Assembly (NCBI RefSeq): GCF_035084215.1
Contig: NW_027139666.1
Location: 4,154,001 to 4,218,000, forward strand
DNA length: 64,000 nt
DNA from: Heptranchias perlo
Taxonomy: Eukaryota
Direction: 5' to 3'
In this document: positions 1 to 64,000 of the stretch, piece by piece
How positions within the stretch are numbered: position 1 is the first letter of the stretch
Layout of the letters: every line of letters begins with the position of its first letter
Position numbers and translations under genes: made by a program
The notes under the pieces: generated by a model
The model's input: only the letters and a program-made list of their open reading frames with translations
What the model was told of the DNA's origin: nothing
The model's database searches: none

Positions 1-419
1 CGGCCCAACATGTCCATGTCGCCCAGTTTATACCACTAAGCTAGTCCCAATTGCCTGCACTTGGCCCATATCCCTCTATACCCATCTTACCCATGTAACT
101 GTCCAAATGCTTTTTAAAAGACAAAATTGTACCCGCCTCTACTACTGCCTCTGGCAGCTCGTTCCAGACACTCATCACCCTTTGAGTGAAAAAATTGCCC
201 CTCTGGACCCTTTTGGATCTCTCCCCTCTCACCTTAAATCTGTGCCCCCTCGTTATAGACTCCCCGACCTTTGGGAAAAGATTTTGACTATCGACCTTAT
301 CTATGCCCCTCATTATTTTATAGACTTCTATAAGATCACCCCTTAACCTCCTACTCTCCAGGGAAAAAAGTCCCAGTCTGTCTAACCTCTCCCTGTAAGT
401 CAAACCATCAAGTCCCGGT
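1..419 (-). mobile_element. CR1-clade LINE 3' fragment (ORF2 C-terminus + 3'UTR), 5'-truncated
   Basis: ORF 41..403(-) has 'LGLFSLESRRLRGDLIEVYKIM..TRGH..FFTQRV..WNELP'. Nearly identical to 56522-56940. Confidence 0.93.
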
Positions 420-420
420 T

Positions 421-434
421 ACCTCCTTTTACAG
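421..434 (+). other. Splice acceptor of zinc-finger exon (ccttttacAG|GG)
   Basis: Pyrimidine tract + AG at 433-434; same acceptor in the paralog at 52231-52240. Confidence 0.7.
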
Positions 435-793
435 GGTATTAGAAGGGGAAGATTTGTAGACGAGAAACTCAAACCAAACATCACGTCAAGATCTGGCAGT
501 CACTCTATTCACCAGCACCTGAAGATTATCGGCCTTAACATATAGGAGAAATGTTGATCTGTTCCATCTGTGGGAAAAGATTTCAAACATCACTGGGACT
601 GGAATAGCAGCGAGACACACACACCCGAGTGAGAGTGTTCCAGTGCACTGACTGTGGAAAGAATTTTAACCAGTTACACAGCCTGAAAAAACATCGTACC
701 ATTCACAGTGGGGAGAAACCAGACAACTGTTCTCTGTGCAGACGAGACTTGTACTGATCGTCCAACCTGGAGAGACACGAGGACGCCCGCACC

Positions 794-1804
794 ATGGAGA
801 AACCGTGGAAATGTGGGGACTGTGGGAGGGGATTCAGTTACTCGTCCCGGCTGGAAACTCATCGACACAGACACACTGGGGAGAGGCCGTTCACCTGCTC
901 CGTTTGTGGGAAGGGATTCACTCAGTCATCCCACCTCATTGAACATCAACTTGTTCACACTGATAAGAGACTTTTAAAATGTTCTGTCTGTGAGAAGAGC
1001 TTTAAAAGAAAAAGTGATCTGCTGACACACCAACGTACTCACACTGGGGAGAGGCCGTTCACCTGCCCCGTGTGTGGGAGCGGATTCACTCAATCTTCCC
1101 ACCTCATTGAACATCAACTTGTTCACACTGATAAGTGTCTTTTTAAATGTTCTGTCTGTGAGAAGAGCTTTAAAAGAAAAAGTGATCTGCTGACACACCA
1201 ACGTACTCACACTGGGGAGAGGCCGTTCACCTGCTCCGTGTGTGGGAAGGGATTTACTCGCTCATCTAGCCTACTGACACACCAGCGAGTCCACACTGGG
1301 GAGATGCCGTTCACCTGCTCTGTGTGTGGGAAGCGATTCACTCGATCATCCCACCTCCTGAGACATCAGCAAGTTCATATCGGGGAGAGGCCATTCACCT
1401 GCTCCCTGTGCGGGAAGGGATTCGCTCAGTCATCCACCCTGCTGACACACCAGCGAGTTCACACTGGGGAGAGGCCGTTCACCTGCTCCGTTTGTGGGAA
1501 GAGCTTTACTCAGTCATCCACCCTGCTGACACACCAACGAGTTCACACTGGGGAGAGGCCATTCACCTGCTCTGTGTGTGGGAAGGAATTCACTTGTTCA
1601 TCCGGCCTCATTGAACACCAACTTGTTCACACTGATAAGAGACCCTTTAAATGTTCAAACTGTGAGAAGAGCTTAAAAAGAACATGGGATCTGATGAGAC
1701 ATGAACGTATTCACATTGAGGAGATTCCGATCACCTGTTCCGTGTGTGGGATGGGATTCACTCAGTCATCCCACCTGCTGAGTCACCAGCGAGTTCACAT
1801 GTGA
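794..1804 (+). CDS. Tandem C2H2 zinc-finger protein, 12 fingers, 336 aa
   Basis: 12 CxxC-x12-HxxxH units, mostly with TGERPF linkers; AATAAA at 1939-1944; degenerate extra fingers upstream (549-793). Confidence 0.9.
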
Positions 1805-2139
1805 CTGCAGGAGTTGGATTCTGCTGTTATTGCTGTATCCAGGACTAAACCACGTTCATTCTGACAGTTGGAAGTTTGTTTCTGATGTTAATGACTCCCT
1901 TTAACTGGGCTGGAGTTTAGTATTCTGTACAAGTGTCAAATAAATTAGCTTTCTTTTAAACACAGTATTTTTGACCTTCATATCTCGATGATAAAAGAAA
2001 CAGTTCGAGGACTTATGACGACGTGAGTGGAATACGTCTTAGAACTGAGCTCCTCCACCTTTGTAAAAGATGGATCTTCAAGACATCCACGTCTGACAGG
2101 ACATAAAATTTTATTTATCACAGGGTCCACTTCAATCAG

Positions 2140-3430
2140 CCTGAGCAGGTTTCCACTACCCTTGTGTGAAAAAGAGCTTCCTGATTTCAATCCAAGACGC
2201 CCTAGCTCTAAATTTAAGGTTATGTCCTCTTGTTCTGGATTCCCCCACCAGAGAAAATAGTTTCTATTTCTACCTTATCGAATCCCTTTATTATTTTAAA
2301 TCCCTGGTTCAGATCACTCCTCAAACTTCCAAACTCAAGGGAATGCAAAACCAAGTTTATGCAACCGGTCCTCATAATTGAACACTTCAATGCCCAGTAT
2401 CATTCTGGTGAATCTGCACTGTCGCCCCTCCAAGGCCAATATATCCTTGGTGAGGATCAGTACACCAGATGGGCTCTGACCAAGGCTCTGTAGAACTGAA
2501 GCATCACTTCCTTCCCTTTGTAATTCCAACACTGGAGATAAATGCCATTTGTCTGTGGTTGCTTTTTGCATCTGTGTACTAGCCTTTAGTGATTTGTGTC
2601 CATGGACACCCAAATCCTTTTGCTCCTTCACCATTCCCAGTCTCTCACTTTCAGAAAATACTCCAATGTTTCCTTTTTGCATCCATATTGAATGATCTCA
2701 TACTTCCCCAATTTGAACTCCATCTGCCACAGTTTGTCCATTCGCTTAAACTTTCCCTTTGTAATTTCCTGCTTCCATCTACACAACTTACTGTACTTCA
2801 TAACTAAGTGTCATCTGGAAACTTGGACCTATTACTCTCTATTGCTTCATCCAAGTTATTGATAAATATGGTGAAAAGCTGAGGCCCCAGTACAGATCCC
2901 TGGGGACACCACTAGTCATATCCCGCCAATCAAAAAACATTCCCTTTCTCCTTACTCTTTTCTCCGACCTCCCAACCAATTCCAACCCAAGTCACAAGGT
3001 CACTTTCAATTTTGTACCTTTTATTTATTCTATTAATCTCTTGTGCTGAACCTTTGCAAATGCATTCTGTAAGTCCATATAGAAAACCTTCATAGACACT
3101 CCCCTGTCCACCTTGTTAGTTTCCTCAACAAATCCAACTAAATTAGTCAGACATGACCTGCTCTTCACGAATCCAAGCTCAGCTCCTTTTTTCTCTCATG
3201 ATAGGTTTAAGTAAGTTCCCCACAACCGACGTTAAAATGACAAGTCTGTATTGTCCTGATTTCTCCCTCCCTCCTTTCTTAAATAAACGGAGAGACATGT
3301 TCAACATTCATATCCAAAGGCACAATTCCTGAGTCTGGAGAGCTTTGGGAAATTATGATGAATGCATCTGCAATTTCCCCACCTGTTTCCTTTAAAACTC
3401 TGGGGTGGAAACCGTCAGGTCCTGGAGATT
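2140..3430 (-). mobile_element. Degenerate CR1-clade LINE fragment
   Basis: Minus-strand remnants 'KDLGVH..SLK', 'KDILALEGRQCRFTRMI', plus decayed GVPQGSVLGP and SPGPDG motifs. Confidence 0.8.
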
Positions 3431-3459
3431 TCATTCTTAGTTTGCAGTTATTTATTTAT

Positions 3460-3642
3460 CTGACTGTGTATAACAGGACTGAGTGTCCCAGCTCTGAGTG
3501 TGTGTATAACAGGACTGAGTGTCCCAGCACTGACTGTGTCGATAACAGCACTGAGTGCCTCAGCACTGACTCTGCATATAACAGGACTGAGTGTCCCAGC
3601 ACTGACTGTGTGTTATACAGGACTGAGTGTCCGAGCACTAAG
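3460..3642. repeat. 36-bp minisatellite (~5 copies)
   Basis: Unit aacaggactgagtgtcccagcactgactgtgtgtat; same family as 53992-54770. Confidence 0.9.
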
Positions 3643-3644
3643 GG

Positions 3645-3790
3645 TGGCGAGACATGCGGTTGTCGGTAGAGATTAAATCGGTTGCAGGGGGTTACAGAGA
3701 TAGGGAGAGGGAGATTGTCATGGAGGGATTTGAACACGAGGATGAGAATTTTAAAATCGAGGCATTGCCACACCGGGAGCCAATGTAATG
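3645..3790 (-). mobile_element. L2-clade LINE fragment
   Basis: 'LHWLPVWQCLDFKILILVFKSLH' is an L2 ORF2 C-terminal motif; paralogous to ~54850-54985. Confidence 0.7.
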
Positions 3791-3854
3791 GAACACGAAC
3801 AGAACAAGACACACACGTAGGTCTCACAACAGAGCATGGACGGTCTGAAAGACC

Positions 3855-4312
3855 ACCTCCCTCCCGGGGTCACGGTACCTCCATCCCGGGTTCGTGGTCA
3901 CACCATCCCGGGGTCGCGGTCCCTCCGTCCCTGGGGTCGCGGTCCCTCCGTCTCTGGGGTCGCGGTCCCTCCATCCAGGGTTCACGACCCCTCCCTCCCG
4001 GGATCGCGGTACCTCCCTCCCGGGGTCGCAGCACCTCCGTCCCGGTGTCAGGATCCCACTGTACCAGGATCGCGGTCCCCACCTTCCCTGGGTCGCGGTC
4101 CCACCGTCCCGGGGTCGCAGTCGCTCCGTCCCTGGGGTCGCATCCCTCCATCCCGGGGTCGACGCCCCGCTGTCCCAGGATCGCGGTCCGACCATCACGG
4201 GGTCGCGTTCCCTCCGTCCCGGGGTCTCAGTCCCACCGTTCCAGGGTCTCGGTCCCTGCATCCCGTGGTCTCGGTCCCACCGTCCCGGGCTGTCGGTCCC
4301 TCCGTCCCGGGC
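3855..4312. repeat. GC/CpG-rich ~19-20-bp minisatellite
   Basis: Repeated ccggggtcgcggtccctccgtc-like units. Confidence 0.88.
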
Positions 4313-4329
4313 TTTGCAACCCCATTAAC

Positions 4330-4710
4330 GCCGCTCGGGCCTGAAGTCGGAGGAGCTGTTGCTCGGACCGCCCTCACTGCGCCATTCCAAGTCCCCGGGG
4401 CCCAGGCCATTTCCAGGTGCGGACCCTCCCTCTGTCAGTCTCGACCCCGCCCACAGCAGCGGCCGCCCGCACTCCGACCGGAGGCTGCCATCATCATCCT
4501 CCTGGCAGGCGCCTGTTGCTAAGAGAAAGCGGCAAAGGGACCGCGCGGCGCCCCTCGGGCCGGAGATGCATGCACGCATCGCGATGTCAGCGCGTCAAGG
4601 TGAGAGACGGTGCCGCGTGTCACGTGATAGGAGGAGTCAGCCCAGGACGCAGGCGGGCGGAGGTGAGGGCTGTCAATCAAAGGGCCCGGAGTCAGCACTC
4701 ACTGCGCACA
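4330..4710. promoter_or_regulatory. CpG island / promoter-like region
   Basis: CpG-dense; E-box CACGTG at 4621-4626; the paralog at 55520-55730 carries CRE TGACGTCA (55603-55610). Confidence 0.5.
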
Positions 4711-5294
4711 GGGTTTGGAGAATTTGTTTAAAAAATAAAAATAGAAATGTACAAAAAAAGTGGATAAATTGCAAATTCAACAATCTGAATTAAAAACAGA
4801 AATGTCCAAACTCACATAAGGCTAATGGTCTGGGTTCTCCTGCCACTCTCAGTCTTCTCGACCTGGGGCACAGGATGAGCAGAATGCTTGAATCTATATT
4901 TTTTAATGCAGAGTGCGCTGGATGTATGGAATGGACCAGCAAGGGAGGCAGTGGGGCCTGATTGTATCAGCAAATTCCACAGAGTTGGGAAAGTACCTGA
5001 TAGCGCTACCTTGGGATATGACAGCCTAGAAATTGGGATCTTTCATTCATTTCTTACACTTGTGCACTTATTTTTATTGATTGGTGTACCTGGACACCCA
5101 AACCCCTCTGCTCCTCCACAGTCCCTAGTTTCTCACCCTTAAGAAAATACTCCCTATTTCTCACCTGATGCCTGCAATAAATTATATTTGTATAACTTCC
5201 AACATCTTTACGTGGAGATGCCGGTGATGGACTGGGGTTGACAATTGTAAACAATTTTACAACACCAAGTTATAGTCCAGCAATTTTATTTTAA

Positions 5295-5335
5295 ATTCAC
5301 AAGCTTTCGGAGGCTTCCTCCTTCCTCAGGTAAAT
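5295..5335 (-). ncRNA. Minimal type I hammerhead ribozyme (left arm)
   Basis: Reverse complement reads auuuac-CUGAGGA-a-ggagg/aag/ccucc-GAAA-gcu-u-gugaau. Confidence 0.8.
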
Positions 5336-5651
5336 GTTCAGGAGCTCCTCGAAGCCTACGCATTTGTACATATAGAACAATACATGGTGTTTACAGAATG
5401 CCCCTGGAACTGCCCGTTGCCAAGGCAATCACCGTGTTCAGACAGAGAGGTGTCACCTGCAGAACCCCCGAATACACAGTTGAATGCACGGTTGAATACA
5501 CGGTTGAATGTGTATTCGGGGGTTCTGCAGGTGACACCTCTCTGTCTGAACACGGTGATTGCCTTGGCAACGGGCAGTTCCAGGGGCATTCTGTAAACAC
5601 CATGTATTGTTCTATATGTATAAATGCGTAGGCTTCGAGGAGCTCCTGAAT

Positions 5652-5692
5652 ATTTACCTGAGGAAGGAGGAAGCCTCCGAAAGCTTGTGAAT
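5652..5692 (+). ncRNA. Minimal type I hammerhead ribozyme (right arm)
   Basis: Stem I auuuac/gugaau; core CUGAGGA 5658-5664; stem II ggagg/ccucc; GAAA 5679-5682; palindromic AGCU helix III; NUH=CUU ending at 5686. Confidence 0.8.
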
Positions 5693-5959
5693 TTAAAATA
5701 AAATTGCTGGACTATAACTTGGTGTTGTAAAATTGTTTACAAACATCTTTACGATTCGGGTCTGTTTCCACTCTTCAGTGTCCAATAAGAAGAGACATAG
5801 TGAGACTGGAACTTTATTTAATATTTCAAAATATACTTTATTTCATAAAATTCATGAATAGACACAGTTCAATGTAAATATTACAATTACAATTCAAAAC
5901 AAATACAATACACATCATACGATTCCATTATTACAAGTCAAAACACAGTAAATATCTTC

Positions 5960-6290
5960 TAACACATGCTGTACAATATAAGGTGGGATAGCGTTACACG
6001 GTTGCCTTTCCCCATAAAGCCTTTGTGTAGGCCGCACCTCGCTTCAGTGTGCACCTCAGCATGAAATACTGGACCTTGGATTCTGCTAGTGGCCAACACT
6101 TGGCCGCGGACAGTTCCCTCGGCTGGAAGACCTGCTGGTTTCGGGGGAACAAAGGGCCTCCCTGACCGAATTGATGGTCTTCCAGCAGCTGTTGATATCT
6201 GTCTCGTTGTGCATCTTGGACAACTGCCCATAGAGGACAGCGACCTGTGTTACCGAGCTGTTGGGATGAACTCCTCTTCGACACCACGGT
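5960..6290 (-). mobile_element. Tx1/L1-clade LINE 3' fragment
   Basis: Frameshifted 'VLYG..ETDINSCWKTINSVREAL..ELSAAKCWPLAESKVQYFMLR..ALWGKATV*'; paralog at 58387-58670. Confidence 0.7.
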
Positions 6291-7399
6291 GTAGGGGTTC
6301 ATTCTCCGTGGATGAGGTTATCACCTTTTACCTGAATACGCGGATCCATTCGCACACATTCATGTTAGTGTTCGGCAAACACTGTCTGATGTCTTTCACA
6401 CACCTTTCGAACCTTGGGGTCAGAGACGTAGGGGGTATTTTTACCTTCACATCTTGGGCGGTAAACTGACTGAGCAAAAATTAAAATCTGGCCGGTTCTA
6501 TAAGGGGCGGGTGATCGGCTCTACCAGTTCAGTTCCCAGCGATGGTGAAAATTTCCCTCCACGTGTTATGAACCGATGCAATTTGAGAAAATGGACCAGC
6601 TTGTGGGCTTCGAAGATTGATTCTAGCGCGGAGGTCAGGAATGGTGTGGCCGATTTTAAGTATACTCGCCTGGCAGAAATGGGGTGGTCGAGGCGAGTAA
6701 ATGGTATCAGGTCACTTACCGCCCCTTTAACACTGGCGTTCCTGCCTCCACCATCGTGGGTCATGTCCTGAGAAGAGCGGCCCGAGCAACACCCACCTGT
6801 TTCCGGTCAGGCCAATTGTAATATGTAAATCAGATTATTATGACGTACAGGGGAAACCATTTAATGTTGGTGAAAAATCGGTGGAGGAGCCGCCCTTTAG
6901 ATAGGCATTGAGTGGTCCAGAACACTGAGAAGTTTCTTTTTAACTCATATTTTGTGAGGCAAGGAGCAGCAGGAGAGCTTTCCCTTGGCCTGCTGCGGCC
7001 GTGTGAAATCTCCCGCCCTCTGATCGTCTCAGAAATGTATCAGGAGGTTTCCTTCTCGATCTGTGCAACGAGGCCCAGCCTCATGTCTCATTAAACTCCC
7101 TGCAGTGAGTAAACATTGCTGCACAGCAGCTCAGAGAGGAAACGATCTCCGGAACTCCCCACTGGAGTTAGAAATTACAAGAATATTTTATGAGTTATTC
7201 TGTTCTGGTCAAAACAAATGTCCCAATGAACAGGACGCTGTCTGACCCTGACAGCTCACCCTCAGTCCATCCCACCGGGCAGTGTGTGTGATGGGGAATA
7301 ATCATCAACCGAAATGGAGCATTTGATTTTATTCATTACAGGATTAAACATTTAATATTGAAATCATATTATTTCCCGACTAATAACAGCAAACCTTTT

Positions 7400-7620
7400 C
7401 ATGTTAGAATCAAATCTTGTATTATTTCTCAAAAAGCATTTGTTGGATAAAATACAATTCCTGTCTGCTATTTCCAAATTTATTTGAAGTATTGGATTGA
7501 TATCAGTTACTTCAGTGAACTCATTGGTGTCAATGGATAGTAAAATCAGGCGTAGTGAACAATGGGGTCCCGATCCGCTATCGCCGACTTACTCCACCGC
7601 CAAAGCGGAAAATCCACTCT
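7400..7620 (-). pseudogene. Truncated duplicate of the GPCR C-terminal tail/3' region
   Basis: Aligns with 59300-59523; homology stops abruptly at ~7620. Confidence 0.7.
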
Positions 7621-8781
7621 CTTAATTAGCAGTTTACAAAATTCTTATTCCAGCTGATTTGTAGAATCTCATGTGTTGGGGTTTGAATTGTGAAGCGGAT
7701 TTTCTCCGCCAGTTTTACCGTCTCACAGAGACTCTCACCCTGAATCTGTAAAAAGGTTATGACCATGAACTGGGACTGGAGCCGAACACATCCCCAGTTA
7801 CGGTGTGGCCTGGACACCCCATTCTCTCTGTTTTATATCAGACAGTATTCCACCTTCAAAAACAGCACTCGAGAGAGAAAGCAAGACACACACTGTCAGT
7901 CTTACACTTCCTATCAGTATGTTCATATCACGCTCAATAGCAGTATCCAACCTTCATATACAGCACCAGAGAGTGAGAGAGAAAGGGAGACAGATACTGT
8001 GACAGAGCGAGCGGAGAGGCACAGTGCAACAGTATCAGTTCCAGACTGACTTGTAAAGTTGCGTTTTATCCAGAAATTCCCGTTGTAGAGACAGAAGATG
8101 CAGTCTTGTCTCTCACTGATATACCAGAGACGGACACACCATTAATCCCACACTCAGGGACAGTGCAGAGAGTGACAAAAACAATGTGGGCCGAATTTAA
8201 CCCTCTCTTGCCTGTTGTACTACATTCGGTTTTGCAGATCAGGGCCGTTCGCTATTACTCTCAGTGACCGAGAGTTTCACTCTGATTATATTAATACATC
8301 ATATATTAATATGGGACTGTTGCTGTCAGATATTAATCCTACACGCTCCCAGCAAATACACGGACTCCGACTTTCCTCCCATTTTTCTCCAGGATTGGTT
8401 TGAGAATTCCTGCATCCAGTTTCGGAGTCACACGTTACTTGATGGGTAAAGTGGCCAAGTGTGAACAGAATCCATTGGTTCATTTCAAAATGTCCCACTT
8501 TATCTATGAATGACTATTTACCATCAAAAGATACCGAGAGAAACAGCAGGGATGAAAACATCTAGTTTAATAGTTAGAGATTGTAAAGTCAGTCTGGATT
8601 CCAGCGTTAGTCACTGGTGGAATCCCATCTGTTTCCCATTCTGGTGCCTGTTCCTGCACTGCCTGTGGACCCCATTCCCTCTGACCTTTCCCTCAGCCCC
8701 ACTTGCTTTTCTCAGACTCTGAAAAATTCCAATTGGGGAAAGTTTCCATCGATTTCTGCATTGGGAATTAAACCAGATATC

Positions 8782-9040
8782 TGCGCATGCGTGACTCAGC
8801 CCCGCCCCCAGCGCTGATTGTTGGTGAGTAGAAGAGCGCATGCGCGCTCCCCTCCCCCAGCTCGGCCTGTGGGCGCCATTCCCTCAGTGAGCGGAAGAAG
8901 ATGGTTTAAAACAGCCGGGAATGGAGAGATCACGGCCCCCGGGGGAAGGGAGCAAAGAGCAGCCTCGTTACAGCAGCTCATCGCTTCGGGACAGTGTCCG
9001 CAGATGGGCTCAGAGATCGGCATTGAGTCCAGGGTAAGGG
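8782..9040 (+). promoter_or_regulatory. CpG promoter module, copy 1 (NRF1, AP-1, GC box, NRF1) + putative first exon
   Basis: TGCGCATGCG 8782-8791, TGACTCA 8792-8798, CCCCGCCCC 8800-8808, GCGCATGCGC 8836-8845; possible donor gtaagg at ~9034. Confidence 0.65.
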
Positions 9041-10609
9041 CAGGGGAGTCTGTTTGTAAGAGGCGGAGTGGATCAGGAACTGGTCCCGGAACATGGAGTG
9101 AGCGGGGGAAGGGAGAGGACATTATCGGGCTGTGTGTGCACAGCGTGTGTCCAGGGTCAGGGAGTCAGAATGAGAAGAACCTGTTATTTCAAATCATTGC
9201 TGCTTGCTCTCGCCAGACCAGTAGGGAATGTTCCTGGTTTAGGTCCAGTCTCAACCTGTTTATTGTGATTCGACAGTGAAGAGTGGAACGGAGCCGGACA
9301 GTAAGGATGTGGGGAGCTATCCAAAGAGCATCTATTGCAGGCACCAGGTGAGAAGTGTGAAGGACACATTTTAAGCAGCGGCTGTTTTGTTTCGGTTGAA
9401 CGGTTAGTCCCATGTGAGAGGGGAGTGGAAACCTGACCTGCACAAAGGACCCTGCCACATCGGGTAGTCCCATTTATGGTTGTGTTGTGTCTGGATGTCA
9501 CTAAATTGTTGTAAAACAGCCCACCACTCGTGGTGTGCAGAAGCTGAATGCTGCAGTACTGCAGTGGAGTCAGATACTGACACTGTTTGTGTTGCTGGTT
9601 TTGTGGATAATCAAAATAATCATTAACAAAGATATTAATTCGAACAATTTTGTATTTTCTACCTCACTGGTTCTTGAGTTACAAGAGAAAAATTTCTTCC
9701 GACAGGCAAATCCCTGAAGGACCCAGAATCAGTGTTATGTTTCCTCCACTCGAGGCACAAGGAACAGTGCAGCCAACTCCTTCTCCCACACAGTAAGTAC
9801 ATTATCACACACAGCGCACAGAGACACAGACAGGTCATCAGTTCCACAGTCTCGGGCAGTAGAAGCACTGACCCAAGTTCCACAGACACATTTTCAATCC
9901 AACATTCAAACAAAGCAGGTGAGGCAGACACTGTTCCATTTCCCCCGAGCTGAGTCCCGCTGACAGGTAGATACTGAAATCCCAGTCCAATATCACACTA
10001 TCAGATTGAAAGGCACTGTGTCAATCTCACAATAGGGCAACATTAGCTCGAATTAAATACCAGATCGAAATCACACATGGTACCCGATTGAAAGGGACAG
10101 AATGAAACCCAATAATGTACCCTGAGATTCCAATTGATTATTGCCCAGAATTCACACACTCACGTGAGTTTAATACACTATTCGAATGGATATTGCATGT
10201 ATCATGCGATACAAATTGCATACGTGTCCAAAACTCATGTACAGTATCAGATTGAGAAATGCTGTGAGAGTGTAACCTGAGAAACAAATTAGATATCAGT
10301 TTATAATACACTCATAGTATGAGATTTAAAGATACAGTATCAATTCTATTAGTACAGACTGAGCTACACATTATACACCATTTGAAAAGTGTCACGAAAT
10401 CAATTTGAAAGATACATTATCATTCACAACAGTACTCACAGAGATACAGATTTAATAGTAGCTCAAAAAGCACACAAATTATCTGATTAATACCTACAGC
10501 GTCAAATCCTAAAGAGTACCCATATTTACCAGTTAATGAGAAATATGATCTAAACATGAAGATATTAAAGGTACAATTTTGAACGCCATAATGCAATCTG
10601 AGAGAATAA

Positions 10610-13600
10610 TTACATACAGATACAGAATGAATCTCACACTCAGGTACAGTACCAGAGACTGACAGATGCAGAAGGAATCCCAAACTCACATATAATACCA
10701 GAGACTGACAGACACAGAGTGAATCCTACACTCACATATGGTACCAGAGATGACAGATACAGAATGAATCCCACACTGGCATACAGTACCAAGGGCTGAT
10801 AGATATCTAGTTAATTACTCACTCTCATAAAGTACTAGAGACTGACAGATAAATTATGACTCCCACATGCACACAGTACCAGAGTCTGAGAGATACAGAA
10901 TGAATCCCACACTCACACACAATACCAGAGACTGACAGATGGAGAATGCATCCCACACCAACATGCAGTCTGAGAGGCTGCATATATAGAATAAATTCAA
11001 CACCCACATACAAGACTGGAGACTGAAAGACACAGAATAAATCCCACACTCACACTATCAGAGACGGCATATATAGAATAAATCGCAAACTCAAACACAC
11101 TACTGACAAGATACAGAATGAATCCCACACTGACACAATGTTCCAGAGACTGAGAGATACAAAATGAATCACACATTCTTGCAGGCTGAGTAACACATTA
11201 CTTACCAGTTAAAGAAGTATCAGATTGAAAGATATAGTATCAATTACATTAGTGCAGACTGATCTGCACACTATAAACCACTACAAAAAACTGATGCAAA
11301 CTCACTCTGAAATATACAGTATTCCATTCATGCAGACTGAGCTGCACATCATATATAAGTTCAAAAATGTCAACATATCAGTTTGGAAGATAAACTAATG
11401 CACAATTGTGTTCCCATTGATACAGAATTAATAGTATTCCGAACAGTGCCCACATTCTCTGATTATATTCTACGGCATTACATTATCAACTGGGAAAAAT
11501 ATGAACAAATTGAGGTATTAAAGATACAGTTTTGAACACCATACTCAAAACGGAGAGACTAATTACATACAGATAAAGAATGAATCACATATTCAGATAG
11601 AGGGCCAGAGAGTGACACACAGAATGAAACCAACACTCACACAATGTAACAGTGACTGACAGATACCGAATGATTCCTACATTCACACACAGTACAAGGG
11701 ACTAACAAATATAGAATGAATCACACACTCCCACAATACCAGAGCCTGACAGATACAGAATGAATCCCATACTCACAGACAGTACTCGGGACTGACAGAT
11801 ACAGAATGAATCCCACACTCACAGACAGTACTGGGGACTGACAGATACAGAATGAATCCCACACTCACAGACAGTACTAGGGACTGACAGATACAGAATG
11901 AATCCCACACTCACAGACAGTACTAGGGACTGACAGATACAGAATGAATCCCACACGCACAGACAGTACGAGGGACTGACAGATACAGAATGAATCCCAC
12001 ATTCACAGACAGTACTAGGGACTGACAGATACAGAATGAATCCCACACTCACAGACAGTACTAGGGACTGACAGATACAGAATGAATCCCACACTCACAC
12101 ACAGTATTGGGGACTGACAGATACGGAATGAATCTCACAGTCGCACGCATTTATGCAGTCTGAGTTACACATTACATATCAGTCCAAAAATCTCATAGTG
12201 TCAGATTGAAAGATACAGTATCAATTCCATTAGTGCAGACTGATCTACACATTATAAACCACTACAAAAAAACTGATACCGATTCAGACTGAAATACACA
12301 GTATTCCATTCATGCAGACTGACCTACACATTATATACAAGGTCAAAAAAGTCACCATATCATTTTGGAAGATAAACTAATTCACAATTGTGTTTCCATC
12401 GATATACATTTAATAGAAGTCGAAAAAGGTCCACATTCTCTGATTATAACCAACAACATTACTTTTTAAAATGTATCATTATCAACCAATTAAACACTGG
12501 GAAAAATTATTGATACATTGAGGTATTACAAATAGATTTTTTAACAACATACTGTAAACGAAGATACAAATTACATATCGATAAAGAATGAATCTCACAC
12601 TCAGATAGAGGGCCAGAGACTGACACACAGAGTGAAATCAGCACTCACACAATGTAACAGTGACTGACAGATACCGAATGATTCCTACACTCACACACTG
12701 TAGCACAGACTGACAGAGACAAAATTTATATCACTCACATACAGTACCAGAAATTGATAGATGCAGATTGAATGACTCCCTCACATATAGCAGCTGAGAC
12801 TGACGGGAACAGAATGAAACCCTCATTCACACACAATACCAGGCACTAACAGATATTGAATGAATCCCACACTCACAGACTGTACCAGTGACTGACAGAT
12901 ACAGAATGAATCCCACACTCACATAGAGTACCAGAGACTGATAGATACCGAATGAATCCCACACCCACATACAGATACAGAATGAATCCCACACCCACGT
13001 ACAGTAACAGAGACTGACAGATACAGAATGAATCCCACTCCCACGTACAGTACCAGAGACTGACAGATACAGGATGAATCCCACACTCACACACAGTACC
13101 AGAGACTGACAGATACAGGATGTGTCCCACACTCACACACAGTACCAGAGACTGACAGATACAGGATGATTCCCACACTCACACACAGTACCAGAGACTG
13201 ACAGATACAGGGTGATTCCCACACTCACACACAGTACCAGAGACTGACAGATGCAGAATGAATCCCACACTCACACACAGTACCAGAGACTGACAGATGC
13301 AGAATGAATCCAACACTTACACACAGTTCCAAAGACTGACAGATGCAGAATTAATCCAACAGTTACACACAGTACCAGAGACTGACAGACACAGGATGAT
13401 TCCCACACTCACACACAGTACCAGAGACTGACAGATACGGGGTGATTCCCACACTCACACACAGTACCAGAGACTGACAGATACAGAATGAATCCCAAAC
13501 TCACACACAGTACCAGAGACTGACAGATGCAGAATGAATCCCACACCCACACACAGTACCAGAGACTGACAGATTCAGAATGAATCCCACACTCACACAC

Positions 13601-14395
13601 AGTACCAGAGACTGACAGATACAGAATGAATCCCACACTCACACACAGTACCAGAAATTGACAGATACAGAATGAATCCCACACTCACACACAGACATTA
13701 TTGCAGATCTGAGCTACATATTACATACCAGTCCAATAATTTCACAATGAACGTATTGAAAGGTACATTATCATTCACAATAGAGTTCAGAGATTAAGAT
13801 GTAACAAAATTCCAAAACTCACACACGTTGTTTGATTGAAGAAAATCGAAAAATATATCCATGTTTGCAAATTAAATACTTGACGAAAAACTGCTTATAC
13901 TTTAAAGTATTAAGGATGCAGTTTCAAGTAAAATACTGGGAACTGAAATAAGAATACAGAATTAATCCAGGTTTGCACTTTGTCTCAGGGATTGAATTAC
14001 AGAATGAATCGCACACTGAGATAAAGTAGCAGATAATGGCAGATACAGAATGAATCCCACACTCACATACAGGACCAGAGACTGACAGTTACAGAGGAAA
14101 TTCCACACTTACACACAGTACCTGAGACTGGCGGGTACAGAATTAATCCCACTCTCATATACAGTGCCAGAGACTGGCAGATACAAAATGATCCCAAGCT
14201 CATATGTAGTGCCAGAGACTGAGAGATACAGAATGAATCCCACACCCACACTCAGGACCAGAGACTGACAGATACAGAAAGAATCCCACACTCACAAAGA
14301 GAGACTGACAGATACAGAATGAATCACACACTCAGAGTATCAGAGATTGACAGATACAGATTAAATCCCGCTCTCATACACAGTACTAGAGACTG
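10610..14395. repeat. 46-bp satellite arrays interleaved with 82-bp-type units
   Basis: Unit acacagtaccagagactgacagatacagaatgaatcccacactcac; homogeneous blocks at 11760-12120 and 12830-13690. Confidence 0.93.
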
Positions 14396-15016
14396 ACCTC
14401 ATCTGGACGTAGGCGAGAACTGTATAACAGCGGAACAAATTCACATTATCTGTCGTGGTTACAGTAACAGGACAATGTGCAAGATGAAAAAAGATGCAAG
14501 ATGTAATTTCTACTCTCGTAATTTTACACGTTTTCTTATTGGAAAATGAAGACAATTAATTCATAATAAAGTTTTTGTTTTACTCATTCGATAGTTGTGA
14601 ATTTACCCCTTTATTTTTCACTTACGTTGCGCAGTATTTCTCTCTGATTTCTCAGGACACGATTTACATTGCTCCTCTACCCCATTTGGACTCTTATTTC
14701 CCAAGCAGTATGTGGCCTCCTTATTCCCCCTAACAAAATTAATCAGATCACAACTTTCTATATATAAATTCAATGCACATTTACACGACCGTTCTGCAAG
14801 CTGATTTTGTCGCAGTCTTCCTCAGTATTGGCTATAGTCCCGAAATCAATTACAAGAATTTAACACAGCATTACAACTAATGTTTGGTCTAAAAAAAAGT
14901 ACTTGCATCTCATCTCCATTCCAAGTTTCTCCAAATCCAACTCGTGCAATATAATGTGAAGAATGAGTTTATCTTCTGTCCCTCTCTCATCTGCAAACTT
15001 CAATGACCCGGGGTTT

Positions 15017-15052
15017 GGGGACATCTACTGGCCGGAAGCAGAACTGCAACAG
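15017..15052 (-). promoter_or_regulatory. Putative bipartite CTCF site
   Basis: Reverse complement: TGCAGTTC-tgcttc-CGGCCAGTAGATGTCCCC (upstream motif + core). Confidence 0.65.
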
Positions 15053-15299
15053 TTCGGAACAAATTGCTGAAACCGGACAATGTGCAGTGTGATTGGTGGC
15101 AGGTATGAAATCCAATTGGTTTCTTCAGGTATCCAACCAGAGAGTTACAGTGAATAATTATTGTTACATCATTCCCAGTGACCCAATCATGATCATTGCC
15201 TTCCCCCATCCCTCATTACCATAGGGCTGTGGGGCTGCCGACTCAAGCCGAACTCTGAGCCGATGTTGTTCATTTCTGAGCCTGAAATTCAGTTTGAAA

Positions 15300-15674
15300 A
15301 TGCCTGAGGACAAGAAAGCAGCTCCCAAGAAGGGCGCCAAGAAAACCTTGAGTAAAGCACCAGCCAAAGGCGGCAAGAAGCGGAGAAAGTCGAGGAAGGA
15401 GAGTTACTCCATCTACATCTACAAAGTGATGAAGCAGGTTCACCCCGACACCGGCATCTCCTCCAAGGCCATGGGCATCATGAACTCCTTTGTGAACGAT
15501 ATTTTCGAGCGCATCGCGGTTGAGGCTTCCCGCCTGGCCCATTACAACAAGCGGGCGACCATCAGCTCCCGGGAGATCTAGACCGCCGTGCGCCTGCTGC
15601 TGCCCGGGGAACTGGCCAAGCACGTCGTGTCGGAAGGGACAAAGGCGGTGACCAAGTAAACCAGCTCCAAGTAA
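15300..15674 (+). pseudogene. H2B: Histone H2B pseudogene
   Basis: Full-length H2B frame with CAG>TAG (15579-81) and TAC>TAA (15657-59). Confidence 0.93.
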
Positions 15675-15704
15675 AACTCCTCAATGTACTGAAAAAAAAA
15701 CAAC

Positions 15705-15720
15705 GGCTCTTTTAAGAGCC
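15705..15720 (+). terminator. Histone 3' stem-loop (H2B pseudogene)
   Basis: GGCTCT-TTTA-AGAGCC-ACCCA, then HDE-like gaaagtgctg. Confidence 0.93.
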
Positions 15721-16367
15721 ACCCACAACCTCTCTGAAAGTGCTGCATTTCCTATATATTTTCTTAATATCTTTTTAATACCGCGATATGATTCCATTCC
15801 AATACTGATACTGTAACTACGCCGTTGAAATTTCTGACACATAAACTGAACGCGAGTTTCTGATCCGCTCCTTCCCATTCGCTTTGTTCTTAAAGCGTTA
15901 CTATTCCGGCCACGAACACACCCTGAATGACCACATTAGCAGTGCCATTATCTCCTTTAATTCAGTCTCCGAAATGTTTACTAACTGATGTGAAAATCCC
16001 CATATTAACAGCAACCACACCCCTTGCAGTAACACAGCGGAGTAGGGGCAGAATGAGAACTCCGTCCGCGTCCATCTTTTCACAGAAGCACACCCGGCTC
16101 TGTGAGAAGGGACCAATCTATAACGTGTCACTTTTCGAAAGATTAAATTGAAATGTGTCCCTTCACGGAATGCTGTGAATGGTGATTTAGTCCAGTCCGA
16201 TATGTTTGAAAGCGATGATGGAATAAACCATAATTTAAAGCAGGTTTTAAAATAGCTCCAGCGATTGCTGACGTGTAGCGCTGAATAAGACAAGGTAAAA
16301 AGAACGGGTTTAAAATCTTGTGCTCGGGGCGACATTGATCCAAATCCGGTCCTTGACAAGACTGAAA

Positions 16368-16972
<605 letters not shown>

Positions 16973-17002
16973 AGCGACCAAGAATTAATCTGATAACACA
17001 AA

Positions 17003-17018
17003 GGCTCTTTTCAGAGCC
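17003..17018 (+). terminator. Histone 3' stem-loop (H2A)
   Basis: GGCTCT-TTTC-AGAGCC-ACCCA; HDE gaaagggctg. Confidence 0.95.
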
Positions 17019-17160
17019 ACCCACTTTATCTATGAAAGGGCTGGTTACTGTATGAACGGAGTCAGAAATCAATTTAATAATAAACAATCTGTTTCACATC
17101 TGGATCAAACTGCCTCCCGTTAGTTCCAAACTAACGATGTCTTGTTAAATACAAACGATC

Positions 17161-17196
17161 TGTTGCAGTACTCGCTTCCGGACAGTAGATGTCGCC
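17161..17196 (+). promoter_or_regulatory. Putative bipartite CTCF site
   Basis: TGCAGTAC-tcgcttc-CGGACAGTAGATGTCGCC. Confidence 0.65.
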
Positions 17197-18267
17197 AACC
17201 TCCAATAGGTTGAAATATACAGATTGTATGGAAAATGAGACAAATAATCAGTTCATTAAACTGGGCGGGTGGGCTAGAGAGATAACGGGTGAATTTGATC
17301 ATCGGCAACAAGACGCACTCTATTGTGTTCGAGCCATTATTTTAAGTGTTATTTGCAGTCTCATTCTCCCACAACACTTACTCGGTCTGACTTCCATTAC
17401 CCAGAAGGTGACGGATGTGTTGATCATTGTGTCAGCGATTGCTGAATCAGTGAATGAAATTTGTCTGTTACTAGATGTGAGTGAGAGATTTATTCTGTCC
17501 CTGTCAGTCTGACGAGTACCGCAGTGAATGTGACACTAAGTTTCACACTGCTTCTGATTCTAGCGCTGAAAGAAAACACTTTGGTTCTATTATTGCGAGT
17601 TACAGTGAAACAGCCTCTGTCACGACAGCTGGAGAGGGATAATAGACAAACTGCATTTGATCCGAGACTGATTCTTTAGAGATCAAAGTATTTCCAACAG
17701 AGCCAAGCTGACACTATATCGGAAATGAGAACTTGCATCTCTTGTACTTTTGACGCTGCACGATCCTCTCCCTGTATATATGTCCGAGTTAGATTGACAC
17801 TGGGGGTGCAGATACCTGATGTGAAAGAGTAGGATCGAATTCAGCCCTTTCTGTACCTGTTTGCCAGTAATTTCACTGTCCAAGTGTGGCACTGGATGTG
17901 ATGATGGGACTCAGTCTGCGCAGTGAGTGGAATTCACCTCCCTCCAATCCTGGGTGTGATGTGTGGAAATTAAACTGTGTCGTTTTCAAATACCTGCTGT
18001 TGGTTAGTCTGGAATTGTCACCCTTGTCTGTTTGTGTATGTTTAACACAGCTACTGTACCTGCCCAGAACTTCACAGATCAGCTCTACTCCGAACTATCT
18101 CCCGTGTTATAAGGGGCGATGATATGGACAGTTTATAAATGCTAGTCGTGCCCCGCTTAACATCCGCTACTTCCCTTCATGAATTTCCCGTGTAATTATT
18201 TTTTTTATCTGCACTGTCGCACCATTTCAACCCAGGAGATCACAGCTCTTTCCATCGCCGATTTGGT

Positions 18268-18283
18268 GGCTCTGAAAAGAGCC
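18268..18283 (-). terminator. Histone 3' stem-loop (H3)
   Basis: RC GGCTCT-TTTC-AGAGCC-ACCA; HDE GAAAGAGCTG at RC 18243-18252. Confidence 0.95.
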
Positions 18284-18316
18284 TTTGTTGCACTTGGTGC
18301 TGAAGCCGGGTCGGGT

Positions 18317-18739
<423 letters not shown>

Positions 18740-19497
18740 TCACAACACAACCCGAGACACAAAGACTGTTAATACAGAGTGCGCTCTGGGGCCGCCTTTT
18801 AAATGGTCTAAGGGAATCCGCCCCTGGCCTGCGATTTGCTGAAGTCCCACACCCTGTCAGGGATGGACAGCCCCGGGCCTGTGATTGGCTGGTTTGAACC
18901 GAGCTCTCACAATCAGACCGAAACGGTGGGAGGTATTGGGCCCCAATTGGCTGAGCTGAAATCAATCATCAAATAACAGTTTCAAGAAAATCTAATTTCC
19001 CTCCAGCAGTTTAAAAATCCCACTGTTTATAATCTCCATTATTTCCGACTCCTCAGCTCAAATCTCAGGCTGTTTCACATTCCGGTTCATTCTCTGATCT
19101 GTCTGTGAACGGGACAAAGTCAGCTTCAATTTCAAAAATCCCGCCAGTTCCGGCCCGGTGAACCGGTCCTCACATACAAACTTCGCATCGAACTGATAAT
19201 TGAACACCGAGCAGAGAGGACACAGCGGGAGAGGGAGTGAGGAGGGATTTTACTCTGAGCGGAGAATGTAATATCTGGGGAAAGACTCTATCACCGCCTG
19301 TACATTTATACCGTGAAATCGGGAATTCCGCTCCTTCTCTTGGGATGGCCGAGAACCCGGGCCGTTGTTTCTGATCTCCCTGTACCGAGTGTTGGGGAAT
19401 CTCCCCATACTAATTAAATATCGGAAACTGATTCCCCACCCCGAGATCTTTCATCTCCCCGTTCCCAGGTCAGTGCTCTCTCTGTGAGGCGGTGGGT

Positions 19498-19513
19498 GGC
19501 TCTTAGAAGAGCC
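19498..19513 (-). terminator. Histone 3' stem-loop (H4)
   Basis: RC GGCTCT-TCTA-AGAGCC-ACCCA. Confidence 0.95.
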
Positions 19514-19548
19514 TTTGTTTTGTGTCCGGTTTGAAAGGGTCGAGTTGT

Positions 19549-19869
<321 letters not shown>

Positions 19870-19959
19870 TCACTCAGATCGCTGCTGAATGAACAGCTAA
19901 CTTATAATGCTTCCATTTTTATGCATCCTGCCCCGACCTGACTGAAACATGCACATGGT

Positions 19960-20115
19960 GAGAGAGGGAGGGGAGGAGACAGAGTGAAATATTAAACAGA
20001 GAGGGGAGGAGACAGAGTGTGATATTAAACAGAGAGGGGAGGAGACAGAGTGAGATATTAAACAGAGAGGGGAGGAGACAGAGTGAGATATTAAACAGAG
20101 AGGGGAGGAGAGAGT
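19960..20115. repeat. 33-bp VNTR upstream of H4
   Basis: ~4.5 copies of gagaggggaggagacagagtgagatattaaaca. Confidence 0.9.
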
Positions 20116-20783
20116 CAGAATGACGGACAGAGCGGAGAGCGGCCTCTGATCTTCCAGCTCCATCTCCAGCTTTCTCCACCCGCCAATTTCAAACCGTTTT
20201 TCGATAATAGAACCGAAACACAACGCTCCGCACAAACCCTTACAGACTCGGGCTTCATATTCAAGGATTCCCAGAAACCCGGAGCTTTTAAATAAGCCAC
20301 GTTACAATTAACAGTCAGTAATATTCCTCCCTAAATACAATCCCTTCTCTTACAAGTCAACCCGCCTCCTCCCATTTCAGTCCCAGACCCGATTCTATCT
20401 CCCCACACATCCCTCCCAGACGGGTTCAGCAGTTTACAAACACTTTATTCCAGCTGATTTGAAGAATCTCATGTGCTCAGGTTTGAATTGTGATAGCGGC
20501 GGATCTCCGCCAGTTTTACCGTCACGGACTCTCGCCCTGAATCTGTGAGAAAAAATGAACTGAGACTGGAGCCGAACACACGCCGGTTACAGTGAGGACC
20601 GGCCCGGACATCCCATTCTCTCTATTTTATTTTAGACAGTGGGGGAGGGGCGGGGGGAGCGAATATAAGCGAGTCACCAGGACCCTGGTTCTATTTGGAA
20701 TGATTTCTATCTGAAATCTGAGCCCGGCCCCGGGACAGGAATCATCTGATTCCGGGATCAGCTCTTTTCTGAGAGACGTGGGT

Positions 20784-20799
20784 GGCTCTGAGAAGAGCC
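20784..20799 (-). terminator. Histone 3' stem-loop (H1)
   Basis: RC GGCTCT-TCTC-AGAGCC-ACCCA; HDE AAAAGAGCTG. Confidence 0.95.
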
Positions 20800-20835
20800 G
20801 TTGGGTTCAGATGGTCAAAAGTTGCACTTGATTTT

Positions 20836-21453
20836 TTACTTCTTCTTGCCCGCTGCTTTCTTCGGCTTTGCTGACTTCGGTTTGGGCTTGGCCCTCGGTT
20901 TTTCCACCTTCTTCGCCTTCGCCTTCAATGGTTTGGGGGTCTTGGGCTTCTTAGCCGCCGCTTTCTTCTTAATTGGTGATTTCGCCGCCTTTTTCGTGGT
21001 CGATTTCTTGGCGGCTGGTTTCTTGGCCGTTAATTTCTTGACCGCCGTTTTTTTGGTCGCTGGTTTCTTTCCGGGAGATTTCTTGGTCACTTGTTTCTTC
21101 ACCTTCTTTCCCACTTTTGCCTGAGTTTCCTTCTTAGCGACTCTGAAGGAGCCCGAGGCGCCCGTGCCCTTGATCTGCACCAGGGAGCCTTTTTCCACAT
21201 TTCTCCTGATACTTAATTTGATCTGGGACCGGTGCTTCTCCACATCCAGGCCTTTGGTGGCCAGAACCTTCTTTATCGCGGCCAGGGATATCCCCTTGCG
21301 ATCCTTGCAATCCGCCGCAATCTTGAGGATCTGTTCGCCCAACGGGGGACCGGCTGTCTTGTGTCGGGGGATCGCCTTCTTCTTCGGAGCTTTGGTTTGA
21401 GCGGTGGCGGCGGCGGCAGAAGGTGCCTTTTCGGCGGCTGCAGTGTCTGTCAT
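20836..21453 (-). CDS. H1: Linker histone H1, 205 aa
   Basis: Globular domain ending 'KGSLVQIKGTGASGSFRV'; K/A/P-rich tail with SPxK; stem-loop; upstream AC-box GAAACACA (RC 21598-21605) and GC box. Confidence 0.95.
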   Translation of the reverse strand: MTDTAAAEKAPSAAAATAQTKAPKKKAIPRHKTAGPPLGEQILKIAADCKDRKGISLAAIKKVLATKGLDVEKHRSQIKLSIRRNVEKGSLVQIKGTGASGSFRVAKKETQAKVGKKVKKQVTKKSPGKKPATKKTAVKKLTAKKPAAKKSTTKKAAKSPIKKKAAAKKPKTPKPLKAKAKKVEKPRAKPKPKSAKPKKAAGKKK

Positions 21454-23730
21454 GTCCGGGACTCAGTAGAAAATCTCTCTGACAGTCAGAGCTGGGTCAG
21501 AAATGAAACGAGAGGCGGCGGCACAGAGCAACTTAAAGGCACAGAGCGGACGGGGCGGAGACATCCTGCTGTCAGCTCCCGGCCCCTCCAGCCTCTCTGT
21601 GTTTCTCTCCCCTCTTAAACTTCCCGATTCCAATTAAAATCCGGCATTCCAGAGTCCCAGACTAGCCCCTTCCTATCTCTAACACCGGAATGTTTGCTGT
21701 CGTAAAACTTTCACTTAAATTAAAAGCACCAATTTCGATATAAACCCGTTTCATTGATGCACTGATCGCGCTCTCTCACCCGATCGCTGACATGATCTCC
21801 GTTTTTCGGCTAAATCTTGAATTGAACTAAAACTTAACCTTAAATTTCCACTTCGGAACTCGGCAGGCGAGGAGGGCGATCGCTTAACGGTGATTTTTTT
21901 TTAAGTTAACTCAAAAGGGTCTCGGAAATCCGGCGATGTGACCGGCTACACAAACACAGTGACATTAATCTAACCCGTCCGCCCCTTTTACACACTCTCT
22001 CTGACACAACGTTCACATCTTCACATTCACAGGACAAACTGGTCGCCAGATTGACAATTCCCGGGACAGGCTTTCCTCCCCGCTCGGCCTGTGCTGCCGA
22101 TTCTCGGGGGTTAGTTGCAGTTTCCCAGCTCACTATCTGTTAAACACTCTGTGGCCGGCACTCCTCACAGTGTCTGGTCCCCAGATTCAGGGGCTGGAGC
22201 CAATCACAGCTGTGGATGTGATAATTCACATCTGGTTTTACATTATTAGATTGTTCGCACACAGGAATATGTGTGGTTTTGACGATAATAATAATTTTCC
22301 GCTCTTGGCTCCTCCAGTCTCTCTGTGTTTCTCTCTCCTCCTAAACTGACTGACAGACAATAATAACTAGTGTCCGATCCATCCCTTTCTCAACACCCAG
22401 AGACGGCTAGTTACTGAATAAATTCAACACTCAAAGGCAGTCCAGTTACAGGCTGTTTCTCTACATCTTTCTTTACAGGATTGGAGACAGTTAAGTGCAC
22501 CGTCAGACCGGCTCATAACGGACAGAGACGGTCTGAACAACACCACACAGACACAGAATCAGTCTTTCATTTTTTTTCAGTGTGTCCATATTTCGCTCAG
22601 TAACAGTATCCCGCCTTCATGTACAGAACTAGAGAGAGAGAAAGACAGACAGACAGATAAACAGACAGACAGAGACACACAGGCAGACAGGCATAGTATC
22701 CGTCTCACACTTCTCATCGGTGTGTCAGTTTCACACATCGGAAACAGTATCCCACCTTCACGTACAGCGCTAGAGAGAGAGTGATACAGACAGAGACACA
22801 GACAGACAGACACAGTATCAGTCTCACACTTCCCATCATTGTGTCCGTTTCACAAACAATAAACAGCATCACACCTTCACGTACAGCGCTAGAGAGAGAG
22901 ATGCAGACAGGCACAGTATCAGCCTTACGGTTCCTTTCAGTGTGTCTGTACCACGCTCAAGATCAGTATCCCACCTCCATTTACAGTACAAAAGAGAGAA
23001 AGAGAAACTGACCTGTAATTGCCTGTTTTCATCCAATAACAAATAAGGAGATATTCCATTCCAATTGCTAACCACAGTGGAGTGACAGAAGTTGCAGTGT
23101 CATTTCTCACTGATATTATTTCAGAGACAGACACATTATTAATCCCTCTCTCAGGGACAGTGTCACACATTTAACGCTCTCTTCCATTTTGTACCCTCAG
23201 CAATCTTGCAGCTCAGTATTACTCTCAGCAGCCGAGAGTTTCACTCCGATTAAAATAAACTGGGACTGTTGCCGTTAGATATTATTCCTACACGGTCCCA
23301 GCAAATACACCGACTCCCACTTTCCTCCTATATTTTTCCAGGATTGGTTTGAGGAATCTTCCCTCCTGTTTCGGAGTCACACGTTCTATTATCAGTGCAG
23401 AGTCCCAGAATGAACAGGACCCATTGGCTCATTCCACAGCCGTCCACTTTATCTCTGAAAGACTCTTTACCATCAAAAGATACCGAGAGAAACAGCAGGG
23501 ATGGAAACATCTCGTTTAATAGTTGGAGATTGTAAAGTCAGTCTGGATTCCAGCGTTAGGCACTGGTGGAATCCCATCTGTTTCCCATTCTGGTGCCTGT
23601 TCCTACACTGCCTGTGGACCCCATTCCCTCTGACCTTTCCCCCAGACCCACTTCCTTTGCTCAGACTCTGAAAAATTCCAATTGGGGAAAGTTTCCATCG
23701 ATTTTTGTATTGGGAATTAAAACAGATATC

Positions 23731-23995
23731 TGCGCATGCGTGACTCAGCCCCGCCCCCAGAGCTGATAATTGGTGAGTAGAAGAGCGCATGCGCGCTCCC
23801 CTCCCCCAGCTCGGCCTGTGGGCGCCATTCACTCAGTGAGCGGAAGAAGATGGTTTAAAACAGCCGGGAATGGAGAGATCACGGCCCCGGGGGAAGGGAG
23901 CAAAGAGCAGCCTCGTTACAGCAGCTCATCGCTTCGGGACCGTGTCCGCAGATGGGCTCAGAGATCGGCATTGAGTCCGGGGGAAGGTCAGGGGG
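23731..23995 (+). promoter_or_regulatory. CpG promoter module, copy 2
   Basis: Same NRF1/AP-1/GC-box/NRF1 string as at 8782. Confidence 0.65.
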
Positions 23996-25599
23996 AGTCC
24001 GGGGGCTGTTTGTAAGAGGCGGAGTGGATCAGGAACTGGTCCCGGAACATGGAGTGAGAGGGGGAAGGGAGAGGTCATTCTCAGGCTGTGTTTGTGCAGG
24101 ATGTGTCCAAGGTAAGTGAGTCAGAATGGGAAGAAACTGCTATTTAAAATCATTGCTGCTTTCTCTCCCCAAACCAGTAGTGAATGGTCCTGGTTTAGTT
24201 CCAGTCTCACCCTGTTTGTTGTTATTGGACAGTGAAGAGTGGAACCAGAGCCGGACAGTAAGGATGTGGGGAGTTATACAAAGAGCATCTTTTGCAGGCC
24301 TCAGGTGAGAAGTGTGAAGGGCACATTTTAAACAGCGGCTATTTGGTTTCGGTTGAATGTTTCGTCCTCTGGGAGAGAGCATTAGAAACCTGACCTGTGC
24401 ATAGGTCCCCGCCCCATCGGGTCGTCCCATTCATGGATCAGTCCAGGGGTTGGGTTGTGTCTGGATGTCACTAAATTGTTCTAAAACAGCCCAACACACC
24501 TGGTGTGCAGAAGCTGAGTGCTTCATTACTGCAGTGGATTCAGACACTGACACTGTTTGTATGGCTGGTTTTCATAATGATCATTAACAGAGAGATTAAA
24601 CTGTTCACCTTTGTATTATCTTCCTCTCTGGTTCTGGAGTTACAACAGTTACTTTTTCTTCCAACAGGCAAATAATTGAAGGGCCAAGAAAACATGTGAT
24701 GTTTCCTCCACCCGAGGCACAAGGAACAGTGCAGCCAGCTCCTTCTCACACACGGTCGGTACATTATCACACACAGAGCACAGAGACACAGACAGGTCAT
24801 CAGTTCCACAGTCACAGGCATCACAATTATTCAGTCTCAGACTGATCCCAAGATTCGGAGACACATTTTCAATCCAACAGGGAAACAGAGCAGTTGAGGC
24901 AGACGCTTTTAACATTTCGCCCTAACTCAGTATCTACTAGTATCTACCCGAAAAGGTAGATACAAAAAACCCAGTCCAAAGTCACGCTTTCAGATTGTCA
25001 ATCTCACAGTAGAGGAACATTAGCTACGAATTAAATATCAGACAGAAATCACACATGAAATCCAATGGAAAGGTACAGAATGAATCCCAATAATGTACCC
25101 CGAGATTCAAATTGAATACTGGCCCAGAATTCTCACACACGTATGAGTTTAATACATGTACTATCGATTAGAATAGTGCATCATGAGATATAAATTGCAT
25201 ACCAGTCCAAAACTCTCATACAAACAATTGGATTGAGAAATGCTGTGGCAGCGTAACATGAGAAACAAATTAGATACCTGTTTATAATACACTCATTTTG
25301 AGATTTAAAGATACAGTTTCAATTCAATTAGCACCGACTGAATTACACATTACATACCAGTCCAAACATGTCACCACATCAGTTTGAAAGATACATTATC
25401 ATTCAAATTTGTGTTCACAGAGATACCGATTTAATCATAGTCCAAAAAGCGCACAAATTATCTGATTGAAATCTTCCAGCATCAAATCCTAAAGTGTATC
25501 CATATTTTCCATTTAAATAATGAGAAAAACTATTTAAACATTAAGATATTAAAGCTACAGCATTGAATGCAATAATATAATCTGAGAGAAAATTATAGG

Positions 25600-26296
25600 C
25601 AGATACAGAATGAATCTCACACTCACATACCGTACCAGAGACTGACAGATGCAGAAGGAATCCCAATCTCTCACACAGTACCAAAGACTGACAGATACAG
25701 AATGAATCCCACACTCACATACAGTGACAAGGACTGACAGATAACGAGTTCATCCCACACACTCATAAAGCGCAAGAGACTTACAGGTAAAGTATGAATC
25801 CCACACTCATACAAGCTACCTGATACTGAGATTCAGAATGAATCCCAAACAAACATACAGTATGAGAAACTGCATATATGGAAATAAATCAACACACACG
25901 CACAGTACCAGCGAAGGTGTATACAGAATGAAACCCACACTCGCAGACAGTACCAGGAACTGATAGGAACAGACTGAATCTCACTCACACACAGTAACAG
26001 AGACTGACATATACAGAATGAATCCCACACTCACATACAATACCAGAGATTGACAGATACCGAATGAAACCCACACTCACAGACAATACCAGAGACTAAC
26101 AGATACAGAATGAAACATACACTCACAGACAGTACCAGAGACTGGCAGGAACATAATGAATTCCACACTCACACACAGTACCTTGGACATACATATACAG
26201 AATGAATCCCACACTCACACACATTACCAGGATTTGAGAAATACGGAAGGAATCCCACAATCACGCAGTGCCAGAGACTGACAGATACACAATGAA

Positions 26297-26340
<44 letters not shown>

Positions 26341-27668
26341 CCAGAGAGTGACCCAAGGTACAGAATGAATTCTACATTCACACACAGTACCAGGGAATGA
26401 CAGATACAGAATGAATCACACACACACACATACACACACACACACACACAGACACACAGTGCCACCGATTGATAGATACAGAATTAATCTCACAGTCATG
26501 TTACTGCAGACTGAGTTGCACATCACATACCAATCCAAAAATCTCAGTGTCAGATTGAAAGATCTGGTGCAGACTGAGTTACATATTATATACATTGCTA
26601 AATATTCATACAGTATTATAATGAAAAATACAGTATCAATACCATTGGTACAGACTGAGCTACACATTACATACCAGTCGAAAAATCTCATACAATGTTA
26701 GACTGAAAGATACAGTAGCAATTTCATTAGTGCAGACTGAGCCACACAATATAGAGCAGTCCAAGAATCTCTTACCATATCAGACTCAAAGATATAATAT
26801 CAATTCCATTAGCACAGACTGAGCTACATGTTACATACGAGTCCAAAAATCTGATGCAGTATCACATTGAAAGATTCAGTATCACTTCCATTAGTGCAGA
26901 CTGAGCTACACCTCACATTCCAGTCCAAAAATCTCATACAATATCAGACTGATGGATACAGTATCAATTCCTTTATTCCAGGATGAGCTACATATTACTC
27001 ACCAGTCCAAAAATATCATACAGTGTTAGACTCAAATACAGGCTTAATCCCATTATTGCAGAATGAGCTACACATTACATACAAGTCCAGTAATTTCACC
27101 ATGAACAGAATGAAAGGTACATTATCATTCACAATAGAGTTCAGAGATTAAGATGTAATCCCACTCCAAAACTCATAAACGTTGTTTGATTAAAGAAAAT
27201 CGAAAAGTGTATCCATATTTACAAATTAAATACTCGACAAAGAAATGTATATGATTTAAAGTATTAAAGTTACAGTTTCAAATACGATACTGTAAACTGA
27301 AATAAGAATACAGAATGAATCCAGACTTGTACATTGTTTCAGAGACTGAATTACAGAATGAATCCCACACTGAGATAAAGTTGCAGAGAATGGCAGATAC
27401 AGAATGTATCCCACACTCACAGAAAGCACCAGAGACTGACAGATACTGAATGTATCCCACACTCACATACAGCACCAGAGACTGACAGATAGAGAATGAA
27501 TCCATCACTTATATACAGTACCTGAGACTGACAGATGCAGAATATACCCCATGCTCACACTCAGTACTTGAGACTGATAGATACAAAATGAATCCCAAAC
27601 TCACGCACAGTACCAGAGACAGACAGATACAGAATAAACACCACTCTCACATACAATACCAGAGACTG
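25600..27668. repeat. 46-bp and 82-bp satellite arrays with embedded (CA)n
   Basis: 46-mer at 25600-26490 and 27300-27668; 82-bp period (cagact at 26651, 26733, 26815). Confidence 0.9.
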
Positions 27669-28273
27669 ACCTCAACTGGACGTAAGCGAGAACTGTAAAA
27701 GAGAGGAACAAATTCACATGATCTGTCGTTACAGAAACAGGACAATCTGCAATGTGAGGAAAGTTTCTGTCTGTAACTTCTGTCTCGTATTTTTGCGCAT
27801 TTTGACAGTGAAAAATGAAGACAATTCATTCATAATAAAGTTTTTGTTTTACTCATTCGATAGTTGTGAATTTGCCCCATTATATTTCACTGTACATTGC
27901 GCAGTATTTCTCTCTGATTTCTCAGGACACGATTTACATTGCTCCTCTACCCCATTTAGATTCTTATTTTCCAAGCAGTACGTGGCCTCCTTATTCCCCC
28001 TGGCAAAATGTAGCACCTCACACTTTTCTATATTGAAATTGAATGGACATTTACACGGCCGTTCAGCAAGCTGATTTTGTCACAGTCATCCTCAGTATAG
28101 ACAATGCTCCCGAAATTTAACACAGCATTACAAGTAGTGTTTGATCCAACAAAATGTACTTGTAGCTCGTCTCCATTCCCAGTTTTTCTAAATCCCACTC
28201 GTGCAATATAATGTGAAGAATGAGTTTATCTTCTGTCCCTCCCTCTTCTATAAACTTCAATGAACCGGGGTTT

Positions 28274-28309
28274 GGGGACATCTACTGGCCGGATGCAGAA
28301 CTGCAACAG
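28274..28309 (-). promoter_or_regulatory. Putative bipartite CTCF site
   Basis: Paralog of the 15017 site. Confidence 0.6.
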
Positions 28310-29399
28310 TTCGGAACAAATTGCTGAAACCGGACAATGTGCAGTGTGAGCGTGTTTGTGATTGGTGGCAGGAATCAAATCTGATTTTTTTTAACCTGCC
28401 CATTAACCTTTATTGTTTGTTATTGAAAAGCAAATAGTGCCAGAAAGTAAGGATATGGGGAGTTAGACAGAGAGCATCTATTGGAGGCATCAGGTGAAAA
28501 GTGTGACGGACACATTTTAAACAGCGGCTGTTATGTTTCGGTTGAACGGATAGTCCCATGGGAGAGGGGATTAGAAAGCTGACCTGTACAAAGGTCCCTG
28601 CCCCATCGGGTAGTCCCATTCATGGATCAGTGCAGGGGCTGGGTTGTGTCCAGATTTCAATAAATTGTTGTAAAATAACCCAATACCCCTGGTGTGCAGA
28701 AGCTGAGTACTGCAGTGCAGTCAGACACTGACACTGTTTGTATCGCTTGTTTTCATTTGTGGTTATTACAATGATTACTAACAGAGATTCAATTGATCAC
28801 TTTTGTATTTTCTACCTCACCTGTTCTTGAGTTACAAGAGATACTTTCTCTTTCGACAGTCAAATCCTTGAAGGACCCAGAATCAGTGTGATGTTACCTC
28901 CACCCGAGGCACAAGGAACAGTGCAGCCAGCTCTTTCTCACACACAGTATGTACATTATCACAAACAAAGCACAGAGACACAGACAAGTCATCAGACCCA
29001 CAGTCTCAGACAGCAGAAATAGTCAGTCCTACACTGATCCCAATCCAACAGTCAAACAGTGCAGGAGAGACAGACGGAATTTCCATTTCACAACAACTCA
29101 GTACCGCTGACCGCAGTTAATTAATTCCCAGTCCAAAATCACACCCAGTATCAGATTGAAAGGCAATGTGTCAATCTCACATTAGTTCAGCCTTAGCTAC
29201 AAATTAAATACCCGATAGAACTGATACATGGTACCGATTGTTAGGTACAGAATGAATCCCAATAGTGTACCACAAGATTCAAATTAAATACCAGCCCACA
29301 ACTCACACACATTATTAGTTTAAAGATGCAGTATTCATGCCAATAGTGTACACTGAGATACAAATTAGATAGCAGTTCAGATGTTACCCATGTTTGACT

Positions 29400-31550
29400 C
29401 ACATATTTGTCCAAAAAACCTCATAGTATCAGAATGAAATGTACAGTTTCAATTCCTTTACTGCAGACTGAGGTACACATTAGATACCAATCCAAAATTC
29501 TCATAGCGTATCAGAATGAAAGACACAGTATCCATTCCATTAATGCAGACTGAGCTACACATCACATGCCAGTCCAAAAATCTCAGTGTCAGATTGAAAG
29601 ATACAGCATCAATTCCATCAGGACAGAGTGAAATACACATTAGATACCAGTCACTGACATTCACTTTCAAACTGAAAGATACAGTTTCGATTTGATTGGT
29701 ACTGGCTGAGCTAAACGATACATACCAGTATACAAATCTCACACAGTACCAGACTGAAAGATACAGTATCAATCTCATTAGTGTAGACTGAGCGACACAT
29801 TAAATACCTGTCCAAAAATCACATTCAGTGTCAAACTGAAAGGCAGAGTATCAATATCTCTACTGCATTCTGAGCTACACATTGAATATGATTTCAGGAC
29901 TGGTATACAGTGTCAGGTTGAAACATACACTATCAATTCCATTAGTGCAGATTGAGCTACACATTAGATATCTTCCAAAATTTGAATACAGTAACGTACT
30001 GGAAGATACAACCTCAATTTCTTTACTGTAGACAGAGGTACACATTAGATACCTGTCCAAAAATCTCATACAGTATCAGAATGAATGAGATAGAATCAAT
30101 TCTATTAGTGCAGACTGAGCTACACATTGCATACCAGTTCAAAAAAAAATCAGTGTCAGCTTGAAAGATACAGACTCAATTTCATTTGTGCAGGCTGAGC
30201 TACACATTATATACAGTCCAAAAATCACATTCAGTATCAAACTGAAAGGCATAGTTTCACTTCCATTACTGCAGACTGAGCTACATATTGTATACAGTCC
30301 AAAATTCGTATATTTATTATCATTCTGAAACATACAGTATGATTCCTATTAGTGCAGACTAAGCTACACATTATATACCAGTCCAATAATCTCTTCAAGC
30401 TGATGCTGAAAGTACGGCATCAATTCCATGAGCGCAGACTGATTTATTCCTTAAACACCAGTCCAAGTATAGCACACAGTGTCAGCCTGAAAGATATGGT
30501 ATGAATCCCATTAATGCAGACTGAGCTACACCTTACATACACATCCGAAAATCACACAGTGTCAGCTTGAAAGATAAAGTATCAATTCCACCAGCCCAGA
30601 CTGAGCTACTTAATAAATACCAGTCCAATAATTTCATAGTAATAGATTGAAATGTACATTATCATTTACAATGGTCTTCACAGAGATTAAGATGTAATCC
30701 CACACCAAAACTCACACATTGTTTGATTAAAACAAAATCCATAAGTGTATCCATATTTACAAATTAACGCAAGACAAAGGACTGTGCATACATTAATGTA
30801 TTAAAGATACAGTTTCAAGCAACACACTTTAACCTGATATAAGAATACAGAAGGAATCTAGACTTGCATTTTGTCCCAGAGACTGAATAACAGAAGGAAT
30901 CCCACACTGAGCTAAAATATCAGAGACTGACAGTCACAGAATGAATCCCACACTCACAGATAGAACCAGAGACTGACAGATACAGAATGAACCGCACACT
31001 CACACACACAGTACCAGAGACTGACATATTCAGAATGAATCCCACACTCACACACAGTACCAGAGGCTGACAGATACAGAATGAATCCCACACTCACACA
31101 CAGTGCCAGAGACACACATATAGAGAATGAATCCCACACTCACACGCTGTACCAGAGACTGATATATACAGAATGAATCCCTCACTCACACACAGTACCA
31201 GAGACTGACATATACAGAATGAATCCCACACTCACATGCAGTACCAGAGACTGACAGATACAAAATGAATCTCACACTCTCACACTGTACCAGAGACTGA
31301 CAGAGACAGAATGAATGCCACACTCACACACAGTACCAGAGGCTGACAGATACAGAATGAATCCCACACTCACAGACTGTACTGGAGACTGAGAGATTCA
31401 CAATGAATTCCATACTCACACACAGTACCAGACACTGACAGATAGAGAATTAATCTCACACTCACATACAGTACCAGTAACTGACGGATAGAGAATTAAT
31501 CTCACACTCACATACAGTACTGGAGACTGACAGATACAGAATGAATATAG
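29400..31550. repeat. 82-bp satellite (29400-30660) then 46-bp satellite (30850-31550)
   Basis: Recurrent cagactgagctacacatt...aattccattagtg units, then 46-mers. Confidence 0.9.
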
Positions 31551-31552
31551 AG

Positions 31553-31589
31553 TCTGACATCTACTGGCCGTAAGGGAGAACTGTAACAG
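31553..31589 (-). promoter_or_regulatory. Putative CTCF site at satellite edge
   Basis: RC TACAGTTC-tccctta-CGGCCAGTAGATGTCAG. Confidence 0.55.
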
Positions 31590-31932
31590 ATTGGAACAAA
31601 TTCACATCATTGTGACAGAAACAGGACAAAGTGCAATGTGAGGAAATAGTTTCTCTCTGTAACTTCTACTCTCGTATTTTTTCATATTTTGACATTGAAA
31701 AATGAAGACAATTGATTCATAATAAAGTTTTTGTTTCGCTCATTGAAAAGTTATCAATTTCCACATTATATTTCACTCTGCATTGCGCAATATTTCTTTC
31801 TGATTTCTCAGGACACGATTTAGATTAATTCAAATAAATCGAAATAAAACACAAATAAAAACTGAGCACAAAGCTGGAAGTTTTAATGGCGACCGTCAAA
31901 AGTGAAAGGGATAAAATATAGAAAAAAATAAA

Positions 31933-32030
31933 AATGAAACTGCTGGAGAGACTCAGCAGGTCCGGCAGCATCTGTGGAGAATTGAATCTCGGGTTAACGG
32001 TTCAGGACTATGACACTTCTATAGATCAGA
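31933..32030 (-). mobile_element. Decayed Penelope-type pLTR remnant (second family)
   Basis: RC ...cctgaaccgttaac...ctccacagatgctgccggacctgctgag...ccagca; hammerhead core degenerate. Confidence 0.5.
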
Positions 32031-32304
32031 ACGTTTAATCCGATATAACTTAAATAAGGAACGGGAATCGGCAGAGGGAAAAACTTCAGAAAATCAATTA
32101 ATTTCACTGAATGTGGGCAATTGTGTCTCGTATCCACGATACAGGTCAGGACAAATAATTCTACCAAGGGACAATGTTAAATTCAACGTTATGGGGGCAG
32201 AAATGAATTCTAAAAGTATTTTTTATATAAATTAGACCCGTTTGGAAAAATTATCGCTCTGAACATCATCAAATTCGGTTCCAGTCTTGGTGATTCTGAA
32301 TTGA

Positions 32305-32375
32305 GCGGGCTGGGATTCAAACCTGTTGGAATTAACTGTTTGGAAGGCAGCTATACTCACCAATATAGCGCCTTA
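32305..32375 (-). pseudogene. Decayed tRNA-Gly(TCC)-derived sequence
   Basis: RC gctatattggtgagtatagctgccTTCCaaacagtt...ggtttgaatcccagcc; acceptor stem lost. Confidence 0.65.
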
Positions 32376-32539
32376 TTTCACTCGGAGGTGGAAATAGTGT
32401 GTTTCTGTGGAATTTCGGACTGAATTGCTCCCTTTGGGTTTCTGGCATTTTAATCACAGACAATAAATAGTTCCCAAACATCAGCCCCTGAAAAGACACA
32501 ACAAGCTGGTGGAATTTCTCATTCATAGATATTAAAAAA

Positions 32540-33520
32540 CAGGATGACAAAAGCGTTAGGAATAGGTTAGGAAGAAGTCACAAAAATAATTAGGGAAGCA
32601 AACAGTAACCACGAAATCAAATTATCAAGGAATGTAAAAAGAAATAGTAAATTATTCTACAGACACAAAAATAACAGAAAGAATATCAGAATATCTTGAG
32701 TGCCACTCAGGGATTCATAAGATAAACTCACAGGTAATGTCAGCGAAATGGCAGAAATATTGAATTATTACTTTGCTCAGTATTTACCCGGGAGATTAAC
32801 AGGGTGAATTTCATATTAGAGGAAGAGGTCAATAAAGATATCAAGACATTTATGTTGAAAATGGTGGTTGAACTCCTGGTCCAGATGGATTGCATCCGCA
32901 CATATTAAATGAAACAAGGGAAGAGATAGCAGAGGCACTGTTTCATATATAGGAAAAAATAATCACAAAAAGGAATAGTACCAGACGACTAGATGAAAGT
33001 TAATAGCATTCTTATGATTTAAAACAGGAGATAGAACAAGTCCAGGGAACTATAGACCAGTTAACTAAAGGTCGGTGGTAGGAATAATCATGGAATCTTT
33101 TACTCAACGAAGCAACAGAAAAACATCTAGAAACCGAAAATATAATAAAGAATAGATGGCACGGATTTCAGAAAGGGAAGGTTTAACAGTTTGACAGAAG
33201 GTTTGAAAGTTTAAATTACAGTTCAACATAACTTATCTGCTTTTCAATTCTATTCCTCGAGAAATAAACCTATGTGTTTGCTTTCTGTGGCCTTATCAAC
33301 CTGTGTTGCTACTTTTAATGATTTGTCAATCTGTAACCCTAAACCCCTTTGCACTTCTACCCCATTGAGACTCTTATTTTCCAAGCAGTACGTGGCCTCC
33401 TTAATCCCCCTAGTAAAATGCACCACCTCACAACTTTCTTTATGGTAATTCAATGGCCATTTACATCGCCTTTCAGCAAGCTTATTGAAGTCTTCTTGAA
33501 TTTTGTTAGATTCTTCCTCA
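32540..33520. mobile_element. CR1 LINE fragments, + strand (32540-33185) joined to - strand (33190-33520)
   Basis: Decayed 'PGPDG.HP', 'PGNYRP', 'HGF.KG' on +; 'IQED..KL..CEVVHF' on -. Confidence 0.75.
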
Positions 33521-33700
33521 CTATAGGCTCTACACCCTAAATTAATTACAAGCATTTAATACAGCATTACAACGAATGTTTGGTCTAACAAAATGTCCTC
33601 CATTCGGAGTTTTTCGAAATCCCACTCTTGCAATATAATGTGAAGAATGAGTTTATCTTCTGTCCCTCTCTCATCTGCAAACTTCAATGACCCGGGGTTT

Positions 33701-33736
33701 GGGGACATCTACTGGCCGGAAGCAGAACTGCAACAG
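33701..33736 (-). promoter_or_regulatory. Putative bipartite CTCF site
   Basis: Identical to the 15017 site. Confidence 0.65.
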
Positions 33737-33992
33737 TTCGGAACAAATTGCTGAAACCGGACAATGTGCAGTGTGAGCGTGTTTGTGATTGGTGGCAGCT
33801 ATTAAATCAGATTGGATATCTGAAGAAACCAATCAGAGAGTGAAAGGAATAGGTGACAGAGCATCACTCCCAATGAGCCAATCACAACATGCCTTCCCCC
33901 ATCCCTCATTACCATAGGGCTGTAGGGCTGCCGATTTAACCCGTGCTCGGAGAAGATTTGAATCATTTCTGAGTCTGAAATTGAGTTTGAAA

Positions 33993-34367
33993 ATGCCTGA
34001 GGACAAGAAAGCAGCTCCCAAGAAGGGCGCCAAGAAAAACTTGAGTAAAGCACCAGCCAAGCGCGGCAAGAAGCGGAGAAAGTCGAAGAAGGAGAGTTAC
34101 TCCATCTACGTCTACAAAGTGATGAAGCAGGTTCACCCCGACACCGGTATCTCCTCCAAGGCCATGAGCATCATGAACTCCTTTGTGAACGATATTTTCG
34201 AGCGCATCGCGAGTGAGGCTTCCCGCCTGGCCCATTATAATAAACGGCACACCATCAGCTCCCGGGAGATCCAGACCGCCGTGCGGCTGCTGCTGCCCGG
34301 GGAACTGGCCAAACACGCCGTGTCGGAAGGGACAAAGGCGGTGACCAAATACACCAGCTCCAAGTAA
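33993..34367 (+). CDS. H2B: Histone H2B, 124 aa
   Basis: [12 protein letters not shown]...[21 protein letters not shown]...AVTKYTSSK; stem-loop 34406-34421. Confidence 0.95.
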
Positions 34368-34405
34368 AACTCCACAATCAACTGAAAAAGAAACTTAAAC
34401 AAAAA

Positions 34406-34421
34406 GGCTCTTTTAAGAGCC
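34406..34421 (+). terminator. Histone 3' stem-loop (H2B)
   Basis: GGCTCT-TTTA-AGAGCC-ACCCA. Confidence 0.95.
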
Positions 34422-35241
34422 ACCCACAGTCTCTCTGAAGACGCTGCACCGACACTTCTGCATGGACTCATTTTACTGTCGATAGTTTGATACTAACTGT
34501 CTCTCTATAACTTCTGCTTTTGTAATTTCTCTTGAAATCTGGAAGATTCTCATAATCACTGCCAGGTATAATCTGTGCGTCGCTTTTTATTTATTCCCAA
34601 GAACAAAAATCGTGTCCCTGATCCTCTCATTCCCGTTCATATTCCGCCCCTTCCTCCGCATCTGCCCCCTTCAGAGCCGTCTTAAGGCGGTGGATTAGAG
34701 TTCAGTCATTTCTTTCTCCTTTTCACGTTTATTTGTTCATTATTCCGGAATATCACTTTCAGAACCGCAATCCTTTGAAATGCAGCAACGCTGAAAGGGA
34801 CTTCACACCGAGTACAGAATAGTCTAAAGTCTCTGTCACTGTTCGACTTCTTACACCAGGAGTCTCGGCTCCGGTTTCGATCGCGCTGCAGCTCCTGTGA
34901 ACAGGGATCAATCCACAATCCGTGGTTTGTTACTATTACAAAGATTGAGCTGGAATCTGTCCCGTTACAAAATGGGGCTTTATTCCCGCCGGATTGAAAG
35001 CGAACGGAGAATGAAGCGACTTCTAACTGGAATGTAAAATATTCTGGAAGTTGTGACGGAAAATGTGGAATAACAGAGTAAAAGGAGAGAGATTTTTAAA
35101 CCTTTGTCTTTACGCGACATTATTTACTAAATCCGCTTCTGGTGTTACAAATATATTGGCGGGCTTTCCAAATTTCAAAAAAACGGTTCAGTTCGGTATT
35201 TTCCGCCTTTTTCTCATTGCCGGCTATTGATTGGTGAATAA

Positions 35242-35787
<546 letters not shown>

Positions 35788-35818
35788 ATCGGCCAAGATT
35801 TAATCTGATAAAACCAAA

Positions 35819-35834
35819 GGCTCTTTTCAGAGCC
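35819..35834 (+). terminator. Histone 3' stem-loop (H2A)
   Basis: GGCTCT-TTTC-AGAGCC-ACCCA; HDE gaaagggctg. Confidence 0.95.
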
Positions 35835-35949
35835 ACCCACTGTATCTGTGAAAGGGCTGGTTACTGTCTGAAGAGACTGACCTATTGATCACAGGTGTCC
35901 CCGGTCTACGTTAATATATTACATTACTACAGCGGTTAAAGTAATGGGA

Positions 35950-36255
35950 GCCAATGTAAGTCACCGAGCACATGGGTGACAGGTGAACGGGAGTTGGTGG
36001 GAGTTCGAATAGGGCAACGGAGATTTGGAGAAATTCATGTTCACAGAGGGCGGAAGATCGGAGGCTGACCAGGAGAGCATTGGAATAGCAAAGTCTGGAG
36101 GTATCAAGGGAATGGATGAGGGTTTCAGCACCAGAGGAGCTGAGGCAGGGGCGGAGAAGCGCGATGTTTCAAAGGTGGAATTAAGTCTTGGTGGTGGAGC
36201 GGATATGTGGTCGGACGCTCATCTCAGGGTCAGATTGGACACAAAGGTTACGAAC
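35950..36255 (-). mobile_element. Probable L2 LINE fragment
   Basis: Resembles the L2 ORF2 C-terminal region on the minus strand (RLD..N.LL.G-like); heavily decayed. Confidence 0.5.
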
Positions 36256-36289
36256 GGTCATATTTCGGACCACACAGTGACCAGGGACT

Positions 36290-37030
36290 AGTCTCTGTCC
36301 ATCCCGGTCCCGAAATCTATCCAGTCCCCACACAGGACCTGGGTCTGTCCATCCCGGTCCCTGAATCTATCCAGTCCCCACACAGGACCTGGGTCTGTCC
36401 ATCCCGGTCCCTGAATCTATCCAGTCTCGATACAGGACCTGGGTCTGTCCATCCAGGCCCCTGAATCTATCCAGTCCCCATACAGGATCTGGGTCTGTCT
36501 ATCCCATTCCCTGAATCTATCCAATCCCTCGACAGGACCTGGGTCTGTCCATCCCGGTCCCTGAATCTATCCAGTTTCACACTGACTCCAGCTCTAATTC
36601 AATTCATAATAGCCACACATGACCAATCTCCATCCATCCATGTCCCTGAATCTAACCAGTCCCACGGAAGATCTGTCACCATCCCGGTCCCTGAATCTAT
36701 CCAGTACCCAATGACCTCAGCTCTAATTAAACTCATTGTACCCACACAGGAACTGTCTCTGTCCATCCCGGTCCCTGAATCTATCCAGTCCCCACACAGG
36801 ACCTGGGTCTGTCCATCCAATACCAGAATCTATCCAGTCCCCACACAAGACCTGGGTCTGTCCATTCGGTTCCCTGAATCTGTCCAGTTCCCAATGTTTT
36901 CAGCTCTAATAAACACATTGTATCCACACAGGAACTGTCTCTGTCCATCCCAGGACCTGATTCTATCCAGTCCCCACACAGGATCATTCTCCATTCATCC
37001 CAGTGCCTGATTCTATCCAGTCCCATACTG
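36290..37030. repeat. 50-bp minisatellite between H2A and H4
   Basis: Unit atcccggtccctgaatctatccagtccccacacaggacctgggtctgtcc starting at 36301, 36351, 36401... Confidence 0.92.
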
Positions 37031-37550
37031 ACCCAAGCACGGAAAGGTATAGAGTGCCTTCCACACCGATTTATGTTTATTGAACTATTGGGCGCCTCCT
37101 GTCAGCTACAAATCTGAAAACTAAAACTCCCTCTTCCAACGCTTCCGTCGCGGCACTGATTGATTCTGTTACGATGGAGATTGTATTGGATCTGTAGTGG
37201 GACTCATTTATTGAATTTAAATTTTACTTTCCGCCTTTTTTTCCGAGATATCCTTGAATATTAAGCCGGAGTCTGTAAGGATTGTGTCTGAATTTATGTT
37301 CCGCATTTGTTGCTGGTGAAAATTTTAGACAGAACGGTAACTAATTCCTGGAGGCGGAGCTTGAAGTTCCACGTCCGCTTGTCCGTCATTCTGAGCCAGT
37401 CTCCTCCCCTCCCGCACTTCATGCTCTGTCTGTCATTCAAACACTCCTCCCCGGCCTCTCCGATAATGTGCCTTTCTCAACCAGGTCGGGGCGGGCTGCA
37501 TAAATAGAGAAGAAAGGCGAGAGTTTTTCATTCAGGGGCGGTTTGAGTGA

Positions 37551-37871
<321 letters not shown>

Positions 37872-37906
37872 ACGACTCGACCATTTCCAACCGGACACAA
37901 ACCAAA

Positions 37907-37922
37907 GGCTCTTCTAAGAGCC
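37907..37922 (+). terminator. Histone 3' stem-loop (H4)
   Basis: GGCTCT-TCTA-AGAGCC-ACCCA. Confidence 0.95.
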
Positions 37923-39254
37923 ACCCACCGCCTCACAGAGAGAGCACTGACCTGGGAACTGGTGCGGGATATATGGGGCTTGGGAATAGTTTTATTATTA
38001 TGAGGAGTTTTCTGGAACACACAGTAACGTAACGTGGGATCGGTGGCGTGCTGCACCGGTTACTGAGAGGAACATTTCCCTCATTGAGTGCACTGAATTA
38101 TCCAGGGAACGTTACAAGTGAGTTTACCCCGAGCCGAATTCCCCACTCAGTGAAATGTTCCTTCACTCCATTCGCTCTGTTTTGGTTCTATTTATCAGTC
38201 AGATGTTGTGATGTGGGACCGGGGGTTTCCATGGGAGAACAGGTTGAGCTGAGCCGCTGTGATAAGGGCCCAGCTTGTGATATGGATTTTCCCTCTGACG
38301 GTTGTTTCTGACACTGATACTGAGAGGGTTTGTGAAATTGAACCGTTTGAGCTCAGTCATTGGGGACCTGGAATTACCACAGGCCCAACTGGCAAAGCCG
38401 GCTCAAAACTGAGGCTACTTCTCATTGGTTGCTTTGCTTGAAAACTAATTTTCTTAACCAATCGGAGAGACGACAATAAGAAAACGGAGCAAATGAGTGG
38501 CCTCAATTGACCGATTTTTTTAAATTTGAAAAACGCCGCCAATTTCAGTGTATGAAATCAGTGAATTACTCGGACATGTCGTTTTTACACAAAGACTTAA
38601 AATCTCTTTGTAATAATGTTATTCCGTATTACACGTCCCAAATTCCGAGCGCTGTTTCAAAAATATATTGTCTATAACTTGCGGAATAAAATCCAAATAT
38701 CACTTCTACCTGTAAAAGTAACAAATCACAGGTTATCGATTGATTCCGTTGCAGGGACTGAACAGGAACCGTGTGTCCTGAAAACGGAATCATTGACGAA
38801 GCCTTAAAATGAGCCGATTCTTTTCCCCAAGGCGTTCATTCCGGATTGTTACACTGCAGGGAACGTGTTGCTTATATGCGGGATATTAAGATCAGTAATT
38901 AATTATTTCAGAGACTCGCTCCACAGTGAGAAAGAGGAAGTAACTAAATTCTGATTCTCAGCCCTGAAAGTGGTGGTTAACGGGAAAACCGGGGGCGGTG
39001 CAAATCTGAATGAGAGCGAGAGCAAAGCAAAAGGGAATTGAACGAATCCCGGACCCGTGTTCACTTTATTGCTGGACTTTATTGGGCAGTAAATTCTGCA
39101 GAGACAAACATTAAAATGGGGGAGTTTCACTGACTTTCTTTCAATTTCCCCACCAGATTCAAAGGATGATGATCGAAATGAATAAATTGACGACATAAGT
39201 GCTGTGGGCGGCTCTTAAAATAGCCGTTGTTTTTTTTCAGTACGTTGTGGAGTT

Positions 39255-39624
39255 TTACTTGGAGCTGGTGTTCTTGGTCACCGCCTTTGTCCCTTCCGAC
39301 ACGGCGTGTTTGGCCAGTTCCCCGGGCAGCAGCAGGCGCACAGCGGTCTGGATCTCCCGGGAGCTGATAGTGTGGCGCTTATTATAATGGGCCAGGCGGG
39401 AAGCCTCACCCGCGAAGCGCTCGAAAATATCGTTCACAAAGGAGTTCATGATGCTCATGGCCTTGGAGGAGATGCCGGTGTCGGGGTGAACCTGCTTCAT
39501 CACTTTGTAGACGTCGATGGAGTAACTCTCCTTCCTCGACTTTCTTCGCTTCTTGCTGCCTTTGATGGCGATTTATTCACCGTTTTTTGTTGCCCTTCTT
39601 AGGAAGTGTTTTCTTCACCGACAT
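39255..39624 (-). pseudogene. H2B: Histone H2B pseudogene
   Basis: ATG at 39624; early frameshift/TGA; substitutions (ERFAG, KNTSSK); stem-loop 39210-39225 mismatched and HDE missing. Confidence 0.92.
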
Positions 39625-39729
39625 TTTCAAATTCAATTTCAGACACAGCATCAACCAAAATCCGCTCCGAGTTCAGATTATACGGGCAGCCCTTTCGTTC
39701 TGCCAATTCATTCTGCATCTGTTAGTTTC

Positions 39730-41800
39730 GAGTACTGTGTGTGAGTGTGGGATTCATTCTGTATCTGGTACTGTATGTGAATGTGGGATTCATTCTGTAT
39801 CTGGTACTGTGTGTGAGTGTGAGAGTCATTCTGTATCTGGTACTGTGTGTGAGTGTGGGAGTCATTCTGTATCTGGTACTGTGTGTGAATGTGGGAGACA
39901 TTCTGTATCTGGTATTGTATTTGAGAGTGGGATTCATTCTGTATCTGGTACTGTATGAGAATGTGGGATTGATTCTGTATCTAGTACTGTATGTGAATGT
40001 GGGATTCATTCTCTATCTGGTACTGTGTGTGAGTGTGGGATTCATTCAGTATCTGGAACTGTGTATGAGTGTGGGATTCATTCAGTATCTAGTAATGTGT
40101 GTGAGTGAGGGATTCATTCTGTGTCTTGTACTGTATGTGAATGAGGGATTAATTCTCTATCTGTTACTGTATGTGAGTGTGGGATTCATTCTGTATCTCG
40201 TAATGTGTGTGAGTGAGGGATTCATTCTGTATCTGGTACTGTATGTGAATGTGGGATTCATTCTGTATCTGGTACTGTATGTGAGTGTGGGATTCATTCT
40301 GTATCTGGTACTGTATGTGAATGTGGGTTTCATTCTGTATCTGTACTGTATGTGAATGTGGGATTCATTCTGTATCTGGTACTGTGTGTGAATGTGGGAT
40401 TTATTCTGTATCTTGTACTGTATGTGAATGTGGGATTCATTCTGTATCTGGGACTGTGTGTGAATGTGTAATTCATTCTGTATCTGGTACTGTATGTGAA
40501 TGTGGGATTCATTCTGTATCTGGTACTGTGTGTGAATGTGGGATTCATTCTGTATCTGGTACTGTATGTGAATGTGGGATACATTCTGTATCTGGTACTG
40601 TATGTGAATGAGGGATTCATTCTGTATCTGGTACTGTGTGTGAATGTGGGATTCATTCTGTATCTGGGACTGTATGTGAATATGGGATTCATTCTGTATC
40701 TGGTACTGTATGTGAATATGGGATTCATTCTGTATCTGGTACTGTATGTGAATTTGGGATTCATTCTGTATCTGGGACTGTATGTGAATATGGGATTCAT
40801 TCTGTATCTGGTACTGTATGTGAATATGGGATTCATTCTGTATCTGGTACTGTATGTGAATTTGGGATTCATTCTGTATCTGGGACTGTGTGTGAATGTG
40901 TGATTCATTCTGTATCTGGTACTTTATGTGAATATGGGATTCATTCTGTATCTGGTACTGTATGTGAATTTGGGATTCATTCTGTATCTGGGACTGTGTG
41001 TGAATGTGTGATTCATTCTGTATCTGGTACTGTATGTGAATATGGGATTCATTCTGTATCTGGTACTGTGTGTGAGTGTGGGATTCATTCTGTATCTGGG
41101 ACTGTATGTGAATATGGGATTCATTCTGTATCTGGTACTGTATGTGAATGTGGGATTCATTCTTTATCTGGTACTGTGTGTGCGTGTGGGATTCATTCTG
41201 TATCTGGGACTGTATGTGAATGTGGGATTCATTCTGTATCTGGTGCTGTGTGTGAGTGTGGGATTCATTCTGTATCTGGTACTGTGTGTGAATGTGGGAT
41301 TCATTCTGTATCTTTCAGTCTCTGGTACTGTGTGTGAGTGTCGGAATCATTCTGTATCTTTCAGTCTCTGGTACTGTGTGTGAGTGTGGGATTCATTCTG
41401 TACCTGTCATTCCATGGTACTCTGTGTGAGTTTGGGATTCATTCTGTATCTGTCAGTCTCTGGTGCTGTATGTGGGTGTGGGATTCATTCTGTATCTGTC
41501 AGTCTCTGGTGCTGTATGTGGGTGTGGGATTCATTCTGTATCTGTCAGTCTCTGGTGCTGTATGTGAGTGTGGGATTCATTCTGTATCTGTCAGTCTCTG
41601 GTACTGTGTGTGGGTGTGGGATTCATTCTGTATCTGTCAGTCTCTGGTACTGTGTGTGGGTGTGGGATTCATTCTGTATCTCTCAGCCTCTGGTACTGTG
41701 TGTGATGGATTCATTCTGTATCTGCCAATCTCTGGTACTGTTTGAGTATCTGGGATTCATTCTGTATCTATCAGTTTCTGGAACAGTCCAAAAGTCAGGA
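39730..41800. repeat. 36-bp satellite (39730-41310) grading into 46-bp satellite (41310-41800), inverted relative to the other arrays
   Basis: 36-mer gtatgtgaatgtgggattcattctgtatctggtact is the 46-mer lacking 10 bp (gtcagtctct). Confidence 0.95.
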
Positions 41801-42989
41801 TTAATTCCATATCTGTCTTTTAATTGGAGATCAGCTTACAGTTTGGTGTTTGAAACTCTATCTTGTGTATATCTAAACCTATAAATAGTTTTCCCCATAG
41901 TAGTTAATTTTGAAAATACCGTGCACATTCGAATTTCTTGTTGCAGGTTTTAATGTGACAAGCTGTGTGCCCTTTGGACCAATATTAAACCTGTATCACA
42001 ATGAACACTAACGCAATTGATCCTGGATCTCAGTCTCAAACTTTGAGATTTTTGGATTGCTATACAATGTGCAGCTCAGTCTGCACTCATGTAATTGATA
42101 TTGTATCTTTCAGGGTGTCACTGTATGAGACTTTAGCACTTCTATGTAATGTGTTGCTCTGGGTCTAATCGAATTGTAACTTTCAGGTTCATAAAATGGG
42201 TGAGTTTTGAACTGGTAACTGATTTTGTTTCTCAGGTTATACTATCTTTCAGCATCTCTCACTCTGATACTATATGTGAGTTTTGGACTTGTATGTAATT
42301 TGTATCTCAGGTTACAGAATTTGGATGGATACTGCATCTTTTAATATCACAATGTGTGTGAGTTCTACTCATTATTTGAGATGAATCTTGGTTTACATTA
42401 TTGGGGCTATTGCTGTATCTTTCAATCGGGCACCATGTATCAGTTCTATCTGTGATTTAATTTCGAGCTTAGGCTGCACTATTGTGAAATTGACACATTA
42501 CCTTTCAATCTGATGGTGGGTGTGATATTGGACTGGGATTTGTGGATCTACCTGGCAGTTGTACTGAGTTGGGGTGAAATGGAAACAACGTCTGCCTCTC
42601 CTCCTCTGACTGTTTATTTGAAAGTGTGTCTGTGGTACTTGGCATCAGTGTGGGACTGACTACTTCTACTGTCTGAGACTGAGGAACTGATGACCTTTCT
42701 GTGTCTCTGTGCTCTGTGTGTGATAATGTACCTACTGTGTGTGAGAAGCTGGCTGCACTCTTCCTTGTGCCTCGGGTGGAGGAAAATCACATTTTTTCTG
42801 GCTCCTTCAAAAATTTGCCTGTCGAAAGAAAAAGTATCTCTTGTAACTCAAGAACAGGTGAGGTAGAAAATACAAAAGTGATCAGTTTAATGGTCTGTTA
42901 ATGATCATTTTGAATATCCACAAATGAAAACCAGCGATACAAACAGTATCAGTGTCTGACTCCACTGAAGCACGCAGCTTCTGCACACC

Positions 42990-43255
42990 ATAGAAACATA
43001 GAAAATAGGAGCAAGAGCAGGCCATTCGGCCCTTCGGGCCTGCTCCACCATTCAAAATGATCATGGCTGATCGCCTAACTCAGTATCCTGTTCCTGCTTT
43101 TCCCCCATATCCCTTGATACCTTTGGCATTCAAAAATGTATCGATTTTCTTATTGAATACATCGAATGACGAGGCCTCCACTGCCTTCTCTGGTGGCGAA
43201 TTCCACAGGTTCACCACCATCTGAGTGAAGACATTTCTCCTCTCGGTTCTAAAGG
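42990..43255 (-). mobile_element. CR1-type 3'-end insertion in the inverted module
   Basis: 'FTQMVVNLWNSPPEKAVEA' with catagaaa tail; absent from the other module copies. Confidence 0.8.
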
Positions 43256-43769
43256 TGCCAGATGTGTTGGGCTGTTTTAAAACAATTTCGTCACATCCAG
43301 ACACAACACAACACAACATCTGCACTGATCCATGAATGGGACTACCGGATGGGACAGGGACCTTTGTACAGGCCTGGATTCTAATCCCCTCTCCCATGGG
43401 ATCGACCGTTCAACCGAAACCAAACAGCCGCTGTTTAAAATGTGTCGTTCACACTTCTCACCTGATCCCTGCAATCGATGCTCTTTGTATAACTCCCCAC
43501 ATCCTTACTGTCCGGCTCTGTTTCCACTCTTCACTGTCCAATAACAATCAACAAGGTGAGACTGGAACTAAACCAGGATCATTCACTACTGGTTTGGGGA
43601 GAGAAAGCAGCAATGATTTTAAATAGCAGGTTCTTCCCATTCTGTCTCCCTTCCCCTGGACACACCCTGTACACACACAGCCCGAGAATGGCCTCTCCCT
43701 TCCCCCGCTCACTCCATGTTCCGGGACCAGTTCCTGATCCACTCCGCCTCTTACAAACAGCCCCCGGAC

Positions 43770-44036
43770 TCCCCCTGACCTTCCCCCGGACTCAATGCCG
43801 ATCTCTGAGCCCATCTGCGGACACGGTCCCGAAGCGATGAGCTGCTGTAACGAGGCTGCTCTTTGCTCCCTTCCCCCGGGGGCCGTGATCTCTCCATTCC
43901 CGGCTGTTTTAAACCATCTTCTTCCGCTCACTGAGGGAATGGCGCCCACAGGCCGAGCTGGTGGAGGAGAGCGCGCATGCGCTCTTCTGCTCGCCAACAA
44001 TCAGCGCTGGGGGCGGGGCTGAGTCACGCATGCGCA
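43770..44036 (-). promoter_or_regulatory. CpG promoter module, copy 3 (inverted)
   Basis: Reverse complement of the 8782/23731 module. Confidence 0.65.
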
Positions 44037-45347
44037 GGTATCTGGTTGAATTCCCAATAAAAATCGATGGAAACTTTCCCCAATTGGAATTTTTCGGAGT
44101 CTGAGCAAAGGAAGTGGGTCTGGGGGAGAGGTCAGAGGGAATGGGGTCCACAGGCAGTGCAGGAACAGGCACCAGAATGGAAAACAGATGGGATTCCACC
44201 AGTGCCTAACGCTGGAATCCAGACTGACTTTACAATCTCTAACTATTAAACGAGATGTTTCCATCCCTGCTGTTTCTCTCGGAATCTTTTGATGGTAAAG
44301 AGCCTTTCAGAGATAAAGTGGGCGGCTGTGAAATGAGCCAATGGGTTCTGTTCATTCTTGAACTCTTTACTGATAAAACTGACGCTTGAGGAAGAAACTG
44401 GAGGGAGGATTTCTCAAACCATTCCTGGAGAAAGCAGGAGGAAAGAGTGAGTCGGTGCATTTTCTGGGACGGTGTAGGATTAATATCTGACAGCAACAGT
44501 CCCAGATTAATTTAATCAGAGTAAAACTCTCGATTACTGATTGGAATACCGAACGACATGGAGCTGCAAAACCGAATATAGTGCAACGGGCAGAAGAAGA
44601 TTAAATGTGGCACATTGTTTTTGACACTCTCTGCACTGTCACTGAGGGTGGGATTAATAATGTGTCTGTCTCTGGTATAATATCAGTGAGAGATGAGATT
44701 TCATCGTCTGTCTCTCCAATGGGATCTTTCTGGAAAAAAACGGAACTTTACAGGTCAGTCTGCAACTGATACTGTGGCACTGTGTCTCTCCGCTCTCTCT
44801 CTCACCGTGTCTGTCGCCCTCGCTCTCCCTCTCGCTCTCTCTGGCGCTTTATGTGAAGGTTGGATACTGCTATTGAGCGTGATATGAACACACTGATAGG
44901 AAGTGTAAGTCTGACAGTGTCTCTCTCTCTCTCGCTAGTACGGACATGAAGGTGGCATACTGTCTGATATAAAATAGAGAGAATGAGATGTCCGTGCCAG
45001 ACCTAACTCCAACTGGGGATGTGTTCGGCTCCAGTCCCAGTGCATGGTCAAAATCTTTTCACAGATTCAGGGTGAGAGTCTCTGTGGGACGGTAACACTG
45101 GCCGAGAAATTCCGCGTCATAACTCAAACCGGAACACATTAGACTCTCCAAATGTTTGTAAGGTGTTTGTAAACTGCTGAACCCGTCTGGGTGGGGATGT
45201 GGGGAGTTAGAACAGGGAAACAGACTGAAGTGGAGGAGCCGAGTTGATTGTTATTGAATGCAATGTATTCAGGCAGGAACATTACTGACTTTGCATTGTA
45301 ACGTGGCTTATTTAAAAGCTCCGGGTGTGTTGGAATCCTTGAATATG

Positions 45348-45503
45348 CATTTGGACAGTTACATGGGTAAGATGGGTATAGAGCGATATGGGCCAAGTGC
45401 AGGCAATTGGGACTAGCTTAGTGGTATAAACTGGGCGACATGGACATGTTGGCCCGAAGGGCCTGTTTCCATATTGTAAACTTCTATAAGTCTATGATTC
45501 TAC
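45348..45503 (+). mobile_element. Short 5'-truncated CR1 insertion with 6-bp TSD
   Basis: Same family as 1-419; TSD aatatg at 45342-47 and 45504-09; empty site in the paralog near 20255. Confidence 0.85.
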
Positions 45504-46155
45504 AATATGAAGCCCGAGTTTGTAAGGGTTTGTGCGGAGCGCTGTGTTTCGGTTCGATTATCGTTAGAAATCAGTTGTCGGAGAGAACTGGAGGTGGAGC
45601 TGGAAGATCAGAGTTCGCCATCTGCTCTGTCTGTTACTCTGGCCCCGCCCGCTTTCCCTGTTTAATCCCCCATATGGAATCAAAGCGGGCTGCTGGACTC
45701 GAAACACGGTTTACTTGTTAACAGGACGAAAGGCGAGTAATGTGTCTGATCTCCTCGGCACCAGACAATTCACTGTTATTTGTATCTGTACAAATTTACA
45801 TCTCAGTGATTCCCCAGTGAGTTTGATGCGTGATGTAAATGATCCAACAAAATAGAAGAGAAACAGAGCCAAGCGCTGAATTCCACAGATGTGGAAAGGT
45901 TAGTCGAGCAGTTCTGGTGATGCTTTAAGAGCCCAACATGGCAAGTAGTTTAAATAAATAAAATACATTTGGTGATGCGTGGACTGGTTCTACAGGTCAC
46001 CGTTTAAAGTACCGGACTGTGGTCGGTGCCCCGACTCCAGTCCCATTAATTCCTCACCTCGCCTACAACGAGAATAAAGCAGCTCAAAGCCACACCAGGA
46101 GCATATCAGCGTCTCCGTTCAGCCAGTAACCACCACTTTCACAGATACAGTGGGT

Positions 46156-46171
46156 GGCTCTGAAAAGAGCC
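46156..46171 (-). terminator. Orphan H2A-type histone stem-loop + HDE
   Basis: RC aaaGGCTCT-TTTC-AGAGCC-acccactgtatctgtgaaag matches 35816-35854; no histone CDS upstream. Confidence 0.88.
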
Positions 46172-46179
46172 TTTACATC

Positions 46180-47600
46180 GAGTTACTTCGGAACTACGGC
46201 GCAGAAACAGGCAATTCGGCCCAACTGGTCGATGCCAGTGTTTATTCTCCACACGAGGCTCCTCCCTCCCTAATTCATCTAACTCTATCAGAATACCCTT
46301 CGATTCCTTCCTTCCTCATGTGTTAATCGAGCTGCCCCTTAAATGCACCTGTGCTATTTGCCTGAGCTACTGCTTGTGCTAGCATTTTCCACATTCCAAC
46401 CACTCTTTGGGTAAAGCAGTTTCTCCTGAATTCCCTATTGGATTTATTAGCGACTATTTTATATTTATTACCTCTAGTTTTGGACTCCATGCAATTGGAA
46501 ACATTTTTTCGATGTCTACCCTACGAAACCCCATCGGAAGACCTCTATCAGGTCACCCCTCAGCCTTCTCTTTTCTAGAGAAAACACCCCCAGTCTGTTC
46601 AGCTTTTCCGAATGAGAATATCCTCTCATTTCTCGAATCATGAGAATTTCTTTTGCACCTTCTAAGCCCTTTATATAATATGGAGACCAGAACTGTGCAC
46701 AATACTCCGAGTGTGGTCCAACCAAGGTCCCATACAATTTTAACATAACTTATTTTCTTTTCAATTCTATCCATCTATAAATGTATCCTAGTGTTTGATT
46801 TGCCTTTTTATGACCATATTAACTTGCGTCGCTACTTTCAGTAATTTGTATATATGTACCACTAGATCCATTTGCTCCTCTATCCCGCTCACCCTCACTG
46901 ACATTCTATCGTTGAACTGCTGTAATATTGCCCTTTAGTAATATTGCTACTCCTCCTCCTTTCCCTATTTCCCTTATTGTCTAAGCAGTATGTGACTTCC
47001 TTATTCTTCATTCTGCAACTTTATTAATGTTCTCTTGCATTTTGATGCATTCTTCCTTTGTATTAACTATATCCCCCAATTTGTTGTCGTCCACTAATTT
47101 TGAAATTGTACGTCCAATTCTCGAGTCCCGAATTTTTAATGTAAATTGTGAACAACAGTGGTCCCAACACCGATCGCTGTGGAAATCCACTTCCCACCTT
47201 TTTGCCAATCTGAGTAACTACCCTTAACCTCTATTCTCAGTTTTCTTTTTTGTTGCCAGCTTGCAAACCATTCTTCCACCTGTCCCCTGACTCCGCGTGC
47301 TCTGAACTTAGCCATGAGTCTCCAACGCGGTACCTATCAAAGGCCTTCGGAAAACCCAAATATACTGCATCTACGACATGAACCTTGCTCTCCATGGGTC
47401 TTTCATTGTGTTTACACTACCCGCTCACCCTCACTGACATTCTATCTTTGAACTGCTGTAATATTGTCCTTTAGTAATATTGCTACTCCTCCTCCTTTCC
47501 CTATTTCCCTGTCCTTTCTAAATATCTTATAGACTTGAATATTAAGCTGCCATTCGTGCCCAGCTGGTAATCAGGTCTCTGTAATGATTTAATGTAATTA
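46180..47600 (-). mobile_element. CR1 LINE fragments (3'UTR, RT, APE pieces)
   Basis: 'LGVFSLEKRRLRGDLIEVF', 'PHSEYCAQFWSPY', 'SKLVDDNKLG'; GKGGGVAIL-type endonuclease remnant. Confidence 0.8.
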
Positions 47601-47742
47601 TTTAATTTTACTCAATGGCTGATGTGAGCTGCGGGAAAATGTATTTCCAGCTGGTCAAGTATTGCAGGTATCGACTGTCTCTTCAGTCCGATGTCAGGTG
47701 AAGAATTACTGGCTGTTGTGTAATTTTCGTCGATTGGGGGTT

Positions 47743-47779
47743 GGCGACATCTACTGGGCGGAAACGGGAACTGCAACAG
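47743..47779 (-). promoter_or_regulatory. Putative bipartite CTCF site upstream of tRNA
   Basis: RC TGCAGTTC-ccgtttc-CGCCCAGTAGATGTCGCC. Confidence 0.65.
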
Positions 47780-47891
47780 AGCGAGAAAGGATCCGTCAGA
47801 AACCAGTTGAAATGAAGAACAAAATTCAACAGCCTGCAGTGTCTGTTCAGGGTCTGAGGTTTCGGAGCAATTTGCTTGTCTTTGATTGCCA

Positions 47892-47963
47892 GCGATGGTG
47901 CTATAGTAGTGAACATAGCTGCCTTCCAAGCAATTGACTCGGGTTCGATTCCCAGCCATCGCA
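47892..47963 (+). tRNA. tRNA-Gly(TCC), degenerate (likely pseudogene)
   Basis: 72-nt cloverleaf with GCGATGG/CCATCGC acceptor, CTTCCAA loop, GGTTCGATTCC; D-loop GG>AG and stem mismatches; T-run downstream. Confidence 0.82.
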
Positions 47964-48149
47964 TTTCAGTGTTTTTATTAATTTATATCCTTCATTAAGA
48001 TTGCCAGCGAATTTGTTGGCGTTCAGCTGGATATTGTTTCAAAAACATAAACTGTTAGAATTATAGCAAAATGTTTTCAACGTTAATTTATTTTCCCTAT
48101 AGAAGGAATAGAGGACAAACATACTGGAAATAGTGAGCTACCAAGGGTC

Positions 48150-49300
48150 TTCTGAGAGTGAGAAAGGCAAATGATATGTTAGCTTTTATTGCAAGGGTGT
48201 TGCAATATAAGAGTAATGAGGTCTTGCTGCAATTGTACAATGAGGAGATATTGTGTAAAATTGGCCTGTATTCGCTGGAGTTCAGAAGAATGAGAGATGA
48301 TCGCATTGAAACGTGTGCAATTTTTCGACGGCTTGAAAGGGTCGATGCGGAGAGGCTGATTCCCTGGCTGGAGAGTCAAGAACTTGAGGTCAGAGAATCA
48401 AGATAAGGGGTTGGCCATTTAGCATCGACATGAGGAAAAATTTCATCACTCAAAGGGTTGTGAATCTTTGGAATTCTCCACCCCAGAGGGCTGTGGATGC
48501 TCAGTCGTTGAATGTTTTCAAAGCTGAGATCGATAGATTTTTGGACGCTAATGGAATCAAGGCAAATGTGGATCAGGCGGGAAAGTGGAGTTGAGGTCGA
48601 AGATCAGCCATCATCTGATTGAATGGCGGAGCAGGCTCGAGGGGCCGTATGGCCTACTCCTCCTCCAATTTCTTATGTTCTTATGTAGAGAGCCTTATAT
48701 ACAAGTCTGCTGATGAAACTAAGTTAGGTGGCACCGTAAACATTATAGATGGGAGCAGAAAGTTGCAAAGGGACATTGACAGATTAAGTGAGTGGGCAAA
48801 ACTGTGACAGATGGAGTTCAACGTGGGGAAGTGTGAGGTCATCCACTTTGGACCATGAAAAGATAGATCAGAGTATTTTCTAAATGGGAAGAAACTCGGA
48901 ACTGTGGGTGAGCAGAGGGATTTATAAGACCAAGTACAGAATTCACGAAAAGGTGCAAAAATAAGTTAAAATGGGAATGGTATTTTGATGTTTATCTCAA
49001 GAGACATGAAATAAAAAGGAATGGAAGTTATGTCATAGTTATACAGAGCTCTGGTTAGACCTCATTTAGTTTTGGGTACTGCATCTCTGGTAGGATATGA
49101 ACATATGAAATATGAGCAGGTGTAGGCCATACGGCCCCTCGAGCCTGCTCCGCCATTCAATAGATCATGGCTGATCTTGAAGCTCATCTCCACTTTACCG
49201 GTCTATCCCCATATCCCTTGATTTCCTGGTCCAAAAATCTATCAAACTCAATATTGAATACACTAAACGACTGAACATCCACAGCTCTCTGGGGTGGAGA
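48150..49300. mobile_element. Nested CR1 LINE fragments
   Basis: 'IGLYSLEFRRMRDD', 'KSADETKLGG..LQRDIDRLSEWA'; 3'UTR tails in both orientations. Confidence 0.8.
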
Positions 49301-49309
49301 GAACAGCAT

Positions 49310-50023
<714 letters not shown>

Positions 50024-50119
50024 TTCTACATTGTACCGTGAGTGTCTGTTCAGCAAAACGGCTCTGAATTCCTCAGTCTCGATTTCTCGATACGGTTCTG
50101 TGCGCAACTTGGGCAATAA

Positions 50120-50480
50120 AACACTGATCGACACCCGGCGAGCAATGGCGGCCGCAGGCCCCACAATCCCCCGCGCCCCAGAAACCCCTCTATCTCTCCA
50201 ACGCGGTGATTTCCTGGTCAGGCTGCGCATGCTACCCAGGCCCGCATTGTATTTTGGGAGCGCGTCGCTCCTGTGGTTTGTCTCGAGTCGGACTCGGTGG
50301 AAACTGGAGAAGAAACCGGGAAGCGGCGGGACGGACGGGGGATGCCGCCTGTCGGGCCCCGAGCCCCACTCGGTGTTGCTGAGACTCCGCTCAGTGTAAA
50401 TGCAGGTTGTTGTTGAGCTGCTCCCGTTGGCCTCCGCGTTACCGGACAGAATCAGCCAGGGACGGTGGCTGTGCTGCTCC
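50120..50480 (+). promoter_or_regulatory. CpG-island promoter, probably of the right-hand ZNF gene
   Basis: ATGGCGGC (YY1-like), TGCGCATGC (NRF1), CCGGAAG (ETS); CpG-dense. Confidence 0.6.
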
Positions 50481-50879
50481 CCATGCTAGAAATGCAGCCA
50501 GCTCGGTATATCGGCTTACAAGTACAGAATTACCACTTGGCCGGGTACTGGAGGGCAAACAGTGACTGGGCCCGAACCCCACCATCACGCAGCACCTTCA
50601 GGAGAGAAAGGAGAAAAATAGAGGCTGCGATGAATCTGGATTTCAAACAGCGAGGACGTGTCAAGGATGGAGTGTGTGGGACGGGGGCTATACAGCTTAA
50701 TAGGGTCAAGGAGGGAGAGTGTGTTGGACGGGGAATTTACAGCTTAATAGAGGCAAGGAGGGAATGTTCCCGAGAAACCAGAACTGTCTGTTGTGAATTT
50801 CTAACCTGTATTACAGTGATGATTTTTGTAAATGATGAGGACAGATGCATAGACTAGCCTTGTATTGTCTTGAATGTAC

Positions 50880-51270
50880 AAGATTACGCTGTGATCTAAT
50901 TGAGGTGTTGGAGATGATTAAAGGATTTTATGGGGGAGATAGAGAGAAACTATTCCCTCTGGTAGGGGAGTCTAGCACAAGGGGAATCACTTCAAATTAG
51001 AGCTAGGCCTTTCAGGGGTGAAGTCAGGAAGCAATTTTTCACACAAAGGGTAGTTGAAATCTGGAACTCTCTCCCCCTGAAAGCTGTTGAGGCTGGGGGT
51101 CAATTGATAATTTCAAAACTGAGATTGATATATTTTTGTTTGACAAGGATATTAAGGGTTATGGTATCAAGGCGGGTGCATGGAGTTAAGATACAGATCA
51201 GCCATAACCTAATTGAAGGACGGAACAGGCTCGTGGAGCTGAATGGCTGACTCTTGTTCCTATATTGCTA
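50880..51270 (+). mobile_element. CR1 LINE 3' fragment
   Basis: gatctaattgaggtg...ttcacacaaagggtag...ctggaactctctccc, plus 3'UTR. Confidence 0.75.
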
Positions 51271-51349
51271 AATGCAGCCATCAGTAATAAGGTTGTGGAT
51301 GGCAAGGGCCTTGTTCACAGTTGAAAGGACATCTGGAGGGAGATGTGGA

Positions 51350-52030
51350 GAGAGGAGGTGACTGATCAGGGAGTGTCTGCAAATAAAGTAGAAATGGTGA
51401 CGAGGTAGGGAGTGTCTCTAAATGAAGGATAAATGATGATGGGTCAGGGAGTGTCTGCAAACGAAGCAGAAAGGATGACTGGTCAGGGAATATCTGTAAA
51501 TGAAGGAGAAATGGTTACGGGTCAGGGAGAGTCTATAATTGAAGTAGAAATGGTGATTGGTCAGGGAGAGATGGTGACTGGTCAGGGAGCCAAAATCACC
51601 AAAAGTGGGAGATATCACAGATGGTCAACTGACAGGCAGCTATAGGGAGCGACATATTGTCGAAAAGAGGATGAGAGCAGAAACACCCAGCCAGAGTCAG
51701 CACCTTCAGTGGAGGACAGGGTGGGGAACCAGTGAGTGGCTGGGTTTAGTTCCACACTCACTGGTTCCCCTCCTTCTCCTCCCCCGAAGGTTCCGACTCT
51801 GGCTCGGTTCAGTTCTACAGAGTCAGGACCTTCAGGGGAGGAGAGGGAGGGGAACAAGTGAGTGTAGCACTGAACCCAGTCAGAGTCAGGACCTTCAGGG
51901 GAGGAGAGGGAGGGGAACAAGTGAGTATAGAACTGAACTCAGTCGGAGTCAGGACTTTCAGGGGAGGAGAGGGAGGGGAACCGGTGAGTGTAGAACTGAA
52001 CCCAGTCAGAGTCAGGACCTTCAGGGGGAG
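51350..52030. repeat. ~39-bp repeat (51350-51600) and 63-bp repeat (51685-52030) with one inverted unit
   Basis: agtcaggac at 51821, 51884, 51947, 52010. Confidence 0.85.
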
Positions 52031-52240
52031 TGAAAACATAAATAGAAGGAAAAATGTTGGAGATGGTGCGATGGGTTTGGATTTCAGCAGAGGGAGGAGG
52101 GGGAGTGTGAGGGGCGGGGATTTACAGTCTGGGGGAATGAGCGGGAAGAATGTTGCATAGAAACTGGAATTGCCTGTTCTGAATTTCTATCCTGTATTCC
52201 CTGTATTCACAGTGAGGACTTTTGTCATCTCCTTTTACAG

Positions 52241-53694
52241 GGTATTAGAAGGGGAGGATTTGCAGATGGGAAACTCAAACCAAACATCACATCAAGATCT
52301 GACAGTCACTCGACTCACCAGCACCTGAAGATCATCTGCCTTTGAATATAGAAGGAGGAATGTTTGTCTGTTCCGTCTCTGAGAAGAGATTTCAAACATC
52401 AGTGTAACTGGAAAAACACCGAGACACACACACCCGAGTGAGAGTGTTCCAGTGCACTGACTGTGGAAAGAGCTTTAACCAGTTATACAGCCTGAAAAAA
52501 ACACCGCACCATTCACAGTGGGGAGAAACCGTACACGTGTTGTGTGTGTGGACGAGGCTTCAACTGATCATCCAACCTGGAGAGACACAAGGACACCCGG
52601 ACCACGGAGAAACCGTGGAAATGTGGGGATTGTGGGAAAGGATTCAGATTCCCGTCCCTTCTGGAAACTCATCGACGCAGTCACACCGGGGAGAGGCCGT
52701 TCACCTGCTCCATGTGTGGGAAGTGATTCATTCAGTCATCCAGTCTTCTGACACATCAACTGGTTCACACTGATAAGAGACCTTTCAAATGTTCTGACTG
52801 TGAGAAGAGCTTTAAAAGTCAAACGGAACTACTTGCACACCAACGGACTCACACAGGGGAGAGGCCGTTCACCTGCACTGAGTGTGGGAAGAGATTCACC
52901 CAGTCATCCCATCTGCTAACACACCAACGAGTTCACACTGGGGAGAGGCCGTTCACCTGCTCTGTGTGTGGGACGGGTTTCACTCTGTCACCCAGCCTCA
53001 CTGAACACCAACTTGTTCACATTGATAAGATATCCTTTAAATGTTCTAACTGTGAGAAGAGCTTTAAAGGAACAAGTGATCTGCTGACACACCAGCGTGT
53101 TCACACTGGGAGAGGCCGTTCACCTGCTCCGTGTGTGGGAAGGAATTCACTCAGTCATCCAGCCTACTGATACAGCAGCGTGTTCACACTGGGAGAGGCC
53201 GTTCACCTGCTCCGTGTGTGGGAAGGGATTCACTCGTTCATCCAGCCTACTGATACACCAGCGTGTTCACACTGGGAGAGGCCGTTCACCTGCTCCGTGT
53301 GTGGGAAGGGATTCACTCGTTCATCCAAACTCATTGAACATCAACTTGTTCACACTGATAAGAGACTTTTCAAATGTTCTGACTGTGAGAAGAACTTTAA
53401 GAGAAAAAAAGAACTGCTGACACACCAAGGACTCACACTGGGGAGAGGCCGTTCACTTGCTCGCTGTGTGGGAAAGGATTCACTCAGTTATCCAGCCTCA
53501 TTAAACATCAACTTGTTCACACTGATAAGAGATCCCTGAAATGTTCTGTCTGTGAGAAGAGCTTTAAAACAAAGTGGAATCTTCTCACACATGAACGTAT
53601 TCACACTGGGGAGAGGCCATTCACCTGCTCCGTGTGTGGGATGGGATTCACTCAATCATCCCACCTGCTGAAACACCAGCGAGTTCACATGTGA
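52241..53694 (+). pseudogene. C2H2 zinc-finger pseudogene, paralog of 794-1804
   Basis: Acceptor at 52239-40; ATG>ACG at the MEKPW start; in-frame stops and several -1 frameshifts; same terminal HQRVHM*. Confidence 0.88.
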
Positions 53695-53991
53695 CTGCAG
53701 GGGTTGGATTCTGCTGCTATCGCTGCTGTGAATCACATCCAGGACTGAACCATGTTCATTCTGACACTTGGGGTTTGTTTCTGATGTTAATAACCCCTTT
53801 AACTAGGCTGGAGTTTAGTATTCTGTACAAGAGTCAAATAAATCAGCGTTCCTTTAAAGACAGTGTGTCTAGTGCTTGATATCTTGATGAAAAGACAAGC
53901 TGATTGTAGATTATTATGAAGTGAGTAGAATCCATCTTATAACTGGGTTCCTATACCTTTTAAAAGATGGATACACAAGACGTCCAAGTCG

Positions 53992-54770
53992 GACAGGACA
54001 GATTGTCCCAGCACTGACTGTGTGTATGACAGGACAGACTGTCCCAGCACTGAATGTGTGTATGACAGGACAGAGTGTCCCAGCACTGACTGTGTGTATG
54101 GCAGGACAGACTGTCCCAGCACTGACTGTGTGTATGACAGGACAGATTGTCCCAGCACTGACTGTGTGTACGGCAGGACAGACTGTCACAGCAATGACTG
54201 TGTGTATGACAGGACAGAGTGTCCCAGCACTGACTGTGTGTATGGCAGGACAGACTGTCCCAGCACTGACTGTGTGTATGACAGGACAGAGTGTCACAGC
54301 ACTGACTGTGTGTATGACAGGACAGAGTGTCCCAGCACTGACTGTGTGTATGACAGGACAGACTGTCCCAGCACTGACTGTGTGTATGACAGGACAGAGT
54401 GTCCCAGCACTAACTGTGTGTATGGCAGGACAGACTATCACAGCACTGACTGGGTGTATGGCAGGGCAGACTGTAACAGCACTGACTGTGTGTATGACAG
54501 TACAGACTGTCCCAGCACTGACTGTGTGTGTGACAGGACAGAGTGTCCCGGCACTGAATGTGTGTATGACAGGACTGAGTGTCCCAGCACTGATTGTGTG
54601 TATGACAGGACTGAGTGTCCCAGCACTGACTGTGTGCATGACAGGACTGAGTGTCCCAACACTGACTGTGTGTATGAAAGGACAGAGTGTCCCAACACTG
54701 ACTGTGTGTATGACAGGACAGAGTGTCCCAACACTGACTGTGTGTATGACAGGGCAGAGTGTCCCAGCAA
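53992..54770. repeat. 36-bp minisatellite (~21 copies)
   Basis: Unit gacaggacagagtgtcccagcactgactgtgtgtat. Confidence 0.95.
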
Positions 54771-56469
54771 TGATCGTGCGTCGAGTGTACATGGGCTGTG
54801 GGCGGAGATAAATGGGTGGGGTAGAATCCATGATAGGGTGGAGTGGCATGGGGTTGTCCGAGGAGATTAAATCGGTTGGAGGAGTTTACAGAGATGGGGA
54901 AGGGGAGAGGACCATGGAGGGTTTTGAACACGAGGATGAGGATCTTAAAATCGAGACGTTGCCGACCGGGGGCCAGTGTAGTAACACACGAACAGAAACT
55001 TACGGGTCACTGCCCGGCAGACAGGTGGAGAAGACATTGATGTCCGCGGAGGAATAGTCAGGGTCACAGCAGCAGTCGAGGGGTTGAAAATGAGGAGGGG
55101 TTTTGATGGAGTCGATGGGGAGAAACTGTTGCCACTGGCTGGAGGGTCCGTAACCAGAGGGCACAGATTGAAGGGAATTGGGAAAAGAGGCAGAGGGAGA
55201 TGAGGAGAATGTTTTTCGGCAGCGAGTTGTTCTGATCTGGAATTCACTGCCTGAAAGGGCGGTGGGAGCAGATTCAATAGTAACTTTCAAAAGGGAATCG
55301 GGTCAATCCTTGAAGGGGAGAAATTTGCGGGACTGTGGGGAAAGAGCAGGGGAGTGGGACTCATCGAATCGCACTTTCACAGGGCCGGCACGGGCGCGAT
55401 GGGCCGAGCGGCCTCTTTCACAGAGCCGGCACAGGCGCGATGGGCCGAGCGGCCTCTTTCAAAGAGCCGGCACAGGAGCCGTCAGCCCGACGCCCGCCAA
55501 GCCCGCTCTCCCATCTCAGGCCACTCCCGGGTGCGGGCCCTCCCTTTGTCGGGCGAAGGCCCGCATCATCTTCCTCCTGGCTCCGGATCAAGGACCGCGT
55601 CTTGACGTCAACGCGCTAAGGTGAGTGACGCTGACCCGTGTCACTTGATGGGAGGAGTCAGTCCGGGGTCCGGGAGGGGGTTTGTTCGAGCTGTCAATCA
55701 AATTGCCCGGAATCAGCACTCACTGCGTAAAGGGATGAAGATTTTGTTTAAAAATGCTAAATCTGCAAGAATGAATTTAAAATATAAAGCTACAAAAAAG
55801 GCAAGAAATTGCAAATACAACAATCTGAATTAAAAACAAACGTCCAAATTCATATTAGGCTGATGGCCTGGGTCCTCCTGGGTCCTCCTGCCACTATTCG
55901 TCTTCTCTCCCTCGGGCATAGGATGAGCAGATTGATTTAATGTAACCTTTTTAATGCATAGGATGCTGGATGCATGGAATGGCCCAGCAAGGGAGGCAAT
56001 GGGGCCTGATTGTATCAACAAATTCCAGAGAGTTGGCGAATTACCTGATAGCGGTACCTTGGAATATGACAGCCTAGAAATTGGGACCTTAATTAATTTT
56101 TCTACATATGCAATAACTTTTAGTGATTGTTGTACCTGGACACCCAAACCCCTTTGCTCCTCTACGGTCATTAGTTTCTCATCATTAAGGAATTAATCCT
56201 ATTTCTCACCTGGTGCTTGAAGTAGATGCTCTTTGTTTATCTTCCCATATTTTTCCTGTCCGGCTGTATTTCCACAATTCACTGTCCAATGACAACAGAC
56301 ACGATGAGAATGGAACTTTTAAAAAATATTTCAAGACATACTTTATTTCATACAATTTATGGATACAGACAGTTCAATGTAAATATCACAGTTACAATTC
56401 AAAATAATACAATATAGATCGTACACATTACGAATCCATTATTACAATTCAACACACTGTACATATCTT

Positions 56470-58386
56470 AGAATCATTGAATTATAGAATCATAGAAGTT
56501 ACAACATGGAAACAGGCCCTTCGGCCCAACATGTCCATGTCGCCCAGTTTATACCACTAAGCTAGTCCCAATTTCCTGCAATTGGCCCATATCCCTCTTT
56601 TCCCATCTTACCCATGTAACTGTCCAAATGCTTTTTAAGAGACAAAATTGTACCTGCCTCTACTACTGCCTCTGGCAGCTCGTTCCGGACACTCACCACC
56701 CTTTGAGTGAAAAAATTGCCCCTCTGGACCCTTTTGTATCTCTCCCCTCTCACCTTAAATCTATGCACCCTCGTTATAGACTCCCCTACATTTGGGAAAA
56801 GATTTTGACTATCTACCTTATCTATGCCCCTCATTATTTTATAGAGTTCTATAAGATCACCCCTTAACCTCCTACTCTCCAGGGAAAAAAGTCCCAGTCT
56901 GTCTAACCTCTCCCTATAAGTCAAACCATCAAGTCCCGGTAGCATCCTAGTAAATCTTTTCTGCATTCTTTCTAGTTTAATAATATCCTTTCTATAATAG
57001 GGTGACCAGAACTGTACACAGTATTCCAAGTGTGGCCTCACCAATGCCCTGTACAACTTCAACAAGACATCCCAACGACTGCATTCAATGTTCTGACCAA
57101 AGAAACCAAGCATGCCGAATGCCATCTTCACCACCCTATCCACCTGTGACTCCACTTTCAAGGAGCTATGAACCTGTACTCCTAGATCTCTTTGTTCTAT
57201 AACTCTCCACAACGCCCTACCATTAACGGAGTAGGTCCTGGCCCGATTCGATCTACCAAAATGCATCACCTCACATTTATCTAAATTAAACTCCATCTGC
57301 CATTCATCGGCCCACTGGCCCAATTTATCAAGATCCCGTTGCAATCCTAGATAACCTTCTTCACTGTCCACAATGCCACCAATCTTGGTGTCATCTGCAA
57401 ACTTACTAACCATGCCTCCTAAATTCTCATCCAAATCATTAATATAAATAACAAATAACAGCGGACCCAGCACCGATCCCTGAGGCACACCGCTGGACAC
57501 AGGCATCCAGTTTGAAAATCAACCCTCTACAACCACCCTCTGTCTTCTGTCGTCAAGCCAACTTTGTATCCAATTGGCTACCTCACCTTGGATCCCATGA
57601 GATTTAACCTTATGTAACAACCTACCATGCGGTACCTTGTCAAAGGCTTTGCTGAAGTCCATGTAAACCACGTCTACTGCACAGCCCTCATCTATCTTCT
57701 TGGTTACCCCTTCAAAAAACTCAATCAAATTCGTGAGACATGATTTTCCTCTCACAAAACCATGCTGACTGTTCCTAATTAGTCCCTGCCTCTCCAAATG
57801 CCTGTAGATCCTGTCCCTCAGAATACCCTCTAACAACTTACCCACTACAGATGTCATGCTCACTGGTCTGTAGTTCCCAGGCTTTTCCCTGCCTCCCTTC
57901 TTAAACAAAGGCACAACATTTGCTACCCTCCAATCTTCATACACCTCACCTGTAGCGGTGAATGATTCAAATATCTCTGCTAGGGGACCCGCAATTTCCT
58001 CCATAACTTCCCATAACGTCCTGAGATACATTTCATCAGGTCCCGGAGATTTATCTACCTTGATGCGCGTTAAGACTTCCAGCACCTCCCTCTCTGTAAT
58101 ATGTGCACTCCTCAAGACATCACTATTTATTTCCCCTAGTTCCCTAACATCCATGCCTTTCTCAACCGTAAATACCGATGTGAAATATTCATTCAGGATC
58201 TTAGCCATCTCTTGTGGTTCCGCACATAGATGACCTTGTTGATCCTTAAGAGGCCATACTCTCTCCCTAGTTACTCTTTTGCCCTTTATGTATTTGTAGA
58301 AGCTCTTTGGATTCTCCTTTGCCTTACCTGCCAAAGCAATCTCATGTCCCCTTTTTGCCCTCCTGATTTCTCACTTAACTCTACTC
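56470..58386 (-). mobile_element. Young 5'-truncated CR1 LINE with RT domain
   Basis: ORFs 57519-58334 and 56562-57506 (one frameshift) with KSPGPD, NYRPVS, DFSKAFD, GVPQGSVLGP, FADD; gaatcata-type tail; absent from the paralog at ~5958. Confidence 0.95.
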
Positions 58387-58670
58387 CATGCTGTACAATA
58401 CAAAGTGAAATGTCCTTACATGGTGGCCTTGCCCCATACAGACTTTGCGTAGGCTGCATCTCGCTTCAATATGTCCCACAGCACGTACTCTTCGACCATG
58501 GTGTGGGCCAGTCAGCAACACTCGGTCGTGGGCAGGTCCTTCAGCAGGAAGACCAGCAGGTATCGGGTGCACCAAAGGGCCTCCTTCACTGAGTTGATGG
58601 TCTTCCAGCAGCAGTTGATATCTGTCTCGGTGTACACCCCAGGGAACTGCCCTTACAACACAGCGGGAAT
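58387..58670 (-). mobile_element. Tx1/L1-clade 3' fragment
   Basis: Paralog of 5960-6230. Confidence 0.7.
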
Positions 58671-59323
58671 GGGGTGATAGAGGTGTCGGTTACTTATGTA
58701 AATCGGAGTAGTATGACGTACGCGGGACACCATTCAATGTTGGCTCCAAATGGGTGGAGGAGCCGCCCTTTCGATGGGCATTGAGTGGTCCAGAATACTG
58801 AGAAGTTTCTTCTTAATTTGTATTTTGTGGGGCAAGGAGGAGCCGGAGAGATTTTCCTTGGCCTGCTGCGGCCGTGAGAAATCTCCCGATCCCTGATCGT
58901 TTCAGGAATCTATCAGGAGGTTTCCTTCTACTTCTGTGTAAAGAGGCCCACCCTCAGGTCCCATTAAACTCCCTGCAGTGAGTAAACATTGCTGCACAGC
59001 AGCTCAGAGAGGAAACGATCTCCGGAACGCCCCACTGGAGTTTGAAATTACATTAATATTTTACCAGTTCGTAACGGTCCGGGTGTTGGTCCATTATTAT
59101 TCTGTTCTGGTCAAAACAAATATCCCAATGAACAGGATGCTGTCTGACCCTGACAGCTCACCCTCAGTCCATCCCACCAGGCAGTGTGTGTGATGGGAAA
59201 TAATCATCAACCGATAACGAGGATTTGTGTTTATTCATTTCAGGATTAAACGTTTAATATTGAAATTATATTATTTCCAGACTCATAACAGCAAACAATT
59301 TCATGTTAGAATCACAGCTTGTA

Positions 59324-60459
59324 TCATTTCACAACACTACATATGTCACGTAAAATATAATTCGTGTCTTGTATTTCCAAATTTATTTGAACTATTGGAT
59401 TGATATCAGTTACTTTATTGAACTCATTGATGTCAATGGATAGCAAAATCAGGCGCGGCGAAAAGAGGGCGCCCGATCCGCTACCGCCCGTCTTACGCCA
59501 CCGCCAAACGTGAAAATCCACTCGAACTTGCACTTTATTTAATTTCGGATGAAAAGTCTTGAGACGTTTCGATGAGTTAACTAATGTAACAATTAGATTC
59601 AGTGGGTATTTCACTCCGTTTATCAGCTCCTCTCTGAACTTACTCTGGGTCACAGCATAAATACCCGTGTTGGTGCAGGAACTGAGAAGTTGAAGCATGA
59701 ATGCGGCTGACTCAATGTCACTGGTTATATAGTTCTGGACGTTTGATATACGCACAGAGATAACATAAAAAGCTTCTGCGCTCCATAACAATATAAAACT
59801 GCCTGATATGCTGAAGAGTAAAATGATGGATTTCCTTCGGTTCTCCATCTCTGGGTCCTTGTGACTCTCTCCTTTGCTGCGGCCCCGGAGTCCCCTGCGG
59901 ACTCTGCTGGCCGTTAAAATGTGCCTGGCGGTTAGAACATTGAACAGCAAAATCAGAATGAATGGGAGACAAGACGTTAACACAAGATTAAACAAGTCAA
60001 ACGCTGCCCATGCAGTTGAAGTGAAAAAGGTTGGTTTCCAGACACAACCCCGGGGTACATTGTCCATTATATATTCCGGGCCAATTGCAAAGTACCAGGG
60101 AATGTTTACTAAACAGCTCAGCGCACTCACCACCCCGATAACAACAGCCGCCGTTTTCTCGGTGCAATATTTTGTTTTCAGCTTCTGACAAGAAATGGCC
60201 ACAAATCGATCAAAGGTGAAAACCACTGTGAACCAGACAGAGGCCGCTATGGCTGCTGAACTCAGGCTGGCAATGAGACGGCACACGGGGGTAATGGTCA
60301 AGAATGAAACTGGGAAATAAATAAGAACAATGCGCCACATTAGGACATCAGTGGTAACGACCAGGAGATCGGCCGCCGCCATTCCTACCAGGTAGCGAGT
60401 GATACATTTGGAGAGTCCGCACTTTCCTCGGGACAGGATCACAATCGCCACCAAGTTAA
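59324..60459 (-). CDS. Class A GPCR, GPR139/GPR142-like, exon 2
   Basis: Acceptor ctcctacAG at 60461-60460; 'NLVAIVILSRGKCGLSKCITRYL..AAADL', 'FTFDRFVAI', 'CTNTGIYAVTQSKFREEL'; multiple TM segments. Confidence 0.9.
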
Positions 60460-60999
60460 CTGTAGGAGAGAGAAACGGAAGCAGAATAATTACTGATCAG
60501 ACCTGGAGCCAAAGCAGCAGTTTGACCGGATCAGGGGTGAAATTTCCAGCTTCGTTGCTGCCTCAAACGGTGGAAACTGATTCACTGATCTGGGCAGCGC
60601 TTTCGGGCAGAGAATTTTTTTTAAACACACTGATCAATAATGAATTGGGAAATTGATAAAGAAATTGAATAAAGTGAGCACCGGATCCACTGGAAGGGCC
60701 GAATGAGGACGCAGTGCCGGTGGGGAAGGGAGAAGGTGTTTTACGGAGGAATGTAAAGTATTGAAGACAGATTTGGGCTCCAGACGAAGGGGGGAGAGAG
60801 CGCGGGCCGGGAAGGTGAGGGGACAGGCGTAAGTGCTGCTGGTTTGTTGCTCAGGGTTCGGAGAGCTGACGGGCTGGCACAAAACGGGAAAGGACGAGAT
60901 CCGCGGCGGTGTGTTTGAGGCTTCTGGTCGGATTGGAAAATACAGCTGGAGGCCGAGCCAGTGAGTGAGATTGGGAGGAAGACAAGGAATACTGCATAC

Positions 61000-61530
61000 A
61001 GTTTTGGTGTCCATACTTAAGAAATTACATACTTGCTCTCGAGGCAGTTAATCCCGGGGATGAGGGGGTGGACATATGAGGAGAGGTTGAGTAGATTGGG
61101 ACTCTACTCATTGGAGTTCAGAAGAATGAAACTTATAAGATTGTGAACGGGCTTGATCGGGTGGATGCGGTAAGGATGTTCCCAAGGATGGGTGAAACGA
61201 GAACTAGGGGGCATAATCTTAAAATAAGGAGCTCCTCTTTCAAAACTGAGATGAGGAGAAACTTCGTCACTCAGAGGGTAGTAGGTCTGTGGAATTTGCT
61301 GCCCCAGGAAGCTGTGGAAGCTACATCATTAAATAAATTTAAAACAGAAATAGACAGTTTCCTAGAAGTAAAGGGAATTAGGGGTTACGGGGGGCGGGCA
61401 GGAAATTGGACATGAATTTAAATTTGAGGTTAGGATCAGATCAGCCATGATCTTATTGAATGGCAGAGCAGGCTCGAGGGTCCGATTGGCCTACTCCTGC
61501 TCCTATTTCTTATGTTCTTTTGTTCTTATG
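61000..61530 (+). mobile_element. CR1 LINE 3' fragment in the GPCR intron
   Basis: 'ETRTRGHNLKI..RRNFVTQRVVGLWNLLP'; ttcttatg tail. Confidence 0.85.
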
Positions 61531-62159
61531 AAAATTCCATGTAGGAGCTGGAGGGGAGTGAGGAGCAGATGATTTGGAAAAGCGGATAAACTGAAGCAAG
61601 GGATGAGGAGACAGAGGATTCAATGCAGTGGGAGGAGAGGCTGGGATTCACAGGGAGAGACTGCAGCAGAGTGTTGGAGGAAATCTAATCTATAGGTCGC
61701 AGTAACACAACGCAAGTAATGAATTCAACCTTTAATTTTTATGGTTATGTAAAACAAATCTCGTTTTTTATATAACGTGGTCAATACATTTAATTTGCAC
61801 ATTTATTTAAAATTAAATAAAAATACATTCAATAAATTAGCCTCGTTCTTTATTGAATTAAGCTGACACATAGTTTTTAGAATACAGTATCCGAATAATC
61901 CATAACGATCAACGAATGGCTGATTTTATTTTTCAATTACATTTCAACTATGTTCATGTATTCAGTCATTAAACAAGTAAGTGGAACATTCACATAAAAT
62001 GACTGAGGACCTGATAGGGTTAAAAATATCCGGCGCGAGCAAAATTAAATTCACACAATCTGACGACATCCTGATAACACCTTCAAGTCTCATTTCCTCT
62101 GCATAATTGTACTGCAAGTTTCAGCAGTTCATTCCGATAATTTTTTCACAACGCGGCCG

Positions 62160-62330
62160 CTCGCTCTCTTTCTCTCTCTCTCTGTCTTTATCTGTCTCAC
62201 TCTTTCTCTCGTTCCTTCCCCCCCTCCCTCTCGTTTTCCTTCTCAGTCGCGTTCTCTATCGCTCCTCTCTATCTCGCTGCACTCCCTTGACTCTCTTTCT
62301 CAATGCCCCTTTTCCCTTCCGAGTAAATCC
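62160..62330. repeat. CT-rich low-complexity tract
   Basis: (CT)n-like. Confidence 0.7.
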
Positions 62331-63372
62331 TAACATCCTGCGCCTGCTTTCTCTCCACCAGCCCCGTGTTCGAACGATCCTATTCTTATTGTCATTTTGT
62401 TAAATGGTGAATCCTCTGTGAACAGTTTAATGTTTCTACAGATCATTCGAGTCTCCACCTGTTAACTTACACTGCTCACTTCATCTAGAATGCATGCTCC
62501 AGAAACTCATCGCAATAATTGAAATTCCTTCTCCTGTAATCATAAAATACAGCGTTAGATGGCGGCATTGTTCAATTAACAAAACGCCAACATCACCGCT
62601 GCTGCTTATAATCTACAGATAAATAGAAGGGCTCATCATACCAACAGATAAAGTGTAAACTGATATAACATAACCTCAAAATATTGCGTTTTACAGTGAA
62701 TTCTTCAACAGTGAAGCAGAGAATGAGATGTGAAAGAATCAGCAGCAAATTCAGTTCAGTATCCAGACCTCTGGAGCTGCGTGGGATATACACAAAATAA
62801 AATAATAATTCATAACAGTGATAACCAATAAATACATTGAAATCCCAGTTCAACTGAACCATGTTATTGAAGAGGGAGGACATTCCGCTGCCTCCTTGAG
62901 CTGTCTCATTATCAATCACTGAAAAAACATTTATGAAAAAAATATTCCATGACAGGTTTGTTCCACAACATGAAACAGTTAATGGCTCCAGATAGTCTGA
63001 TACCAGCTCTTAGCCAAGACACCAGATTCAGTACAGAGAATAATCCAGTAACAATGCCAGGGTTGGATATACAAAATTATAACAGATATTCTGCAGCTGC
63101 AACAAGACCGAACTTTCAGATGTTAAGAACATACTTTTATTCAACACATTCAGTACAGAGAATAATCTGCTAACAATGCCAGGGTTGGATATAAAAGTTC
63201 ATTAGAGATATAATGCAAAACCAAAAGAGCAGAAACTTTCAATATTCCAGCATCCAACTGATGGAACAGAACAGGCGGCTGTTTAAAAGATGGTGGGAGA
63301 AAAATAATTAGCCAAGTATAGCAGCATAGTTAACAGCGATTCACAATATTCGCAGATGAGATAACGGCTTAC

Positions 63373-63442
63373 CCGGGACTCCAATGGCTGCAAGAACAGG
63401 ATAGTAAACGCGTTCTATCTGGGACATTACTGGATATCCCAT
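63373..63442 (-). CDS. GPCR exon 1 (MGYPVMSQIERVYYPVLAAIGVP)
   Basis: 70 nt; phase-1 donor G|GTAAG joins in frame to exon 2 (G+TT=V, then NL); TATAAA at RC 63528-63533. Confidence 0.85.
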
Positions 63443-64000
63443 TTCTGTGAGAAGCAGTGACTTCTGTTGATCTGAAAACCGCAGTTCCGGCAGGCATTCT
63501 GAGCTGATACATTGCAACAAGCTCTGATTTATACAGGGGGTAAATCTCCACTGACACGGTTATACCCCTGATCATTGCTGTTAGTTACAGTCGCCTAAAC
63601 AAACACATTACATCTGCAGCTTTGTCTTCAGTGTAAATAATGACATGGACATATCACAACATCTCAAAGTTCAGAACCTTGTCTTAATGAGACCTCACTC
63701 AGGAATAAAGTTAAAAGCTGTGCTCAGAAAGGATTGGTCCAACAACAAATGAGCGGCTTCATTTACAGTTTTCATATCATTGTATTGACCAAGTTCACTC
63801 CTGACGATTCATTTTCATCCTGTGGTTTAAATCCCTGCATGGCCTTCCCCTCCCCATCTCCGCCCACTCCTCCACACCTACAGGAAACCCACCCATGACC
63901 TCCTCATTCATCGATCCTGGGCCTTTGGTGGTGGGACCACTCTCTCTTGGTTCCACTCACCAATCTGATCAGAGCCAGGAGAAGCTTCTCTTCCCACCCT

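Follow-up and report, generated by a model that had tools for sequence, protein, structure and literature searches.

A 529-bp palindrome in the Heptranchias perlo genome is a single insertion of a Penelope-like element 3' end, probably built by reverse transcription from both sides of a staggered cut

Overview

The palindrome at positions 5201-5753 of the window (the whole 64,000-nucleotide stretch of DNA analysed here) is best explained as a one-time insertion of a Penelope-like element (PLE) 3' end, without an open reading frame (ORF), that was later copied to five places together with the surrounding block of host sequence. Its mirror shape probably arose from two reverse transcriptions primed at the two sides of a staggered cut. 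We demonstrate the identity of the parent element, a single insertion event, a 12-bp TSD, and one tailed and one tail-less end. The locus is ordinary for the PLE class, and with five of 30 paralogues carrying the insert there is no sign of a host role; the interest lies in what can be inferred for the family rather than in the single locus.

Anatomy of the insert

Recomputation on the window reproduced, nearly base for base, the 12-bp TSD, the 234-bp arms with two mismatches and the 32-nt tail on one end only that had been described in a first-pass annotation (Table 1). The TSD, AACATCTTTACG, occurs only twice in the whole window. The inverted arms span 5245-5478 and 5509-5742, with mismatches at 5336/5651 and 5366/5621, both of which are private to the window copy and absent from its four duplicates. 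The centre between the arms (5479-5508) measures 30 bp, as annotated, but the 12-bp repeats said to fill it cover only 24 bp (5479-5502), the remaining 6 bp (5503-5508) being sequence of the parent element. Each 12-mer consists of the 7 nt that open the right arm and 4-5 nt that close the left arm, and the junction is located at a natural GAAT-4nt-ATTC mini-hairpin adjoining a U-rich tract. Relative to the parent unit, the tailed arm plus tail corresponds to positions 2811-3078 in antisense orientation and the tail-less arm to 2805-3045 in sense orientation, with 96% identity.

Table 1. Features of the insert and its target site (window coordinates).
Feature	Position	Strand	Remarks
Left TSD, 12 bp	5201..5212	.	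Single copy of the site in 25 empty paralogues
PLE tail, 32 nt	5213..5244	-	Terminates 6 nt before the point, at the ORF start codon, where tails of the family mostly end
Tailed arm, element 3' UTR/pLTR	5245..5478	- (sense strand)	Unit positions 2811-3045
AATAAA hexamer, candidate signal	5285..5290	-	
Minimal type I hammerhead motif	5295..5335	-	Pattern scan and stem covariation
TATA-like box	5361..5368	-	TACAAATG in the window copy; unaltered in the four duplicates
Junction insert, two 12-mers	5479..5502	+	Inferred end-joining scar
Tail-less arm, element 3' UTR/pLTR	5503..5741	+ (sense strand)	Unit positions 2805-3045
TATAAATG box	5619..5626	+	TATA-like, unaltered in this arm
Minimal type I hammerhead motif	5652..5692	+	Pattern scan, alignment and covariation
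AATAAA hexamer, candidate signal	5697..5702	+	
Right TSD, 12 bp	5742..5753	.	Second occurrence of AACATCTTTACG

The parent element and its clade

By walking into partial copies we reached the parent, a naturally occurring 3,081-bp tandem unit. Its 902-aa ORF is intact and has its start codon at the exact point where the tail ends. The ORF contains an RVT_1 domain (E 3e-10, Pfam scan), a DKG motif, a C-x4-C-x2-C linker and a C-terminal VVY..YIG endonuclease motif. The last of these, together with C-C-H-H residues, was recognised by eye; the local Pfam scan of the 902-aa ORF returned no GIY-YIG match, and many relatives of the protein carry PF01541, which we take to be GIY-YIG. Two loci, L097 and L100, are tandems with a period of ~3,081 bp and thus show the partial tandems forming pLTRs that are seen in EN+ PLEs. 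With its reverse transcriptase (RT) and endonuclease ORF, pLTR tandems, inverted truncated copy, tail and hammerhead, the parent has, as far as sequence can tell, the make-up of an EN+ Penelope-like element.

The linker is present in the parent and in all nine of nine aligned relatives, and it fits the CX2-5CxxC pattern between RT and C-terminal endonuclease that marks the Neptune and Nematis clades (PMC8557442). Relatives in turtles and echinoderms would favour Neptune over Nematis. The nearest named proteins come from sharks, at 93-94% and 85%, and next from turtles. Exact genome-wide copies number 28,539 for a 41-mer of the tail and 64,092 for a 30-mer of the 3' end common to both arm types. 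Both arms represent the 3' end (pLTR) of this abundant retrotransposon, and the window insert keeps no ORF; its anatomy is a known one. The Penelope-like origin, minimal type I hammerhead motifs, inverted pLTR with a one-sided tail and young age put forward in the first-pass annotation are all borne out, the age by the 96% match to an intact unit.

Pieces of the family were also found as contigs in two runs that we guess to be RNA, in a form that carries no strand, start or level. A shark epn2 isoform model (P0016) includes a 96%-identical piece of the parent ORF, either through exon capture or as an annotation artefact.

One insertion, duplicated with its host block

The spacer junction occurs five times in the 3.25-Gb genome with up to two mismatches allowed, against none for a control. 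All five copies have the same TSD and lie in the same duplicated host block, with flanks 97-98% identical over 5-7 kb; the common TSD and flanks indicate one insertion event followed by segmental duplication. Among the 30 best right-flank paralogues (93-98% alike in the flank), five contain the insert and 25 do not, and in each of those 25 the 12-bp site is present once with nothing between the flanks. A genome search yielded the same number of whole copies, five, plus many partial ones (40 of 178 candidates were scored). An empty paralogous site within the window, previously placed at 56215-56245, does exist, but it lies at ~56246-56257, in a paralogue that is only 77-80% alike.

We weighed two other accounts of the palindrome at this level. 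That it was made by a fold-back artefact of assembly is extremely unlikely: although none of the short-read contig matches listed spans the spacer junction of the window copy, the TSD is exact and matched by 25 empty sites, the five copies are spread over two contigs and carry private changes, the 24-bp centre is non-palindromic, and short-read contigs of two DNA runs contain the empty-site joint together with many palindrome joints of the family. The first-pass annotation had favoured another account, in which the whole 529-bp palindrome moves as a non-coding RNA unit in its own right, and had proposed counting whole palindromes with different TSDs, unique junctions in other copies being taken to mean one-off insertions. 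Five near-identical whole copies could be read in favour of mobility, as could a shorter palindrome whose 2-nt junction recurs, with differing flanks, at five of 25 inverted pairs hand-counted among the matches listed. However, flanks and TSD are common to all five whole copies, no whole palindrome with a different TSD was counted, other insertions have their own junctions, and each of 54 sampled centres is distinct. The five recurrent short palindromes fall into three sequence types, each alike on both arms and two of them also found in long copies; given these three types and a common stop point, repeated formation suffices to explain the recurrence. Mobility is thus refuted for the window junction, and as a general account of the palindrome we regard it as highly improbable.

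The host block (window 1019-10584) has at least 30 duplicates on two contigs (C1275 and C1499), 93-99% alike in the tested flank, among which the insertion marks one sub-lineage of five. The target site lies within a host motif with a CCAAT-containing end, and this motif, possibly a promoter-type repeat, has at least four further, diverged occurrences in the window (9241-9354, 24197-24311, 28447-28500 and 43455-43569).

Hammerhead motifs

Scanning the window with a minimal-hammerhead pattern gave two matches only, at 5294-5336 (-) and 5651-5693 (+). On the plus strand, stem I is formed by 5652-57 and 5687-92, followed by CUGAGGA (5658-64), an extra A (5665), stem II (5666-70/5674-78), GAAA (5679-82) and the AGCU palindrome (5682-85). 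The core order is CUGAGGA-A-stem II-GAAA-GC-UU, so that AGCU and CUU overlap. The boxes, the 6-bp stem I and the AATAAA that follows had therefore been annotated correctly for each arm, whereas AGCU and CUU had been listed as separate elements and the A preceding stem II had been missed; the predicted cut, after 5686, is the same from our layout. The CUGANGA/GAAA/UH core, the extra base at 9-10.1, the G10.1-C11.1 pair and the palindromic 15.2-16.2 positions are all present. The stems covary (8 of 11 pairs changed on both sides, against 0 of 500 shuffles), with 8 of the 15 both-side cells coming from one distant-family row and three pairs covarying within the family. An Rfam scan, the model search that had been suggested for these motifs, found no hammerhead at the gathering score or at E<=10; the motif lacks a helix III of its own. 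Rfam miRNA matches on the insert reflect hairpin shape only.

In the best explanation both ribozyme motifs are passengers of the pLTR, and each arm has its own since there are two pLTR copies. For cutting they would require a same-sense partner RNA. The modelled two-copy fold has a 4-bp AGCU helix between the molecules, but with stem II swapped, and an RNA reading through the insert is predicted to fold into a ~249-bp stem that sequesters the ribozyme. The TATA-like boxes face outward in each arm, so transcripts starting there would not include the other arm. Across the family, 173 of 189 arms extend through the predicted cut, which indicates that templates were mostly uncut. We rejected cleaved RNA as the main template: only 7 of 189 arms have an end no more than 4 nt away from the predicted cut, and such ends can be explained by the AAGCTT palindrome close by.

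A second, distant family of minimal hammerheads was found at L141:2142-2184(-) and L076:999-1041(-), where CG replaces GC at the palindromic helix III position.

Survey of the family

The family sample was drawn from 0-9 Mb of C1, at one end of a single chromosome, with 15 hand-picked pairs added. The first 60 tail-anchored loci along C1 include 41 with an inverted partner and 17 without; two were unscored. Among 61 inverted pairs, most of them chosen via the tail, 59 combine a tailed with a tail-less arm and none has two tails; the 15 pairs chosen by their ribozyme end with the tail ignored have exactly one tail each (15/15). The TSD is 12 bp long in 31 of the 61 pairs and 13 bp in 17 (as a control, the TSD finder returned nothing at 181 of 200 random sites). 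The 3' ends of 189 arms are bimodal, with 90 at unit positions 3037-3054 and 95 at 3076-3092, and arms lacking an inverted partner end at both of these start sites as well. The 54 short junctions consist of 20 overlaps, three blunt joints and 31 inserts. Eighteen of the inserts measure 5 nt or more, and 11 of these are locally templated, copying neighbouring sequence. The inverted build is thus the norm in this family, and junctions are almost always locus-specific.

The junctions of L091, L108, L119 and L177 contain 20-200 nt captured from the flanks, from elsewhere in the element or from an unassigned source. Two further loci, L016 and L166, are inserted into or beside related pLTR sequence, and the TSD of L166 is itself pLTR-like.

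Formation of the mirror shape

In the mechanism that we consider probable, the GIY-YIG endonuclease of the element would nick both strands 12 bp apart, and each 3' end would prime cDNA synthesis on uncleaved element RNA, beginning at a distal site (the end of the tail at the ORF ATG) on one side and at a proximal site ~35-38 nt upstream on the other. Both cDNAs would halt ~200 nt in, just ahead of the U-rich tract, and would then be joined head to head by microhomology-type repair, leaving the two 12-mers. Since the cDNAs are ~200 nt long, the template would have extended upstream of the promoter, as a read-through or tandem transcript. The one-sided tail is consistent with two primings, each at its own start site; copying of one arm from the other could not produce both the tail and the longer 5' reach of the tail-less arm. 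The many sister copies suggest that the PLE class probably inserts by copying RNA from both cut sides at once.

The closest experimental parallel is Poseidon PAc of the green anole, for which both strands are nicked and extended, two start sites bound the tail, ribozyme cleavage is dispensable with uncleaved RNA being used, and a dimer is predicted, as in our model for the window family (PMC11167929); these are in vitro data from a different clade. PAc differs in that its ORF begins within stem II and includes the tail, whereas the tail of the window family ends at the ATG. Inverted products, 5'-end run-off and mixed arms were not found for PAc in the accessible parts of that paper.

It is also conceivable, if unlikely, that the same one-off insertion acquired its second arm by fold-back self-priming or from an antisense template, with endonuclease trimming giving the tail, or that a longer inverted insertion was trimmed at its centre. 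Self-priming (PMC3846280) and endonuclease resolution of the tail (PMC8557442) have both been proposed for PLEs, and here the junction sits at a natural mini-hairpin. The two arms of the window copy were identical at both mismatch sites before duplication and share an allele absent from all other sampled arms. Symmetric ends are in excess: in 22 pairs an end falls outside the main stop zone, and in 11 of these the two arm ends differ by no more than 10 nt, compared with a shuffled mean of 1.9; the window copy is itself of this symmetric type (200/206). The coupled arm ends and shared private allele fit fold-back or centre trimming better than two independent cDNAs, and the identity of both arms in 39 of 59 pairs also speaks against the two-priming account. 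Against these explanations, the tail-less arm is the longer one, by at least 5 nt at the 5' side, in 19 of 52 short pairs, and it extends further 5' by 6 nt in the window copy and by ~3 kb in L079; arms without an inverted partner terminate at both start sites; and the arms of 10 of 59 pairs differ at alleles known from other loci.

These mixed arms hint at two RNA templates per event. In 59 pairs, 39 of which have identical arms, we counted 38 non-CpG arm differences, and 13 of these (in 10 pairs) fall at alleles common to at least three other loci, where 7% would be expected (p 1e-6); the count is pairwise, covers the sampled pairs and hand-picked loci, and leaves out L101 and L162 (no TSD), L085 (end artefact) and one L093 duplicate. 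Several mixed-arm pairs have both ends at the inferred transcription start, and a single RNA could not provide such an end for each arm. Alternatively, mixed arms may stem from ectopic conversion within a family of ~60,000 copies, of which L005 is a possible case.

Stop points of short copies and the TATA box

The 5' ends of the arms accumulate just upstream of the ribozyme (58 of 117 arms within 45 nt, a hazard ~10x background). A TATAAATG box is found upstream in 29 of 29 distinct long references with one mismatch allowed, and among 148 short arms, 30 have their 5' end at TATA+29 to +31, six at +26 to +28, 50 at +32 to +48 and 22 before +20. The stop peak tracks the TATA offset between subfamilies (11:4 vs 6:18, Fisher p 0.007), and unpaired arms also have a TATA-linked peak. 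From the ends of short copies 29-31 nt downstream of the TATAAATG box, transcription of the right arm would start at ~5649. In one subfamily, 6,554 copies genome-wide reach the inferred +1, 3,748 go 4 nt further (-43%) and 3,325 reach another 4 nt beyond that (-11%). This +1 is the A of TCATTT, which we take to be initiator-like. We infer that short copies stop by run-off at the mRNA 5' end, with a pause site as the alternative. A spliced template was considered and rejected, as the region upstream of unpaired copies is flank with no common exon. The window copy extends ~110 nt beyond the TATA box, which points to a read-through RNA template and leaves an outward-facing promoter candidate on both arms. 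For comparison, Penelope starts transcription within its pLTR and is TATA-less (PMC2377424), and TATA/Inr motifs have been noted in rotifer pLTRs (PMC3846280).

We see roughly equal grounds for and against a more general scheme, in which a dimeric RNP with two RNAs would prime both nicks of the 12-bp staggered cut, one per start site. On normal mRNA the start sites would lie ~95-135 nt from the cap, so that most events would run off the 5' end and leave ribozyme stubs and palindromes that lack a promoter, and ORF-bearing copies would come from read-through tandem transcripts alone. If true, this scheme would account at once for the tail on one side, the inverted arm and the requirement for tandems. 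The family offers three predictions: capped 5' ends of its RNA at TATA+30, a single tail in each inverted insertion, and arms that mix sequence from two RNAs. A literature search listed no paper with the run-off or two-RNA points, which Arkhipova 2006, Repbase or Dfam may contain.

Comparison with known elements

Other EN+ PLEs likewise have an inverted, 5'-truncated copy placed head to head, a TSD, palindromic junctions, a 30-40 bp tail at one end and TATA/Inr-like pLTR motifs (PMC8557442, PMC3846280). The window insert differs from them in having no ORF, and its family in having TSDs of 12-13 bp, compared with 8-10 bp in examples from rotifers; roughly two in three of its sampled loci are inverted, with a median length of 232 bp. 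A retained 5'-UTR intron, as in Penelope and Chlamys, is a further trait of EN+ PLEs.

The ribozyme motifs share with the minimal type I hammerheads of metazoan PLEs the same core boxes, extra base at 9/10.1, G10.1-C11.1 pair and palindromic 15.2-16.2, and are distinguished by a 6-bp stem I and 5-bp stem II (PMC4209133). According to the same source, such ribozymes have no activity as monomers and low activity as dimers, and Schistosoma has dual hammerhead motifs 100-700 bp apart on opposite strands. Non-LTR retrozymes are also non-coding, PLE-derived and equipped with a type I hammerhead, but form head-to-tail tandem units, in contrast to the one head-to-head pair of the window insert (bioRxiv 10.64898/2026.07.22.740005).

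A young family with intact ORFs and tens of thousands of exact 3'-end matches is useful for learning how PLEs make inverted arms, tails and tandems. The genome-wide load of short, near-perfect hairpins could also feed dsRNA pathways if transcribed.

Other features of the window

Beside the insert, the minus strand at 5800-6320 contains broken reading frames with two AATAAA hexamers (5818 and 5842). The frames resemble the 3' end of a Tx1/L1-type LINE; a Pfam search of two minus-strand frames at 5959-6317 gave no match. Read-through from this region would cross the palindrome.

The window also holds a histone gene cluster among satellite arrays of 36-, 46- and 82-bp period, with seven histone 3' stem-loops and one tRNA-like match (Rfam) at 15700-46176 and 47892-47963. 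Two paralogous zinc-finger-like arrays with an 84-bp period are present at 872-1799 and 52496-53725, the second of which includes 83-bp steps that suggest frameshifts.
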